Origin: a virus
Taxonomy: Duplodnaviria; Caudoviricetes
Virus record (IMG/VR): IMGVR_UViG_3300022555_000003
Coordinates: 32,001 to 96,000 of that record
Direction: 5' to 3' (one strand)
Length of the DNA: 64,000 bases
Of the stretch, positions 1 through 64,000 are shown in pieces (the stretch's first letter is position 1; each line of letters starts with the position of its first letter). The notes under the pieces were generated by a model that saw only the letters and a program-made list of their open reading frames with translations, did no database searches and had not been told where the DNA came from. Made by a program: the position numbers and the translations under genes.

Positions 1-591
1 AAGAAATTTTGGACTTGGAATTATCTCTTGGTCACTTGTTACTGCAAATGCTTTGATTCCAAGATCTATACCAACGCAATTATCTCGATCAATTAGAACT
101 TGTTGTTGATCTTCAACTTCACACACAACTGATATGAACCATCTGTCTACATCACATGTAACTGTAACTGACGAATGATTAATTGGCAATGATCTGTCAA
201 ATATTATATTAATCCACCCAATTTTTGGTAGATAAACTTTCTTATCTGTAAATTTGACATGTTGAACATATCTAATTCCTGATTCGCTGCCTTTCTTTTT
301 GAATTTTGGATAAGCTCTTATCTTAACATGTTTCAATGCGCCATCTAGTTCCTTCAATGATTGTTGTAGAACTTGAGCAGTGGTTTCTTTTAACCATGGA
401 TAAGCAATTTTCAATTCTGGTAATTGCATAGCCATATCATAATACCAAATAAATTTCTTAGTTGATGCATACTCAATGTTATTTTGATTAAGCATATAAT
501 TCCAAATCCATCTAGTTGAGCCCATCGATTTACGAAGTTGAGTTATTTGATTGTCATTTGGATATATTCGATATTTGTATCTTAGTTTCAT
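1..591 (-). CDS. tnpB: TnpB family RNA-guided endonuclease, 5' part (runs off window start)
   Basis: Manual translation from ATG at 591: MKLRYKYRIYPNDNQ...GSTRWIWN...YPKFKKKG...VGIDLGIKAFAVTSDQEIIPSPKFL. Closely parallels the ORF at 3686-4891. Absent from the ORF track because it has no stop in the window. Confidence 0.9.
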   Translation of the reverse strand, partial: MKLRYKYRIYPNDNQITQLRKSMGSTRWIWNYMLNQNNIEYASTKKFIWYYDMAMQLPELKIAYPWLKETTAQVLQQSLKELDGALKHVKIRAYPKFKKKGSESGIRYVQHVKFTDKKVYLPKIGWINIIFDRSLPINHSSVTVTCDVDRWFISVVCEVEDQQQVLIDRDNCVGIDLGIKAFAVTSDQEIIPSPKFL

Positions 592-736
592 ATGTATAAA
601 TACTTCTGGGTGCATAAACTGTTTTCATATGCAGTTTTGAAGTAACATACGTCGAATATATTACTTCCACCCACCATACTTATTTATGCCAAATAGATTA
701 GGTTTTAAAGAAAATCCATGTTATAATTAATTAAAT

Positions 737-744
737 GATAAATA
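737..744 (+). promoter_or_regulatory. Late-promoter-like motif GATAAATA upstream of ssb
   Basis: Same octamer recurs before many genes; resembles the T4 late promoter TATAAATA. Confidence 0.5.
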
Positions 745-798
745 CATTTGCTACAGAAATTATCTTTGTAGACAGTGAAATAAAGGAATATAATTATT

Positions 799-1767
799 AT
801 GGCGACACTCGCAGAAATCCGCGCTAAACTTCAAGCGCAAGACAATAAATCAGACAAAAAAGGTTTTGGAGATAAGCAACTTTATCCGCATTGGAATATC
901 AATGAGAATGAATCGTGCTTACTAAGGTTTTTACCTGACAAGAATACAAAGAATTCATTCTTTTGGGTAGAACGTGCATTAATTAATCTTTCATTCCCAT
1001 CAGTAAAAGGTGCTTCTGAAGCAAAGACAGCATATGTAAAAGTTCCATGTATGGAAATGTGGGGAGAAACTTGCCCTGTACTAACAGAAGTTCGTCCTTG
1101 GTACAAGGATGCTTCATTAAAGGAACAAGCTGGTAAGTATTGGAAGAAGCGTACTTATTTGATGCAAGGGTTTGTACGTGAGAATCCAATTGAGGAAGAA
1201 ACACCTGAGAATCTAGTTAGACGGTTTATCATCAGCCCGCAGCTTTTTTCACTTATTAAGGCGGCACTACTTGATCCTGAATTAGAAGAATTACCAACAG
1301 ATTTTAATCACGGATTAGATTTCCGTATTAATAAGACAGCTGGTAAGGGTGGTTATTCTGATTACAATACAAGCAAATGGTCCAGAAAAGAATCAGCACT
1401 AACTGATAAAGAACGTGCAGCTATTGAACAATATGGATTATTTGATTTATCGGATGGTTTACCTAAGAAACCAAGTGACAAAGAAGTAAAGATCATTAAA
1501 GAAATGTTCGAAGCTTCTGTAAATGGCGATATGTATGATCCCGAAAAGTGGGGAGAGTATTTTAAGCCAGGTGGGTCATATGTTGCAGAAACAGTAGATA
1601 CATCGTCTGCTAAGGCAACAACTCACACAACTCACACAACTCAAGCAGCACCTGTTCAAGAAGACAGTGTTGCACCTGTGGTAACTCCTACTACAGCACC
1701 TAAGTCAACTCAAGCAACTGATATTCTTAAGATGATTAAAGAACGTCAAGCAAACGCAAAGAAGTAA
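799..1767 (+). CDS. ssb: Single-stranded DNA-binding protein, T4 gp32-like
   Basis: LRFLP, CP-V..., YWKKR motifs, DFRINK..GGYSDY..SKW, low-complexity C-terminal tail; lies next to uvsX/uvsY. Confidence 0.9.
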   Translation: MATLAEIRAKLQAQDNKSDKKGFGDKQLYPHWNINENESCLLRFLPDKNTKNSFFWVERALINLSFPSVKGASEAKTAYVKVPCMEMWGETCPVLTEVRPWYKDASLKEQAGKYWKKRTYLMQGFVRENPIEEETPENLVRRFIISPQLFSLIKAALLDPELEELPTDFNHGLDFRINKTAGKGGYSDYNTSKWSRKESALTDKERAAIEQYGLFDLSDGLPKKPSDKEVKIIKEMFEASVNGDMYDPEKWGEYFKPGGSYVAETVDTSSAKATTHTTHTTQAAPVQEDSVAPVVTPTTAPKSTQATDILKMIKERQANAKK

Positions 1768-1783
1768 TTAATAGCAAACATAG

Positions 1784-1812
1784 AATGGCGTATGAAACTT
1801 ATACGCCATTTT
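1784..1812 (+). terminator. Intrinsic terminator or stem-loop after ssb
   Basis: AATGGCGTAT-gaaactt-ATACGCCATT followed by TT. Confidence 0.7.
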
Positions 1813-1832
1813 CATATTAGGAGAATATAACT

Positions 1833-2939
1833 ATGGCTGGAAAGCCTTTTGGTGTAGATAGATTTAGACGTGAATTAACAAAAAGTATTGAAGGCCTTGG
1901 TATTGGTTTTCATGATCCAACAGATTGGATTTCTACTGGTAGTTTTGTATTAAATGAATTAATTTCTGGACACTTTGATAAAGGTGTGCCACTTGGTAAA
2001 GTAACAATCTTTGCAGGAAGACCAGCATCAGGAAAAAGTCTAATTGTTTCAGGTAATATTATCAAAAATGCTCAAGCACAAAATATTTTTGTGATCATGA
2101 TTGATACAGAAAATGCATTAGATGAAGATTGGCTTAAAAAGTTAGATGTAGATACAAGTGAAGGTAAATTACTTAAACTTAGTATGTCAATGATTGACGA
2201 TGTTGCTAAAACTATCAGTACTTTTATGACAGACTATAAAGCAACTAGCGAAGAAGACAGACCAAAAATTTTATTTGTTGTTGATAGTTTAGGTATGTTA
2301 ATGACGCCAACAGACGTTAAACAGTTTGAATCTGGCGACATGAAGGGCGATATGGGTAGAAAAGCCAAAGCATTAAAGGCACTAGTTACTAACTGTGTTA
2401 ATATGTTTGGTGCTTATAATGTAGGAATGGTATGTACAAATCATACTTATCCAAGCCAAGATCCATATAGTCCTGATGATATTGTATCAGGAGGAAATGG
2501 ATTTTTATTTGCAAGTTCGATTGTAGTTGCTACAAAACCACTTAAATTAAAAGAAGATGCTGAAGGTAATAAAGTACCCGATGTACTTGGAATCAGAGTT
2601 GGTTGTAAGGTAATGAAGACACGTTATAATAAGCCATTTGAAACATGTGAAATTAAAATTCCATGGGTTGGTGGTCTTGATCCATATTCGGGATTATTCG
2701 AATTATTTGAAAAGAAGAACCTAATCGAGAAAGAAGGCAACAGATATAAATATATTGATTTACAAGGTGATGAACATAAATATTATCGAAAAGAGTACCT
2801 AGTAAATACAGATTCAATTTTAGATTTGATTATGGGTGAGTATGCTGAGAAGAAAAAGCTTCTATCACCTACACAAGAAGACATAGTTGGAATTGATGAG
2901 TCTGTAATTGAAGAAAGCGAACCAACTGACGATGAGTAG
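1833..2939 (+). CDS. uvsX: RecA/UvsX-like recombinase
   Basis: Walker A AGRPASGKS, IDTENALD, Walker B FVVDSLG, GDMGRKAKAL, SGGNG motifs. Confidence 0.95.
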   Translation: MAGKPFGVDRFRRELTKSIEGLGIGFHDPTDWISTGSFVLNELISGHFDKGVPLGKVTIFAGRPASGKSLIVSGNIIKNAQAQNIFVIMIDTENALDEDWLKKLDVDTSEGKLLKLSMSMIDDVAKTISTFMTDYKATSEEDRPKILFVVDSLGMLMTPTDVKQFESGDMKGDMGRKAKALKALVTNCVNMFGAYNVGMVCTNHTYPSQDPYSPDDIVSGGNGFLFASSIVVATKPLKLKEDAEGNKVPDVLGIRVGCKVMKTRYNKPFETCEIKIPWVGGLDPYSGLFELFEKKNLIEKEGNRYKYIDLQGDEHKYYRKEYLVNTDSILDLIMGEYAEKKKLLSPTQEDIVGIDESVIEESEPTDDE

Positions 2940-2952
2940 GAGATTAACTTAA

Positions 2953-3198
2953 ATGACGGTGGACCCAATTGAAATTGCAGCTGAGTTATGGCGCAATGTT
3001 TTAGAATATGTTCCAATGCGAGACAGAGATGCCGCAGCTGAACAGTTTATAGTAGCATTGCGCGGCTTGAATTTTTCTGATGATGAACTTGATTCTTTAG
3101 CAGAACATGACCGGTATATTAATACGGCATTGATTCAAGATAATGAAGAAAACGATTTTTCAAACGATGATTTTGACGATTTAAACGACAACGAATAA
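2953..3198 (+). CDS. Hypothetical protein with acidic tail
   Basis: ORF with GGAG SD between uvsX and uvsY. Confidence 0.7.
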   Translation: MTVDPIEIAAELWRNVLEYVPMRDRDAAAEQFIVALRGLNFSDDELDSLAEHDRYINTALIQDNEENDFSNDDFDDLNDNE

Positions 3199-3199
3199 A

Positions 3200-3652
3200 A
3201 TGTGGCTATCACGTATAACAAGTGATCTAGGAAATATACCAGACTTTTTAGATCACTTTAGGGTTGAGCTTGTTAACGCTCAAATTGAGGTTGCTATAAA
3301 AGGCAACCTTGAAAGAAATTTATCAACTTTGCCTGGTATAACAGAATATCGATTTGGACAGCTACAAACTGTTGAAAGTGTATTAAATTATTTAAATATT
3401 AAACTCAAGAAACTTAAAAATAAACATTTTAGACTGTACCTTGAAAAGTATGCTAAGGCATTAACTAGTAGAGATGCTGAAAAATATTCAGATGGTGAAG
3501 ACGATGTTTGCGACTTAGAAGAAGTTATTAATCAGGTTGCTTTACTACGTAACCAATATTTAGGAATTATCAAAGCATTAGAAACAAAAAATTGGATGCT
3601 TGGTCACATAACAAAACTTCGTTGTGTTGGTATTGAAGCAGTAGAATTATAG
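3200..3652 (+). CDS. uvsY: Recombination mediator UvsY-like
   Basis: 150-aa helical protein with LTSRDAEKYSDGE and YLGIIKALETK.W motifs; follows uvsX. Confidence 0.75.
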   Translation: MWLSRITSDLGNIPDFLDHFRVELVNAQIEVAIKGNLERNLSTLPGITEYRFGQLQTVESVLNYLNIKLKKLKNKHFRLYLEKYAKALTSRDAEKYSDGEDDVCDLEEVINQVALLRNQYLGIIKALETKNWMLGHITKLRCVGIEAVEL

Positions 3653-3653
3653 G

Positions 3654-3682
3654 TTGATTCTTTTTTGAAACTCTTATATACT
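3654..3682 (+). promoter_or_regulatory. Sigma70-type promoter abutting the IS right end
   Basis: TTGATT-17 nt-TATACT. Confidence 0.6.
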
Positions 3683-5000
3683 GAACTACCGCATCCCTGA
3701 AGGGAGTGCGGCTTCCTGCTTCATAGATATCAACGGGACATCTCCACAGGCTTCGATTTCTGTAGTTCCTACAGTATTTTTGAACAATGATGAGTCAATT
3801 GTCAACTGACCCCAAAAAGCAATATTTTGTGCGGCATTTAGATCTCGGTCAAGAATTGCCTTGCAATTTGGACAAGTCCAAATTCTGATGCCCAGACCAA
3901 ATCCCTGATGTTTATGACCACAGGCATTGCAGGTCTTGGTAGATGCAGCCCACTTGTCAATTTGGTCAAAATGCTTGCCATATAATTGGCATTTGTATTT
4001 CAAAAAGCCCAAAAACATTGACCATCCCTGATCACTTATTGCTCGGTTCATTGCAGTATTTTTCTTCGACATAAGATCTTTGGTTTTCAGATCTTCGGTA
4101 CAAATCAAATCATATGTATTAACTAATCTCCTACTTGTTTGGTGCAAAAAGTTCAATCTTTGATTGCGTATTTTGCGGTGTAATTTTGCTACTCGGATAC
4201 GTTCTTTGTTTCTATTTTTAGATCCAATTTTTCTATGTGATAATTTTCTTTGTTTCCACTTTAATTTCGCCAGTGATCTCTTTAGAAATTTTGGACTTGG
4301 AATTATCTCCTGATCACTTGTTACCACGAATGCTTTGATACCAAGATCAATTCCGATACAATTATCGCGGTCAATTAAAACTTGTTGCTGATCTTCAATC
4401 TCACACAAACAACTCACGTACCAGCAATCAACATCTTTTGTTATTGATACTGATCTCAAATCGCTTGGCAATGCTCGATGATATATCCATTTGATATTGC
4501 CAATCTTTGGTATTTTGATATGTGATTCACTTGTTTTGATGTGATTATTCGTCTGATCAATTTTAATTTGGCCATTGCTTACGCCTTTTTTCTTAAATCG
4601 AGGAAATCCGATCTTGCTTTTCTTGATTGCATGTAATGCTGTGTCAATCGAAAATGCAATATTTTGTAATGCATGAGCGGGTACTTCACCAAGCCAGTTA
4701 TATTGTTTTTTAAGATCTGGTATTTGTTTTTTGAGATCATATCGCCAAATAAATTTCTTATCAATTTGGTATTGAGTTATATTTTGATCAAGAAAATTAT
4801 TCCAAAGCCATCTAGTTGAACCTTCCCATTGATTGAGAATTTCAATTTGTGCTTTGTTTGGTAATAATTTATATTTGTATCCCAGCAGCATATTAATATT
4901 TATGCTATAATAAATATATGAAGCAAATTGGTCTACACGGCAGTTCATCCGCACCCCTAAAGGGGCTGCGGGCTTGCTGCCGAGCAACTAAATTCACCAA
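3682..5000 (-). mobile_element. IS200/IS605-family (IS1341-like, tnpB-only) element; left boundary approximate
   Basis: Right-end hairpin on minus strand GCCGCACTCCCTTCAGGGATGCGG-TAGTTCA; left-end hairpin CCGCAGCCCCTTTAGGGGTGCGG (~4949-4971); no tnpA seen. Confidence 0.8.
3686..4891 (-). CDS. tnpB: TnpB RNA-guided endonuclease (likely start ATG 4891, 401 aa)
   Basis: N-terminal YKYKLLP, RuvC-I GIDLG, RuvC-II TEDL, Zn finger CNACG/CPNC, RuvC-III DRDLNAAQNI. Confidence 0.95.
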   Translation of the reverse strand: MLLGYKYKLLPNKAQIEILNQWEGSTRWLWNNFLDQNITQYQIDKKFIWRYDLKKQIPDLKKQYNWLGEVPAHALQNIAFSIDTALHAIKKSKIGFPRFKKKGVSNGQIKIDQTNNHIKTSESHIKIPKIGNIKWIYHRALPSDLRSVSITKDVDCWYVSCLCEIEDQQQVLIDRDNCIGIDLGIKAFVVTSDQEIIPSPKFLKRSLAKLKWKQRKLSHRKIGSKNRNKERIRVAKLHRKIRNQRLNFLHQTSRRLVNTYDLICTEDLKTKDLMSKKNTAMNRAISDQGWSMFLGFLKYKCQLYGKHFDQIDKWAASTKTCNACGHKHQGFGLGIRIWTCPNCKAILDRDLNAAQNIAFWGQLTIDSSLFKNTVGTTEIEACGDVPLISMKQEAALPSGMR

Positions 5001-5125
5001 TAACACTACAGTTTGATAATGATAAAAATGAAATATTTTTCTATTTGAAGTTTGGTGATATTTCAAAATCTAATGGGATTCAGTTTCAAACAAGATATGG
5101 TCCGGCTACAATAATACCAGAATGA
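5001..5125 (+). pseudogene. 5'-truncated member of the 'FFxLKFG' family next to the IS left end
   Basis: Frame reads TLQFDNDKNEIFFYLKFGDISKSNG..., matching the C-terminus of 5361-5612. No start codon; the frame runs back into IS sequence. Confidence 0.7.
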
Positions 5126-5364
5126 TAAAAATTCATAGAACACAATATCAAAAAAAAGAAATTAAAGAATGGCTACAGGAAAACTTTGAAAAGTCTGAAT
5201 ATTCAATTGTAACTCATTCATATGAACCATTCATTGATAAACTATATTTTGCTAATGACACAAATGAAACTTTTTTTAATTTGAAATTTGGAAATGTTAC
5301 AGAATATATAAGTTCATATGAATTTACTCTTAATATGTTCTTCTCAGGAATTAAAAATACATGA
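5122..5364 (+). CDS. Small paralogue, family A (MIKIH...FFxLKFG)
   Basis: Shared motifs with its neighbours; ATGA coupling. Confidence 0.8.
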   Translation: MIKIHRTQYQKKEIKEWLQENFEKSEYSIVTHSYEPFIDKLYFANDTNETFFNLKFGNVTEYISSYEFTLNMFFSGIKNT

Positions 5365-5612
5365 TAAAAATTCATAAAACTAAGTATACTGACTTACATA
5401 TTGAAATGTGGTTAGAAGAAAATTTTGATAAGTTAGAATATACACTTAGTTCTAAACCAATGTCAATAGTTTTTGAACTATGTTTTGTTAATGATGAAAA
5501 TGAAACATTTTTCTATTTGAAGTTTGGTGATGTTTCAAAATTCAATGACTATGGTTTTGGATATTTTTATAGTCCGTATATCCCTTTAGGTATTCAAAAA
5601 GTAAAAGTATGA
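5361..5612 (+). CDS. Small paralogue, family A
   Basis: MIKIH...ETFFYLKFG. Confidence 0.8.
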   Translation: MIKIHKTKYTDLHIEMWLEENFDKLEYTLSSKPMSIVFELCFVNDENETFFYLKFGDVSKFNDYGFGYFYSPYIPLGIQKVKV

Positions 5613-5902
5613 TAAAAATACATGTATCTAATTTTGTTAATCTTAGCATGGAAAAGTATCTATTTGATACATTTACCAACAAAGGATATTCGTATAAAGT
5701 AATAGAAGATATGGTGTTACTAAATTTTACAAATATAGAATCTGAATCTTTTTTTAATTTGAAGTTTGGTGATGTTTCAGAAAAAAGAATTTATGACGTT
5801 GATTTTCTTGCTGAACTGTTATTCACTATGTTATCACAAGAAGTAAATAATCTATCTCCTAAATTAGAAAAAATATTGAAAGCAATGCAGAAGGAATTAT
5901 AA
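5609..5902 (+). CDS. Small paralogue, family A
   Basis: MIKIH...ESFFNLKFG. Confidence 0.8.
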   Translation: MIKIHVSNFVNLSMEKYLFDTFTNKGYSYKVIEDMVLLNFTNIESESFFNLKFGDVSEKRIYDVDFLAELLFTMLSQEVNNLSPKLEKILKAMQKEL

Positions 5903-5909
5903 GATAAAC

Positions 5910-6371
5910 ATGATACCAAATTGGAATACTTATTTTATGAATTTAATAGGACCAATATCGTCGAGAAGTAAAGACCCAAATTCTAAATTTGGTTGTGTAA
6001 TAGTTGGTCCAGATAACGGAATACGTGCGACTGGATTCAATAGCTTTCCGCGTGGTATAGATGATACTGCGCCTGAGAGACTTTTACGTCCTGAAAAATA
6101 TAAATGGATAGAACATTGCGAAAGAAATGCAATTTTTGAGGCTGCAAAAATTGGTGTTCCATTAGATGGTTGTAGAATATATTTGTATGGAATTCCATGT
6201 ATAGATTGTGCCCGAGCAATTATTCAAGTAGGTATTAAAGAAGTAATTTATTCACTTGAGAAACAATTAGCTTGGGAACAAACTGGTACAATGTACAAAG
6301 ATGATAATAACAGAGTTAGAAGAATGTTATGCGAAGCTGGCGTTAAATTGAGTCCAATTTCATATGAATGA
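5910..6371 (+). CDS. dCMP deaminase
   Basis: RSKDP, TGFNSFPRG, Zn motifs HCERNAI and PCIDCARAIIQ. Confidence 0.93.
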   Translation: MIPNWNTYFMNLIGPISSRSKDPNSKFGCVIVGPDNGIRATGFNSFPRGIDDTAPERLLRPEKYKWIEHCERNAIFEAAKIGVPLDGCRIYLYGIPCIDCARAIIQVGIKEVIYSLEKQLAWEQTGTMYKDDNNRVRRMLCEAGVKLSPISYE

Positions 6372-6570
6372 TTGGTATAATGTTCAATTAGATGAAGTAC
6401 TTACTCATACAGAAGAATTCTTAGAAATATATCAATGGGCTGTTGATCAATTTGAACAAAATTGTAGAGATGATCGATGGTCGTACTATTTTGATGTAAA
6501 TACCGCTTTAGATACCTTTTCATTTAAAAGAAAAGAAGATGCAATGTTGTTTGCATTGCGTTGGAAATAA
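6364..6570 (+). CDS. Small paralogue, family B (…EDAxLFALRWK)
   Basis: Conserved W..V, W....FG and C-terminal motif. Confidence 0.8.
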   Translation: MNDWYNVQLDEVLTHTEEFLEIYQWAVDQFEQNCRDDRWSYYFDVNTALDTFSFKRKEDAMLFALRWK

Positions 6571-6571
6571 T

Positions 6572-6763
6572 ATGATATGTGATTGGTTTACAGTTGAAAT
6601 TAGTGGCAAATGCTTCAATGATGTAATAAATTGGATTTTTGAAAACATTGGACATAATTATGATAACAATATTCGTTGGCAATATCGTAAATCTTTGATG
6701 TATTTAAAGTTTGATTTTATAAATCAAGAAGACGCTGTATTATTTGCATTGAGATGGAAATGA
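6572..6763 (+). CDS. Small paralogue, family B
   Basis: C-terminal EDAVLFALRWK; likely start ATG 6572. Confidence 0.8.
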   Translation: MICDWFTVEISGKCFNDVINWIFENIGHNYDNNIRWQYRKSLMYLKFDFINQEDAVLFALRWK

Positions 6764-6972
6764 AAAAATATTATACAGTTGAAATTACCAGGTTAACAAG
6801 CTTTGTTGAAGTATATACTTGGGCTGTTGATCAATTTGGTGAATCAATGATTATGATTGGAGATATTGGGCTATGGGATTATAACTGGTCCACTGAACTC
6901 ATGCAACCAACAAATATTTTTTTATTCAAAAGAGAAGCAGATGCGGTGTTGTTTGCATTGCGATGGAAATAA
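6760..6972 (+). CDS. Small paralogue, family B
   Basis: ADAVLFALRWK; ATGA coupling. Confidence 0.8.
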   Translation: MKKYYTVEITRLTSFVEVYTWAVDQFGESMIMIGDIGLWDYNWSTELMQPTNIFLFKREADAVLFALRWK

Positions 6973-6975
6973 AAC

Positions 6976-7188
6976 TTGATACAAAATAATAACTTTAATA
7001 AATGGCACCAAGTTGAAATTTTAAATAGTGAAGATTTTAGTCAAATGTTTGCTTGGCTTGAAGATGAATTTGGTGATGATGTAGGTGAATTTCGTTGGAG
7101 ATTTATTTTTGATCTTGAGCCAGAAGTTGATAAGTTTATATTTAGGCGTAAAGAAGATGCAATATTGTTTGCATTGCGATGGAGATGA
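6976..7188 (+). CDS. Small paralogue, family B
   Basis: EDAILFALRWR; TTG start. Confidence 0.75.
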   Translation: MIQNNNFNKWHQVEILNSEDFSQMFAWLEDEFGDDVGEFRWRFIFDLEPEVDKFIFRRKEDAILFALRWR

Positions 7189-7228
7189 GCAGTTGACACA
7201 GTCTATTCAAATGTGTTATAATTAAGAT

Positions 7229-7420
7229 GTGAATGATTGGTACAGAGTAGAACTCGTTGATATAAACTTTTCTGAGGTGTATAGATGGGCAGTTAAAGAA
7301 TTTGGTTCAGATAAAACACAAGAAAGATGGGTATATTATTTTCAATCAACATATTTAACAGATAATTTTTTGTTCAGTAAACAAGAAGATGCAATATTGT
7401 TTGCATTGCGTTGGAAATGA
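7229..7420 (+). CDS. Small paralogue, family B
   Basis: EDAILFALRWK; preceded by a TTGACA...TATAAT promoter (~7193-7221). Confidence 0.8.
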   Translation: MNDWYRVELVDINFSEVYRWAVKEFGSDKTQERWVYYFQSTYLTDNFLFSKQEDAILFALRWK

Positions 7421-7650
7421 AACTTGACATGAATAATTCACTACCAAAATATGCTGATTGGTATGCAATAAATATAAATCACAATGGATCAGGATTTTTC
7501 AAAATACAAAATTGGTGTGATTTAACTTTTGGTTATAGGCGAGCTAATCAAGAAGCAAGAACAGAACGATGGGGCTCAAATTATTTTGAAAATTCATTTT
7601 ATTTCAAAAACGAAGAAGATGCAATATTGTTTGCATTGCGATGGAAGTAA
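7417..7650 (+). CDS. Small paralogue, family B
   Basis: EDAILFALRWK. Confidence 0.8.
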   Translation: MKLDMNNSLPKYADWYAININHNGSGFFKIQNWCDLTFGYRRANQEARTERWGSNYFENSFYFKNEEDAILFALRWK

Positions 7651-7652
7651 TC

Positions 7653-7868
7653 ATGTTAAGATTTGAAACTATTAAATGTGATGAATATCGAGATACTTAT
7701 TTGATATGCTTACCAAAAGTATCTGATGAAAGATTTGATGAAATACGTGATTGGTTAAGTACACAAGATTATATTACAAGTATAATTGGTAAATATTCCA
7801 ACTGTGGATTGATGATATATTTTTACGATATTGAATTTTTAACTGCATTGAGCATTAAGTTAGGATAA
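7653..7868 (+). CDS. Divergent family A/B-like small protein
   Basis: IRDWL...IYFYDIEFLTALSIKLG echoes the family pattern. Confidence 0.6.
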   Translation: MLRFETIKCDEYRDTYLICLPKVSDERFDEIRDWLSTQDYITSIIGKYSNCGLMIYFYDIEFLTALSIKLG

Positions 7869-7869
7869 T

Positions 7870-8265
7870 ATGAACTACGAAGATTTAGACCAAAAAGTTA
7901 AAACACAATTAATCACGGTAGGATATGACCTACTTAAAGTAGTTGCAGAAGCATTTGGACCAGCAAAAGCTGAAACTTGTTGGAATCAAATTGCAGATAG
8001 TATTAGCCCTGATTTAAAATATGATCTAATTATGCAAATGTTGTCTGGATATCAAGGTAATACAGTCACTTTGAAATATATAGGTGCCAACTTTATCTCA
8101 GCAATTAAAACTGTTCGAACTTACACTGATTTAGGTCTGAAAGACGCTAAACTTTTGTGTGATGATGTACGGGCTGGAAAGCCAACAGCAATTAAACTTA
8201 TAAATTCTGCTTTAAGACGAGAATGTATAAAAGAATTTGAACGATGCGGTTGCGATGCTGTGTAG
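7870..8265 (+). CDS. Protein with ribosomal protein L7/L12 C-terminal-like domain
   Basis: TVTLKYIGANFISAIKTVRTYTDLGLKDAKLLCD matches the bL12 CTD pattern (KI.VIK.VR..TGLGLKEAK). Confidence 0.7.
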   Translation: MNYEDLDQKVKTQLITVGYDLLKVVAEAFGPAKAETCWNQIADSISPDLKYDLIMQMLSGYQGNTVTLKYIGANFISAIKTVRTYTDLGLKDAKLLCDDVRAGKPTAIKLINSALRRECIKEFERCGCDAV

Positions 8266-8306
8266 TGTGTGCTATACTTAAAGAGTAAAGAAATAATAGA
8301 TAAATA
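8250..8306 (+). promoter_or_regulatory. Tandem sigma70-type promoter and late-type motif
   Basis: TTGCGA-17-TATACT (8250-8278); GATAAATA (8299-8306). Confidence 0.55.
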
Positions 8307-8309
8307 AAT

Positions 8310-8382
8310 TTGTTGGCAATGGATTGATCTTCCTTCTAAAAATTAAAATTGGTTTAAACTAGATCATCTAATATCCAACAAT
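8310..8382 (+). ncRNA. Candidate structured RNA, copy 1
   Basis: Stems TTGTTGG/CCAACAA and GGA(T)TGATCT/AGATCATCT; loop begins TCCTTCTAAAA. Confidence 0.6.
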
Positions 8383-8385
8383 TAT

Positions 8386-8457
8386 GTCGATGTAGTGCAA
8401 TGGTCAGCACAGCAGACTTTCACTCTGCTAATACGGGTTCGAATCCCGTCGTCGATA
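8386..8457 (+). tRNA. tRNA-Glu(TTC)
   Basis: Cloverleaf: GTCGATG/CGTCGAT acceptor, GCAGA-CTTTCAC-TCTGC anticodon arm, TTCGAAT T-loop; no encoded CCA. Confidence 0.92.
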
Positions 8458-8469
8458 CTAATTTGAGAC

Positions 8470-8539
8470 AGCCCGGCCATTAAGTAATCTTCCTTCTAAA
8501 ACAAACTTATATTGATATAGATTCTTAGATATCCGGGCT
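8470..8539 (+). ncRNA. Candidate structured RNA, copy 2
   Basis: Stems AGCCCGG/CCGGGCT and TAAG(T)AATCT/AGATTCTTA; loop begins TCCTTCTAAAA. Confidence 0.6.
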
Positions 8540-8549
8540 TTAAAAATAT

Positions 8550-10649
8550 ATGACACACAACACAATTCTGTTTAAGAAACGTAACAAGTTTTTGATTCCG
8601 CAACAAAATAATTTTATTTCAGGTGCAGCAGTTGCAGCATTTTGCCGTAATTGTGAAGGTTTAGGATATATTCCAAGTCTCGCATTTTTGGAATCATTTC
8701 AATGCTTAGACCAATACACGGCAGAACTTATTCATAATGAAGTTATTTTTGAACTGAAGAATGCTCGTGGTGTTGCAAAGTATGCACCACTGTATCCAAA
8801 TTTCCCACGTCAAGTGATGGATGCAACTGAGTCATTTCTATATCTAAATGCAACAGCTCATTATCTTACAGCATTTTTGAGTGACATCACAGACGGTGCA
8901 TTTGAAATTTGGACTCCAAAATTTGCAACATCAAAGCGTGAAACATTGCGTGATAAGATTAAGTTGGAAGTATTTGAACTTGGTTCAGAACAAGACCTAT
9001 CTGATATCTTTTCTCAACTTGTAACAAGTAACACAAGTTTGAGTCAAGAAGACAAAGACGCAATTGAATGGTTTGTTCAAAATGGAGATATTGAACTTAC
9101 AAAACCTATTCCAAACAAAGAGAATTTAGCTATTATTGGTTCATTGCTGATCAAAAATAAGACTCCGGGTGTTGAATTAATCCTAAAAGGGTATGTTAAA
9201 ACTGCAACTGATGTATTACGAATTGCATGTGCAATGAATGGTGGAGATGTTAGTTTAGCAACGCCAACAAAGTTTACAACTTTCAAACGTAGTGAACGCA
9301 GAGCACTATTAGGATTTTTAGAATCATCTAATGGTAGTGATGAAGATCTTGCGCGGTGGGCTGGTCGTTGGATACGTCTAGCAGAAAAACTTCACCCTGG
9401 TGAATATCGAAAGCATTTTCCAAATACATGGGAAGCATTTTATCGCCTGCGTTCTGGAAATTTAGATCAAAGCTTTAATAGTAAAGTTGAATCTGCTATT
9501 AAGACTAAAAATACCAAAGTAATCAGACATTTATTGTCTTCGCGACCAGGCGATTTTGCTCGTCGTTTAGATAAAGTCGTTCGTGACTCTCAAGATACTG
9601 AATTATTAATTGATGCTTGGAAGAAAGTTGCTGACAAAGTAAGCACACCAGTTCTATTACAAGTCAAAGAGCATTTTTATAATCGGATGAAACCATCAAC
9701 AGATCGAGTATTTTTTCCAAAAGGAAATATTGCTAAAGTACAATGTATTCCTAATACTTTACCTGACCTACAATTTCAAAATTGTTTGTCTGTGGCAAAT
9801 ATTTGCAGCAATGTTTTATCAAATCGATTTAGTCAATTACCAAATTTAGGAAAGATTTATATTAATCCTGAATTGAAAAATTATCTACTGCCATTCAGTC
9901 AACGTAGCGCAAGTTCGGGCCTGCGGAGGTTAGTACGTGGTAGTAAAGTTGCAATTGAAGGCGGAAAAAATGTTGTTCGATTCTTCATTCATTGGAAAGA
10001 TGGCGAAGGAAGAACCGATCTTGACTTGAGTGCTTGTTTATATGATGGAGATTGGAATAAGTCGGAGGACATTGCTTATTATAATCTAAGAGACAACAAG
10101 TTTGGAGCTTTCCACAGTGGAGATATTACTTCTGCACCTAACGGAGCAGCTGAATATATTGATATCGATTTATCAAAAGTTGTTAAGAGTGGTTCTAGAT
10201 ATGTTATTATGATGGTCAATAGTTTTACTGGTCAAACATTTAATACTATTCCAGAAATTAGTGCAGGTTGGCAATTACGTAACAAATCACAGTCTGGAGA
10301 AGTTTTTGAATCAAAAACTGTTGTGGATAGATTTGATATCACAAGCACAAGCAAGCAATTGATGCCGTTAATTATCGATGCAGTTGATCGATGTGTTATT
10401 TGGTGTGACGCTGCAATTACCATTAATGGTCGATATTCAAATAATGTTGCATCAAATAAAAATGCAATTGGTATTCTTGGTAAAGCGTTTACACATATCA
10501 ACAAACCAAATTGTTACGATTTATTCATGCTTCATTCAAGTCGTGGCGTTCTGGTAAGCTCTAAAGAATTAGCTGATACAATTTTTGATGTTAATGAAGG
10601 TATCAAGCCCACTGACTTAGAAATTATTGCATCGCAGTTCATGCAGTGA
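8550..10649 (+). CDS. Large helical protein with C-terminal TerD-like domain
   Basis: C-terminal RFFIHW..RTDLDLSA..YD...YYN...HSGDITSAP.GAAEYIDIDL is TerD-like; RPGDFARRLD and TATDVLR recall a known TerD-fused stress-protein family. Confidence 0.7.
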   Translation: MTHNTILFKKRNKFLIPQQNNFISGAAVAAFCRNCEGLGYIPSLAFLESFQCLDQYTAELIHNEVIFELKNARGVAKYAPLYPNFPRQVMDATESFLYLNATAHYLTAFLSDITDGAFEIWTPKFATSKRETLRDKIKLEVFELGSEQDLSDIFSQLVTSNTSLSQEDKDAIEWFVQNGDIELTKPIPNKENLAIIGSLLIKNKTPGVELILKGYVKTATDVLRIACAMNGGDVSLATPTKFTTFKRSERRALLGFLESSNGSDEDLARWAGRWIRLAEKLHPGEYRKHFPNTWEAFYRLRSGNLDQSFNSKVESAIKTKNTKVIRHLLSSRPGDFARRLDKVVRDSQDTELLIDAWKKVADKVSTPVLLQVKEHFYNRMKPSTDRVFFPKGNIAKVQCIPNTLPDLQFQNCLSVANICSNVLSNRFSQLPNLGKIYINPELKNYLLPFSQRSASSGLRRLVRGSKVAIEGGKNVVRFFIHWKDGEGRTDLDLSACLYDGDWNKSEDIAYYNLRDNKFGAFHSGDITSAPNGAAEYIDIDLSKVVKSGSRYVIMMVNSFTGQTFNTIPEISAGWQLRNKSQSGEVFESKTVVDRFDITSTSKQLMPLIIDAVDRCVIWCDAAITINGRYSNNVASNKNAIGILGKAFTHINKPNCYDLFMLHSSRGVLVSSKELADTIFDVNEGIKPTDLEIIASQFMQ

Positions 10650-10650
10650 C

Positions 10651-11076
10651 ATGATTGATTTATACGAATCTCCAAACAATAATGATTTACTATGGAAATC
10701 TTGTCACTGTGATTCAGATAGACAAGATTTTCATGGTCAAGATTTGCGTAAGGTAGATCTATACTATACAGATTTGCGTGGAGCAGATATGAGCCATGTA
10801 AATTTGTACAGAGCATTTTTGTGTGGCACAAATTTACGATCTGCCAATTTAAGTCATTCGAATTTAAGTTTTACAAATTTGTGTGATGCAGATTTGCGTG
10901 GTTCAAACTTGAACAGTGCAGATTTGCGTGGAACAAACCTACGCGGAGCAGACCTACGCGGAGCAGATGTAGAAAATGTAAAAATAGATAAATCTACAAT
11001 AATTACACCATCAACAACATTTGATACTGAACAGTTAACGTATTTAATACTCAGAGGACTTGTATACTGCAAATAA
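10651..11076 (+). CDS. Pentapeptide-repeat protein (family P)
   Basis: A(D/N)Lxx repeats; C-terminal TTFDTEQLTYLILRGL; likely start 10651. Confidence 0.9.
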   Translation: MIDLYESPNNNDLLWKSCHCDSDRQDFHGQDLRKVDLYYTDLRGADMSHVNLYRAFLCGTNLRSANLSHSNLSFTNLCDADLRGSNLNSADLRGTNLRGADLRGADVENVKIDKSTIITPSTTFDTEQLTYLILRGLVYCK

Positions 11077-11102
11077 GTCGTTTGTTTTCAATAGAGATAT
11101 AA

Positions 11103-11224
11103 CCACAAAACGTCGTATAACGCATTTTCTAACTAAAGTTGGGGCTAATGTACCAGATATGCCCTCAGAATTGCTTAAACGACGTTTTGTTTTGGTTGAC
11201 ATGTAGTTGTCTAACTGTTATAAT
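11103..11224 (+). repeat. Palindromic promoter cassette, copy 1
   Basis: CAAAACGTCG...CGACGTTTTG followed by TTGACA-17-TATAAT. Confidence 0.85.
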
Positions 11225-11231
11225 TATTAAT

Positions 11232-11414
11232 ATGAATGAACAAATTGATCTTGCAATTGATTATCTTAAGCAAGAAGCATAGAAATGTGCTACTGAATTA
11301 TCAGCTCTTTCTGGACCAGAAATGATGTACAGAACGGGAAAATTGGTGGGGTTTAACATTGCGCTCACTAAATTATATGAAATTAGACTTAATGTTGTTG
11401 AAAACAAAGGCTAA
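11232..11414 (+). pseudogene. Small gene with in-frame TAG, paralogue of 11945-12151
   Basis: MNEQIDLAIDYLKQEA*KCATEL...YRTGKLVGFNIAL...VENKG; TAG at 11280-11282. Confidence 0.6.
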
Positions 11415-11415
11415 A

Positions 11416-11610
11416 ATGACAGAAAAAACTATCTCAGTTATTCGAAAAGCTCTAGAAGGCAAAGCAGAGATTGAATTTGTTGACGGAGATCCAGTTGTAC
11501 ATGTATATTACAGAAAACAAAGCAAATACCAAGATCAATTAATTGAAGATGTTAAGAAAATCTTGGATACTTTTAGGCTAATCTGTGCCTCAACTGGGAA
11601 GAATGGGTAG
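11416..11610 (+). CDS. Hypothetical protein
   Basis: ORF from likely start MTEKTIS. Confidence 0.6.
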   Translation: MTEKTISVIRKALEGKAEIEFVDGDPVVHVYYRKQSKYQDQLIEDVKKILDTFRLICASTGKNG

Positions 11611-11627
11611 ATCTAAGTTGATATTTA

Positions 11628-11948
11628 ATGTTGTTGACATGTATTAATATGAATGCAAAATATAGTGGTATGTCCAAAGAAGAAGTAAGGGCAAATATTG
11701 CCTCAGCTATACAGATTTCTGACCCTATCAATAAAGCATTAGAAGGGCATGGCGGGATACAAATTACTGATAACAATAAGTTTATAGCATGGGTATATTA
11801 CAGAGCTGAGCGTCAACTAGAAGCAAATGATAGAGTAAAAGATATACTTGCTACATTTGGGCTGATACTTAGCAAACCAATCAATAAATCTGGCGTATAT
11901 AAAGTGGTTGACACGAACACACCAAAACTGCTATCATTAATAGTATGA
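11628..11948 (+). CDS. Hypothetical protein
   Basis: ORF track; coupled to the next gene. Confidence 0.55.
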   Translation: MLLTCINMNAKYSGMSKEEVRANIASAIQISDPINKALEGHGGIQITDNNKFIAWVYYRAERQLEANDRVKDILATFGLILSKPINKSGVYKVVDTNTPKLLSLIV

Positions 11949-12151
11949 TTAAACAAATTGATTCACAGATTGCTCAACTTGAGGCTGATATTTCAGCATT
12001 TTCTGATCGACGCCATGTTGAAATGCGCAATGATTCGTCTGCGGCTCTTTATCTAACAGGAAAAATTGATGGATATAGCGTAGCCGTCAACAATCTCGAA
12101 ACATTGAAACGCAAGTTTCTTGCTGGTGAACTTGTTGAAAACAAAGCATAA
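11945..12151 (+). CDS. Small helical hypothetical protein
   Basis: Similar to 11232-11414. Confidence 0.65.
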   Translation: MIKQIDSQIAQLEADISAFSDRRHVEMRNDSSAALYLTGKIDGYSVAVNNLETLKRKFLAGELVENKA

Positions 12152-12195
12152 AATTGATGGTTGACTTAGATACACCAAACTGTTATACTTATTAT

Positions 12196-12426
12196 ATGAG
12201 CATAAGCACAACGACAAGCAAAGATTACAAAAGAACGCAGACGAGTACAGAGCAGATGAAGAAGCGAATTGCTGAAAATAAGGCAATTGATGAACGGATT
12301 GCAGCCGCAAAGCTTGTGGCTGAGACTCCAGTTGTTCCTGCTGCAAAGCTTTCAAAAACAGAAGGCTTGCGTCGCGAAGTTGGTAATGGAACTGCACCGT
12401 TCACTTTCTTTTCATTCAGAGGCTAA
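12196..12426 (+). CDS. Hypothetical early protein
   Basis: Follows TTGACT...TATACT promoter (~12161-12189). Confidence 0.6.
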   Translation: MSISTTTSKDYKRTQTSTEQMKKRIAENKAIDERIAAAKLVAETPVVPAAKLSKTEGLRREVGNGTAPFTFFSFRG

Positions 12427-12427
12427 A

Positions 12428-12577
12428 ATGAAACCAGTTATTACATTTACGATACCAGCAAGCGAATATCATCGTACTCGCAGCAAAGTTATTTATGAAA
12501 AAGTGATAACTGATAAGCGCACAAAAGAACGCCGTCGCCAACCCAAACATAGGAAGAAAATTAATGTTGACAATTAA
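12428..12577 (+). CDS. Small basic hypothetical protein
   Basis: MKPVITF...RRRQPKHRKK. Confidence 0.5.
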   Translation: MKPVITFTIPASEYHRTRSKVIYEKVITDKRTKERRRQPKHRKKINVDN

Positions 12578-12812
12578 AGAAATTAACGAAATCGTCGAAC
12601 AGACATCAAATGCCTACTCTGTAGATAGTTATACAAGTTGGCCAGAATGTGTTAGAATGCTTTCACGTAAGAATTTTAACAAATTTGAAATTTTATCTAT
12701 TTTGAGATCCAAGTGGGCGCGGTGGGCTGCTGATTCGTCAGAAGGAAGTCACAGAGCTACTAGTGAGGATCTAGAAAAGTTTGTTAATAAATTTTCAGCT
12801 AAAGATGTTTAA
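12564..12812 (+). CDS. Hypothetical protein
   Basis: ORF track; AYS.DSY.SW...ILRSKWARWAAD. Confidence 0.65.
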   Translation: MLTIKEINEIVEQTSNAYSVDSYTSWPECVRMLSRKNFNKFEILSILRSKWARWAADSSEGSHRATSEDLEKFVNKFSAKDV

Positions 12813-13022
12813 GATTTAACGAAAGAATCTTTCCCACAGTATAACCCAATTACCAAATGCATAGAAAAAGATGATGTTTTTGGAGATACAATGAAAGAGA
12901 TTCGTGCAGAATATTTTCTTTTAAGTGATTCAGCCCTTAACAAGCTTAGTTTGCTGATTCAGCATGTTGCAAATGATGCATATGATCGCGGCAATATAGA
13001 CGGACGAAGTAAGTAAAATAAC

Positions 13023-13211
13023 ATGGAAGAAATTTCTGATTTAGAAGACAGAGCTAAAGCGGTATTATATGATATTAAAGAAACTGTTGAGCAATTAACT
13101 TGGAATTTAGATATTGATGGTGGTTCTTTGCTCAAAGCTCAAGCAGAAGATTTAATGTCAATACTACGTGATATTAGAAACTTACGAAAAAACAATAACA
13201 AAAAAGGATAA
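13023..13211 (+). CDS. Hypothetical protein
   Basis: ORF track. Confidence 0.55.
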   Translation: MEEISDLEDRAKAVLYDIKETVEQLTWNLDIDGGSLLKAQAEDLMSILRDIRNLRKNNNKKG

Positions 13212-13215
13212 ATTA

Positions 13216-14112
13216 ATGATTGCATATATTCTAAAAGGTCTTCCAGCTTCTGGAAAATCAATGTGGGCAAAAGAACAGTCCAACAAAACTGGTGCAGTTA
13301 TTGTTAACAACGACACCATTCGCAAAGAGATTTATGAAGATCAAGGTAACGAAACTTGGTCAAGCAAAGTCGAAAAGCAAGTAAAGATTTTGCGTGAAGA
13401 TCAAATTGAAATGGCTGCTCGTGATGGCAAAGATGTAATTGTTGACAATACTCACTGCAACCCTAAGACTTATGATGCAATCAAGCAATTCTGTTTTGAT
13501 CTTGGTTATGATGTTGAAGTAATCGATTTCATGCATGTCTCATTAGCTGAATGTATACGTCGTGACTCACTTCGAACAGGATCGGCTCGCGTTGGTGAAG
13601 CTGTAATTCGACGCATGAATAAATTAGCGAATGTTGCAAAATTTTCTGATCCACTTCCTGGATGGATTCCAACTCTACAAAAGAATTTGATTATTGTAGA
13701 CGTTGATGGTACATTGGCTGAAATTCAAAATCGTGGACCATACGATGAACACTTAGTTTATAATGATAAGCCACGAAATCACGTCGTGGTAGCTGTCAAA
13801 GCAATGTTGAGTTTTCCTCGAACCGAGTTGGTTGTAATGAGTGGACGAAGCGAAGCCTGCTATGATAAAACATATAGCTGGTTAATTGATAAGTGTGGTT
13901 TCGCAGAAAATTCTTTTACTCTGCTTATGAGAGCGAAAGGTGATCGACGTCGCGATAGCGTTGTAAAACGCGAATTGTATGATGAATACATTGCTGGAAA
14001 GTTTAATGTGATGGCAGTATTTGATGACCGCGCGAGCGTCATCAAAGAATGTTGGTCTGCGCTTAATCTTCCGGTTTTTCGTTGCGGTGTAATTGACAAG
14101 GACGATTTCTAA
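13216..14112 (+). CDS. pseT: Polynucleotide 5'-kinase/3'-phosphatase (T4 PseT-like)
   Basis: N-terminal P-loop GLPASGKS, VIVDNT; C-terminal HAD DVDGT, SGR, RRDSVVK, FDDR. Confidence 0.9.
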   Translation: MIAYILKGLPASGKSMWAKEQSNKTGAVIVNNDTIRKEIYEDQGNETWSSKVEKQVKILREDQIEMAARDGKDVIVDNTHCNPKTYDAIKQFCFDLGYDVEVIDFMHVSLAECIRRDSLRTGSARVGEAVIRRMNKLANVAKFSDPLPGWIPTLQKNLIIVDVDGTLAEIQNRGPYDEHLVYNDKPRNHVVVAVKAMLSFPRTELVVMSGRSEACYDKTYSWLIDKCGFAENSFTLLMRAKGDRRRDSVVKRELYDEYIAGKFNVMAVFDDRASVIKECWSALNLPVFRCGVIDKDDF

Positions 14113-14278
14113 ATGTTTGTAATTTTTCAAAATCAGACTGATGAATTTACTTTTTCATCTGACATATTGCTTGGTGCATTTGAGAAATATTCAGATGGCA
14201 CTACAGCCTTATTAGATATTTCGACACAGTTTCCACAATGTGATTTTTGGATGACTGGAATGGAAATGGAGAAAATTT

Positions 14279-15154
14279 GTGCAAACAGTTAGTAGTTTAC
14301 CAACAGCAAAAATTATTTGCGATTCAATTTCTCCATCTCCAGATCATATTCGTCTCACTACAATGGAGTTGAAGATTCATAGGTTTATTTTAGCAGAATT
14401 GAATACGCACAGAGTTTTTTCTAGAAATTCAGCATCGTCTCGTGCAATTCCTATTTCTAAAATAATCGAAAAGATCCAGACTGATCCAGCTATGCCTGTA
14501 TTCTGGGGAGCAAATCAGTCTGGGATGCAAGCTAAAGTTGAGTTAAGTGCAGATAAAAAAGAAGCTGCAATTTATGCTTGGTTGAAACAAAGAGATGCTG
14601 CAATTAAAACTGCTAAAGAATTATCTGATATTGGTGTTCATAAGCAATTAGCAAATAGATTATTGGAACCCTGGTTATGGCATTACGTAATTGTGACATC
14701 TACAGAATGGACTAATTTCTTTTCACAACGATGCAATGCAGATTCTCAACCAGAAACGCAATCGGCGGCGATGGCAGCTCAGTTTGCATATTACACTAGT
14801 AAACCTAAAGTGGTTAATTTTGAAGATTGGCATCTGCCATTTATTCAAGAAGATGAATTAACATTAGATATTGAAATGTTGAAAAAAGTATCTGCTGCTA
14901 GGTGTGCTAGGGTTTCATATTTGTCTCATGACGGTAAACGAGATATTGAAAAAGACTTGCAATTATATGAAAAATTGGCTTCTGCAAGTCCAATGCACGC
15001 AAGTCCATTTGAACATGTTGCTACACCACAAATATCATTTTTAGAAAATCCGAAGAATTTTAAAGGATGGATACAGATGAGGAATGAATTCAAGAATGAG
15101 AATTCAACAAAGTTTATTCCAAATCATCCTAAATTGGTTAATAGAGAATGGTAG
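14279..15154 (+). CDS. thyX: Flavin-dependent thymidylate synthase (ThyX/Thy1-like, phage type)
   Basis: RFILAELNTHRVFSRNSASSRAIP, HKQLANRLLEPW, SAARCARVSY, HASPFEH. Confidence 0.75.
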   Translation: MQTVSSLPTAKIICDSISPSPDHIRLTTMELKIHRFILAELNTHRVFSRNSASSRAIPISKIIEKIQTDPAMPVFWGANQSGMQAKVELSADKKEAAIYAWLKQRDAAIKTAKELSDIGVHKQLANRLLEPWLWHYVIVTSTEWTNFFSQRCNADSQPETQSAAMAAQFAYYTSKPKVVNFEDWHLPFIQEDELTLDIEMLKKVSAARCARVSYLSHDGKRDIEKDLQLYEKLASASPMHASPFEHVATPQISFLENPKNFKGWIQMRNEFKNENSTKFIPNHPKLVNREW

Positions 15155-15381
15155 TTTTTAAAATTAAGAATTTAGCAACAGGATTATTTTATAGACCATA
15201 TCGAATAGTGAACACTAATCTTTCTACATACCAAACCAAAACAAATTTGAGCAAAAATGGAAAATTATATTCTAAACGTCCTTCACTCAAATTTATTGGA
15301 GAAGGATATTATTCACATTTTTTACCCCATACATTAATTCAATTTGTTGAATCTGAATGGGAAATACAAGAAATCAGTTGA
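15148..15381 (+). CDS. Hypothetical protein
   Basis: ORF track. Confidence 0.55.
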   Translation: MVVFKIKNLATGLFYRPYRIVNTNLSTYQTKTNLSKNGKLYSKRPSLKFIGEGYYSHFLPHTLIQFVESEWEIQEIS

Positions 15382-15418
15382 CATGAGTTGGAAATTCTGT
15401 TATAATTAAATAGTAAAG

Positions 15419-15610
15419 ATGACAAAACAAAAATTGCAAGAACTAGCAACAGCATTAGATTATGCTGAATTTGTAAAAGATAAATTTGGTAAAGAGCAGG
15501 CTATCTTTCAAGATAAGATGCTTAGAGCAGGAATTGGATATCTTGATTTTGATCCAAAATATTTTTTAGCATCTGACATCACGTCGCTAGAAGGATGGGC
15601 GACTAAATAA
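15419..15610 (+). CDS. Hypothetical protein
   Basis: Preceded by TTGACA...TATAAT promoter (~15379-15406). Confidence 0.6.
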   Translation: MTKQKLQELATALDYAEFVKDKFGKEQAIFQDKMLRAGIGYLDFDPKYFLASDITSLEGWATK

Positions 15611-15620
15611 GTAGTACAAT

Positions 15621-15693
15621 GGGGTTGTAGCTCAGTTGGGAGAGCGCCTGATTTGCACTCAGGAGGTCATCGGTTCGAACCCGTTCAGCTCCA
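15621..15693 (+). tRNA. tRNA-Ala(TGC)
   Basis: GGGGTTG/CAGCTCC acceptor, anticodon loop TTTGCAC, TTCGAAC T-loop. Confidence 0.93.
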
Positions 15694-15701
15694 CAAAATT
15701 T

Positions 15702-15773
15702 AGACCCGTAGCTTAATGGTGAAGCAAGAAGCTCATAATTTCTAGACTGAAAGTTCGATTCTTTCCGGGTCTA
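15702..15773 (+). tRNA. tRNA-Met/Ile2(CAT), elongator type
   Basis: AGACCCG/CGGGTCT acceptor, loop CTCATAA, TTCGATT T-loop; paired 1:72. Confidence 0.9.
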
Positions 15774-15794
15774 CTAAATTTAGGCAAAAATATT

Positions 15795-15992
15795 ATGATT
15801 AAAGATTTATGTAATGTGTTTGGTCCAATATTTTTATTAGCATATAGTTATGCTTGGGAGCAAGCCAACAAAGAGTTGATGGTTTATTTAGCCAATCCAT
15901 ATACAGTAACTACATTGGCGGTAATTCAGACGATTGCAATTGTGTGGATTATATACGGAGTATATACATTTGGTACTAGATATTTTGATTAA
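15795..15992 (+). CDS. Small membrane protein
   Basis: Two hydrophobic segments. Confidence 0.55.
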   Translation: MIKDLCNVFGPIFLLAYSYAWEQANKELMVYLANPYTVTTLAVIQTIAIVWIIYGVYTFGTRYFD

Positions 15993-16246
15993 TAATATTA
16001 TAACTAGAAATAATAAAGTGACACTTCGATATGAATATGAAGATAATATATTTACATATATTCCAGATTTTATAGATAATCAAGGAAATTTTATGGAAGT
16101 TAAAGGTTATTTATTTTCAAAAAAAGATATAGCTAAATATAATCAGACTAAGAATCGGGTTAAGTATTTTTAAAAATGACATTAACAAAATGATAAAGTA
16201 TTGTAAGGAAAAATATGGTATCCAATTTTGGAAACAATTATATGAG
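15990..16246 (+). pseudogene. Degenerate PD-(D/E)XK endonuclease fragment in tRNA cluster
   Basis: YEYEDNIFTYIPDF..NFMEVKG followed by a frameshift into KNDINKMIKYCKEKYG..FWKQLYE. Confidence 0.55.
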
Positions 16247-16320
16247 CCCCTGTAGCCCAATTGGCAGCAGGCAACAGACTCAAAATCTGTCAAGTGTTGG
16301 TTCGAATCCAATCAGGGGTA
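16246..16320 (+). tRNA. tRNA-Leu(CAA) with short variable loop
   Basis: GCCCCTG/CAGGGGT acceptor, ACAGA-CTCAAAA-TCTGT, variable loop CAAGT, TTCGAAT. Confidence 0.85.
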
Positions 16321-16353
16321 CTAAATAAATGAAAATGTCTGGTACTAAATTTT

Positions 16354-16593
16354 ATGTCTAACGCAACATGTAATAACGGATGGGGTTTTGAGCAACCAAA
16401 GTGTTGGTGTGGTAATAATTTAAATGAACATTGGCGTGGTAAAGAATGTCTCAGAACAACTGAAAAAAATAAATATGGTATTCGAGTAGGGCAGGTGTGG
16501 AATCGTGCAGACGGTACTAACGATAGCGTTGTTATTGGTTTTTCTTATTTTGATAAAGATGATGTAATTATAAAACGTATATTATCTGATTGA
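16354..16593 (+). CDS. Hypothetical protein (Cys-containing)
   Basis: ORF track. Confidence 0.5.
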   Translation: MSNATCNNGWGFEQPKCWCGNNLNEHWRGKECLRTTEKNKYGIRVGQVWNRADGTNDSVVIGFSYFDKDDVIIKRILSD

Positions 16594-16632
16594 TATGTTC
16601 AAATTGACATATCGGTATTATCTTCAGACTGT

Positions 16633-16896
16633 ATGAAAAAATCAATTATTGAATTGACGGGAGGAGAAGCAACAGTCTTGTCATGTATTGCAGCTTACGC
16701 CAATGAGAAAAACGCATCTAAAATTTTTGAAAAATTAATTAGTGAAACTACTCCGCGGGCTAGAAATATAGCTAAACAATTACTGACAGGAAAGTTTTCT
16801 GGAAAGTATTCTGAAGTAGCAAAAAGATTTTCAGATGCTGCAAAAAATAATTTAAAAAACGCATTGTTAATTGAAAAATTACGGAGACTTAAATGA
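16633..16896 (+). CDS. Hypothetical protein
   Basis: ORF track. Confidence 0.55.
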   Translation: MKKSIIELTGGEATVLSCIAAYANEKNASKIFEKLISETTPRARNIAKQLLTGKFSGKYSEVAKRFSDAAKNNLKNALLIEKLRRLK

Positions 16897-17084
16897 AAGA
16901 AACGTGTGTCAGTAGAAAATTTCATCGGCTTATAGCTTTAACATGTAAAGATTGTGGTAAGAGTTTGACACCCGAGCAAGCAATACACAATAATGTTGAT
17001 GTTGATTTATTTGATCAGTATGGTGTATACCCAGATGAATGTTGGGAATGCGGAGGGAGACCTTGTAAGGGTTGTTGGGGTTAA
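16893..17084 (+). CDS. Small Cys-rich (CxxC) protein
   Basis: CKDCG, CWECGG.PCKGC. Confidence 0.55.
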   Translation: MKETCVSRKFHRLIALTCKDCGKSLTPEQAIHNNVDVDLFDQYGVYPDECWECGGRPCKGCWG

Positions 17085-17085
17085 T

Positions 17086-17177
17086 GGAAAGGTGGCTGAG
17101 CGGCTTAAAGCAGCAGGTTGCTAACCTGTCGTACTAAGTAATTGGTACCGGGAGTTCAAATCTCCCCCTTTCCGCCA
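17086..17177 (+). tRNA. tRNA-Ser(GCT)
   Basis: GGAAAGG/CCTTTCC acceptor, long variable arm, G73-CCA. Confidence 0.93.
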
Positions 17178-17377
17178 AAGAATATGACCGAGAAAGAGTT
17201 TCAAAAATTAACATGTGGTTGGGATCGATGCGAAGTGTGCAGTAAAACTAAACCATTGGTCTTAGCATACGATATGAATATTGGAAAAACAATTGAGATT
17301 ATGCCAGATGGTTGGCCAAAGTATGTTTGCATAGACTGTGTAAATGATCCAATAGCTGAATATAGATTTGAGGAAAA

Positions 17378-17944
17378 ATGAAAAATAAAAAAGTAATACT
17401 GTTTGCATTGATAATCACAGGAATTATTTCTGTATTATTTGTTGGATATAATATTTATGATAAGAATTATGTATCATCTGATTTTAAACATACTCTTATT
17501 GCTGCGGTCACTCCAACTGCAACAGAGGACGAAGTTAAATTATATATTCGTGATGCAAGAGTACAAGTTCGAACAAAAAAAGATTCAGATGTTTTAAACA
17601 AGTTAGAAACTAGTATAATTGATATCAAAGTAGCAAGAGATAAGAAAATGGAAATTATGAAAACAGCAGTTAAAGCTCTAGAGATAAGAAAGTTTTCATT
17701 AGATAGGTATTCCTCATTTCTTAATCTTTGTAATGAAAATAATTTATCATGTTCATTTGTTGAAGCTAAAAAAATGATAGCTGATAATAAAAAACAATTT
17801 GATGAATTTAATCAGGCTGCTAATGAAGCTGATAAACATGCAGAAGAAAAGTTAGATATAGCAAAAAATTTGTATAATACAGTTCGAATCGATCTTGGAT
17901 TACCAATTATTGAAATTGTTCACGAATATAACTTTTATAAGTGA
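17378..17944 (+). CDS. Membrane-anchored helical protein
   Basis: N-terminal hydrophobic segment followed by coiled coil. Confidence 0.65.
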   Translation: MKNKKVILFALIITGIISVLFVGYNIYDKNYVSSDFKHTLIAAVTPTATEDEVKLYIRDARVQVRTKKDSDVLNKLETSIIDIKVARDKKMEIMKTAVKALEIRKFSLDRYSSFLNLCNENNLSCSFVEAKKMIADNKKQFDEFNQAANEADKHAEEKLDIAKNLYNTVRIDLGLPIIEIVHEYNFYK

Positions 17945-17977
17945 AACTCAAAAATTTGATCTTGAACATTGAAATAC

Positions 17978-18067
17978 GGAAGCGCACACCGATTGGCGAC
18001 GGGGACTGCCTCGAAAGCAGTTGTACCTTAACCGGACTTGTGGGTTCAACTCCCTCCGCTTCCGCCA
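17978..18067 (+). tRNA. tRNA-Ser(CGA)
   Basis: GGAAGCG/CGCTTCC acceptor, loop CTCGAAA, long variable arm, G73-CCA. Confidence 0.9.
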
Positions 18068-18103
18068 CGTAAAAGTCAAGATAAATAAAAATTTTATTTT
18101 GAG

Positions 18104-18160
18104 TTGACATTTCTTTAACCAAACTGCTATACTTAAAGAGTAGCAAATAAACAGGAGATA
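18104..18160 (+). promoter_or_regulatory. Early promoter plus leader, repeated at 19717-19772
   Basis: TTGACATTTCTTTAACCAAACTGCTATACTTAAAGAGTAGCAAATAAACAGGAGAT occurs at both sites. Confidence 0.85.
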
Positions 18161-18163
18161 CAA

Positions 18164-18325
18164 ATGAAAAGTATTTACCACACTTGCATTGTTAGATTCC
18201 ACGGCGATTTTGTTGTTAGCGGTCCGCGGAAGAATTCAGAACGAAAAGCCGCCATCAAGCGGACTGCAAAACGGATTGCCCGTAAAATGGACTGGAAAAT
18301 CGCTTTAGAAGATGTTGACATTTAA
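18164..18325 (+). CDS. Small basic early protein (53 aa)
   Basis: Manual translation MKSIYHTC...; CAGGAG SD; promoter immediately upstream. Confidence 0.7.
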   Translation: MKSIYHTCIVRFHGDFVVSGPRKNSERKAAIKRTAKRIARKMDWKIALEDVDI

Positions 18326-18350
18326 TTGCTCAAACTGCTATACTTATTAT

Positions 18351-18548
18351 ATGATAGAGATAGGCACGTACAAAACACGAAATGGTTTAACCGCAGTTGT
18401 TGAATCTGTTAGCTACGAAAGTTATGCAGATGGCTATATCATGTTGAAAACAAAGAACGTTTACCGGCATTGGAACATTGATACCGGTTTCAAAGTTTGT
18501 TTTTCAAAACACGGTAAAAATCCGCAAGATTTAGTTGAAAAAATATGA
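18351..18548 (+). CDS. Hypothetical early protein
   Basis: Follows TTGACA...TATACT; YKTRNG..A.V pattern. Confidence 0.6.
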   Translation: MIEIGTYKTRNGLTAVVESVSYESYADGYIMLKTKNVYRHWNIDTGFKVCFSKHGKNPQDLVEKI

Positions 18549-18775
18549 AAGATTTCTTAGGAATTGAGCTGCAAGTTGGTGATTATGTTGTGGTTATGCA
18601 GCAAGGGTACAGAGAATTTTCTGTATACAGAATCTTGCGATTTACTTCAAAATGTGTTCGTTTGAAAAGTTCCCATAGGGAACTATTGCAGTATTCTTCG
18701 CAAGTTATAAAAATTGACGAAATGCAAGCTGGCTACTTAATTTTAAGTGGTAAAATCAAGCCTATAACCATATGA
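18545..18775 (+). CDS. Hypothetical protein (SH3/KOW-like beta pattern)
   Basis: MKDFLGIELQVGDYVV. Confidence 0.55.
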   Translation: MKDFLGIELQVGDYVVVMQQGYREFSVYRILRFTSKCVRLKSSHRELLQYSSQVIKIDEMQAGYLILSGKIKPITI

Positions 18776-18794
18776 AAACAAAGGGATGAATTTT

Positions 18795-18916
18795 CGTAAA
18801 ACGTCGTATAACGCATTATATGACTCAACCTGGGGTCACTATACAATACTTGTAACAAGACACCCTTAAACGGCGTTTCATTTTGGTTGACATTTAATTG
18901 CTCAAACTGCTATACT
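18795..18916 (+). repeat. Palindromic promoter cassette, copy 2
   Basis: AAAACGTCG...CGGCGTTT, then TTGACA...TATACT. Confidence 0.8.
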
Positions 18917-18947
18917 TAAAGAGTAGCAGAAACAGGAGATAACAAAA

Positions 18948-19214
18948 TTGGTAAAAACAAACGACTTTGAAACAGATGTACGCGCTGGATATTACCGGAA
19001 AGAGCGGAACGAAGCTTATAATCCCAAGACTAATCGGTATGACAAGGGCGTAGGCTTGACATTTGATGCAGATTTTAAGGCTTTTTTACTTGACAGCGGC
19101 GTTCCAGAGCAGTACGTTGTGAAGGTAGCTTCCTACGCATGGCAGCAAGGGCATGCCAGTGGCGAGGAAGAAGTACTAAATTCTGCCTACGACTTGATTG
19201 AGATCTTCAACTAA
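18948..19214 (+). CDS. Hypothetical early protein
   Basis: CAGGAG SD, TTG start. Confidence 0.65.
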   Translation: MVKTNDFETDVRAGYYRKERNEAYNPKTNRYDKGVGLTFDADFKAFLLDSGVPEQYVVKVASYAWQQGHASGEEEVLNSAYDLIEIFN

Positions 19215-19225
19215 ACAAAGGACTT

Positions 19226-19426
19226 ATGCCACGTATTATTACAGTTGATTTTTGTGTAAACTGCCCGTATTGCGAACCACAATGGGGAGGCAGTTTAGAT
19301 ATTGTAGACGAATATTGCACCAAGGAAAGGAGATATATCACACAAGCTGACAGATTTCTCCTCTTCCCACAGTGGTGCAAACTCGTTGAAAACAAAGAAC
19401 CAAGCGTACCACAAAACGTCGCATAA
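19226..19426 (+). CDS. Small Cys-motif protein, paralogue 1
   Basis: C..CP.C...CTKERRYIT..D....FP.WC.L. Confidence 0.7.
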   Translation: MPRIITVDFCVNCPYCEPQWGGSLDIVDEYCTKERRYITQADRFLLFPQWCKLVENKEPSVPQNVA

Positions 19427-19521
19427 CGTGTTCCTTGTCTTGAGTTGGGTCTAATGTACTCAACACACTCTTAAAATTGCTTAAACGACGTTTGACATTT
19501 AACCAATCAAACTGCTATACT
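19409..19521 (+). repeat. Palindromic promoter cassette, copy 3
   Basis: CAAAACGTCG...CGACGTTT overlapping TTGACA; TATACT at 19516. Confidence 0.8.
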
Positions 19522-19531
19522 TAAGGATAAA

Positions 19532-19720
19532 ATGAAAAATATCAATGATTGTACGGAGTGCCCGCATAATGTAGTTAATCAAGAGGTTAATTATTCTGAA
19601 TCTTGTACAAAGGAAAGGAGATATATCACTCTAAATGATGTAATGTGTGGTCCTTTTCCATTGTGGTGTCCGCTTGAACGGGTTGAAAATACCGATTTTA
19701 TTCAATCCAGAATTGCTTGA
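19532..19720 (+). CDS. Small Cys-motif protein, paralogue 2
   Basis: Same motif as 19226-19426. Confidence 0.7.
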   Translation: MKNINDCTECPHNVVNQEVNYSESCTKERRYITLNDVMCGPFPLWCPLERVENTDFIQSRIA

Positions 19721-19787
19721 CATTTCTTTAACCAAACTGCTATACTTAAAGAGTAGCAAATAAACAGGAGATTAAAACACACACAAC

Positions 19788-20807
19788 ATGGCAATTGAAA
19801 TTTTGATTAAAGATGGCAGTTACAGAAACGAACAGATCAAAAACGAAAAGTTCACGCTAGTGAAAGGTTTTAACCAGGGACTAAAGGGCGGCTACGTAAC
19901 AGTTAAGAACGGCGAGAGATTTCCAGGCTTTCCAGAATACATCAAAATTAAAGTTGACAGTATTAAGAGCTATTCGTTGTGCAACCTAGCTGACGAAGAC
20001 ACTGTTGAAAACGACGAAATTGCAGAGCCTGAAGTTATTGAAACTGATGAGCAAGTGATGAGCAATATTGATGAGCGCTTTGACATGCTGAGCGAGCTTG
20101 CTGATGCGGCCTTCAACGGCGACATTACGGCGCTGATTGTGCAAGGACCTCCCGGCGTTGGCAAGAGCTACGGTGTTACCACCCAGCTTGAAAAGAATTC
20201 ACTGTTTGATGAAATTGCAGGTCGCCCTGTTAAGTTTGAAATTGTTAAAGGCGCCGCCACTCCGCTTGGCTTGTATGCTAAACTTTACAAACATTCAGAC
20301 GTAGGTCACGTGATTGTATTTGACGATATTGATTGCTTGTTTTATGATGACCTGAGCTTGAACTTGTTGAAAGCGGCACTTGATTCTTCCAAGAAGCGGC
20401 GCATTTGCTGGAATTCCGATAGCTCCTTGCTGCGGCGGGAAGGCATTCCGGATAGCTTCGACTTCAAGGGAACGGTAATTTTCATCACGAATTTGAACTT
20501 CAACAATATCAAAAGCAAGACACTGCAAGGACATTTGGCGGCACTGCAATCCCGCTGCCACTTTATCGACCTTGGTATTGAAGGTACGCGCGGCATGCTT
20601 CTGCGGATTCAGCAGATTGTGAACAAGGGTATGCTGGATAGCTACAATTTTACAGACGAAGGCAAGCAGGAAGTTGTTGAGTTCATCAAAGAAAAAGCCA
20701 ACTGCATTCGCGAAATTAGTTTGCGCATGGTAATCAAAATTGCTGATTTGAAGAAATTAAATTCAGTTAGCTGGAAGCGTATGGCGCAGGTGACCTGCTG
20801 CAAATAG
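19788..20807 (+). CDS. AAA+/P-loop ATPase
   Basis: Walker A GPPGVGKS, Walker B IVFDD, sensor FITN, arginine finger SRC. Confidence 0.85.
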   Translation: MAIEILIKDGSYRNEQIKNEKFTLVKGFNQGLKGGYVTVKNGERFPGFPEYIKIKVDSIKSYSLCNLADEDTVENDEIAEPEVIETDEQVMSNIDERFDMLSELADAAFNGDITALIVQGPPGVGKSYGVTTQLEKNSLFDEIAGRPVKFEIVKGAATPLGLYAKLYKHSDVGHVIVFDDIDCLFYDDLSLNLLKAALDSSKKRRICWNSDSSLLRREGIPDSFDFKGTVIFITNLNFNNIKSKTLQGHLAALQSRCHFIDLGIEGTRGMLLRIQQIVNKGMLDSYNFTDEGKQEVVEFIKEKANCIREISLRMVIKIADLKKLNSVSWKRMAQVTCCK

Positions 20808-20832
20808 GCAGCAGGTTATACAGGTAAACTAT

Positions 20833-21045
20833 ATGACAAGAAAAGAAATTCAAAAAGTTATCATTGACAATCCAAGCAAGCAATTATATATTCGACATAG
20901 TAGTGGAATAATTGATTTCCATGAAAGAGTTAGTAAGACCCGTGTGCTGGAGAATTCAAAATATATTTTTTTCGCGTTAGCACGTATGGAGAGGAACGAC
21001 CAGATTTGGTTCGTTTTTCACATACACCTGACACAAGAGAATTAG
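20833..21045 (+). CDS. Hypothetical protein
   Basis: ORF track. Confidence 0.5.
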   Translation: MTRKEIQKVIIDNPSKQLYIRHSSGIIDFHERVSKTRVLENSKYIFFALARMERNDQIWFVFHIHLTQEN

Positions 21046-21088
21046 TTGGTTGGGACAACGAGATCGTTACATTTTTTGCAGGAGATAA

Positions 21089-21256
21089 ATGAACAGAGTT
21101 ACTATTTTCTTCTTTTTACTGAGCTTTGCTATACAAAATATATTTTTGATTTATTATGGCGTTAAGTACAATTTTGGAATAATGAAAGTTCTTTTTTATA
21201 GCAATGTATTTTTACTTGGCTCTTTAATTGGAACTATAATTTCATACAATGTATGA
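21089..21256 (+). CDS. Small hydrophobic protein (55 aa)
   Basis: GGAG SD; two hydrophobic stretches; ATGA overlap with the next gene. Confidence 0.55.
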   Translation: MNRVTIFFFLLSFAIQNIFLIYYGVKYNFGIMKVLFYSNVFLLGSLIGTIISYNV

Positions 21257-21453
21257 TACGAATTAAACTCAATTTTTTACCTCTTTTTGATGTCGACAGT
21301 GAATTTGTTTTTAATGATTTTTTAATCTGGATGAATGAAAATATTGGAATACGTGGCAAAGATTGGGAATGGTTATCAGCTGATGTGTGTGATATTTCGG
21401 TATGTGTAAAAGATCCTGAGTTTGCTACATTAATTGCATTGCGTTGGAAATAA
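21253..21453 (+). CDS. Small paralogue, family C (…KDPxKAxLxALRW)
   Basis: WMNENIG...W.W...KDPEFATLIALRWK. Confidence 0.8.
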   Translation: MIRIKLNFLPLFDVDSEFVFNDFLIWMNENIGIRGKDWEWLSADVCDISVCVKDPEFATLIALRWK

Positions 21454-21454
21454 A

Positions 21455-21625
21455 ATGATACAAGTTAAAATTAATAATGGCAATCTGCAATTCCCGCGTT
21501 GGTTGATAGAAAATATTGGTGAATTCGATATTGATTGGAAATGGTCAGATCCCTATTCAGGGTCTTATTCTGTTGATGTTAAAGATCCAGAAAAAGCTGT
21601 ATTTGTTGCATTAAATTGGACTTAA
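21455..21625 (+). CDS. Small paralogue, family C
   Basis: WLIENIG..DW.W..KDPEKAVFVALNW. Confidence 0.75.
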   Translation: MIQVKINNGNLQFPRWLIENIGEFDIDWKWSDPYSGSYSVDVKDPEKAVFVALNWT

Positions 21626-21626
21626 A

Positions 21627-21821
21627 ATGACACCTGTTATGATTCCAGATAGTCCATCAATCTTTTACAGTTCTTCTAAAATGATTGATTGGATGCATGA
21701 TAATGTTGGAGCATTTAATGTAGATTGGAAATGGGTTTCAACTGAACAACTTAGTAGATCAGTTTTAGTAAAAGATCCACAAAAAGCTGTATTGGTTGCA
21801 TTGCGTTGGGGTGCAAAATGA
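21627..21821 (+). CDS. Small paralogue, family C
   Basis: KDPQKAVLVALRWGAK. Confidence 0.8.
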   Translation: MTPVMIPDSPSIFYSSSKMIDWMHDNVGAFNVDWKWVSTEQLSRSVLVKDPQKAVLVALRWGAK

Positions 21822-22012
21822 CACCTATTAAAATTCCTAATCTATTAGAAAGATATCCTGACAATTCTAAATTTATTGCTTGGATGCAAGACAATGTTGG
21901 AGCATTTAATGTAGATTGGAAATGGCTAACAATGGAATCTTTTAGCATCTCAGTTAAAGTGAAAAATCCACAAAAAGCATTATTGGTTGCATTGCGTTGG
22001 GGTGCAAAATGA
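21818..22012 (+). CDS. Small paralogue, family C
   Basis: Central DNA nearly identical to the previous gene. Confidence 0.8.
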   Translation: MTPIKIPNLLERYPDNSKFIAWMQDNVGAFNVDWKWLTMESFSISVKVKNPQKALLVALRWGAK

Positions 22013-22338
22013 TAGATACAATCAGTCAAAATGGAATACTTGTTCCGAATGGTCCTATTGGGCCAAGTGGAGTGACAGATCCAAACTATCAAAATGGAAT
22101 ACTTGTTCCGAATGGTCCAACTGGGCCCAATGGCGTAGTGTGTCCTTTTGCTGTAAATATTTCAGATCTACCAGAGTTTACTAGAAATGAATTTTTTATT
22201 GAATGGATGAGGGAAAATATTGGAGAATACAAGAAAGAATGGGATTGGACAAATATAAATAATCCATACAGTATTTCAATTAGAGTAAAAGATCCACAAA
22301 AAGCAATATTAGCTGCATTACGATGGGGATCAAAATGA
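22009..22338 (+). CDS. Family C paralogue with N-terminal QNGILVPNGP duplication
   Basis: Repeated CAAAATGGAATACTTGTTCCGAATGGTCC. Confidence 0.8.
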   Translation: MIDTISQNGILVPNGPIGPSGVTDPNYQNGILVPNGPTGPNGVVCPFAVNISDLPEFTRNEFFIEWMRENIGEYKKEWDWTNINNPYSISIRVKDPQKAILAALRWGSK

Positions 22339-22604
22339 CAAAGATAAAAATTCCTAATGTATCTAATTCTGATAGTATAGATGTGATTATTAAATGGATG
22401 AATGAAAATATTGGCATATGTAATTTAGATTGGTACTGGGCTAATATGAGATCATTTGATGCATCAGTTCTAATTAGGGATAAAAATAAAGCAGTGTTTG
22501 CGATGTTACGATGGGATCAAAATGATTGTATGTATTCAATTTTCAGAACAGTTCGAAGCAGATATTTTTTTACGGTGGATGGACGAGAATGTTGGAAGAT
22601 TTAA
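22335..22604 (+). CDS. Family C paralogue with frameshifted 3' end
   Basis: AMLRW followed by read-through owing to GGG instead of GGGG. Confidence 0.7.
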   Translation: MTKIKIPNVSNSDSIDVIIKWMNENIGICNLDWYWANMRSFDASVLIRDKNKAVFAMLRWDQNDCMYSIFRTVRSRYFFTVDGRECWKI

Positions 22605-22707
22605 TGAAGACTGGTATTCAATGACTGTTATAGGTAGTAATATTTCAATCAAAGTAACAGACCCACAAAAAGCCACATTAGTTGCATTGCGTTGGGGTTT
22701 GAAGTGA
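22522..22707 (+). CDS. Small paralogue, family C
   Basis: TDPQKATLVALRWGLK. Confidence 0.8.
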   Translation: MIVCIQFSEQFEADIFLRWMDENVGRFNEDWYSMTVIGSNISIKVTDPQKATLVALRWGLK

Positions 22708-22817
22708 TTAAGAAAGATTCTGAATTAGACGAAGGTAATGATACTCTAAGTGATAAAGAGCTTGCTTTCTGGATCATAGTAAACTTAATATTATTTCTTG
22801 TCATTAGGAATTTCTAG

Positions 22818-23891
22818 ATGAATACAAGTATTGAAGATACGGTAAATTTTCTATTATCTATGCGAATCACCACAACGTGGCATTGTGGTGACCCGCCACG
22901 ATTAAGTATTAAGGATAGAACAACATTAGAAAATATACGGTATAAAAGTGCTATTGGACTAACCACTAAACAACGAAATTATATATTGTTGATTATAAGT
23001 AAGTATTTACTACTTTTAAAAACTTTAGGATGGCCGGTTGATGATCTAATGGATCCAAATTGGACAACACCATTATTACCAGATATTGTAAGGACTAAAT
23101 ATCATATTGACTTTTCAAATGTCACCGATGAATTTATCATTTACATTCCGTATGATCAACAATTAGTGAAATATTTAAATTCGATTACTAATAGTAAAAA
23201 CTTTTTTGATTTGTTGATATTTGACAAACCTGCTAAAGTGTGGCGAGTGATGAATGGAGAGCAAGGCAAAAAGTTAATAAAATGGTTATTAAGAAATTAT
23301 AGAAGTTTTAGTTGTGACGAAGAAGTTACTGAGCAAATAAACAATATTGAAGTATTAACACCAACAGTTAAATTTTTAAATAATCAATGGATTCTAGATA
23401 ATGCAGCTCCATCATTACAAACAGTATTTGATGAAATTGTAACAAAAGAGTTAACGCCAGTTCAACAAGCATATGAAATAAGTTCGTGTTATGTTTCGTT
23501 TCATTTTTCTGCAAAGAACTATTTAAAAAATTGGCTAACCACGAATCAAGTTAACATATTATGTGAAGAAGATGTTATAATTAAATGTAGTGAAGTACAA
23601 GAACTCATTGACTTAACTCTCTTGATAAATAAGTGGCCTATATTGGTAATATATAATAAATTTGATAATGAATTAACGACAGCATTAGACACTGTAAATT
23701 GGCCAAAATATGAACTTGGTACTGTTATGAAGAAAAAAGATTGTGAAGAACCTTGCTTATTATTAGATAAGTGTAATAAACCTATTAAAGGTTCTGTCAA
23801 AGTTCCTTGGGTAGTAAGATACAAATCATCTGTTATTTTACAAAGTATTTTCAGCCGATATAATAAATTAGTTGTAGTGGAGAAAGATTAA
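22818..23891 (+). CDS. Hypothetical protein upstream of uvsW
   Basis: 357-aa ORF coupled to the helicase. Confidence 0.75.
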   Translation: MNTSIEDTVNFLLSMRITTTWHCGDPPRLSIKDRTTLENIRYKSAIGLTTKQRNYILLIISKYLLLLKTLGWPVDDLMDPNWTTPLLPDIVRTKYHIDFSNVTDEFIIYIPYDQQLVKYLNSITNSKNFFDLLIFDKPAKVWRVMNGEQGKKLIKWLLRNYRSFSCDEEVTEQINNIEVLTPTVKFLNNQWILDNAAPSLQTVFDEIVTKELTPVQQAYEISSCYVSFHFSAKNYLKNWLTTNQVNILCEEDVIIKCSEVQELIDLTLLINKWPILVIYNKFDNELTTALDTVNWPKYELGTVMKKKDCEEPCLLLDKCNKPIKGSVKVPWVVRYKSSVILQSIFSRYNKLVVVEKD

Positions 23892-25366
23892 TGCAAAAAT
23901 GTACGCTAACAATTCATGATGAAGTCAACTGTACATTTAGTGGTCTAGACTTGAAGTTACGAAATCAATTGGTTAAAGATTTCAAGCGGATGATTCCTGG
24001 CATGCAATATATTCCGTCAGTTAGATTAGGTCGTTGGGATGGTAAGAAGTTATTTTTTTCACTTGCTGGAAGTACTTTTATAAATCTGTTGGATGAAATT
24101 TTACCAATACTTGATAGGTATGAATATACTGTTGATGTCATTGACAATAGAATTAACAAACAACAGTTTGAATTTGAACTAGTTGATGAAAACAAGTATG
24201 CTCATTTAAATTGGCCAGTTGGTCATGAGAATGCAGGCCAACCAATTAAATTGAGAGATTATCAAGTTGATATGGTTAATACTTTTCTAAATAATCCACA
24301 ATCAATTTATTGTGCAGGAACTGGATCAGGTAAAACTTTGGCCACAGTGGCTATGTCACATAGTGTAGAAAAATATGGGCGAACAATTGTAATTGTTCCT
24401 AATAAAAGTTTGGTAACTCAAACTGAACGTGATTATAAATTATGCAAGCTTGATGTAGGGGTTTGGTTTGGAGATAGAAAAGAGTTTGGTCATACTCATA
24501 CAATTTGTACTTGGCAATCTTTAAACGTATTATTGAAGAAGAAGAAAAATCGACCAGTAGAAGAAGAATTGTTAGAAGGTATTTCAATTGATGACATGCT
24601 TAAAGATGTTGTTGCAGTAATTGGAGATGAGTGCCATTTATCGAAAGCTAATGTGCAAATTGAGTTATTTACTGGAGTTTTCGCTAATGTACCTATTAGA
24701 TGGGGATTAACTGGAACAATTCCAAAAGATGATCACGATTGGTGGTGTTTATTGTGTAGCATTGGTCCGTTGGTAGGAACTATTGCTGCATCAGAACTAC
24801 AAGAACAAGGTGTATTAAGTAATTGTCATGTTCATATTAAGCAATTAGTTGACTATGGTGATTATCAAAATTATCAAAATGAATTAAAATATCTAGTTGG
24901 AGATACTGATAGATTAACTTACATCTCGGGTTTAATTGAACAAATTTCAAAAACCGGAAATACATTAGTTTTAGTTGATCGAATTGAAACTGGAGAATTA
25001 TTAGAATCGCTAATTCCTAATTCTGTATTTTTAAGTGGGCGAGATAAAGTTTCAAAACGTAAAGTAGAATATGATTCAATTGAAGTAATAGATAATAAAA
25101 CATTGATAGCAACTTACCAAATAGCAGCAGTTGGTATTTCTATTGTTAGGCTTAATAACTTGGTTTTATTAGAAGCTGGAAAAAGTTTCACTAAAACTAT
25201 TCAAAGTATTGGAAGAGGTTTGCGAAAAGGTTTCGATAAAGACTTTGTGAATATTTATGATGTATCATCAACTTGTAAGTATTCAAAACGGCATTTAACT
25301 AAACGAAAAACATATTACAAGGAAGCAGAATATCCGTTCACTGTAGATAAAGTTACTTGGAAGTGA
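23891..25366 (+). CDS. uvsW: SF2 DNA helicase, UvsW-like
   Basis: LRDYQ, GTGSGKT, DECH, GLTGT, QSIGRGLR motifs. Confidence 0.92.
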   Translation: MQKCTLTIHDEVNCTFSGLDLKLRNQLVKDFKRMIPGMQYIPSVRLGRWDGKKLFFSLAGSTFINLLDEILPILDRYEYTVDVIDNRINKQQFEFELVDENKYAHLNWPVGHENAGQPIKLRDYQVDMVNTFLNNPQSIYCAGTGSGKTLATVAMSHSVEKYGRTIVIVPNKSLVTQTERDYKLCKLDVGVWFGDRKEFGHTHTICTWQSLNVLLKKKKNRPVEEELLEGISIDDMLKDVVAVIGDECHLSKANVQIELFTGVFANVPIRWGLTGTIPKDDHDWWCLLCSIGPLVGTIAASELQEQGVLSNCHVHIKQLVDYGDYQNYQNELKYLVGDTDRLTYISGLIEQISKTGNTLVLVDRIETGELLESLIPNSVFLSGRDKVSKRKVEYDSIEVIDNKTLIATYQIAAVGISIVRLNNLVLLEAGKSFTKTIQSIGRGLRKGFDKDFVNIYDVSSTCKYSKRHLTKRKTYYKEAEYPFTVDKVTWK

Positions 25367-25369
25367 AAT

Positions 25370-25597
25370 ATGAAATATAATACAAGATCAGAAATAGGCG
25401 ACAATAAGTATTATGAAAACTGGCACAAATATTTTGCATGGTATCCGTGTTACTGTGAATTAGACAACTACACTGGAAAAACAGTGTGGTTAGAATATGT
25501 GTACAGGAGAAAAGTGAGAGTCGCAAGATATAATGGATTCGCAGCCACATGGAAATATGAATGCGAATATAAAGAGTTTGATTTAACAAAGGAATAG
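25370..25597 (+). CDS. Small paralogue, family D (W..xFxWxP...WL..VYRR)
   Basis: WHKYFAWYP...WLEYVYRR. Confidence 0.7.
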   Translation: MKYNTRSEIGDNKYYENWHKYFAWYPCYCELDNYTGKTVWLEYVYRRKVRVARYNGFAATWKYECEYKEFDLTKE

Positions 25598-25615
25598 TGT
25601 TATACTTAATTATAC

Positions 25616-26116
25616 ATGAGAATTCTTACTAACGAAAATAAATCAATTAACATAGATGCCTTACCAGAAGATGTAGATGATTTACGCTTCTGCGTACTTG
25701 ACAATAGTGACCCAAATGAATGTGATTATTTTTTTGTCCCACTAATCTTTTTAGAGAGTTTTATGACACCTGCTTTGGTTCTTAAACTCGGAAAATATAC
25801 AGTGGTAGCTCCACTAGATTGGCAAATTTTGATTGGTGAACCTGATCATGGTGAATTAGAAGTTGTGCCTTTGACTAGCATTAATGATAGGGGTTTCAAA
25901 GCGTTTGCTATAAATCCACTTAGCAGCTACAGGCCAGAATTTTTACCTATTGAGATTGTTGATGTCTTTACTGATTCGAGATGGTTTTTTCCAAAGTTAA
26001 GGAATGGTCAAATTTTGTGTGTGCCGTTAACTGATAAAGATAAATCACAATGTGTTTATTTTGTGAAAGATATTTCAAGAAATAACGAGATTGTTAAGTA
26101 TGCCAAAGCCTGGTAG
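25616..26116 (+). CDS. Hypothetical beta-rich protein
   Basis: 166-aa ORF after TTGATT-17-TATACT promoter. Confidence 0.75.
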   Translation: MRILTNENKSINIDALPEDVDDLRFCVLDNSDPNECDYFFVPLIFLESFMTPALVLKLGKYTVVAPLDWQILIGEPDHGELEVVPLTSINDRGFKAFAINPLSSYRPEFLPIEIVDVFTDSRWFFPKLRNGQILCVPLTDKDKSQCVYFVKDISRNNEIVKYAKAW

Positions 26117-26408
26117 TATAAATATTATCAAAAGATTAGAACAGATGGAAACCAGACCACTTCAAATTAAATATAATAATTATCAAAAAAAGTTCTTATG
26201 GTTTCCAACAGATATACAATGGCACAATATTCCTGTAATTTCTGGACAAATATTAAACATAGTTTCAAAGCATGTTCCCAAATATAAATGGCTCACAACA
26301 GTTTATAGGAGAGAAATTATATTAATCTACGAAGATGGCAATGTAGCTAAATTTTGGGAATATACAGACAATATTCTTGATATTATAAAGAGAGATTCTA
26401 TAAATTAA
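26091..26408 (+). CDS. Family D paralogue (start may be 26145)
   Basis: KFLWFP...KWLTTVYRR...EY..NILDII.RD. Confidence 0.7.
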   Translation: MLSMPKPGSINIIKRLEQMETRPLQIKYNNYQKKFLWFPTDIQWHNIPVISGQILNIVSKHVPKYKWLTTVYRREIILIYEDGNVAKFWEYTDNILDIIKRDSIN

Positions 26409-26657
26409 ATGAGTTCATGTGAATTTAGTCCTCTTCATGGTAAAGTATGTGGAAAGTGGGAAGAAGTATTTTTGTGGTTCCCAACTTGTTTTCCAAATCA
26501 CAAGCAAAGAAAAATAAACATATTCAATCTAAGATTTATATGGCTTAGAAAAGTATTTAGGAGATGGGTTAGATCAGAACATATTGATGGGTTGGCTTTC
26601 TTTAGGTATGAATATGCTGAATCTATATTAGATATCATTGAAAGAGATGCCAACTAA
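26409..26657 (+). CDS. Family D paralogue
   Basis: WEEVFLWFP...WLRKVFRR...EYAESILDIIERD. Confidence 0.7.
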   Translation: MSSCEFSPLHGKVCGKWEEVFLWFPTCFPNHKQRKINIFNLRFIWLRKVFRRWVRSEHIDGLAFFRYEYAESILDIIERDAN

Positions 26658-26925
26658 TAGAAAATATTTTTGTGGATTTAAAGGTATTGTGACAGAAAGT
26701 AAAGTATTATATGGAAGATGGGAAAATAAATTTTTGTGGATTCCCACTGATATCAACTGGTATGGATTAAACCACAATGCAAAAAGTAAATTTAGATGGC
26801 TTATAACAGTTTATAGAAGATCAATAGAACTTGAATATCCAGAAAGTGGTATCAATTATAAAACTAATGAATACGCAGAAAGCTTATTAGAAATTATTAA
26901 AAGAGATTATGAAAAAACAAGTTAA
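26647..26925 (+). CDS. Family D paralogue
   Basis: WENKFLWIP...WLITVYRR...EYAESLLEIIKRD. Confidence 0.7.
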   Translation: MPTNRKYFCGFKGIVTESKVLYGRWENKFLWIPTDINWYGLNHNAKSKFRWLITVYRRSIELEYPESGINYKTNEYAESLLEIIKRDYEKTS

Positions 26926-27379
26926 AAAAGTTGAGAATGAAATATCTCTTTCATCACAATTACGTGCCTTAGACGTTAAAGATAGATCATTCAGACTGAA
27001 CTTAACTGATGATCAAAAGAAGAAATTTTCTCCTTATCTAATGATGAGATATTCAGCTTCGTGTGAAGGTCCAGTTGATCTACAAACATATTACTTACTT
27101 GCAACAAATGAAAATGTCAATAAGAATTTCTTCGCTCCAGGAATCAATAAACATGCAGAATTACAATGGTTAATGTGTACAACAGTGAGTCCAGGTATGG
27201 GTGTTAAAAGACATTATTGGTTTAATAGTGGAAAGAAAATTGTCAAAAGTAAGTATGTAAAATTGGTAGCTGAAAAATTACCATCTTGGAAAATGGCCGA
27301 TATAGAACACTTTGTAGCTATTAACACTGAAAAAGATATTGACGAATGGTTACTTGACTTTGGTGATGAAAATGAATAA
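26909..27379 (+). CDS. Probable clamp-loader small subunit (T4 gp62-like)
   Basis: FSPYLMMRY..., HAELQWL...G.G..H.W pattern; replication context. Confidence 0.5.
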   Translation: MKKQVKKVENEISLSSQLRALDVKDRSFRLNLTDDQKKKFSPYLMMRYSASCEGPVDLQTYYLLATNENVNKNFFAPGINKHAELQWLMCTTVSPGMGVKRHYWFNSGKKIVKSKYVKLVAEKLPSWKMADIEHFVAINTEKDIDEWLLDFGDENE

Positions 27380-28037
27380 GTGTGATTTTTGTAAAAAAGA
27401 ATTCAAACGTGAATCTACTTTAGGTGCACATACATGTGAAGGACGTAGACGATTCTTAGATAGAAATACTGTTACAACTAAGTTAGCATTATATGCTTTT
27501 CAACAGTTTTATGAAACATATCATACTGGCAAAGAAAAAACCTGGGAAGAATTTGCTGACAGTAACTTTTACATTTCATTTATTAAATTTGCACGATACA
27601 TGATTGAAACAAGATGTGTAAATGTAAATGAGTACATCAAATTTGTTATAAAAAATAAGTACAAATTAGACAATTGGTCCAATGATGCTGTGTATGAAAT
27701 TTTTTTAATTAACTGGACAAGATCAGAACCAATTTGGGATGCTGTGTCTCGAAATATTGAAACATTAACAGAGTGGTCAGAAGAAACAAACAATAATTTG
27801 AATGAATATTTTACAAAAGCATCTGATGCTAAAATAATTAGCGAAATTGTAAAAGCAAAAATAACAGGTTGGATATTATTTGGAAGTGATACAGGTGTTA
27901 ATTGGTTAGATACGTTGTTACCTGAACAGCTTCAATCTATTTATAAGTGGATCGATCCAGAAATTTGGAATAGAAAGATGGATGCTAATCCTGAATTTGA
28001 ATCAGTAAAATCAATGCTCAATGAATTACATTTATGA
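27372..28037 (+). CDS. Hypothetical protein with N-terminal Zn finger
   Basis: CDFC..F..E.TL..HTC. Confidence 0.75.
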   Translation: MNKCDFCKKEFKRESTLGAHTCEGRRRFLDRNTVTTKLALYAFQQFYETYHTGKEKTWEEFADSNFYISFIKFARYMIETRCVNVNEYIKFVIKNKYKLDNWSNDAVYEIFLINWTRSEPIWDAVSRNIETLTEWSEETNNNLNEYFTKASDAKIISEIVKAKITGWILFGSDTGVNWLDTLLPEQLQSIYKWIDPEIWNRKMDANPEFESVKSMLNELHL

Positions 28038-28333
28038 GTGAAATCAAACAATATAAACTATCTTTTTTTCGAAAAGATCAAATAACAAATATGTGTACAG
28101 CTGATTTTCACGACATGCAAGAATTGGCCCAAACTGATTCAACAATGTTAGATTTATTGCAAAAGGCATATGTGTATTATCTGTTAAAACAAGGTGGCAA
28201 GTAATATGAATCGTATATATAAACTTGTAAGTATATTTACAGACATGTTATTGGTTGTGGGTGTTGTAGCAGGAGTATGTCTCATACTGTCAATTGAATG
28301 TGATTCAATATATGCAGTTCAAGAATTATTAAA

Positions 28334-28918
28334 ATGAAAAAAATATCTAGTGACATAGATTTAGATTTTGCTGATAGAAATGAGGCATTGAAATTTCTTG
28401 AGCACACACCTGCTAGTCAATATACAAACAAAGAACTAGTGCGTCATAATTCTGGAATATATGTTACATTAATACCGCAAGATGAAATACTTGGTATTAG
28501 TAGTTTTGAATATAAAAAAGCTGAAGAGTTAGGTTACATAAAACTAGACTTTTTAAATAATCATGTTTATTCAATGATTAATAGTAATGAGGAATTAGAT
28601 AAGCTAATAGAAATTGAACCACCGTGGCGTAAATTAGCTGATGAAGAATTTGTTAAGCAGATTATTCATATCAATAATTATTTCAATCTTATAAAGAAGT
28701 TAAAAGAACCAATTGATTCAATTGAAAAAATGGCTATGTTTTTAGCTATTATTCGACCAGCAAAAAAACATTTAATAGGTTTACCGTGGGGTGAAGTTAG
28801 AAAAACTGTGTGGGATAAGTCAGTTGATGGAACTTACGGGTTCAAAAAGCCTCATGCTATTTCTTATGCGACTCTTATTGGAGTACAAATGGTACTACTA
28901 AGTGGGCCGCTTCATTAG
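28334..28918 (+). CDS. Minimal DNA polymerase III alpha (DnaE)-like protein
   Basis: SDIDLDF, RHNSGIY, GYIKLDFL, AIIRPAK and YGFKKPHAISYA occur in DnaE order within 194 aa. Confidence 0.8.
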   Translation: MKKISSDIDLDFADRNEALKFLEHTPASQYTNKELVRHNSGIYVTLIPQDEILGISSFEYKKAEELGYIKLDFLNNHVYSMINSNEELDKLIEIEPPWRKLADEEFVKQIIHINNYFNLIKKLKEPIDSIEKMAMFLAIIRPAKKHLIGLPWGEVRKTVWDKSVDGTYGFKKPHAISYATLIGVQMVLLSGPLH

Positions 28919-29281
28919 AATAATTGATCTACGTTTACTTTTAGTTTTTGCTAGTTCTGCTAAACTTATAATGGGACCATGCATAATAATAGTATCTTTG
29001 GTGTTGAATACTTTTATATAACGCCTAAATATATCCCATTCTTTTCCTAAGAATATGTTAATTGGGATCTTTCTATTACTCTCCCAATACCATGAATCTC
29101 CTAGTTTTAAAAATAGTTTTCGCTCCTCGACATTCTTAATATCTCCAAAATTATATAAGCTAGTAACAAATGAATCTTGATTTTGTATAATTCCTATAAA
29201 TTCTGAATCACCATAACTGAGAATTGTTATGAACGGATATTTGTTCAATAATTGTTCGAAAACAACTGATGTATTGTTCAT
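28898..29281 (-). CDS. Hypothetical protein
   Basis: 127-aa ORF, WYWESNRKIPINIFL; TAAATA motif upstream. Confidence 0.75.
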   Translation of the reverse strand: MNNTSVVFEQLLNKYPFITILSYGDSEFIGIIQNQDSFVTSLYNFGDIKNVEERKLFLKLGDSWYWESNRKIPINIFLGKEWDIFRRYIKVFNTKDTIIMHGPIISLAELAKTKSKRRSIILMKRPT

Positions 29282-29340
29282 TGCTATTATTTATTGAAAA
29301 TTTCAGCTATACAAAAATTTGGTTCTTGATAAATAATTGT

Positions 29341-29862
29341 ATGGAAACAATAAGAATTTTTGTCTACGATCAAATTTTAAATTTGCAAATCGCTGATGAC
29401 AATACTTTAAATATCGAGGACAGAATTGTGTATACAAAACCTATAAATTTATTCAAAGGGATCGATAATGTAATAAAAGTACTTATTAAGAATTCAGATC
29501 AAAAAGTTGTTGATATTACTACTTTAACTTTTTATGCTGAGTTAGTAAAGTCACCACAACAAGATTTCGTAGGATCATTTACTTTAGTTACTACATCGGC
29601 TCTATTAGGCGAAGCCAAACTTACCATACCAGCATATATCCTCAATCCTCAAGAAATTGGCAATTACTATATCTTAATAAAATATTCAAGTGGTGGGAAT
29701 GATATTCCTGCATTTGCTGATGACAACTATCAAATCGCAATTCCATCTTACTTGTCATTAGGTTATAGAGTACCTGGTGATGTATATGATTTAAGTGATA
29801 ATTTAGATCTTGGTAGCATTCCAGAACTTGAAGATGAAATTAGAGACCTAGGAGCATTATAA
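29341..29862 (+). CDS. Probable virion protein (baseplate upper protein/BppU-like beta sandwich)
   Basis: GATAAATA 13 nt before ATG; lies ahead of fibre genes. Confidence 0.5.
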   Translation: METIRIFVYDQILNLQIADDNTLNIEDRIVYTKPINLFKGIDNVIKVLIKNSDQKVVDITTLTFYAELVKSPQQDFVGSFTLVTTSALLGEAKLTIPAYILNPQEIGNYYILIKYSSGGNDIPAFADDNYQIAIPSYLSLGYRVPGDVYDLSDNLDLGSIPELEDEIRDLGAL

Positions 29863-31587
29863 ATGGCTAAGAGATTACAAATACGTGGTGGTACAAATGC
29901 ACAAAATAATGCTTTTACTGGAGCAGAACGTGAGTTATCAGTAGATACAGATAATTGGCAGATACGAATACATGATGGTGTTACTGTTGGCGGAAATGCC
30001 GCAGCGGGATTTGTTGGCTCAACTGGGCCATTGGGTTTAACTGGCTCAACTGGGCCAATAGGATTACCTGGAGCAACCGGCGCTGGAGCTACTGGTTTAA
30101 CTGGTTCAACTGGAGCAACTGGATCTATCGGACTAACCGGAGCAACTGGTTCTGGTGCAACAGGGTTTGATGGAGCAACTGGTCCATTGGGTTTAACTGG
30201 CTCAACTGGTCCAATAGGATTACCTGGAGCAACAGGCATCGGAGCAACTGGATTAACTGGAGCTATTGGATCAATTGGACTAGATGGTGCAACTGGCGCT
30301 GGAGCTACTGGAGCAACTGGTCCAATAGGATTACCTGGAGCAACAGGCATCGGCGCAACTGGTATTGGAGCTACTGGATTAACTGGTTTAACTGGTAACG
30401 TAGGAGCTACAGGTGTTGGATCTACAGGTTTCTCGGGTGCAACTGGTGTTATTGGAAATGCTGGATCAACTGGGATAATTGGTTTAATTGGCTCTACTGG
30501 AATAATTGGTTTAACTGGCTCTACTGGTTTAATTGGTGCAACTGGTTCTGGAGCAACGGGTATCACTGGATCAACTGGAGCTATTGGATTAAAGGGTGCT
30601 ACTGGTTCTGGAGCTACTGGAGCTACTGGCTTAACTGGATTAACTGGTAATGTTGGAGCTACAGGTCCAATTGGTGCAACTGGTACTGAAGGTGCTACTG
30701 GCAACCGAGGAGCTACAGGTATTACTGGAGCTACTGGTTCTGGAGCAACAGGTATTACTGGATCTACTGGACTTACTGGTTCTACTGGACTTACTGGATC
30801 TACTGGTTCTGGAGCAACAGGTATTACTGGATCAACTGGAGCTATTGGATTAAAGGGTGCTACTGGTTCTGGAGCTACTGGAGCTACTGGCTTAACTGGA
30901 TTAACTGGTAATGTTGGAGCTACAGGCGCTGGAGCAACAGGTATTACTGGATCGACTGGGGCAACAGGTATATTTGGTTCTACAGGTCCAATTGGTTCTA
31001 CAGGTCCAATAGGAGCAACTGGACTTTTTGGAGCAACTGGACTTTTTGGAGCAACTGGACTTTTTGGAGCAACTGGACCCGGTGCAACCGGACCAGCTGG
31101 AGCAACAGGTATTACTGGATCAACAGGACCATTAGCTGCTAATTATGGATCGTATATCGGATTAGCAACGCAAACAAATATGGCTGGTGCAACTGGTGCC
31201 AATGTTGTTACATTAGATTCATCGCTTATTCGGTCTGGGGTTACAATTGAAAGTACATCACATATAAAAGTGTTAAGCAATGGAATTTATAATTTACAAT
31301 TTTCTTTCCAGCTATTTACTACAAGTATTAATAGTCCTATTAGTATTTGGTTAAGTAAAGGTGGAGTTAATGTTCTTGCATCTAATACTGTTATTACAGT
31401 ACCTGGTAATTCAACTAATAGTTTTGCGGCTTGGAATTTTATGATTCCATTATTAGCAAATGAGTATGTAGAACTATATTGGAATTCCACTGATACTGGT
31501 ATGACAATATTACATTCAGCAGCAGGAACAAATCCAACAATACCCGAAGCACCAGCTGTTATAGTTACAATTAATCAAGTTGCATAA
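29863..31587 (+). CDS. Collagen-like (G-X-T) fibre protein with Mtd/hyaluronidase-type N-terminus
   Basis: LQIRGGT...[19 protein letters not shown]; long GATG repeats; C-terminal beta domain ([11 protein letters not shown]). Confidence 0.85.
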
Positions 31588-31637
31588 TACAACTTTATAA
31601 AATTTATAAAGCATTATTTTTTGTACTAAGTAATTGT

Positions 31638-32789
31638 ATGAAACAAAAATTTACATTTCACTGTTTGGGTATTCCACATACAATTACCAATAAAGATTTT
31701 TCACATTGCGCTTACACCGCAAAAAATTTTAAGTTTTGTAAAATGATGAGAGCACTTGGTCACACTGTAATTCATTATGGCTGTGAAGGATCAACAGTAG
31801 AATGTGATGAACATGTTACTGTAACAACAATAGCAGATCTTGAAAAATCATACGGTCCAAACTTTAGAAGTAAAGATCAATTTTTTAAATTTGATATGAA
31901 TGATCATGTTTATCAAGAATTTTACAAAAATGCAATTAGAGAGATTGGAAAAAGAAAACAAAAAAATGATTTCTTACTTCCGTTTTGGGGAGCAGGACAT
32001 AAACCAGTTTGTGATGCACATTCGGATATGATTGTAGTTGAACCTGGCATTGGTTATGCTCATGGACACTTTGCCCAATGGCGTATTTATGAATCGTATG
32101 CTATCCGATCAGCTATTGGTGGAGCTGAAGCTGTTGGAACTTGCAAAGAAAGTTGGTATCATGTTGTAATTCCAAATTACTTTGATCCCAATGATTTTAC
32201 TTACTCAGACAAAAAAGACGATTACTTTCTATTTCTTGGTAGAGTTTATCCAGGTAAAGGTGCTGATGTAGCAATTCAAATTTGCCAAAAGATTGGTGCA
32301 AAGATTATTCTTGCTGGTCAAGGACAACTTAGTGATTTTGGATATCACGCAATTCCTGGGCAAGTAGAACATATTGGATATGCTGATATAGATAAAAGAA
32401 AAGAATTAATGTCAAAAGCAAAAGGATTTTTTCTTATCTCAATGTATAATGAGCCATTTGGTGGTGCAGCAGTAGAATCAATGTTTAGTGGTACTCCTAT
32501 TATTACAAGTGACTGGGGAGTATTCCCTGAGTATAACGTTCAAGGACAAACTGGGTATAGATGCAGAACATTTGAACAATTTTGTTGGGCCGCAAATAAT
32601 ATTGGTAACATTAAGCCAATCAATTGCCGTAACTTTGCAATGGATAATTACTCAATGGATCGAATTGGTGAAATGTATGACGAATATTTCACCATGGTAC
32701 ACGACGTATATAATGGTAAGGGATGGTACGAAGAACATCCAGAACGCACTAACTTAAATTGGCTAAATAAATATTCAAGATTTGAATAA
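31638..32789 (+). CDS. Glycosyltransferase (GT-B, GT4-like)
   Basis: YFLFLGRV..GKG, EPFGGAAVESMFSGTPIITSDWG. Confidence 0.9.
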   Translation: MKQKFTFHCLGIPHTITNKDFSHCAYTAKNFKFCKMMRALGHTVIHYGCEGSTVECDEHVTVTTIADLEKSYGPNFRSKDQFFKFDMNDHVYQEFYKNAIREIGKRKQKNDFLLPFWGAGHKPVCDAHSDMIVVEPGIGYAHGHFAQWRIYESYAIRSAIGGAEAVGTCKESWYHVVIPNYFDPNDFTYSDKKDDYFLFLGRVYPGKGADVAIQICQKIGAKIILAGQGQLSDFGYHAIPGQVEHIGYADIDKRKELMSKAKGFFLISMYNEPFGGAAVESMFSGTPIITSDWGVFPEYNVQGQTGYRCRTFEQFCWAANNIGNIKPINCRNFAMDNYSMDRIGEMYDEYFTMVHDVYNGKGWYEEHPERTNLNWLNKYSRFE

Positions 32790-32795
32790 GGACAT

Positions 32796-33365
32796 ATGAA
32801 ATTTAATTACGTAGATATTGGAACATGTGATTTTGATACACACTTAACTAACTTACAATCAAACGAAAATATATTATTAGTAGAACCATTATTTTACTAT
32901 TTGAAAAATTTACCTGATTTGTCAAATGCTATTAAATGCCCATTTGCGATATCAGATTATGTTGGGTACGATTACATCTATCATATATCTGAACAAGTGG
33001 CTATGTCATATGGTTTACCTGTTTGGGTCAGAGGATGTAATTCATTTGGAAGACCACACCCAACATTACTAACTCAATTTCCTTATGTACAACAAGAAAA
33101 AATTTGGGTTCCGGTTATTACCTTAGAAAAATTATTTGATATATATTCAGTAACTGAAATTGATAATATCAAGATTGATATTGAAGGTAACGATCATATA
33201 ATCTTAAAGCAATTATTACCAATAGTTGATAAGTTAAATATCAAAACTGTTGAATTTGAGTATATTGAATCTTTTGGGAATACAAAAATTTTAGACGAGT
33301 TAATAAAAGAGTTCAACTTTTTTAATTTAGTAATCAATGGTGATAATAGGATCTTATTAAGATGA
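32796..33365 (+). CDS. FkbM-family methyltransferase
   Basis: YVDIG, LVEP, IDNIKIDIEGND. Confidence 0.85.
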   Translation: MKFNYVDIGTCDFDTHLTNLQSNENILLVEPLFYYLKNLPDLSNAIKCPFAISDYVGYDYIYHISEQVAMSYGLPVWVRGCNSFGRPHPTLLTQFPYVQQEKIWVPVITLEKLFDIYSVTEIDNIKIDIEGNDHIILKQLLPIVDKLNIKTVEFEYIESFGNTKILDELIKEFNFFNLVINGDNRILLR

Positions 33366-34258
33366 AAAGAGCAATATTTTTTATAAACAGAATGTGGGCA
33401 TTTGGAACCATTCATTATGGATTAATGCAAATGCTATTTCAACATGGATTTGATTGTGAAGTATTAGATTGGTCGATCTCTTATCAAGCCGACGAATTTA
33501 ATATGATGATTGATAATACTGATATATTCTTAACTACAACAGATGGAGTTGGTCCATTGATGTCGTATAATGTTCCATTTGAAAAGATATATGCAGTAGG
33601 TCATGGGCAATGGGACTTATTATTAGCAAATAAAGTAATTGGCAAAGATTTTTATAGTAAGTTAGGTGGGTACGGAGTTGTATCAAATATTCTAAAGGCG
33701 AAATCTATAGAATTTGGTATTGAGCGTGTTCCATCTGTTATACCATTTGGTATTAATACAGATAGATTTTATTCAAAAATTTCAAATCAACTTAATGTAG
33801 TTGCAACAGCTGGAGCATATGAATCATATAATTTTGCTGGCGAAGAAATTAAACGTGGTAGATTGACAGAACAAGCAGCACGCGAAGCTGGTTTATTATA
33901 TAAAAATAATAAAAAGTTTCACTACTTAACAATGCCTAGTTTTTACAGATCTGTTGATTGTGTAGTTATGTCGTCGGTTGAAGAAGGCGCTGGACTGCCA
34001 ATGATGGAAGCAGCAGCAGCTGGCAGATTAACAATTGGAACTCCAGTTGGTTATTATGCAGACAATTATCTTGTTAGTGGAGGAATATGTGTTCCAGTAG
34101 AAGCTAATGCATTTGTTACTGAATGCAGACAACAATTAAATTTCTTCAAAAGTTATCCACATGATTATTTCAAACACTGCAAACAGATTCAAGAATATGC
34201 GATGGATAATTATAAATGGACAAAATTTATTGATAAATGGATTAATTTTTTATCATGA
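33362..34258 (+). CDS. Glycosyltransferase (GT-B)
   Basis: FYRSVDCVVMSSVEEGAGLPMMEAAAAG. Confidence 0.85.
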   Translation: MKRAIFFINRMWAFGTIHYGLMQMLFQHGFDCEVLDWSISYQADEFNMMIDNTDIFLTTTDGVGPLMSYNVPFEKIYAVGHGQWDLLLANKVIGKDFYSKLGGYGVVSNILKAKSIEFGIERVPSVIPFGINTDRFYSKISNQLNVVATAGAYESYNFAGEEIKRGRLTEQAAREAGLLYKNNKKFHYLTMPSFYRSVDCVVMSSVEEGAGLPMMEAAAAGRLTIGTPVGYYADNYLVSGGICVPVEANAFVTECRQQLNFFKSYPHDYFKHCKQIQEYAMDNYKWTKFIDKWINFLS

Positions 34259-34764
34259 TGAATATAGAAAGATTTAATCAGATAGTAAAGAGCATAGAAG
34301 ATAATAATTTAACTATGGTTCTTATGAAACAAAGTGGTGTATTTAATAAACAATCTGATAGTAAACTATTTGATCTAACTACAAAAGAAAGAATACCGTT
34401 TTTTGTAATCAGTTCTGATGAACCCGTTGATGAAAGTTGGGTTTACTTTTTTGAGAAGAACAACAAAACATATGTTAAGAAAGTAGATAAGCAAACACTA
34501 ATTGATGATTTCTATTTGAATATACAAATGCCTTCTATAACTCAACTAGCAAAAAATGTAGTAAGTCAAGCTGTAGATACTGTTAAAACAGCAGTTACAA
34601 CTGGTCAGGTTTTTACTCCATTTGAAGATTTAACCAATAGACTCAAAGTATGCAACCAATGTGAGTTTTTAGTTGAAAAACGTTGTATTAAATGTGGTTG
34701 TTTTATGGAATATAAAGCAAAATTAATTTCTGCGAGTTGTCCGATTGGCCTTTGGCATAAATAG
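34255..34764 (+). CDS. Hypothetical protein with C-terminal Cys-rich motif
   Basis: RL..C..C.....RC..CGCFM..KA......CP.G.W. Confidence 0.7.
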   Translation: MMNIERFNQIVKSIEDNNLTMVLMKQSGVFNKQSDSKLFDLTTKERIPFFVISSDEPVDESWVYFFEKNNKTYVKKVDKQTLIDDFYLNIQMPSITQLAKNVVSQAVDTVKTAVTTGQVFTPFEDLTNRLKVCNQCEFLVEKRCIKCGCFMEYKAKLISASCPIGLWHK

Positions 34765-34768
34765 TTGT

Positions 34769-35212
34769 ATGCGATTTAAAGAATTTGAAGTTATAATACA
34801 TGGTGAATTTGAGACAGCTGAAGACGAATTAGATCTCAGAGGAACTTTCTCTAGACAGTTAGGAGTTTCTCAACAGCCACAAATTCCTCCTGTAGTTACC
34901 CAAGTTATTGCAAAAGAACCCGAATCAGAAGAACAAACTATTCAAGATATTGAAAATGGAGATGCCAAATGGGCTCCGCCATTGCAACAACAGTTAGATG
35001 CATTAAAACAAAGTGTTAATACTCCAACTATTATAGCTGCGAAAGAACCAATGATGGAAATGTGTAAAAAATGTGGGCATTTAATATTTGATAACATGAT
35101 ATCTGAAGGAAAACAAACGCAACTACAAGAAACATGGTCTAATATAGCTAAAAAATATACACACGGTTTAGAAAAATGTAAATCAAATTGTGAACCATTT
35201 AAGAATATATAA
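34769..35212 (+). CDS. Hypothetical protein
   Basis: CATAAATA 13 nt before ATG 34769. Confidence 0.65.
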
Positions 35213-35214
35213 TA

Positions 35215-37833
<2,619 letters not shown>

Positions 37834-37896
37834 AGGAGACTATTGTGTCATATTTTCCAACAATAAACATTAATCTATTAGAGGATAAATATTAAC

Positions 37897-38328
37897 ATGG
37901 CACTTAACTTCCCCAATTCTCCAACTCTAGGACAAGTATATACTTCAGGATTATTTTCGTGGGCATGGGATGGGACAGTATGGGCTTCTAATACCAGCAC
38001 AGTTTCAGGAGCAACTGGATTTACTGGTGCAACCGGTCCAATGTATCCAAGGACAACTACAGCAATAACTGGTGCAACTGGATTAATTCCAAGTAATGAT
38101 GTTGCACTTGTTGATTGTACACTTGGACCAGTTACATTGTCGTTGCCGCCAGTCGCAACAAGTACAAATGCAGTTCTTACTATTAAAAAAATTGATGGAA
38201 CTACGAATAATTTAACAGTAAAAGGAAATGGATCAGAATTAATTGATGGTAGTAATAAGCAAATAATTAGTTATCAATGGAGTAGTATTACAGTTATATG
38301 TAATGGTTCAAAATGGTTCATGGTATAA
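37897..38328 (+). CDS. Short fibre-like protein sharing the C-terminal domain of 35215-37833
   Basis: MALNFPNSP..GQVY; LPPV.TSTN..TIKKID..TVKGN..ELID. Confidence 0.8.
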   Translation: MALNFPNSPTLGQVYTSGLFSWAWDGTVWASNTSTVSGATGFTGATGPMYPRTTTAITGATGLIPSNDVALVDCTLGPVTLSLPPVATSTNAVLTIKKIDGTTNNLTVKGNGSELIDGSNKQIISYQWSSITVICNGSKWFMV

Positions 38329-38337
38329 GGAAAATAA

Positions 38338-39564
38338 ATGGCATACTTTAATCAAACACAAGCAAATTTTAATCAATCTAATATGTCAGCTTTTGGAACT
38401 CTTGAAACTGCTGAACTAACTCCAGTTATACAAGGTGATTTCGTTTATGGATTAAATTCTCAACTATGGAATACTGGTGTAGTTTCTGGTACTGGTGCAA
38501 CTGTTGATACTAATGTTAATCGATTACGTATTCAAAGTGGGACTGTATCAACAAATTATGCTTATATAACATCTAGAAGAATTATTAGATATAGAGCTGG
38601 TCAAGGAACATTAATACGATTTACACCATTATTTACAACAGGTGTAGCAAACAATGATCAATTCTGGGGAGTTGGTACTGTAGCAAGTAATGCTATTTTT
38701 GATGGCTATTTCTTTGGATATCACGGAACATCATTTGGTATTGGCTATTACAATTCAGGTGCTGCTATTAACTTTACAGCTCAAGCTTCTTGGAATGTAG
38801 ATCCAATGAATGGTACTGGTCCTTCTGGACTTACTTTAGATCCAACTAAAGGTTCTCCAGTAATGATTAAATATCCATACTTGGGTTATGGATCTATATT
38901 CTTTTTTGTTGAAACTCCGTCGGGCATATGGGCTCTTGTTCATACAATTCAATATCCAAATACATCAACTGCTACACAATTAAGTAACCCATCTATGCAA
39001 TTTATTGGATTTACTGCAAATAGTGGAAATACAACAAATGTCACTATGTATTGCGCTAGTGTAGGTGCTTTTGTTTGCGGTGAAAGAAATTTTATTGGAA
39101 ATCCTAAGTGGGCAATAGATAATAATAAAGCCGGTATTTCAACTACTGAAACATGTATTTTAAATTTGCAGAATTGCACTACATATAATACTAAAGTTAA
39201 TAGAGGTTTAGTTAGACTTCAGTCGCTATCCTTGGCAACTCCTACAAATAACACATTAATTACTCTTCGACTAAGAATTGGTGCAACTATAGGTGGATCT
39301 CCTTCATATACTGCAATAAGTGGAACTGGAGGCGGAGCAACAATTACTTCTAGTAACTCAATTGTGTCATTTGATACTGCTGGAACAACTGCTACTGCTG
39401 GAACTTATATTTTTGCTATGCAATCAGGAGCTCAAGGTTCTCCCGTTCTAGATTTAGCTACCTTTAATATAATTATTGCACCTGGAGAAATTTTAACCAT
39501 GAGTGCAATGGCTTCAGCAAGTTCAACAGTTGGTATTTCTGTTACTTGGACAGAAGATATTTAA
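38338..39564 (+). CDS. Probable virion beta-sandwich/lectin-like protein
   Basis: G/T/S-rich beta pattern within the structural block. Confidence 0.55.
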   Translation: MAYFNQTQANFNQSNMSAFGTLETAELTPVIQGDFVYGLNSQLWNTGVVSGTGATVDTNVNRLRIQSGTVSTNYAYITSRRIIRYRAGQGTLIRFTPLFTTGVANNDQFWGVGTVASNAIFDGYFFGYHGTSFGIGYYNSGAAINFTAQASWNVDPMNGTGPSGLTLDPTKGSPVMIKYPYLGYGSIFFFVETPSGIWALVHTIQYPNTSTATQLSNPSMQFIGFTANSGNTTNVTMYCASVGAFVCGERNFIGNPKWAIDNNKAGISTTETCILNLQNCTTYNTKVNRGLVRLQSLSLATPTNNTLITLRLRIGATIGGSPSYTAISGTGGGATITSSNSIVSFDTAGTTATAGTYIFAMQSGAQGSPVLDLATFNIIIAPGEILTMSAMASASSTVGISVTWTEDI

Positions 39565-39609
39565 TTTGAAATATACTATTAGTCTGTGCTATAATTAAAT
39601 ATAGTATAG

Positions 39610-41007
39610 ATGGAATACACAAATTCAGTCCAACAGTTATTTTTAGAGTTCATAATTCAAGACCCCGAATTGTTTGTTAGAATCAGCAATATTTATAACC
39701 CAGAAAATTTTAATAAAGGGTTAAGAAAAGTTGCATCTCTAATTAAAGACCATTCTCAAGAACATGATACTCTGCCAGATAAATCACAAATCAAAGCAAT
39801 CACTGGGTTTGACTTACAAGAAATTCCAGATTTAAATTCAGGCCATATTGATTGGTTTATGGATGAGTTTGAAAAATTCACTAAACGGCAAGAACTCGAA
39901 CGTGCTATCTTAAAAGCAGCCGACTTACTTGAAAAAGGTGATTATGGACCAGTTGAAAAATTAATTACAGATGCTGTTCAAATTAGTTTAACAAGAGATC
40001 TTGGTACTGATTATTTCGCTGATCCAAAAGCTAGATTGTTGCAAATTAGAAGTCAAAATGGACAGTTTAGTACTGGTTGGAAACAGTTAGATGAAGCAAT
40101 TTTTGGTGGATTTAATAGAAAAGAATTAGAAGTTATCATGGGAGTAAGTGGGTCTGGCAAATCTCTTGTATTAGGTAATCTAGCTGTAAATTGGATTTTA
40201 GCTAATTTAAATGGTTTTATTATCACTCTAGAATTATCTGAAGAATTATGCGCAATGCGTCTTGATGCCATGATGATCAGTAAATCAACTAAAGAACTAT
40301 ATAAAGATTTAGATGATACTGAACTAAAGATTAAAATGCTTGGTAAAAGATGCGGCCAATTATGTATTAAATATCTTCCTACCCAAAGCACAACTAATGA
40401 TATCAGAGCTTATATTAAAGAAATTCAAATTAAAACTGGAATGAAACCAGATTTTGTCATTGTTGATTATTTAGATTTGATGATGCCATCAACAGCCAAA
40501 ATTAACATGGAAAATGTTTTTATTAAAGATAAAATAGTTTCTGAAGAATTAAGAAATCTTGCAAACGAATTAAATATTGTGATTGTAAGTGCTTCTCAAA
40601 TCGGTCGACAAGGAACCGACGAAGTTGAATTTGGAGTTTCGGACATCAGCGGAGGAGTGAGTAAGATTTTTACTTCCGATAATATTTTAGCAATTTATAC
40701 AAGTAGATCAATGAGAGAACGTGGAAAATATCAACTTCAATTAGTGAAAACTAGAAATTCAACTGGTGTTAATAAGAAAATTGATTTAGATTATGATGTC
40801 AATACTATGCGTATTACAGACAATGGTCCATCTGGAGATGATAATTCTGCAACACCAGCCGCAACTAATATAATGAGCCAAATTAAAAACAAAAGTAGGG
40901 CTATTACTACTGAATCAATCAATAATAATTTGGGAAAAGTCCAAACTGAAGTAAAAGGGAACAAACTAAAAGAAATGTTAGCTGGATTAAAAAAGCATTC
41001 CGATTGA
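39610..41007 (+). CDS. Replicative DNA helicase, DnaB/gp41-like
   Basis: Walker A GVSGSGKS, TLELSE, IVDYLDL, ASQIGR, KTRN; TTGAAA-17-TATAAT promoter upstream. Confidence 0.93.
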   Translation: MEYTNSVQQLFLEFIIQDPELFVRISNIYNPENFNKGLRKVASLIKDHSQEHDTLPDKSQIKAITGFDLQEIPDLNSGHIDWFMDEFEKFTKRQELERAILKAADLLEKGDYGPVEKLITDAVQISLTRDLGTDYFADPKARLLQIRSQNGQFSTGWKQLDEAIFGGFNRKELEVIMGVSGSGKSLVLGNLAVNWILANLNGFIITLELSEELCAMRLDAMMISKSTKELYKDLDDTELKIKMLGKRCGQLCIKYLPTQSTTNDIRAYIKEIQIKTGMKPDFVIVDYLDLMMPSTAKINMENVFIKDKIVSEELRNLANELNIVIVSASQIGRQGTDEVEFGVSDISGGVSKIFTSDNILAIYTSRSMRERGKYQLQLVKTRNSTGVNKKIDLDYDVNTMRITDNGPSGDDNSATPAATNIMSQIKNKSRAITTESINNNLGKVQTEVKGNKLKEMLAGLKKHSD

Positions 41008-41043
41008 TATTTCCCTGTAGATCTGCTATAATTAAAGAGTATA

Positions 41044-41445
41044 ATGCAGATCAAATCAATAGATGGAAACTTATTGAAAACAACTGACTCTAAAACTTTG
41101 GTAAGATCTAATTTGAGTTGGAGTGCGTTGTGCAATGCAAATTTTAAAAATGCAAATTTGAATGGTGCAAATTTAAAAGGATCCAATTTGTTTGGAGCAG
41201 ACTTGAGTGGAGCATCTTTAAAAGGTGCTTGTTTATCTTCTGCAATATTAAACTTTGCAAATTTGGAATGTGCAGATCTTATGAACGCAACTCTGTATAA
41301 TGCAGATTTGCGAAGTTCAAATTTAATTGGAATAAATTTTGAAAATGTAAAAGTAGATTCATTTACACGAATCGATTCAACAACACTACTTGATCAAAAT
41401 CAACTTACATATTTGTTACTCAAAGGAGTTAAATATGCAAATTAA
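41044..41445 (+). CDS. Pentapeptide-repeat protein (family P)
   Basis: Pentapeptide repeats; C-terminal QNQLTYLLLKG. Confidence 0.9.
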   Translation: MQIKSIDGNLLKTTDSKTLVRSNLSWSALCNANFKNANLNGANLKGSNLFGADLSGASLKGACLSSAILNFANLECADLMNATLYNADLRSSNLIGINFENVKVDSFTRIDSTTLLDQNQLTYLLLKGVKYAN

Positions 41446-41656
41446 AAACTTAAAAGGTCAATTAATACAACCAAACAAATATGAAACATTGTCTGGTATA
41501 AATTTGCGTTATTCCGACTTGCATGGTGCAGACTTGCGTGGTGCAAACTTACAAAATATCAAATTAAATAAAGATACTTTCATAAACGAAACAACATTAA
41601 TAGACGCAGAACAGCTTACATATTTAATACTCAAAGGACTCACATATGCAAATTAA
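41435..41656 (+). CDS. Short pentapeptide-repeat protein (family P)
   Basis: Few repeats; EQLTYLILKGL. Confidence 0.8.
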   Translation: MQIKNLKGQLIQPNKYETLSGINLRYSDLHGADLRGANLQNIKLNKDTFINETTLIDAEQLTYLILKGLTYAN

Positions 41657-42086
41657 AAACTTAGAAGGTCAAGTATTAAGTAATGTGTATTCTAAAAAAT
41701 TGTGTTGGTTAGACTTGTGTTATATAAATTTATGTGGTGCTGAATTATCTTGTCAGAATTTACACGATTCGAGATGTAAGAATACAAATTTTAGTTATGC
41801 AAATTTAAGCTTTACTATGTTACATGCTATAGAAGGAGAAGGTGCAAATTTTGCTTATGCAGATCTGCATAATGCAGATTTAAGACTGTCAAATTTGAAA
41901 AAAGCAAACTTTATTAATGCTAACTTATCTAATGCAGATTTACGAAATACAGATTTACGTGGTGCAGATTTTCGTGGTGCTAATTTAGAAAATGTAAAAA
42001 TAGACGCGAACATAAGTATTGATTCTTCAACATTATTTGATGAGGAACAATTAACATACTTAATTTTGAGAGGACTTATATTATGA
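41646..42086 (+). CDS. Pentapeptide-repeat protein (family P)
   Basis: EQLTYLILRGL. Confidence 0.9.
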   Translation: MQIKNLEGQVLSNVYSKKLCWLDLCYINLCGAELSCQNLHDSRCKNTNFSYANLSFTMLHAIEGEGANFAYADLHNADLRLSNLKKANFINANLSNADLRNTDLRGADFRGANLENVKIDANISIDSSTLFDEEQLTYLILRGLIL

Positions 42087-42376
42087 CAGATAGAATATTT
42101 ATTATTATGTGGGATTTGACTGGGTTAGAGTGTGTTGTTGATATAACAGAAGACGAAAAAACTATCGTTTTTGAAACATTACAAGATAAATTTGAATGTT
42201 CTGTCAAGCTAAACCATATGATCGCGATGATGTTGGTGCGTGCAAGAGTAAATTCACATCGCAATTATGAAATATATACATTACAAACATCAAATATTTC
42301 AAAAGAAGATCTAGAAGGATTGTTTGAAGATGAACCTCAAATGATTGTCAACTTAATACGTGAAAAAAATATATAA
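42083..42376 (+). CDS. Hypothetical protein
   Basis: ORF track; MWDLTGLECVVDIT. Confidence 0.7.
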   Translation: MTDRIFIIMWDLTGLECVVDITEDEKTIVFETLQDKFECSVKLNHMIAMMLVRARVNSHRNYEIYTLQTSNISKEDLEGLFEDEPQMIVNLIREKNI

Positions 42377-42425
42377 GAAAGCATCACAAATGGAACAAAA
42401 AATTTTTTAACTAGTTCTGAGGCAA

Positions 42426-42460
42426 GTCCGCATCTCCTTATTAAGGATGCGGTAGTTCAC
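42426..42460 (+). mobile_element. Orphan IS200/IS605 right-end-like hairpin
   Basis: CCGCATCTCCTTATTAAGGATGCGGTAGTTCA resembles the right end of the element at 3682-3712 (…GGGATGCGGTAGTTCA). Confidence 0.65.
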
Positions 42461-42491
42461 TGGATAAATATTGTTTGAGGAGTAACAACCA

Positions 42492-42875
42492 TTGCAAAAT
42501 CTTGACCACAAACATATTCTAGTAACTGCTTCTGTAAAGAATCCACCTAGATCAGAAGAATTCATTATAGATTGGCTTAGACGATTGATAGCAGCAGTTG
42601 ACATGAAAATAGTTTCTGGTCCATACGCTAAATATGTTACAACTGCTGGGAATGAAGGATTGACTGCTATAGTTTCAATTGAAACTTCGCATTCTTCAAT
42701 TCATGTCTGGAGTGAAGAAGAAATTCCATTTATAAAATTTGATTTATACTCTTGTAAAACATTTGATCCTAGTGTTCCACTAAGTTTTATTAATGAATTT
42801 GAGCCACATTCGTTTGAATGGATATTACTTGATCGAAATAGTGGAATTAATGAAATTGCTCGGGGAAAAGGATAA
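42492..42875 (+). CDS. speD: S-adenosylmethionine decarboxylase-family proenzyme
   Basis: GLTAIVSIETSHSSIHVW...FDLYSCK pyruvoyl self-cleavage region; GAGGAG SD, TTG start. Confidence 0.8.
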   Translation: MQNLDHKHILVTASVKNPPRSEEFIIDWLRRLIAAVDMKIVSGPYAKYVTTAGNEGLTAIVSIETSHSSIHVWSEEEIPFIKFDLYSCKTFDPSVPLSFINEFEPHSFEWILLDRNSGINEIARGKG

Positions 42876-42889
42876 ATACTAATAACAAG

Positions 42890-43138
42890 GTGAGTATTTT
42901 GAAGATATCTACGAGAACTATTTTAGAAGAAATAATTTCCGGTTTACCTGAGCACAACAGAAATTTATTAGTTGAATCACGCGGCAATCATATTATTGTT
43001 GGTGCTTTGAATTTCCTCAACAGTGTTAAGGAATCATACGGCGAACAAATTGCTGAAGAAATAGAACGTAGATTATTATCGAGTATTAAAAACAAAGACC
43101 CACAAAAATTCACTAGGGCAACTAAAAAAATTCTTTAA
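42890..43138 (+). CDS. Hypothetical protein
   Basis: ORF track; GATAAATA upstream. Confidence 0.65.
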   Translation: MSILKISTRTILEEIISGLPEHNRNLLVESRGNHIIVGALNFLNSVKESYGEQIAEEIERRLLSSIKNKDPQKFTRATKKIL

Positions 43139-43204
43139 TCACATACTTTTTGAATAGAAAAGATAAATAATAGTATAGCGTAAGCTAAAAGGAGATTTAA
43201 TAAA

Positions 43205-43600
43205 ATGGCTGAAGTAACCCGCGTACACGGTGGTGTTGGTATAGAAGGCGTAATTAATGGTTTAGCTGGTGCACAAGTTGGAGCATCTGTAAAGTTTTTA
43301 CTAGTAACAGTAAAAGAAGTTGGGACAGCCGCTCGCGATCTGCGTCCAGAAATGGCAGCAGGATTGGAGGGCGGTCTTGGACTAGCGGTAGAAGCAATTT
43401 TCCGCGTTTGCCCTCCAATCCTTGCATATTCTGTAGTTGATGATGCATCAGGTGTTATCAATCTAGTTGTTGACGGCCACGCTGTAACATATGATGCAGT
43501 TCAAGCTAATATTCGTGCGTTAGGCACAGTAGTTGGAGCTAATTCAATGGACGTTAGCGGAACAACTGTAGCAGAAGGCACAGTATTCGTAGTTGCGTAA
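43205..43600 (+). CDS. Probable virion protein
   Basis: Late motif plus GGAG SD; A/V/G-rich; terminator follows. Confidence 0.65.
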   Translation: MAEVTRVHGGVGIEGVINGLAGAQVGASVKFLLVTVKEVGTAARDLRPEMAAGLEGGLGLAVEAIFRVCPPILAYSVVDDASGVINLVVDGHAVTYDAVQANIRALGTVVGANSMDVSGTTVAEGTVFVVA

Positions 43601-43617
43601 TATTTAAAGTATAAAAA

Positions 43618-43656
43618 GATAGGACTATCGATATGTAAGTAGATGGTCCTATTTTC
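43618..43656 (+). terminator. Intrinsic terminator
   Basis: ATAGGACTATC...GATGGTCCTAT-TTT. Confidence 0.7.
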
Positions 43657-43699
43657 ATGAGTACCAACTCAGTAAATTATCTTTTGGATAAATACTTAT

Positions 43700-44137
<438 letters not shown>

Positions 44138-44150
44138 GTTATAAATTATT

Positions 44151-44939
44151 ATGTTAACACTTACAGCAACTAATACATTTAGTGGGGTAGCAGGGACCAC
44201 AACAGCTATTACTTATAGCATTTTTGGAATGACATTAAAAGATGGAGTAGAAACCTTTGGTGTTCTTGCACAAGGTCAGCTTAACACGTCAGCAGCAGTA
44301 TTATACACAGTTCCTGCTTCTACTTCTACTTTTATCAAAGAAGTTCATTTAGCTAATACAACAAGTAATAATGTTTCTGGTATAGTTCTTTATATAAATG
44401 GAACTGATTATATTAATCAAATTTCTGGAACTTTTAGTATTCCATCAAACGGTTCAGCAACATTAGATAGTAATGGCCGGCTTGTAGTTTGTGATTCAAA
44501 TGGTAGCACATTACAGTCAATAGCTAGCCAAACAGCAACCAATTTAACTGGAACACCAATACTTCCTAATGGAACTATGGCTGTAACTCAATTAGCTGCT
44601 GATTCTTCGACAAAATTAGCTACCACAGCTTATACTGATGCAGCAGTTACAGCATATAGTGTATCGCATTCTACAATTTATCAAATAACAGTTGATTTTG
44701 GAATAAAACCTATTAAAAGTGGGAATTTTACTATTACTGGTTCTGGATGGACAAAAGGAAAACAAGTATTAGTTGTTATGGCACCAAATAGACAAGGAAG
44801 TTTATTATATGATTCTATAGAGTTTGATCAAATAATTGCTACTGGAATTGTAATAAATAGTACAACAATAGAAGTACATTGGGGGAGCAGAACTTGGGTC
44901 TGCAATCAGTACACATTTAATTATTGGTTAGGAAATTAA
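44151..44939 (+). CDS. Probable virion/fibre protein
   Basis: LYTVPA..., TKLATTAY motif typical of tail-fibre repeats. Confidence 0.55.
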   Translation: MLTLTATNTFSGVAGTTTAITYSIFGMTLKDGVETFGVLAQGQLNTSAAVLYTVPASTSTFIKEVHLANTTSNNVSGIVLYINGTDYINQISGTFSIPSNGSATLDSNGRLVVCDSNGSTLQSIASQTATNLTGTPILPNGTMAVTQLAADSSTKLATTAYTDAAVTAYSVSHSTIYQITVDFGIKPIKSGNFTITGSGWTKGKQVLVVMAPNRQGSLLYDSIEFDQIIATGIVINSTTIEVHWGSRTWVCNQYTFNYWLGN

Positions 44940-44949
44940 GGAAAATAAA

Positions 44950-46440
44950 ATGGCACTTATTGAAAATGGTAATAATGCATCAGGAATTGTTAATGTTGAT
45001 GCAAATTTTGATTTAATGACAACAACACCACAAGTTAACACACGTTATGGTGGTGCAACAGGAACACCAAATTTTGTAGGTGCTTCTAGACTATTTTGTG
45101 AAAATGATCCTGGATTATTAACAGGTATTTCTTTATTGTCTTCACCATATGTAACATATGAAAATAATCTTCAAATTGGATCTTCAACTCCTTTGTTTGA
45201 TTATGAATTCAATGGTACTGCGCAAGACACATCGATGTGGTATTGTGCTTTTTCTACTATGACAATAACACAATCAGGTGGATTTCTTCTTTTAAATGCA
45301 AGTAACATTGGTACAACTGGTTCCGGTGCATATATAACGTCTAGACGATTTTTTAATTTAACAGCTAATGCTGGTTTAAAGTTTGGCACAGTTATTAATA
45401 TTACTCAAGCAGCGGCAGCAAATGAAATTTGGGCTATTGGTTTAGGCACGCCAGCATCAACAACTGCATTGCCAACTGACGGAGTATGGATTCAGTATTC
45501 TAGTGCTGGACTTTTTGGAGTTATAAGTTCAAATGGTGTAATCACACAAACAGGTGCATTACCAGTTGTCAGTCCAATTTCTATTCCTATTAATGCCAAT
45601 AAGTTATTGCAGATTCGAATTAATAATCGTGTAGTACATTTTCTGTATGATGGCAATTTTATAGGTTCTCTGCCAACACCAATTGGACTAGGAATGCCAT
45701 TTATGACTGCTTCTTTGCCGGTATTTGCTCAATATGTAAATACTGGTACTGTTTCTGGCGGAACATTTATGCAATTAAAAATTGGAATGATCGCTGTTGA
45801 TCAGTTTGACTCTCAACTTAGTAAACCATATTCACATATCCAAGCAGGAAAAGGTTTGATGGCATATCAAGGATTACAAGGCGGCACAATGGGATCAAGT
45901 GCTAAAATGCCAAATAATGCTGCACCTGACGCTGGTGCAGCATTAGCAAACGCATCTGCCGCATTTTTAGGTCTAGGTGGTCAATTTTCTTTTCAACCCA
46001 CATTAACATCTGGTTCAGATGGTATTCTTTGTTCTTATGCTAATCCAGTTGGTAGTATTAATCAGACTCCACGTACATTATATATTACTGGAGTTAAAAT
46101 TCAATCAGTAGTAACAATATTGTTTATTGGTGGTCCAGTTATTATGTTTTATTCGCTTGCATTTGGACACACAACAGTTTCTTTAGCACAAACAGAAACA
46201 ACAACATTTGCTACTGCTTCAACAAAAGCCCCTAGACGTATTCCGTTAGGATTAGAATCATTTGTGATTACTTCTCCAATAGGTCAATTATCAGGTACAC
46301 CTCCTGTTACAATGCAATTTACGTCTCCTGTTGTTATTAATCCTGGAGAATTTGTTGCAATTGCAGCAAAAAATATAGGAACAGTAACTTCAGCTGGTGT
46401 TATCACATCTTTAGTTACTTTTGATGGTTATTTTGAATAA
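44950..46440 (+). CDS. Probable virion beta-sandwich/lectin-like protein
   Basis: Composition and context like 38338-39564. Confidence 0.55.
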   Translation: MALIENGNNASGIVNVDANFDLMTTTPQVNTRYGGATGTPNFVGASRLFCENDPGLLTGISLLSSPYVTYENNLQIGSSTPLFDYEFNGTAQDTSMWYCAFSTMTITQSGGFLLLNASNIGTTGSGAYITSRRFFNLTANAGLKFGTVINITQAAAANEIWAIGLGTPASTTALPTDGVWIQYSSAGLFGVISSNGVITQTGALPVVSPISIPINANKLLQIRINNRVVHFLYDGNFIGSLPTPIGLGMPFMTASLPVFAQYVNTGTVSGGTFMQLKIGMIAVDQFDSQLSKPYSHIQAGKGLMAYQGLQGGTMGSSAKMPNNAAPDAGAALANASAAFLGLGGQFSFQPTLTSGSDGILCSYANPVGSINQTPRTLYITGVKIQSVVTILFIGGPVIMFYSLAFGHTTVSLAQTETTTFATASTKAPRRIPLGLESFVITSPIGQLSGTPPVTMQFTSPVVINPGEFVAIAAKNIGTVTSAGVITSLVTFDGYFE

Positions 46441-46455
46441 ATAGTTTGTATTTTG

Positions 46456-46484
46456 ATAGGGTCAAGTTAAAATTGACCCTATCA
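46456..46484 (+). terminator. Stem-loop after structural block
   Basis: GATAGGGTCAA-gttaaaa-TTGACCCTATC. Confidence 0.7.
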
Positions 46485-46506
46485 CATGGCCGGTAAATAT
46501 TATTAG

Positions 46507-46947
46507 ATGTTAGAACAAGATTTTACCTTATACACATTATTTGATATAACCAAAACAGGCATAATAAAAACTTGTAATGCTGACTTTCCTACTTTTGTAG
46601 ATGAAGCAGATCAACTTATACGTAATAAAAGTGAATGGGATAAGAGTAGAAATCAACAACGAAATTGGGAAATAATAATCCAACTGTTAGGATTTAGAGC
46701 ACAGCCAATTATAAAATCTCCTCCAATGAAAATACTAAATTGTGATATTTTTAAATCAAATTTTGGCTTACAAACTGTTTGGAAGTTAGACTTTAGTTCA
46801 GAGCAACCAGGTGTATATTCACTTGACTTATTTATTAATGAATTTGATAATATTCCTATGATTACTAACTTAAATGAAACAACAAATTTTAATAAATCAA
46901 CATTAACAACACATGGAATAGAAAAAAATGTTTTATTTTTAAACTAA
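46507..46947 (+). CDS. Hypothetical protein
   Basis: TLFDIT.TG..., RNQQRNWE motif. Confidence 0.7.
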   Translation: MLEQDFTLYTLFDITKTGIIKTCNADFPTFVDEADQLIRNKSEWDKSRNQQRNWEIIIQLLGFRAQPIIKSPPMKILNCDIFKSNFGLQTVWKLDFSSEQPGVYSLDLFINEFDNIPMITNLNETTNFNKSTLTTHGIEKNVLFLN

Positions 46948-46964
46948 TTTTGATAAATATTTAC

Positions 46965-47228
46965 ATGAGCACCATTACAGAATTAGAAAAAACAAACCTC
47001 GAAGCACACGTTGAAATTAGTGTTGAACGAGAAGAATTAATAAACATGCAATTGCATGATATTAAGATTCAAATGATTGAAACCAATGAAGAAATTAAGC
47101 GAATTAATGCGTTAATAACTGCTATAGTTAATCATAGACAGAATCAACTAATTACATGGGGAGCAGGTATTATTTCTGTTTTGATTAGTGCTGTAGCTTT
47201 TTTAACTTACACATTATTCAAAAAATGA
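46965..47228 (+). CDS. Coiled-coil protein with C-terminal transmembrane helix
   Basis: LEAHVEI...; hydrophobic C-terminus; late motif 13 nt before ATG. Confidence 0.6.
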   Translation: MSTITELEKTNLEAHVEISVEREELINMQLHDIKIQMIETNEEIKRINALITAIVNHRQNQLITWGAGIISVLISAVAFLTYTLFKK

Positions 47229-47263
47229 TAAAGAAGATAAATAATAATATAGGAATATAAAAT

Positions 47264-48298
47264 ATGAACTTATCTGATCTAGAGTCGAGTAATTTGTCAA
47301 ATGATTTGGCTAAAATGTTGAAGAAGCAATTTGATATAACAATGCCAATAGATGACTTGTCTCCAAGCAAGGTTGTAAAATTACATGAAAGTATTCAGAA
47401 TAAGTTAGATAAATTTAGGAATACAAGTAAACTTTACTCGTCTGAACAAGATAAAAATTACATGGCATTACTAGTTATTGAACAAACATTGCGTGCAAAG
47501 TTATCAGAAGGATTAATTACAGACATAGGAAAAGGAATTTCAACAGTGACTGGTGCAATTAAGTCACATGTTCCTGGAGCAAATGTTCAATCACCTGTTC
47601 AACATGGAAGTGCAGTAGGACATGTTAAAAATGCTGCTGGTAAATTTGGACAACAAGTAAGTAGCCTAGCTCAAGCAAGTAAGTATGGTTTCGATAAGGT
47701 TGGTGATAAATCATCTATAAAAGACTTTGAAAAAGATCAAGCAGCTAAAAAAGTTAACTTATCAAAAGAAGATAGAAAACGTATACAACAATCGATAATT
47801 AATAAAGAGAAATTATCACCAGAAGATGAACAAAAATATAAATTATACCAGAAAGAAATTAATATGAAAAAACTTGACCCATCAATTCTAGAAGCAAAAT
47901 ATCGTAGACTTACAGAAAGTAGCATGGCAGATGCAGAAGTAATTCTTGCTGCTAAAGATTTAGTAGATAGAATTCAAGACATGGTTGAAACACTTGGAAA
48001 GATGGTAAACTCAGAGTTACCAGCCATTGGAGAATCAATCAGAGACGTAATGACATCAGAACAATCAGAAGCATATGTTAGTTCTGCAACATCAATAATT
48101 AATTCCGCACTTGAAAATATTCGTAACACAAAAGATGAGCTTGATAAATCAACACAGGTTTTAGCAGGCGAAGAAGCGGCCCCAGATTTAGAAATGGATG
48201 CTAATATGGATATGGACATGGATGATATGGACATAGAAGAACCGATTTTACCAAAGGCGAAGAAGACTACAACACCGTCAATCAGACGAAAAAGATAA
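47264..48298 (+). CDS. Hypothetical helical protein with acidic tail (possibly head/scaffold related)
   Basis: Late motif plus SD; acidic DMDMD tract. Confidence 0.65.
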   Translation: MNLSDLESSNLSNDLAKMLKKQFDITMPIDDLSPSKVVKLHESIQNKLDKFRNTSKLYSSEQDKNYMALLVIEQTLRAKLSEGLITDIGKGISTVTGAIKSHVPGANVQSPVQHGSAVGHVKNAAGKFGQQVSSLAQASKYGFDKVGDKSSIKDFEKDQAAKKVNLSKEDRKRIQQSIINKEKLSPEDEQKYKLYQKEINMKKLDPSILEAKYRRLTESSMADAEVILAAKDLVDRIQDMVETLGKMVNSELPAIGESIRDVMTSEQSEAYVSSATSIINSALENIRNTKDELDKSTQVLAGEEAAPDLEMDANMDMDMDDMDIEEPILPKAKKTTTPSIRRKR

Positions 48299-48299
48299 T

Positions 48300-48355
48300 G
48301 TAGTTCGCGGTGTTATAGCACCCAACTACTCTATTACTGTAAAGGAGTAACAGCA
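48300..48355 (+). promoter_or_regulatory. Structured leader of the HNH gene
   Basis: GTAGTT..GGTG/CACC..AACTAC hairpin, then TTACT-gtaaagg-AGTAA hairpin covering the AAGGAG SD. Confidence 0.55.
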
Positions 48356-48835
48356 ATGATATTTATTGATAACGCATCAACAAAAAGATATTATGAAATA
48401 ATTGAAATGGCAAAATTATTTCCGCATTATGGATATACCGAAAAACATCATATAATACCAAGATCATTTTATAAATCAAAAAATAAAACTGGTTGGTTAG
48501 ATGGTAACCCAAATGACCCAAATGATCCAGATAATCTAGTTGTATTAACTGGCCGAGAACATTTTATATGCCATCAATTATTAACACAAATGTTATCTAA
48601 AGAACACCATGGTTATTATAAAATGTTACATGCATTCTTTGGTATGTGCAGAACAAGTTCTTCTCAAAAGAGTCGATATATCCCAACTCCAGATGAATAT
48701 GAAATAGCTCGCGAATTAAATGTAAAAGCGCAAAAAGCAAAACTTGGACAAAAATATAAACCAATGTCAAATGAGGGAAAGCTAATATGTCAAAAGCACA
48801 CATGGGTAAACGCAGATCTGCTGAGTCTGTATTGA
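48356..48835 (+). CDS. HNH homing endonuclease, N-terminal part
   Basis: YTEKHHIIPRS...DNLV.LT.REHFICHQLL. Confidence 0.85.
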   Translation: MIFIDNASTKRYYEIIEMAKLFPHYGYTEKHHIIPRSFYKSKNKTGWLDGNPNDPNDPDNLVVLTGREHFICHQLLTQMLSKEHHGYYKMLHAFFGMCRTSSSQKSRYIPTPDEYEIARELNVKAQKAKLGQKYKPMSNEGKLICQKHTWVNADLLSLY

Positions 48836-49074
48836 AACAGCAAAAAACAAGACGCGAAAATAATTTTCGATTATCTGCTGAATCTATTGCTAAACGAACG
48901 GCAACCAGAAAATTAAATGATGGTTACAAATATTCTGCTGAAGCAAGAGCTAATATGTCAAAATCTCATATGGGTAAAAAGTTAACACCAGAATCAATAG
49001 CAAAAAGAGAAGCAACCAAAAAATTAAAACGAGAGATAAAAACTAATATATTAAAATCAAAATTGGATAAATAA
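48787..49074 (+). CDS. NUMOD3-like DNA-binding repeats in the -1 frame (C-terminal part of the HNH gene)
   Basis: MSKAHMGK, SAESIAKRTATRK, EARANMSKSHMGKKLTPESIAKR. Confidence 0.75.
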   Translation: MSKAHMGKRRSAESVLKQQKTRRENNFRLSAESIAKRTATRKLNDGYKYSAEARANMSKSHMGKKLTPESIAKREATKKLKREIKTNILKSKLDK

Positions 49075-49091
49075 TATTATAGGAATATAAA

Positions 49092-49571
49092 ATGTTTATT
49101 GTAGATAAAGACATAAGTAGAAAAATTATAATTTTCCTACAAATGTGGAGCCAAAAAGCTGGAAGATCGTCTGGCGGTGGCAAATCACAAATTAATAATA
49201 CCGAGATGAGCACCAAGTTATTTCTTCAAACAATATTAAAGAATATAACTGGTCTAGAATTATCATATTTTCAATTTAGCAAGTACTATGATACTGTTCC
49301 TGAGATTAAGAATCTAATTGGTAAATTAAATCAATCAGTTATACAAGTTAATCTTCCTGGTGAAGAAGATCATCAAGAAGTTGAAATGCCAGAAGAACCT
49401 GGTATAGACCATGAAGAAGAAGATATTACTGCGGAACCAATGGAACCAGAAGAACCTCTTGCAACTCCAACTCCTCCAATGCCACCAACTGAGTTAGGTC
49501 CTGAAGGTCCAAACTATAAAAGTATTGTAGCTAATATGGCTAAACGTGCAAGACAACGAAATACTAAGTGA
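49092..49571 (+). CDS. Hypothetical protein with E/P-rich tail
   Basis: Late motif plus SD. Confidence 0.65.
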   Translation: MFIVDKDISRKIIIFLQMWSQKAGRSSGGGKSQINNTEMSTKLFLQTILKNITGLELSYFQFSKYYDTVPEIKNLIGKLNQSVIQVNLPGEEDHQEVEMPEEPGIDHEEEDITAEPMEPEEPLATPTPPMPPTELGPEGPNYKSIVANMAKRARQRNTK

Positions 49572-49609
49572 CAAATTGCTTATAACCTGCTATACTATTA
49601 CTAGTGTAA

Positions 49610-50293
49610 ATGATAATAAACAATTTTAATTATTCTAAGTTAAGTAGATCCAACGTAGATGGAAAACGATTATATTTAACTCCATCCGGAAAAAATGTTC
49701 CGTCGGTTACTACAATTCTAGATGTTACTAAGCCAAAAGCAAATAAACTGGCATTACAAAATTGGCGTAAAAGACTTGGTCCTGCTAAATCAACAGAAGT
49801 AACAACTCATGCTGCAGGTATGGGAACACGTATGCATAAATATTTGGAAGAATATTTTGAAACTGATGTGTTACGAGTACCAGGTTCCCACCCATATAGT
49901 ATTCAAAGTAATAAAATGGCAAGTGTTATTATTAATGAATATATTTATCCTCATATATCTAAATGCTTTGGAACTGAAGTTTCACTTTTTTATCCAGAAA
50001 TTTATGCCGGAACAACTGATGCAGTTGCAAGTTGGGATAATGAATTAGCTATTATTGATTTTAAACAAACCAATAAGAAAAAGAAAGATGAATGGGTTGA
50101 AGATTATCGATTACAACTAAGTGCATATATTTTAGCCCACGATGAAGTTTATGGAACTAAGATTGGTAAAGGTGTTATTTTAATGTGTAGTCAAAATTTT
50201 GAACCACAACATTGGGTTATAGATGGATTAGAATTAGACAGATGTAAAGAAGCATGGGCTAGGCGCGTAGAAGAGTATTTTAATCTTGATTAG
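49610..50293 (+). CDS. PD-(D/E)XK exonuclease (RecB/Cas4-like fold)
   Basis: VPSVTTIL, GTRMHKYLE, AGTTD, IIDFKQT, YRLQLSAY. Confidence 0.85.
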   Translation: MIINNFNYSKLSRSNVDGKRLYLTPSGKNVPSVTTILDVTKPKANKLALQNWRKRLGPAKSTEVTTHAAGMGTRMHKYLEEYFETDVLRVPGSHPYSIQSNKMASVIINEYIYPHISKCFGTEVSLFYPEIYAGTTDAVASWDNELAIIDFKQTNKKKKDEWVEDYRLQLSAYILAHDEVYGTKIGKGVILMCSQNFEPQHWVIDGLELDRCKEAWARRVEEYFNLD

Positions 50294-50325
50294 AGTAGAG
50301 ATAAATAACATACAAGGATAATAAC

Positions 50326-50841
50326 ATGGCAGTTACACAGATTTCAAAAATTACTGTTCGTAGAGGTAAACGTGCAAACTTACCACAATTAAGTTATGGT
50401 GAAATTGGATGGGCTGTTGATACCCGACAATTATTTATTGGCAACGGTAGTTTAACTGATGGTGCCTCAGTGGAAGGCAACACTGAAATTTTAACTGAGC
50501 TAAGTGAATTAGTTGGAATACAAAATTCTGTAACGTCGGTTGTGTTAACTGATAATACTTTTGTTGCAACATCATTTTATACTTTTAGTATAAGTTATCA
50601 TCCAGCTGGGATGATTAAATACAGTATCGATCGTAATGGAGTTTACCAAGCTGGTACTATCCAATATGCATTTGATGGAACAAGTACACTAAACATAACT
50701 CACACAGGAACTCCAAGTACAACCGCTGTAGGAGTTACAATTACTGTAGCTATTGTTGGAACTACTGCAACATTTTCATATATTTCAACAAACACAGGAA
50801 ATGATGCAATAATTAAAATAAAGAGAGAAGATTATTTCTAA
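50326..50841 (+). CDS. Probable virion protein with Mtd-type N-terminus
   Basis: ITVRRG..ANLPQL..GEIGWAVDT..LFIGNG. Confidence 0.6.
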   Translation: MAVTQISKITVRRGKRANLPQLSYGEIGWAVDTRQLFIGNGSLTDGASVEGNTEILTELSELVGIQNSVTSVVLTDNTFVATSFYTFSISYHPAGMIKYSIDRNGVYQAGTIQYAFDGTSTLNITHTGTPSTTAVGVTITVAIVGTTATFSYISTNTGNDAIIKIKREDYF

Positions 50842-51278
50842 TGAACTGGTATCAGGACGTTGAATTAAGAATTACAGAATGGCGAAAGTTTAGGAATGAA
50901 TTACAAAGTACAGAAGATCTAATAGATGTTCAAAAACTTTGGTATTCTGCTCCGTATAAAAAAGTATCGCCACTTTTAGATGAAAATGACAATTGGCCAA
51001 CACCGTGGACAATTTTTAATAATATGAGTTATTGCGATTTAGCTAAAGCACTAGGGATGTTTTATACAATCGCATTAGCACCAAAATTATCAAAATTGCC
51101 ATTACAACTAAATCTAATGCATACATTCGAGGGAGAACGTATATGTGTGGTATCGGTTGACAACGGTAAGTTTGTGTTAAATTTCAACAAAGAAAAAATT
51201 ATAAATACATCGATGATTAGTGATGAGTATCAACTCACTACTAAATATGTCAAAACAGATTTTAAATTACTAAAATAA
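50841..51278 (+). CDS. Hypothetical protein
   Basis: RITEWRKFR...WPTPW...C..AKALGM.YT. Confidence 0.7.
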   Translation: MNWYQDVELRITEWRKFRNELQSTEDLIDVQKLWYSAPYKKVSPLLDENDNWPTPWTIFNNMSYCDLAKALGMFYTIALAPKLSKLPLQLNLMHTFEGERICVVSVDNGKFVLNFNKEKIINTSMISDEYQLTTKYVKTDFKLLK

Positions 51279-51290
51279 TGGAGAGTATTA

Positions 51291-51353
51291 ATGAATACGT
51301 ATTTGGAGAATTTTGTCTCTGAAAGTTTACCTTCTGAGTTTGTATATGACTAA
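51291..51353 (+). pseudogene. 20-codon ORF resembling the nrdJ N-terminus
   Basis: MNTYLENFVSESLPSEFVYD versus MNLEKYKSDILSYEFL; GGAGAG SD; overlaps the HEG start. Confidence 0.5.
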
Positions 51354-52014
51354 TAACATTTATTATGTTTATCAATACTTAAGGACAGACAAAACGCCAT
51401 ATTATATTGGCAAAGGTAAAGATTATAGAGCATTTCAACCACACAATGTAGCAGTTCCAATAGATATTAATAATATTCAATTTATAGTAGAAAATGTAAA
51501 TGAAGAATATGCATTTTCATTGGAAAAATATTTGATTACATTGTATGGAAGAAAAGATAATGGAACCGGTATTTTACGAAATTTAACGAATGGGGAAGAA
51601 GGTAATTCAGGGTGTGTACATTCTGAAGAGTTTAAAAAGCAGAGATCAGAATATACAACAGGTAAAAATAATCCTATGTATGGGGTACATCGATTTGGAG
51701 AAAGTGCTCCAAATTTTGGAAAAAAACATACAAACGAAACCAAGAAAAAAATATCTGAATCTAGAAAAGGACAACCTGGACCAAGACTTGGAGCTATTTT
51801 ATCTGAAGAAACTAAGAAAAAGTTATCACTGGCTCGCAAAGGGAAGCCATTAACTGAAGATACAAAAAAGAAAATATCAATGAAATTATCAGGTGAAAAT
51901 AATCCTATGTATGGGGTTCATTTAAGTGGAGATAAAAATCATTTTTTTGGTAAAAAACATACAGACGAAACTAAGAAAAAAATATCAGAATCTAAGAAAA
52001 GGAATAAAAAATGA
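51346..52014 (+). CDS. GIY-YIG homing endonuclease with NUMOD3 repeats
   Basis: YYVYQYL...PYYIGKG..YR; LRNLTNGEEG; repeated NPMYG and HT.ETKKKISES. Confidence 0.88.
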   Translation: MTNNIYYVYQYLRTDKTPYYIGKGKDYRAFQPHNVAVPIDINNIQFIVENVNEEYAFSLEKYLITLYGRKDNGTGILRNLTNGEEGNSGCVHSEEFKKQRSEYTTGKNNPMYGVHRFGESAPNFGKKHTNETKKKISESRKGQPGPRLGAILSEETKKKLSLARKGKPLTEDTKKKISMKLSGENNPMYGVHLSGDKNHFFGKKHTDETKKKISESKKRNKK

Positions 52015-53957
52015 ATTTAGAAAAATATAAATCTGACATTTTATCATATGAATTTTTAAAACAATATGAAAATAAAACTCCACCATTTGGATTTAGTGGT
52101 TTAGGATATATTGTTTATAAACGAACATATGCAAGAAAAATAGAAGGTACAGATAGAACTGAAGAGTGGGCAGAAACTATAGCAAGATGTATAAATGCAG
52201 CACAATATCAAATCGATTCAAAATATACAATAGAAGAAGCACAAAGACTATTTGATCTGATTTTTAATCTAAAATGTAGTTTCGCAGGAAGGATGTTATG
52301 GCAACTCGGTACATCAACTGTTGATAGATTTGGAGCTAACTCTTTGTTGAACTGTTGGTTTACTACTATAAAAAAGACTGAAGATTTTTGCTTTTTATTT
52401 AACCAATTAATGTTAGGAGGTGGTGTTGGACTTTCAGTTAAGAAAGAAGATATCCACGAGTTACCTAAGATTAAAAAGAATGTAACTGTAACTCATAAGT
52501 TAACAAAAGATGCAGATTTTATTGTACCTGATTCAAGAGAAGGATGGGTCACTTTACTCAGAACTGTATTATCATCGTATTTTGATAATGGCAAGTCGTT
52601 TTCGTATTCAACAATTTTAGTTCGTGGATCAGGTGAAGCAATTTCAGGATTTGGTGGTACTGCTTCTGGTCCTAGAATTTTAATTGATGGGCTTATTAAA
52701 ATTTGTTCTGTTATTTCTAATAGAGAAGGTAAAAAATTACGATCTATAGATGTCTTAGATATATGTAATATTATTGGTTCAATAGTAGTTGCAGGAAATG
52801 TCAGGAGATCCGCGGAACTTGCTATTGGTGATCCAGATGATTTTCTTTTCTTACGTGCAAAACGATGGGATTTAGGTACTATTCCAAATTGGCGTGCGAT
52901 GTCTAATAACACAATTGAAGCTGATTCATATGATCAAATTTCTGAAGCAGTATGGGATGGATTTAAAGGTAATGGAGAACCATATGGGCTATTTAATTCA
53001 CCATTATCTCAAAAATATGGAAGACTTGGAGAAGAAAGAAAAGATAATTGTGAGGGACTGAATCCGTGCGCTGAAATCACCTTATCAGACAAAGAATGTT
53101 GTAATTTAGGTGAATTATATCTTAATAATATTGAAACAAAAGAAGAACTAATAGAATGCTCAACTCTATTATACAAGACTCAAAAAGCTGTATGTGCTAT
53201 GAATTTCCTACACGAAGAAACAAATGAAATAGTTCATAAGAACATGAGAATAGGTGTAGGAGTTACAGGTATTTGTCAGTCGCTTGAAAAAATTGAATGG
53301 TTAGACGCGGCTTATTTGAACTTAAGGAAATTTGATAAACAGTGGTCCAAACAAAATAAATGGCCTGAATCAATCAAACTAACTACCACAAAACCAAGTG
53401 GAACCTTGAGTTTATTGGCAGGATCAACACCTGGAGTTCATCCAGGTTTCTCTCGTTTTTTTATCAGACGAGTGCGTATGTCATCTGATGATAAATTAAT
53501 TCAATTTTGTAAAAATTTAGGATATCCTATTGAATATGCTAAGAATTTTGATGGAACTGAAAATTATGATACTTGTATTGTATCTTTTCCATGTAATTTT
53601 AGTGAAGGAACACTTCTAACAAAAGATATGAAAGCTACTGATCAGCTTAAACTAGTAAAGAAAATTCAAACTGTTTGGGCTGATAATTCAATTTCAGTAA
53701 CAGTGTATTATAAGAAAGAAGAATTACCTGAAATAAAAGAATGGCTTAAGGAAAATTATGAAACCTCAGTTAAATCAATTTCGTTTATGTTACATACTGG
53801 ACATGGTTTTTTACAAGCACCATATGAAGAGATTGATGAAATGAAATATAAATTATTAATTAGTAAATTAAAAACGTCAAAGTCAGAAGTAATTGAATTT
53901 TCAGATAAAGCTTTAGAAGGGCTTGAATGCGCTGCTGGAATTTGCCCTGTGAAATGA
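52011..53957 (+). CDS. nrdJ: Class II (B12-dependent) ribonucleotide reductase, monomeric RTPR type
   Basis: YKRTYAR, NCWF, GGGVG, GNVRRSA, NPCAEI, KPSGT, C-terminal CxxGxCPVK. Confidence 0.93.
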   Translation: MNLEKYKSDILSYEFLKQYENKTPPFGFSGLGYIVYKRTYARKIEGTDRTEEWAETIARCINAAQYQIDSKYTIEEAQRLFDLIFNLKCSFAGRMLWQLGTSTVDRFGANSLLNCWFTTIKKTEDFCFLFNQLMLGGGVGLSVKKEDIHELPKIKKNVTVTHKLTKDADFIVPDSREGWVTLLRTVLSSYFDNGKSFSYSTILVRGSGEAISGFGGTASGPRILIDGLIKICSVISNREGKKLRSIDVLDICNIIGSIVVAGNVRRSAELAIGDPDDFLFLRAKRWDLGTIPNWRAMSNNTIEADSYDQISEAVWDGFKGNGEPYGLFNSPLSQKYGRLGEERKDNCEGLNPCAEITLSDKECCNLGELYLNNIETKEELIECSTLLYKTQKAVCAMNFLHEETNEIVHKNMRIGVGVTGICQSLEKIEWLDAAYLNLRKFDKQWSKQNKWPESIKLTTTKPSGTLSLLAGSTPGVHPGFSRFFIRRVRMSSDDKLIQFCKNLGYPIEYAKNFDGTENYDTCIVSFPCNFSEGTLLTKDMKATDQLKLVKKIQTVWADNSISVTVYYKKEELPEIKEWLKENYETSVKSISFMLHTGHGFLQAPYEEIDEMKYKLLISKLKTSKSEVIEFSDKALEGLECAAGICPVK

Positions 53958-54019
53958 TTTATTGATTACAAAATAATTGATCCTAAGATTTGTCCGATAA
54001 AATAATTAAAAGAGGAAAT

Positions 54020-54322
54020 ATGAATTATACACCAAATGTTAGTGTAGTTTCGTTTAAGGTGATTGGCGGAGAAGAAATTGTTGCCAAATTTATTACAGAA
54101 GATGATGTTTCATTCACTATCTTTAAGCCACTTAGTATGGTAGCAAGTGAAAGAGGGTTAGCAATGACTCAAACTATGTTTAGCTCGAAGTTAGACAACG
54201 AGTTGAAGCTAAATAAGAATGCAGTTATTATGCACTCTCAATCACGAGATGAGATCGTTAATGGTTGGTACGAAGCAACTTCGGGAATTAAAACACCGAA
54301 GTCACAAATTTTAATGGGGTAA
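54020..54322 (+). CDS. Hypothetical Sm-like beta protein
   Basis: VSFKVIGGEEIVAK; GAGG SD. Confidence 0.65.
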   Translation: MNYTPNVSVVSFKVIGGEEIVAKFITEDDVSFTIFKPLSMVASERGLAMTQTMFSSKLDNELKLNKNAVIMHSQSRDEIVNGWYEATSGIKTPKSQILMG

Positions 54323-54329
54323 CAAAAAT

Positions 54330-54596
54330 ATGCCGGGGTGGCCAAGACTTGGAGATAAAGACAGTGCGGGAGCACCAATTATAGCTGGTGTTGCTACCAC
54401 TGTTTTTATAAATGGAAGACCAGCAGCTTTATTAGGAAGCAAATGTTCTCCTCACCCCGTCAATCATCCTATGTCATCATTGATAGGATGTTCTAAAACA
54501 ATAATATGTCAAGGTAAACCAGCTGGAATTCAATTCGGCGTCCAAAGTTGTGGGCATATTCAAATCCAAGCAAGTACGGATGTAATTATATCATGA
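54330..54596 (+). CDS. PAAR-domain spike-tip protein (gp5.4-like)
   Basis: RLGD..., VFINGRPAALLG, His/Cys ligands, CGH. Confidence 0.85.
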   Translation: MPGWPRLGDKDSAGAPIIAGVATTVFINGRPAALLGSKCSPHPVNHPMSSLIGCSKTIICQGKPAGIQFGVQSCGHIQIQASTDVIIS

Positions 54597-54739
54597 ATAC
54601 CGACACTAATCTCTTACTTTGTTTAGAAAAAATTAAAAAATCAAATGATAATGTTGAACTCAAACATCTAACTGAAGAGCTTACTGATATATTATTTAAG
54701 AAGCAGATACTTAATCAAACTCCTGATAAATAATATTGA

Positions 54740-56296
54740 ATGTATAACAACTTTTTTAGCGGCCTACAAATCAAAGCACTTACAGGAACCTTATTTGATG
54801 AAGGGATGGCCGCACCAGAAATTTCTACGTTAAGAACTAGATATGAATCATTAGCCGCAGTATCTAATTGGAGAGATGTATTCGGATCTTTAGCTACTGT
54901 TCCACAATATGATACATTGCAAACATTCAATGGTTTAGTTAATGCACAATGGACAAGTGGTAGTAATTGGGCATCTGGAATTACTGTTAGATATCTCCGA
55001 AATGTTTATGCAACAACTGGAACATTAACTCAGCCATTAACTCCATATGCCAATTTTAATGAAGAATTTACAGCAGGTTGGTGGTCGCCACTTCCAGTAG
55101 ATCCATACAGAATATTTTCAGTTGATCCTGGTCAATTATGGTATACAAAACAACTATTAGCTGTTAATAGTGGCGCATATACAGAACCTAAAGATTATAA
55201 ATTCTCTGATGATTTAACAACAATCACTTTTAGTAATCCTCCACTCATTGCTGATACTATTAATATTCAATTAAGACTACGTGATGTATTTTACACTGCT
55301 GGTGATGAATTTCCATATATGTTTGGATGTATTCCAACTGTTTTTACAGATAATTTAGGAAAAGGTAATTTGATTGATATCACTTACCCAAGAACTGTAT
55401 CTTTGTTTCCGCAAACAGTGGTTAGCTTTGATGGTAGCGACAATGCAATTGTAGTACCAACTCCATTTAATTGTTTAAATATTCCACACGGTTTAGAAAC
55501 AGGAAAATCAGTTAAATATACTGTTAGTGCAGGAAATGTAGCTATTGGCGGAATGAGTGCTGGAACTTTATACTTTGCGGTTGCAATAGATAGTTCAACT
55601 TTACAACTTTCACTTACTAGAGAAGATGCATTACTTGATAATCCGAAAGTTATTGAAATTACTGGAACAGGTATTGGAAATAGTCATCAAATATCTTTGA
55701 GTACGTATGGAATCAGAAAGTTTAGTTCTTTGTTGTCACAAGCAGTTGGATATGCAACAGCTAATAATTTAATAATGCCAAGTGCTGCCACCGCAACATT
55801 TAGTCAATTTGGTGATGCTAATTACTTAGTAACTGGTGGCCTTAGTGCAATGGGCGGAGTTAATCAAGCTGAATTTAATGCAGTTGGTCAAGCATTTTCT
55901 CAGACTGGCTCATTAGTAGATATGGGCGCTCCAAATGCAGCATTTAGTAATAATCAAGTATTAAGTTTATTACAAAGTAAAAATGCAGAATATGTTGGAA
56001 ATTCGCACTTAAAATTATTTGATCAAGTATTAAGCGACACACAAGGAACAAATATTATTTTAAATACTAATACATTAGATGCATTAAGGTCTCCTATTCC
56101 AAATGTATTTGCAGTTACTGATAGTATGATCGGTGTAACAACATTAACAAATAGTTCTCTTAATAAATTATTACCTAATTCGGGCGATAAATCTCTTAAA
56201 GATATTAATAACAATATTAATAATTTACTTACTCCCGAAGTAAACTTCCAAACACTTGGAGATCAGCTAGTTCCTTTTGATGGAGGAAAGGTATAA
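54740..56296 (+). CDS. Probable baseplate/virion protein
   Basis: Late motif upstream; follows the PAAR gene. Confidence 0.55.
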   Translation: MYNNFFSGLQIKALTGTLFDEGMAAPEISTLRTRYESLAAVSNWRDVFGSLATVPQYDTLQTFNGLVNAQWTSGSNWASGITVRYLRNVYATTGTLTQPLTPYANFNEEFTAGWWSPLPVDPYRIFSVDPGQLWYTKQLLAVNSGAYTEPKDYKFSDDLTTITFSNPPLIADTINIQLRLRDVFYTAGDEFPYMFGCIPTVFTDNLGKGNLIDITYPRTVSLFPQTVVSFDGSDNAIVVPTPFNCLNIPHGLETGKSVKYTVSAGNVAIGGMSAGTLYFAVAIDSSTLQLSLTREDALLDNPKVIEITGTGIGNSHQISLSTYGIRKFSSLLSQAVGYATANNLIMPSAATATFSQFGDANYLVTGGLSAMGGVNQAEFNAVGQAFSQTGSLVDMGAPNAAFSNNQVLSLLQSKNAEYVGNSHLKLFDQVLSDTQGTNIILNTNTLDALRSPIPNVFAVTDSMIGVTTLTNSSLNKLLPNSGDKSLKDINNNINNLLTPEVNFQTLGDQLVPFDGGKV

Positions 56297-57414
56297 TGAC
56301 TAATTTAAATGATGTAACTCCAGGGTTAACTAATAGCACACAAATTCTAAATAAAGCAGCACCTCAGTTATTAAATAAAGGAGGTTCGCTCCTAAATACA
56401 TTTGGTTCAAGTGCATTGCCTAATATACCGTCTGTAGTGAATGGTAAAGGTATATCGGGAATGATACCAACATCATTTGGTAAAATTTTACCAACAAATG
56501 TAGGAAGTTTAGCTAATGTAGACAAGACTATTGGACAACTTGGAGACAAATCATTAAGTTCATCAGATGTAAGTAGTTTAAAAAGACAATTTAACTTAAC
56601 TGGACCAGTAGGAGATAATGTCTCTAAATTTAGTGACTTATCTAATCCTACTAAAATATTTTCTAGTCCAGTTGCTGGAGTTAGTTCTTCTCCAGCTACA
56701 ATACTTAATTCAAATTTATCATCATTTGCAAGTAAGACAAGTCCAACACCAGGTATAGCTGCATTGCCAATGGATTTATCGTTGCCAAGTTTATTATCAA
56801 ATGGATTAAGTGGGATAAAAAGTGGAGGTTGTTTGGGATGTATGTCTGGAGGATTATCTGGAGGATTAGGAGCACTTGGTGGACTTGGAGGTCTAAGCTC
56901 TATTGCTGGAGTTAGTACAATTCCATCGTTACCAGGAATGCCAGCACCTCTTGCTGGACCACTCGAGAGTGTTTCTAAATTCACACCGCCTGGTTTATCT
57001 AGTTTACCTAGCCCGCCGTCTTTATCAGGAGTACCAGGATTGCCATCTACAGGAATTTCATCTAGTTTAACATCTCTACCAGGTGCTCCATCTCTACTTA
57101 GAGTACCAAGTATTCCAGGCGTTCCGTCAAGTTTAGCAACTATACCTGGTACACAAAATTTAACTAATAGTTTATCTAAACAATTACCTGGATCAACCAC
57201 AAATGTAATATCTACAATTGGAGCATCACCAAATAAAGCAATTCCATCAGCAACTTCATTGTTACCAAAAAGTGTATCTACTTTGTTGCCTAAAGGAACA
57301 TCTACCTTAACTCCTTCGGTTAATTCATTGCTGGGTTCTTTCGGTAATATTTCAAAACCTGTAATAAGTACAGTAAATACCGTTTTACCAAAATTTACAA
57401 AAGGAATTAAATAA
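56296..57414 (+). CDS. Low-complexity S/G/P/L-rich protein
   Basis: Coupled to neighbouring genes. Confidence 0.6.
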   Translation: MTNLNDVTPGLTNSTQILNKAAPQLLNKGGSLLNTFGSSALPNIPSVVNGKGISGMIPTSFGKILPTNVGSLANVDKTIGQLGDKSLSSSDVSSLKRQFNLTGPVGDNVSKFSDLSNPTKIFSSPVAGVSSSPATILNSNLSSFASKTSPTPGIAALPMDLSLPSLLSNGLSGIKSGGCLGCMSGGLSGGLGALGGLGGLSSIAGVSTIPSLPGMPAPLAGPLESVSKFTPPGLSSLPSPPSLSGVPGLPSTGISSSLTSLPGAPSLLRVPSIPGVPSSLATIPGTQNLTNSLSKQLPGSTTNVISTIGASPNKAIPSATSLLPKSVSTLLPKGTSTLTPSVNSLLGSFGNISKPVISTVNTVLPKFTKGIK

Positions 57415-58236
57415 ATGGCCGAATTTTTAAGTGAAGTTGGATTAGCGATGACTAAGATTAAAACTTTAGAAGGACTATCTAAAGTTTTAACATTATCTGA
57501 ACCTGTAACTTCAACTGAGTTCAATCAGCTAACAGATCGTTACGGAAAAGGCCAAGGAGATAATGCTAAACTAACCGCAGGAGATTGTTTAGGTAACACC
57601 AATTACGTAACAGTTCTGAATGATGTTATATCACTTATAATGGTCTTTCAAGGTGGAGCTACTATGAATGCAGTTCAATTAAAAGTACTATCACTTAAAA
57701 CTGCTATACTTGCAAATTCTTATGCGCCTTTTGGATCGTGGCACGAATTGATTATAGATTACAAAAATACAATTGACGCATTAGCTAAAACACTAAATGA
57801 AGAAACAATAGCACGTAAAAAAGATGGGCTGTGTCACCAATATAATTTATTAGCTGAATCACATAATACAAGTGCAAAGATTTATATTGATGCGCCTTTT
57901 TATCCAACAGCAATTAGTGATAAAAATCAAGCTTGTCCTGCTTTTTGTAAAGATTTACATTCAATTGGTGCCAACTCAGATAATTTTAATTCAGATATCA
58001 TAATAGAGGAATGTGGGCAGCTTGAATTAACAACAGGTCAAGCTATTATAGCTGCTGAAAGAGAAGGAAAAAATATAAACATATTAAATGATATTGGTAT
58101 TGTTACTGATTCATTTGCAAGTAACGGCAATGGCATTCAACCTAAAGAATCAGCACCAAAATTACCATCTGGTGGACGATGGTCACCACCAGTTGATAAA
58201 TATTCTTCTTTGCCAACTGGATCATCTAGTTTCTAA
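57415..58236 (+). CDS. Hypothetical protein
   Basis: ORF track. Confidence 0.65.
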   Translation: MAEFLSEVGLAMTKIKTLEGLSKVLTLSEPVTSTEFNQLTDRYGKGQGDNAKLTAGDCLGNTNYVTVLNDVISLIMVFQGGATMNAVQLKVLSLKTAILANSYAPFGSWHELIIDYKNTIDALAKTLNEETIARKKDGLCHQYNLLAESHNTSAKIYIDAPFYPTAISDKNQACPAFCKDLHSIGANSDNFNSDIIIEECGQLELTTGQAIIAAEREGKNINILNDIGIVTDSFASNGNGIQPKESAPKLPSGGRWSPPVDKYSSLPTGSSSF

Positions 58237-58242
58237 CATATT

Positions 58243-58869
58243 ATGATACCTAATAACAGAAAAGAGTTTAATAAATCCTGGTTAGTAGAAATGCCTGAAG
58301 GCATTGGCAATATTGAAATATTTGATATGATCCACTATAATATTAAAGATCAGATTCGTAATGGTGCTAAAGTGAATAATGTTACAAATCAACTTAGAAA
58401 AATTGTAGGATCACAAACAGCTTATTATTGGTTTGAAAATAATGGAGAAATTATTCTTGGCGCTGAGTTCTCAATTAATTCACAAAACTATACAGTAAAT
58501 GCAGTAGCTAAGTCACCAAACTGGCGTAAAAAAACACCATATGCTACCGATTTATATAAAGCAGTATTAGATGATACAAACAAAAGTATTCGTATATTCA
58601 GAGATTATCAAATGAGTAATTCTGGATTAGATATGTGGAAAAAATTATTAGATAGTGGTTGTCATATTAGTGTATATGATAGTAAAAATCCTGGAGTATC
58701 TTTTAAAGAAATACACGATACAATAGAACTTGAAAATTACTTTAAAGACGATGATACTAATTTTCGTCGTTACCAATATGTATTAAGTGAAGGACAGGTT
58801 CATTTAGATGTAATTGGATTCTTTAATACCAGACGAATGAGAGAATTAAGTGGTATAAGTTTAATCTAA
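58243..58869 (+). CDS. Hypothetical protein, possibly GNAT-like
   Basis: V..VAKSPNWR....ATDLY...I..D..MS..G..MWKKL recalls a phage GNAT pattern. Confidence 0.45.
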   Translation: MIPNNRKEFNKSWLVEMPEGIGNIEIFDMIHYNIKDQIRNGAKVNNVTNQLRKIVGSQTAYYWFENNGEIILGAEFSINSQNYTVNAVAKSPNWRKKTPYATDLYKAVLDDTNKSIRIFRDYQMSNSGLDMWKKLLDSGCHISVYDSKNPGVSFKEIHDTIELENYFKDDDTNFRRYQYVLSEGQVHLDVIGFFNTRRMRELSGISLI

Positions 58870-58896
58870 CGTTCGTATTTAAGTCCCAATTTGGAT

Positions 58897-59211
58897 TTAA
58901 TATGCATATTTTAAACCTTTGAGTATCAAATAAGTTAACTGTTCAGGATCAACATAAGTAGATCTAGAAATTTTAGTAAATGAATTTATTTCAACGCCTT
59001 CAAAATTTACACCACATAGATATGTTCCATATAAAATTGCTCCATTTAATGAAGCGCCAGATAGATTAACATTACCTAAATCAGCGAGACTTAAATCAAC
59101 ACCTGTTAAATTAGCACCACTTAAATTAGAATTCGATAAATTTGCATTTCTTAGAGAAGAATAGCTTAAATTGCATCCACGTAAATCTAAATCATTTAAT
59201 TTATACACCAA
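58897..59211 (-). CDS. Pentapeptide-repeat protein (family P)
   Basis: Pentapeptide repeats; DPEQLTYLILKGL. Confidence 0.88.
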   Translation of the reverse strand: MVYKLNDLDLRGCNLSYSSLRNANLSNSNLSGANLTGVDLSLADLGNVNLSGASLNGAILYGTYLCGVNFEGVEINSFTKISRSTYVDPEQLTYLILKGLKYAY

Positions 59212-59284
59212 GATAAATCTGAGTTACAAAGAGTTTCATCGTTGATTGTATATAATAATACTCCTCTAATAGATGTAATAAACA

Positions 59285-59785
59285 TTATTGTCTTGTTAAA
59301 AGTTCAGTGAATCTAATTAATTTGAAATCATCATCAAACAATGTTCCATCACACTGTAAACCATTATGCGTTCCGCTCCCATTTCCAAGATTAATTCCAG
59401 TATTTTTAAACATATTAAAACAACTAATACGGTGTTCACCTGAGTGTGTTAATTTTAGTCGGATGTACCAACCCGGATAATTTCGAGGAACATCTTTTTT
59501 ATATCCACCCCAATTAGTTTCTTTACCAATTGGTGCACTATGAGAATTAGAAACTTCGTCGGACCAAGTAAAGCTATAGAAATCAACTGAAATCGCACTC
59601 GGAAATTTTGAAGTGTCAATTTCTTTGTCTTTTTTAAAAGATTCATGATACCAGCCATTTGCTAAAAAATAATTCCAATGTTCAATTATAAATTCAACTA
59701 ATTCAACTCTTGATGCAACAGTATTTCGCATTTTCTCGAAAACTGGTTTAACTACCATTGGGATTTCATCACATGTTAAAATCAT
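59285..59785 (-). CDS. Hypothetical protein
   Basis: ORF track. Confidence 0.7.
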   Translation of the reverse strand: MILTCDEIPMVVKPVFEKMRNTVASRVELVEFIIEHWNYFLANGWYHESFKKDKEIDTSKFPSAISVDFYSFTWSDEVSNSHSAPIGKETNWGGYKKDVPRNYPGWYIRLKLTHSGEHRISCFNMFKNTGINLGNGSGTHNGLQCDGTLFDDDFKLIRFTELLTRQ

Positions 59786-59787
59786 AA

Positions 59788-60003
59788 TTAGTCTTTTTCT
59801 CTTTTTGATTTACGTCCTATGTGGTAATATCCGCACCAAGGGCAAGTGTAAATATTATAAGTTCGTCCAGGACGAATACACTCTAACGAATACGCTTGTT
59901 TTGTAGCAACCAATTGACTCACATATTTCAATTTGGTCAGACATTGATAAAATTCAGTAAGCCGATTTTTGTACAAATCAACATCTTTTCTATCAACTGG
60001 CAT
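59788..60003 (-). CDS. Small protein with YxCxxCxxxHIG motif
   Basis: YTCPWCGYYHIG. Confidence 0.65.
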   Translation of the reverse strand: MPVDRKDVDLYKNRLTEFYQCLTKLKYVSQLVATKQAYSLECIRPGRTYNIYTCPWCGYYHIGRKSKREKD

Positions 60004-60283
60004 AATTTTACCTACTGCTCGTATTTTTCAAGCCACCGGATACCATAAGTTTCTGCATCATTCTTTTCAATCCAATCTTCAAGTGCAGCTTCATCTTCGA
60101 ACTTCTTTGTCCATCTAAGACAATTCATGCCCTTAATGCCGTATGCTTCAATAGTATTTTTGCGTTTCATTTCGAGTCCATCCAATTTCCAAATTTTTCT
60201 AGAATTTTTTCGAACCCACCAGTAATCAATACCACTCCAGCACAGAATGCCAAAAAATACACAAGCGAAAGAAAGTCAGCTAA

Positions 60284-60343
60284 CATTTTAAATCTCCTTT
60301 TCTAGTACTCTTTAAGTATAGCAAACATAAAAATCATTGTCAA
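60284..60343 (-). promoter_or_regulatory. Early promoter and leader driving the minus-strand cluster
   Basis: TTGACA...TATACT-TAAAGAGTACTAGAAAAGGAGATTTAAAATG. Confidence 0.8.
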
Positions 60344-60381
60344 CGCCTATTCTAAGTCGTTTGTTTTCAGTGCTTAATTCA

Positions 60382-60504
60382 ACACAAAACGTCGTATAAC
60401 GCAGTTTTTAACTGGAGTTGGGGCTCTTATACCAGATATGCCCTAAGAATTGCTTAAATGACGTTTTATTTTGGTTGACTTCTTCTCAACCAAACTGCTA
60501 TACT
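60382..60504 (+). repeat. Palindromic promoter cassette, copy 4
   Basis: CAAAACGTCG...TGACGTTTT, then TTGACT...TATACT. Confidence 0.85.
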
Positions 60505-60510
60505 TAAATT

Positions 60511-60753
60511 ATGCTTATTGAAGTTAAAACTGGTGTGTATGCATCTTTTGAATATGAAAACCAAGTTATTTTTTATCTTGGCAATCCCGCAGGCCCAGAA
60601 TATGAACGTGGGTATGATGGGTTTGATAAAATTATTGGTACATGGAATCCAGTGAATAAGACGGTGACTGTATACTTCAAAGTTGGCAGTATCGACTCAG
60701 AAACAATTGAAAATATCCCGACTTTTTTGGATGCAGTCCCGTTTATGATTTGA
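60511..60753 (+). CDS. Hypothetical early protein
   Basis: ATG 7 nt after the -10 box. Confidence 0.65.
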   Translation: MLIEVKTGVYASFEYENQVIFYLGNPAGPEYERGYDGFDKIIGTWNPVNKTVTVYFKVGSIDSETIENIPTFLDAVPFMI

Positions 60754-60807
60754 CATTTGATTATCAAAACTGCTATACTTAAAGAGTACTAGAAAAGGAG
60801 ATTTAAA

Positions 60808-60975
60808 ATGGGCGATTGGCGTTATAGGCAATGGTTGGTTTCTTATACTATTCCAGGACAATGTTTACAAAAGATGGTTGTGACAGCTGATGGCGTTAAT
60901 ACTGCAAGAGAGCTTGTCAAGGCAATGTTTGGTGGTAAGGTTATCATTGGATATATTGAGGAAGTTAGGAATTGA
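60808..60975 (+). CDS. Small early protein (55 aa)
   Basis: Own promoter and AAGGAG SD; MGDWRYRQW.... Confidence 0.65.
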   Translation: MGDWRYRQWLVSYTIPGQCLQKMVVTADGVNTARELVKAMFGGKVIIGYIEEVRN

Positions 60976-61032
60976 CATTTTGAATTCAAACTGCTATACT
61001 TAAAGAGTAGAGAAATAAACAGGAGATTTAAA

Positions 61033-61353
61033 ATGTTTTTAGTTGGTGACAAAATGAATTACCGTTTTATTGGCTGGTGTCATGATCCAAAAGAAAATCA
61101 CGATAAAGTATGGGCGGTGATTATTATCAACAATAAGTATGGCGATTGTAAAGTTGCAACCATTTGGGGACGACGTGGCAAAACATTACAATCAAAAATT
61201 ATTGAAACTACGTCTTGGGATCTTGATACTTTAGTTAGATCAAAACAAAAGAAAGGCTACGAAAGTTATTCTAAAAGTCAACTAGATAATGTGTATCCAA
61301 ATTTCGAACAGGATTTGGAAATGACAACTAGTTGGGCAATGTTGAAATCATAA
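61033..61353 (+). CDS. WGR-domain protein
   Basis: HDKVW.....ATIWGRRGKTLQSK...KQKKGY. Confidence 0.75.
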   Translation: MFLVGDKMNYRFIGWCHDPKENHDKVWAVIIINNKYGDCKVATIWGRRGKTLQSKIIETTSWDLDTLVRSKQKKGYESYSKSQLDNVYPNFEQDLEMTTSWAMLKS

Positions 61354-61517
61354 TATGAAATACAAAATAGTAGTTTCATGTTATCGATATGTATTAGAAC
61401 AGATGGTAAATGACCATATTAAAGAAGGTTGGATTCCAACTGGCGGAGTCTATATTGAAGAATGCTCTACATCAGGTAGATATGGTCAAGCAATGATAAA
61501 TATGCTGCATAATCAAA

Positions 61518-61823
61518 ATGAAAATTTGTAATATATTAATTAGACATTCTAAAAAACGATCAAACTTTTGGGCAATAGTTGATTGCTCGGGTAACGATTA
61601 TGGTTATAAAAGATATGTTTATGTTTGGGGGAGAGTTGGTCACGCCAGTAGACATTTAGTGAAATTGAGTGACCTACTTTATAATAGAAAACTTCGTAGG
61701 GCCAAATATAATCATAATTATGATGATTTAAGTCCTAGCAATTCAACTTATAATACAATAGTTGATGATATCGGAAAGTATATAACTATTAAAACATTAG
61801 AAGGAAAAATTAAATCTAAATGA
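61518..61823 (+). CDS. WGR-like protein
   Basis: SNFW....YVYVWGRVG. Confidence 0.55.
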   Translation: MKICNILIRHSKKRSNFWAIVDCSGNDYGYKRYVYVWGRVGHASRHLVKLSDLLYNRKLRRAKYNHNYDDLSPSNSTYNTIVDDIGKYITIKTLEGKIKSK

Positions 61824-63133
61824 TGAAACCATGGGAAGTAATTGAACAGTTGGACGCTACGCCATCGCGTACAAATAAAGAAGCAATTTTATTGAGTGAA
61901 GCCAAAGCTAACAATGATGAATTATTTGCTGGATTTATGCTGGCATACAATTCTTTTTTAACATTTGGATTAAAGCAAATTCCAGAAGCTACAGTTGATG
62001 GTCCGGGTATTGATTGGTTTGATTTTTTGAATCTAACTGACCAACTTATTGATCGAAAATTAACTGGAAATGCTGCAAGAGATGCAGTAGAAGTATTGAT
62101 GAAGAAGTCAACTGTCAGGGCTTGGAACAAGTGGTTTCGTCCAATTCTAATCCGTGATATGCGTTGCAGTACATCAGATTCTACAGTTAATAAGGTTGCT
62201 AAGAAATCCAATAAGCCCGAATATGCTATTCCACTATTTGAAGTTCAATTAGCATTTGATGGCGCAAATCACGCAGAAAAGATTGTTGGAAAGAAGATTA
62301 TTCAATCTAAGCTTGATGGTGTTCGTCTTATCACTATTGTGTATCCAACTGGTGTTGTTGAACAGTTTACCAGGAACGGAAAAGTGATGGATAATTTTCC
62401 ACATATCAGAGATCAATTTGCTTCAGTAGCAGATAAAATTGAGGAACCTTGGGTATTTGATGGTGAAATTATGTCTTCATCATTCCAAGATTTGATGAAG
62501 CAAACCCAACGTAAATCAAATATTCAAACAAAAGATTCAATTTTGAATTTGTTTGATTGTTTAAGTTTGGTAGATTTTAAGAAAGGCATTTGCACAGATT
62601 CGCAAGTAGCAAGAGCAGCATGTTTGGATTATTGGTACAATGAATGTAAAGATAAACTGCCAAATGTTAATGTATTGGGATATGAGATTGTCGACCTTAA
62701 TACTGACATTGGTCAAAAGCGATTTAACGAAATTAATAATTTGGCTATTGCTGCTGGGTTTGAAGGAATTCTAATTAAGGATCCCAATGCACCATATGAA
62801 TGCAAACGATCTGTTGCTTGGCTTAAACGAAAGCCGTTTATTACAGTAGATTTGACTGTAGTTGGTATTGAGGAAGGTACTGGTAAGTACGAAAAGATGA
62901 TGGGTGCATTAGTTTGTGAAGGTACCGATCAAAGACGTCTAATCCAAGTAAATGTTGGTAGCGGTTTTACTGACGAAGAACGAGATATTATTTGGAATAA
63001 TCAAAGTAATGTGTTAAATCAAATTGTAGAAATAAAAGCAGACGTAATAACAAAAAATCAAAATGGAACTTATAGTTTGCGCTTTCCACGATTTGAACGT
63101 TGGCGCGGTTTTGAGCCAGGAGAAAAGATGTGA
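61820..63133 (+). CDS. lig: ATP-dependent DNA ligase
   Basis: Motif I KLDGVR, FDGEI, EGILIK, WLKRK, VGSGF, SLRFPRF. Confidence 0.95.
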   Translation: MMKPWEVIEQLDATPSRTNKEAILLSEAKANNDELFAGFMLAYNSFLTFGLKQIPEATVDGPGIDWFDFLNLTDQLIDRKLTGNAARDAVEVLMKKSTVRAWNKWFRPILIRDMRCSTSDSTVNKVAKKSNKPEYAIPLFEVQLAFDGANHAEKIVGKKIIQSKLDGVRLITIVYPTGVVEQFTRNGKVMDNFPHIRDQFASVADKIEEPWVFDGEIMSSSFQDLMKQTQRKSNIQTKDSILNLFDCLSLVDFKKGICTDSQVARAACLDYWYNECKDKLPNVNVLGYEIVDLNTDIGQKRFNEINNLAIAAGFEGILIKDPNAPYECKRSVAWLKRKPFITVDLTVVGIEEGTGKYEKMMGALVCEGTDQRRLIQVNVGSGFTDEERDIIWNNQSNVLNQIVEIKADVITKNQNGTYSLRFPRFERWRGFEPGEKM

Positions 63134-63324
63134 GCGTTAAAGATGGTCCATGGGATGCAAAGTTTACAGCGTCCTTGCTATTAAGTAATTTTGCTGAACA
63201 ATTTACTCCAGAAATTAAACATTATACAATCGAACAAGGTAATTTGATACATTTCTATGCAGATAAAATTGCAAAAGAATTGTGCGAAACACCTGGTAAG
63301 TATAAGTATACAGAAAGAAAATAG
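63130..63324 (+). CDS. Hypothetical protein
   Basis: ORF track. Confidence 0.5.
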   Translation: MSVKDGPWDAKFTASLLLSNFAEQFTPEIKHYTIEQGNLIHFYADKIAKELCETPGKYKYTERK

Positions 63325-63325
63325 T

Positions 63326-63544
63326 ATGTTTGAACAATTAATACAGGAAGGATATTATATCATGGAAGTACCAAAGTTAGCACAAGAAGTTTTTAATGTA
63401 TTTGGAGTAGGAGAAAATTCCAATGGTCCATTGGAAGCTGTCCGACTAGAGATTATTGGCCGTAACTGGCTTAATTTTTGGGCATTGTCTCAAGAAGAGT
63501 ACGAATTCATTAAGTTTCATAATAATTATGTAAATCAGTTCTAA
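63326..63544 (+). CDS. Hypothetical protein
   Basis: Likely start ATG 63326. Confidence 0.5.
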   Translation: MFEQLIQEGYYIMEVPKLAQEVFNVFGVGENSNGPLEAVRLEIIGRNWLNFWALSQEEYEFIKFHNNYVNQF

Positions 63545-63609
63545 AAAGATATTTGCGATCCTCAGTGTGATTTCAAACTATTGATAAATAATAGTAAAGA
63601 GGATCGCGA

Positions 63610-64000
63610 ATGTCTTATATACTCAATAAAACAGATGGTGAAGTTTTAATAACTTTAGCGGATGGTACGATAGATACTTCTACATCATTATCATTGATTG
63701 GTAGAAATGTTTCATCTTATGGCGAACGACAAAATGAAAATTTCATAAAATTACTAGAAAATTTTGCTAATTCGGCAGTGCCGCCAGGAGCAGATTATCT
63801 ATCTGGACAAGTATGGTACGATACTACACTTGGAATAAAGCAATTAAAAGTTTATAACGGATCCAAGTGGCTAGGCATTGGATCAATCACAAAAGCTGCA
63901 CCAGAACCTACCTTACCTATTCGCCCATTGGATCCAAATTCTGCATATTATGATAATGGTGATATGTGGTATAATACAACTACTAGACAATTATATATAA
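63610..64000 (+). CDS. Probable tail/baseplate fibre protein, 5' part (runs off window end)
   Basis: MSYILNKTDG..LADGTIDT..SLSLIGRN...YGE.QNENF.KLLENFA...GQVWYD; GATAAATA at 63583. Confidence 0.75.
   Translation, partial: MSYILNKTDGEVLITLADGTIDTSTSLSLIGRNVSSYGERQNENFIKLLENFANSAVPPGADYLSGQVWYDTTLGIKQLKVYNGSKWLGIGSITKAAPEPTLPIRPLDPNSAYYDNGDMWYNTTTRQLYI

Follow-up and report, generated by a model that had tools for sequence, protein, structure and literature searches.

The gene at 28334-28918 of the analysed DNA very probably codes for the catalytic, C-terminal subunit of a minimal polymerase found in large phages related to T4, a C-family (Pol III alpha-like) enzyme that is made of two proteins and has no thumb. 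This DNA, referred to here as the window, is a stretch of 64,000 nucleotides covering positions 32,001 to 96,000 of a virus record (IMGVR_UViG_3300022555_000003), the genome of a 242-kb phage. The encoded protein (C-half) is complemented by a second one (N-half) encoded elsewhere in the same genome, and the sequence comparisons and structural models establish its homology to bacterial Pol III alpha (DnaE), the retention of the active site, the complementarity of the two proteins, their co-occurrence and the existence of one fused form. A split mini Pol III alpha of this kind is already known from a sequence analysis published in 2021, and C-half is one more member of that family, from which nothing essential differs (Iyer et al., 2021; PMC7824862).

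The C-half open reading frame, located on the plus strand and corresponding to 60334-60918 of the virus record, is uninterrupted, comprises 194 codons for 194 amino acids and contains the second part of the palm together with a reduced fingers domain. A preliminary description of this DNA had pointed to an intact 194-aa frame with five motifs in order, had matched these motifs to the palm and fingers of Pol III alpha and had stated that the three catalytic aspartates are kept. The frame and the motif order were verified, and each motif was mapped onto E. coli Pol III alpha, taken as reference from NC_000913, all five aligning in order. DIDLDF (residues 7-12, 28352-28369, plus strand as for all five) is placed by local alignment on E. 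coli DFDVDF 401-406, while HNSG (residues 38-41, 28445-28456) corresponds by hhalign to HAGG, H511-G514. KLDFL (residues 70-74, 28541-28555) equals KFDFL 553-557 by both hhalign and local alignment (z 5.3), IRPAK (residues 140-144, 28751-28765) equals the fingers motif FRPGP 638-642 by collinear local alignment, and YGFKKPHAISYA (residues 168-179, 28835-28870) equals E. coli 754-765 by local alignment (z 4.7). The last of these includes YGFKKPH, the counterpart of E. coli YGFNKSH 754-760, which pairs H174 with H760. Residue by residue, D7 corresponds to D401, D9 to D403, D11 to D405, K70 to K553 and D72 to D555. Since D401, D403 and D555 are the active-site residues of the E. coli enzyme, the three catalytic aspartates of C-half are D7, D9 and D72; likewise, H760, which does not vary in Pol III alpha, has been proposed as the steric gate that keeps out ribonucleotides, and H174 is its equivalent in C-half (PMC8485763). 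Of the features by which the C-family core is recognised, C-half thus carries the three acidic residues and both fingers motifs, RPx and YGFxKxH.

The strength of these matches is uneven along the chain. Four local segments of C-half match E. coli Pol III alpha in collinear order, including residues 55-83 on 538-566, residues 168-189 on 754-774, and DSIEKMAMFLAIIRP (residues 128-142) on 626-640, in which IRP equals FRP 638-640. Shuffled controls are exceeded by 5.3 standard deviations for the KLDFL segment and by 4.7 for the YGFKKPH segment, whereas the DIDLDF and IRP segments, taken singly, score at chance level. C-half and E. coli DnaE are less than 20% identical, and hhalign against the single E. 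coli sequence matched just 26 residues with a probability of 24%. When profiles were compared (29 C-half homologues against nine DnaE sequences, namely E. coli and eight phage DnaE cores), hhalign gave a probability of 96% and an E value of 3.8e-9, pairing R37-H38-N39-S40-G41 with K510-H511-A512-G513-G514 and K70-L71-D72 with K553-F554-D555. C-half also matches phrog_11778, annotated as DNA polymerase, with an E value of 7e-59 and, partly, the full-length DnaE family phrog_405 (E 1.7e-6). A Pfam scan of the frame returned no relevant family, a match to BRINP being at chance level, and in the genome scan PF07733 (DNA_pol3_alpha) reached 7 and 4.2 bits over C-half, under its gathering threshold of 23.9 bits. 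Searches of PDB sequences with phmmer (the frame) and hmmsearch (the family profile) did not reach DnaE; the coiled-coil and repeat matches that HMMER listed there were chance matches. The homology of C-half, considered by itself, to DnaE rests on profile-profile and fold comparison.

The preliminary description had proposed superposing an AlphaFold model of the frame on DnaE, and this comparison returned C-family folds only, with Z between 8.5 and 5.4. The AlphaFold2 model, built from an alignment of 29 homologues, has a mean pLDDT of 90.1 and a pTM of 0.78. Against the PDB, Foldseek placed C-family polymerases in all 13 best matches (Pol III alpha of Thermus, M. tuberculosis and E. coli, as well as PolC), the best E value being 6.5e-4. 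With VIA-align the 11 best entries all belong to the C family, and the next entry, an unrelated one, has a Z of 3.2. The top entry is M. tuberculosis DnaE1 415-807 (Z 8.5, rmsd 5.0, 191 residues aligned), followed by Thermus 458-837 (Z 8.4), PolC 967-1295 (Z 8.3) and E. coli 397-780 (Z 7.2), among others. In total, 185-191 of the 194 residues of the model align to C-family polymerases.

The same alignments define what has been lost. The thumb of DnaE is without counterpart, 42 residues of C-half (13-54) standing against 131 in E. coli (407-537), and the model has a two-strand beta-hairpin (residues 25-31 and 34-43) where the thumb is inserted in DnaE. HNSG lies on the strand that follows the thumb in DnaE. 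Lamers and others are said to have described in 2006 the E. coli thumb as an insertion in the palm, with boundaries at about 433-510. Between the RP motif and YGF, C-half has 25 residues compared with 113 in E. coli, so that about 88 residues of the fingers are gone; the chain ends at E. coli residue ~780, while the E. coli fingers extend to ~911. The fingers are thereby cut to ~120 residues, with about two thirds of the domain absent. No match to PHP, DNA_pol3_finger or HHH_6 (PF02811, PF17657, PF14579) was obtained in the 242-kb virus record, which is an estimated 74% complete, and the control genomes were matched. With the thumb, ~88 residues of the fingers and everything beyond ~780 missing, the binding of template and primer and the contacts to the triphosphate may differ from those of DnaE.

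A complementary piece was found in the same genome. The preliminary description had noted no other DnaE fragments nearby, which holds within the window; a search of the rest of the genome, which it had recommended, returned an N-terminal palm piece carrying a GRGSS motif. This N-half (P0121) is a 169-aa protein with a GRGSS NTP-binding motif, encoded on the minus strand at ~218350-218856 of the virus record, ~158 kb from C-half. The genome scan with PF07733 gave a match above the gathering threshold at 218341-218565 (minus strand), and the protein itself scores 39-40 bits against the cut-off of 23.9; it belongs to phrog_11127 (E 3e-37). Its family profile maps to E. coli 323-392, ending at ERFL, and hhalign places it on 317-392 with a probability of 96.9%. 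The N-half model has a pLDDT of 86.8 and a fold that matches C-family polymerases only, residues 61-169 corresponding to E. coli 273-393 with Z ~10-12. The first ~60 residues are family-specific, with no DnaE counterpart in the fold alignment.

The point at which the two proteins part is fixed. The N-half chain ends in ...LGIGRGSSVSSFVLYKLGVHKINSIKWELNYKDFLK, and all 30 aligned N-half homologues terminate in EFLK or EFLR; the homologues of C-half all start a few residues ahead of DxDxD, and the same start and end points recur. Because N-half stops at E. coli 392-393 and C-half starts at ~397, they are complementary pieces of one palm. The loop with the GS motif (GPGRGS in DnaE) is absent from the C-half chain and is present as GIGRGSS on N-half, so the loop would be supplied in trans, except in a natural fusion of 375 aa.

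This fusion (P0261) is one uninterrupted frame in which N-half, a linker of ~10 residues and C-half follow one another. Its residues 82-180 correspond to N-half (37% identity, E 2e-20) and its residues 190-372 to C-half (44% identity). It is a single case, obtained from an exhaustive search of 1.84 billion representatives, and comes from one 2.4-kb metagenomic contig with 25% G+C; a word-based search for longer fused relatives gave none.

The halves also occur together across phages. By tblastn of phage records, C-half was found in 96 and N-half in 118, the surplus being the full-length DnaE of Bacillus, Cellulophaga and Clostridium phages. By genus, the counts for C-half and N-half are 34 and 33 in Escherichia, 11 and 11 in Pseudomonas, 11 and 10 in Klebsiella, and 8 and 8 in both Salmonella and Erwinia, and RaK2, K64-1, 121Q-like phages, GAP32, PA5oct, Atu_ph07, Phosso, XaC1 and RsoM2USA are common to both listings. 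Identity to the proteins of RaK2, 121Q, PA5oct and Atu_ph07 is 37-50% for C-half and 27-43% for N-half. In Alishewanella phage Slicko01, with a genome of 141 kb, the two halves lie 11 kb apart. Four of five large IMG/VR contigs with C-half hold a single N-half, 42-114 kb away; the fifth, without N-half, is a fragment of 21% completeness. None of 80 IMG/VR loci has N-half near C-half, within flanks of up to 10 kb on each side.

A model of the complex of N-half and C-half reached an ipSAE of 0.89, the best of three controls giving 0.00. Among solved complexes, 58 of 80 attain the mark applied to this score, as do 2 of 110 mismatched pairs; since the alignments were custom-made, these counts are only approximate here. 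At least 95% of contacts are shared between runs, the partner pLDDT is at least 89, and in the modelled contact residues 130-143 of N-half, with the GRGSS loop, touch residues 1-13 of C-half, with the DxD strand. Because solved DnaE structures contain both parts in a single chain, the passing score may reflect likeness to them; the model shows that the halves fit together as the corresponding parts of DnaE do, and supports, rather than demonstrates, binding in a cell. The suggestion in the preliminary description of one subunit of a split polymerase is supported by the complementary N-half, the co-occurrence across phages and the natural fusion.

Replication genes lie in the neighbourhood of both genes. 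C-half stands at the end of a conserved same-strand block headed by an SF2 DNA helicase (23891-25366, plus strand; phrog_16, E 2e-60; Pfam ResIII, DEAD and Helicase_C). Between them, on the same strand, lie genes of phrog_11279 (25616-26116) and phrog_11758 (26909-27379), and the immediate upstream neighbour (27339-28037, plus strand; phrog_11058, E 4e-55), which encodes 232 aa with a zinc-finger-like CxxC...HxC motif and has no Pfam family. Downstream, a convergent gene for 127 aa (28898-29281, minus strand; phrog_11637, E 7e-34) overlaps the polymerase gene at the 3' ends. Farther downstream of C-half, the window holds a collagen-like tail fibre and glycosyltransferases. Among 80 IMG/VR loci, 74 have the 232-aa gene immediately ahead of C-half in the same orientation, 77 have the 127-aa gene on the opposite strand (directly downstream in ~70), and 52 have the helicase 2-7 kb upstream. 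PA5oct has the same arrangement of the 232-aa gene upstream and the convergent 127-aa gene, and there a primase subunit is encoded 1.4 kb downstream of C-half; Slicko01 likewise has the 127-aa convergent neighbour, and its C-half gene is flanked by genes for an RFC small subunit and a primase/helicase. Beyond N-half, its strand continues, in this genome as in PA5oct, with two small genes, a GroES-like gene and a clamp-loader gene. In the PA5oct record, the ESI-MS/MS virion mark is on neither half, and the main text of the PA5oct omics paper mentions neither half gene and no DNA polymerase. No RNA sequencing run containing the window was listed. The search for a family B polymerase, also recommended in the preliminary description, was positive in the same genome: PF00136 matches at 179878-181339 (E 6e-16 and 3e-11), where the enzyme is represented by two adjacent frames of 550 and 403 aa.

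Taken together, the co-occurrence, the natural fusion and the complex model suggest a heterodimer with a rebuilt active site. In the proposed mechanism, N-half and C-half would associate so that the GRGSS loop packs on the DxD strand, restoring a nucleotidyltransferase active site of the Pol-beta type. The GS loop and the helices of N-half would hold the triphosphate, D7, D9 and D72 would hold two metals, and the reduced fingers with H174 would close over the sugar of the incoming nucleotide. The predicted heterodimer might then add deoxynucleotides to a primer on a DNA template with low processivity, and may serve an accessory role, such as repair, gap filling or one specialised replication step, beside the family B replicase. 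These latter steps are put forward more cautiously than the heterodimer itself: the conserved steric-gate histidine hints at the use of dNTPs, and the lack of a thumb, a clamp-binding region and a proofreading domain hints at short, distributive synthesis, which would fit an accessory role beside a family B replicase.

Many nucleotidyltransferases of the Pol-beta fold are not templated polymerases. C-half, alone or with N-half, could have been repurposed, the other option named in the preliminary description. It could then serve as a template-independent terminal transferase, make primers or tails, or produce a nucleotide signal. This reading is not needed to explain the protein and is considered improbable. 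It would account for the absence of the DNA-gripping thumb, of most of the fingers and of the HhH, OB and clamp-binding parts, and for the presence of a family B replicase already in the phage, and it draws on how often enzymes of this fold work without a template (see also PMC11646218). However, the counterparts in DnaE of the residues that have been kept (H174, conserved at 93%, RPx and KxH) point towards the primer end and the incoming dNTP, the nearest relatives by sequence and by fold are replicative C-family polymerases only, and the neighbouring genes belong to replication, all of which favours a polymerase.

The conservation of C-half across its family bears on two further alternatives. 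In an alignment of 97 sequences, consisting of the frame and 96 full-length representatives of clusters at 50% identity, D7 and D9 are conserved at 98%, D11 at 96%, K70 and D72 at 100%, H38 and G41 at 97%, R141 at 97%, P142 at 98%, K171 at 92% and H174 at 93%. The word-based search returned 1399 relatives with lengths of 106-340 aa, and of the 120 listed nearly all measure ~190-200 aa; the exhaustive search gave at least 351 clusters at 50% identity (E <= 0.001), and at least 595 IMG/VR contigs encode a relative. The hosts of these phages range from Alpha- and Gammaproteobacteria to uncultured lineages. Selection among homologues, another comparison that the preliminary description had called for, was estimated by the Nei-Gojobori method, with a median dN/dS of 0.10 for 29 pairs with dS 0.1-1.5, a value that is only rough because dS is near 1, or near saturation, in most pairs.

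It would be conceivable that C-half is a catalytically idle decoy or inhibitor that mimics part of the host DnaE within the host replisome, in line with its small size and its likeness to a stretch from within the host replicase. Metal-binding aspartates would be of no use to a decoy, so the 92-100% conservation of the active-site residues over at least 96 clusters counts against it. C-half lacks the tau- and beta-clamp-binding parts of DnaE and also the PHP domain, which is where epsilon binds. An identity below 20% to E. coli DnaE and the breadth of hosts likewise speak against mimicry, leaving this alternative very improbable. That C-half might be a functionless recent deletion remnant of a full-length phage dnaE, for which its small size and nothing else would speak, is refuted by family-wide conservation and retains practically no probability, given 1399 homologues of ~190 aa in 351 clusters at 50% identity, recurring start and end points, a dN/dS of ~0.1, synteny in 74-77 of 80 loci and no PHP, finger or HhH Pfam match anywhere in the genome. 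Both observations that the preliminary description had named as fatal to its own reading are consequently contradicted, since homologues keep the catalytic aspartates in 96-100% of cases over 96 clusters, and a constant length of ~190 aa in at least 351 clusters shows that C-half is not a recent deletion product.

The reading of C-half as the catalytic subunit of a split minimal polymerase agrees closely with published work. Iyer and others (Iyer, Anantharaman, Krishnan, Burroughs and Aravind) described in group 2.2 jumbo phages a split minimal Pol III alpha, in which an N-terminal unit binds NTP and a C-terminal unit binds Mg and the template, and proposed that the bacterial replicase grew from such a minimal core (Iyer et al., Viruses 2021; PMC7824862). 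As here, their system consists of two stand-alone proteins encoded by distant genes and assigned to PHROGs 11127 and 11778, exists alongside a family B polymerase in genomes devoid of further Pol III domains, and occurs in the same phage clade (RaK2, 121Q, GAP32, PA5oct and Atu_ph07). Both genes have also been labelled as DNA polymerase or DNA polymerase III alpha by RefSeq and several submitters. Since the family has been published from sequence, the novelty is low; as far as the text of that paper shows, the additions made here are the natural single-chain fusion, the finding of the two halves in a phage of 141 kb, below jumbo size, a map of individual residues that pairs H174 with H760, and the conserved gene block around C-half. 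In the searched literature, no biochemical study or reported activity of a split mini Pol III alpha was found.

Comparison with other known enzymes places the pair among C-family polymerases and sets it apart from them in size. With bacterial DnaE (E. coli 2HNH/5FKW, Thermus 2HPI/3E0D and M. tuberculosis 5LEW) and PolC (3F2B), the two halves share the Pol-beta-like palm, the GS loop, the three aspartates and the lysine, RPx and YGFxKxH, and they align by fold to E. coli 273-393 (N-half) and 397-780 (C-half). Here, these elements are distributed over two polypeptides of ~363 aa in total, while bacterial DnaE is a single chain of ~1160 aa; unlike DnaE and PolC, the phage pair has a beta-hairpin turn in place of the thumb and is without PHP, HhH/beta-binding, OB and tau-binding domains. 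Full-length phage DnaE (phrog_405), as encoded by actinophages, Pbunavirus and Bacillus phage Taylor, shows the same invariant C-family motifs, yet is a single chain of ~950-1160 aa that has a PHP domain, an intact thumb and intact fingers and serves as the replicase of the phage, whereas the present pair is minimal, split and located beside a family B polymerase. An analogy for a minimal enzyme that works is offered by African swine fever virus Pol X, which consists of a nucleotidyltransferase fold and a fingers subdomain only and is used for repair (PMC11646218). Like the phage pair it is a viral and drastically reduced protein of the Pol-beta fold, but it belongs to family X rather than C, is a single chain, and no sequence or fold match to it was found.

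A more specific proposal can be made tentatively, although it is unlikely to hold in this form. N-half and C-half may represent the smallest natural C-family polymerase (~363 aa, thumb-less), which would not copy DNA in bulk but would carry out a specialised short-patch task, for instance filling gaps or extending primers in recombination-dependent replication, possibly with the 232-aa and 127-aa proteins as subunits that replace the DNA-holding parts. If this were true, the pair would represent a new and compact type of polymerase and would offer a case for testing whether the C-family core had such a two-part origin. More generally, with two chains and ~363 residues in all, the pair would be the most reduced form of the bacterial replicase fold known, and it occurs in phages whose replication otherwise relies on a family B enzyme. 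If active, the pair would define the minimal parts for C-family catalysis, would bear on the proposal of Iyer and others for the origin of the replicase, and would provide a small scaffold for engineering.

The gene of the 194-aa C-half, the catalytic subunit of a minimal Pol III alpha that is divided between two proteins (window 28334-28918, plus strand), is flanked in the window by the gene of a phrog_11058 protein with a zinc-finger-like motif (27339-28037, plus strand) and, downstream, by that of a phrog_11637 protein (28898-29281, minus strand). Among 80 related viral loci, the former flanks the C-half in 74 and the latter in 77, and both likewise flank it in the jumbo phage PA5oct. The downstream phrog_11637 gene was also found in Alishewanella phage vB_AspM_Slicko01 (OQ508956.1), whose 141-kb genome is well under the jumbo limit. 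This phage carries both halves, 11 kb apart and recorded as hypothetical proteins, and its C-half has the gene of an RFC small subunit on one side and that of a primase/helicase on the other.

Elsewhere in the window, three tandem small ORFs of 105, 82 and 95 aa (26091-26925, plus strand) look like paralogues: all three share an FLW(F/I)PT motif, a further stretch of the form W...L..V(Y/F)RR and a C-terminal tail resembling (Y/E)(A/T)(E/D)..L(D/E)IIKRD. A collagen-like tail-fibre protein of 574 aa (29863-31587, plus strand) consists of triplet repeats (G-x-T/G-A-T) and ends in a globular C-terminal domain. The 313-aa ORF antisense to its gene (29763-30704) is probably a by-product of this triplet repeat.

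In the wider phage record, a gene for a DUF3307 (PF11750) membrane-like protein (906-1238 of L001, the region around the N-half; minus strand) lies between the N-half and a GroES-like gene. The latter adjoins a clamp-loader gene fragment (L001:3-497, minus strand; about 216.8-217.3 kb of the record), which is interrupted after the Walker B motif LLDEC, with intein-like sequence from that point, as would fit a clamp loader split by an intein. The family B DNA polymerase of the phage is encoded on the minus strand at about 179.5-182.4 kb by two adjacent ORFs, located at 1426-3078 and 189-1400 of the L005 region and separated by 25 bases. The ORFs measure 550 and 403 aa; PF00136 positions 17-135 match the first and 141-346 the second.

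A natural one-chain version of the minimal Pol III alpha, which is otherwise split, is P0261 (375 aa; L006:1066-2193), found in an ENA metagenome contig of 2415 bases with a G+C content of 25%, on which the adjoining genes are unrelated to those of the window. In its single ORF, about 10 linker residues connect the N-half to the C-half that follows.
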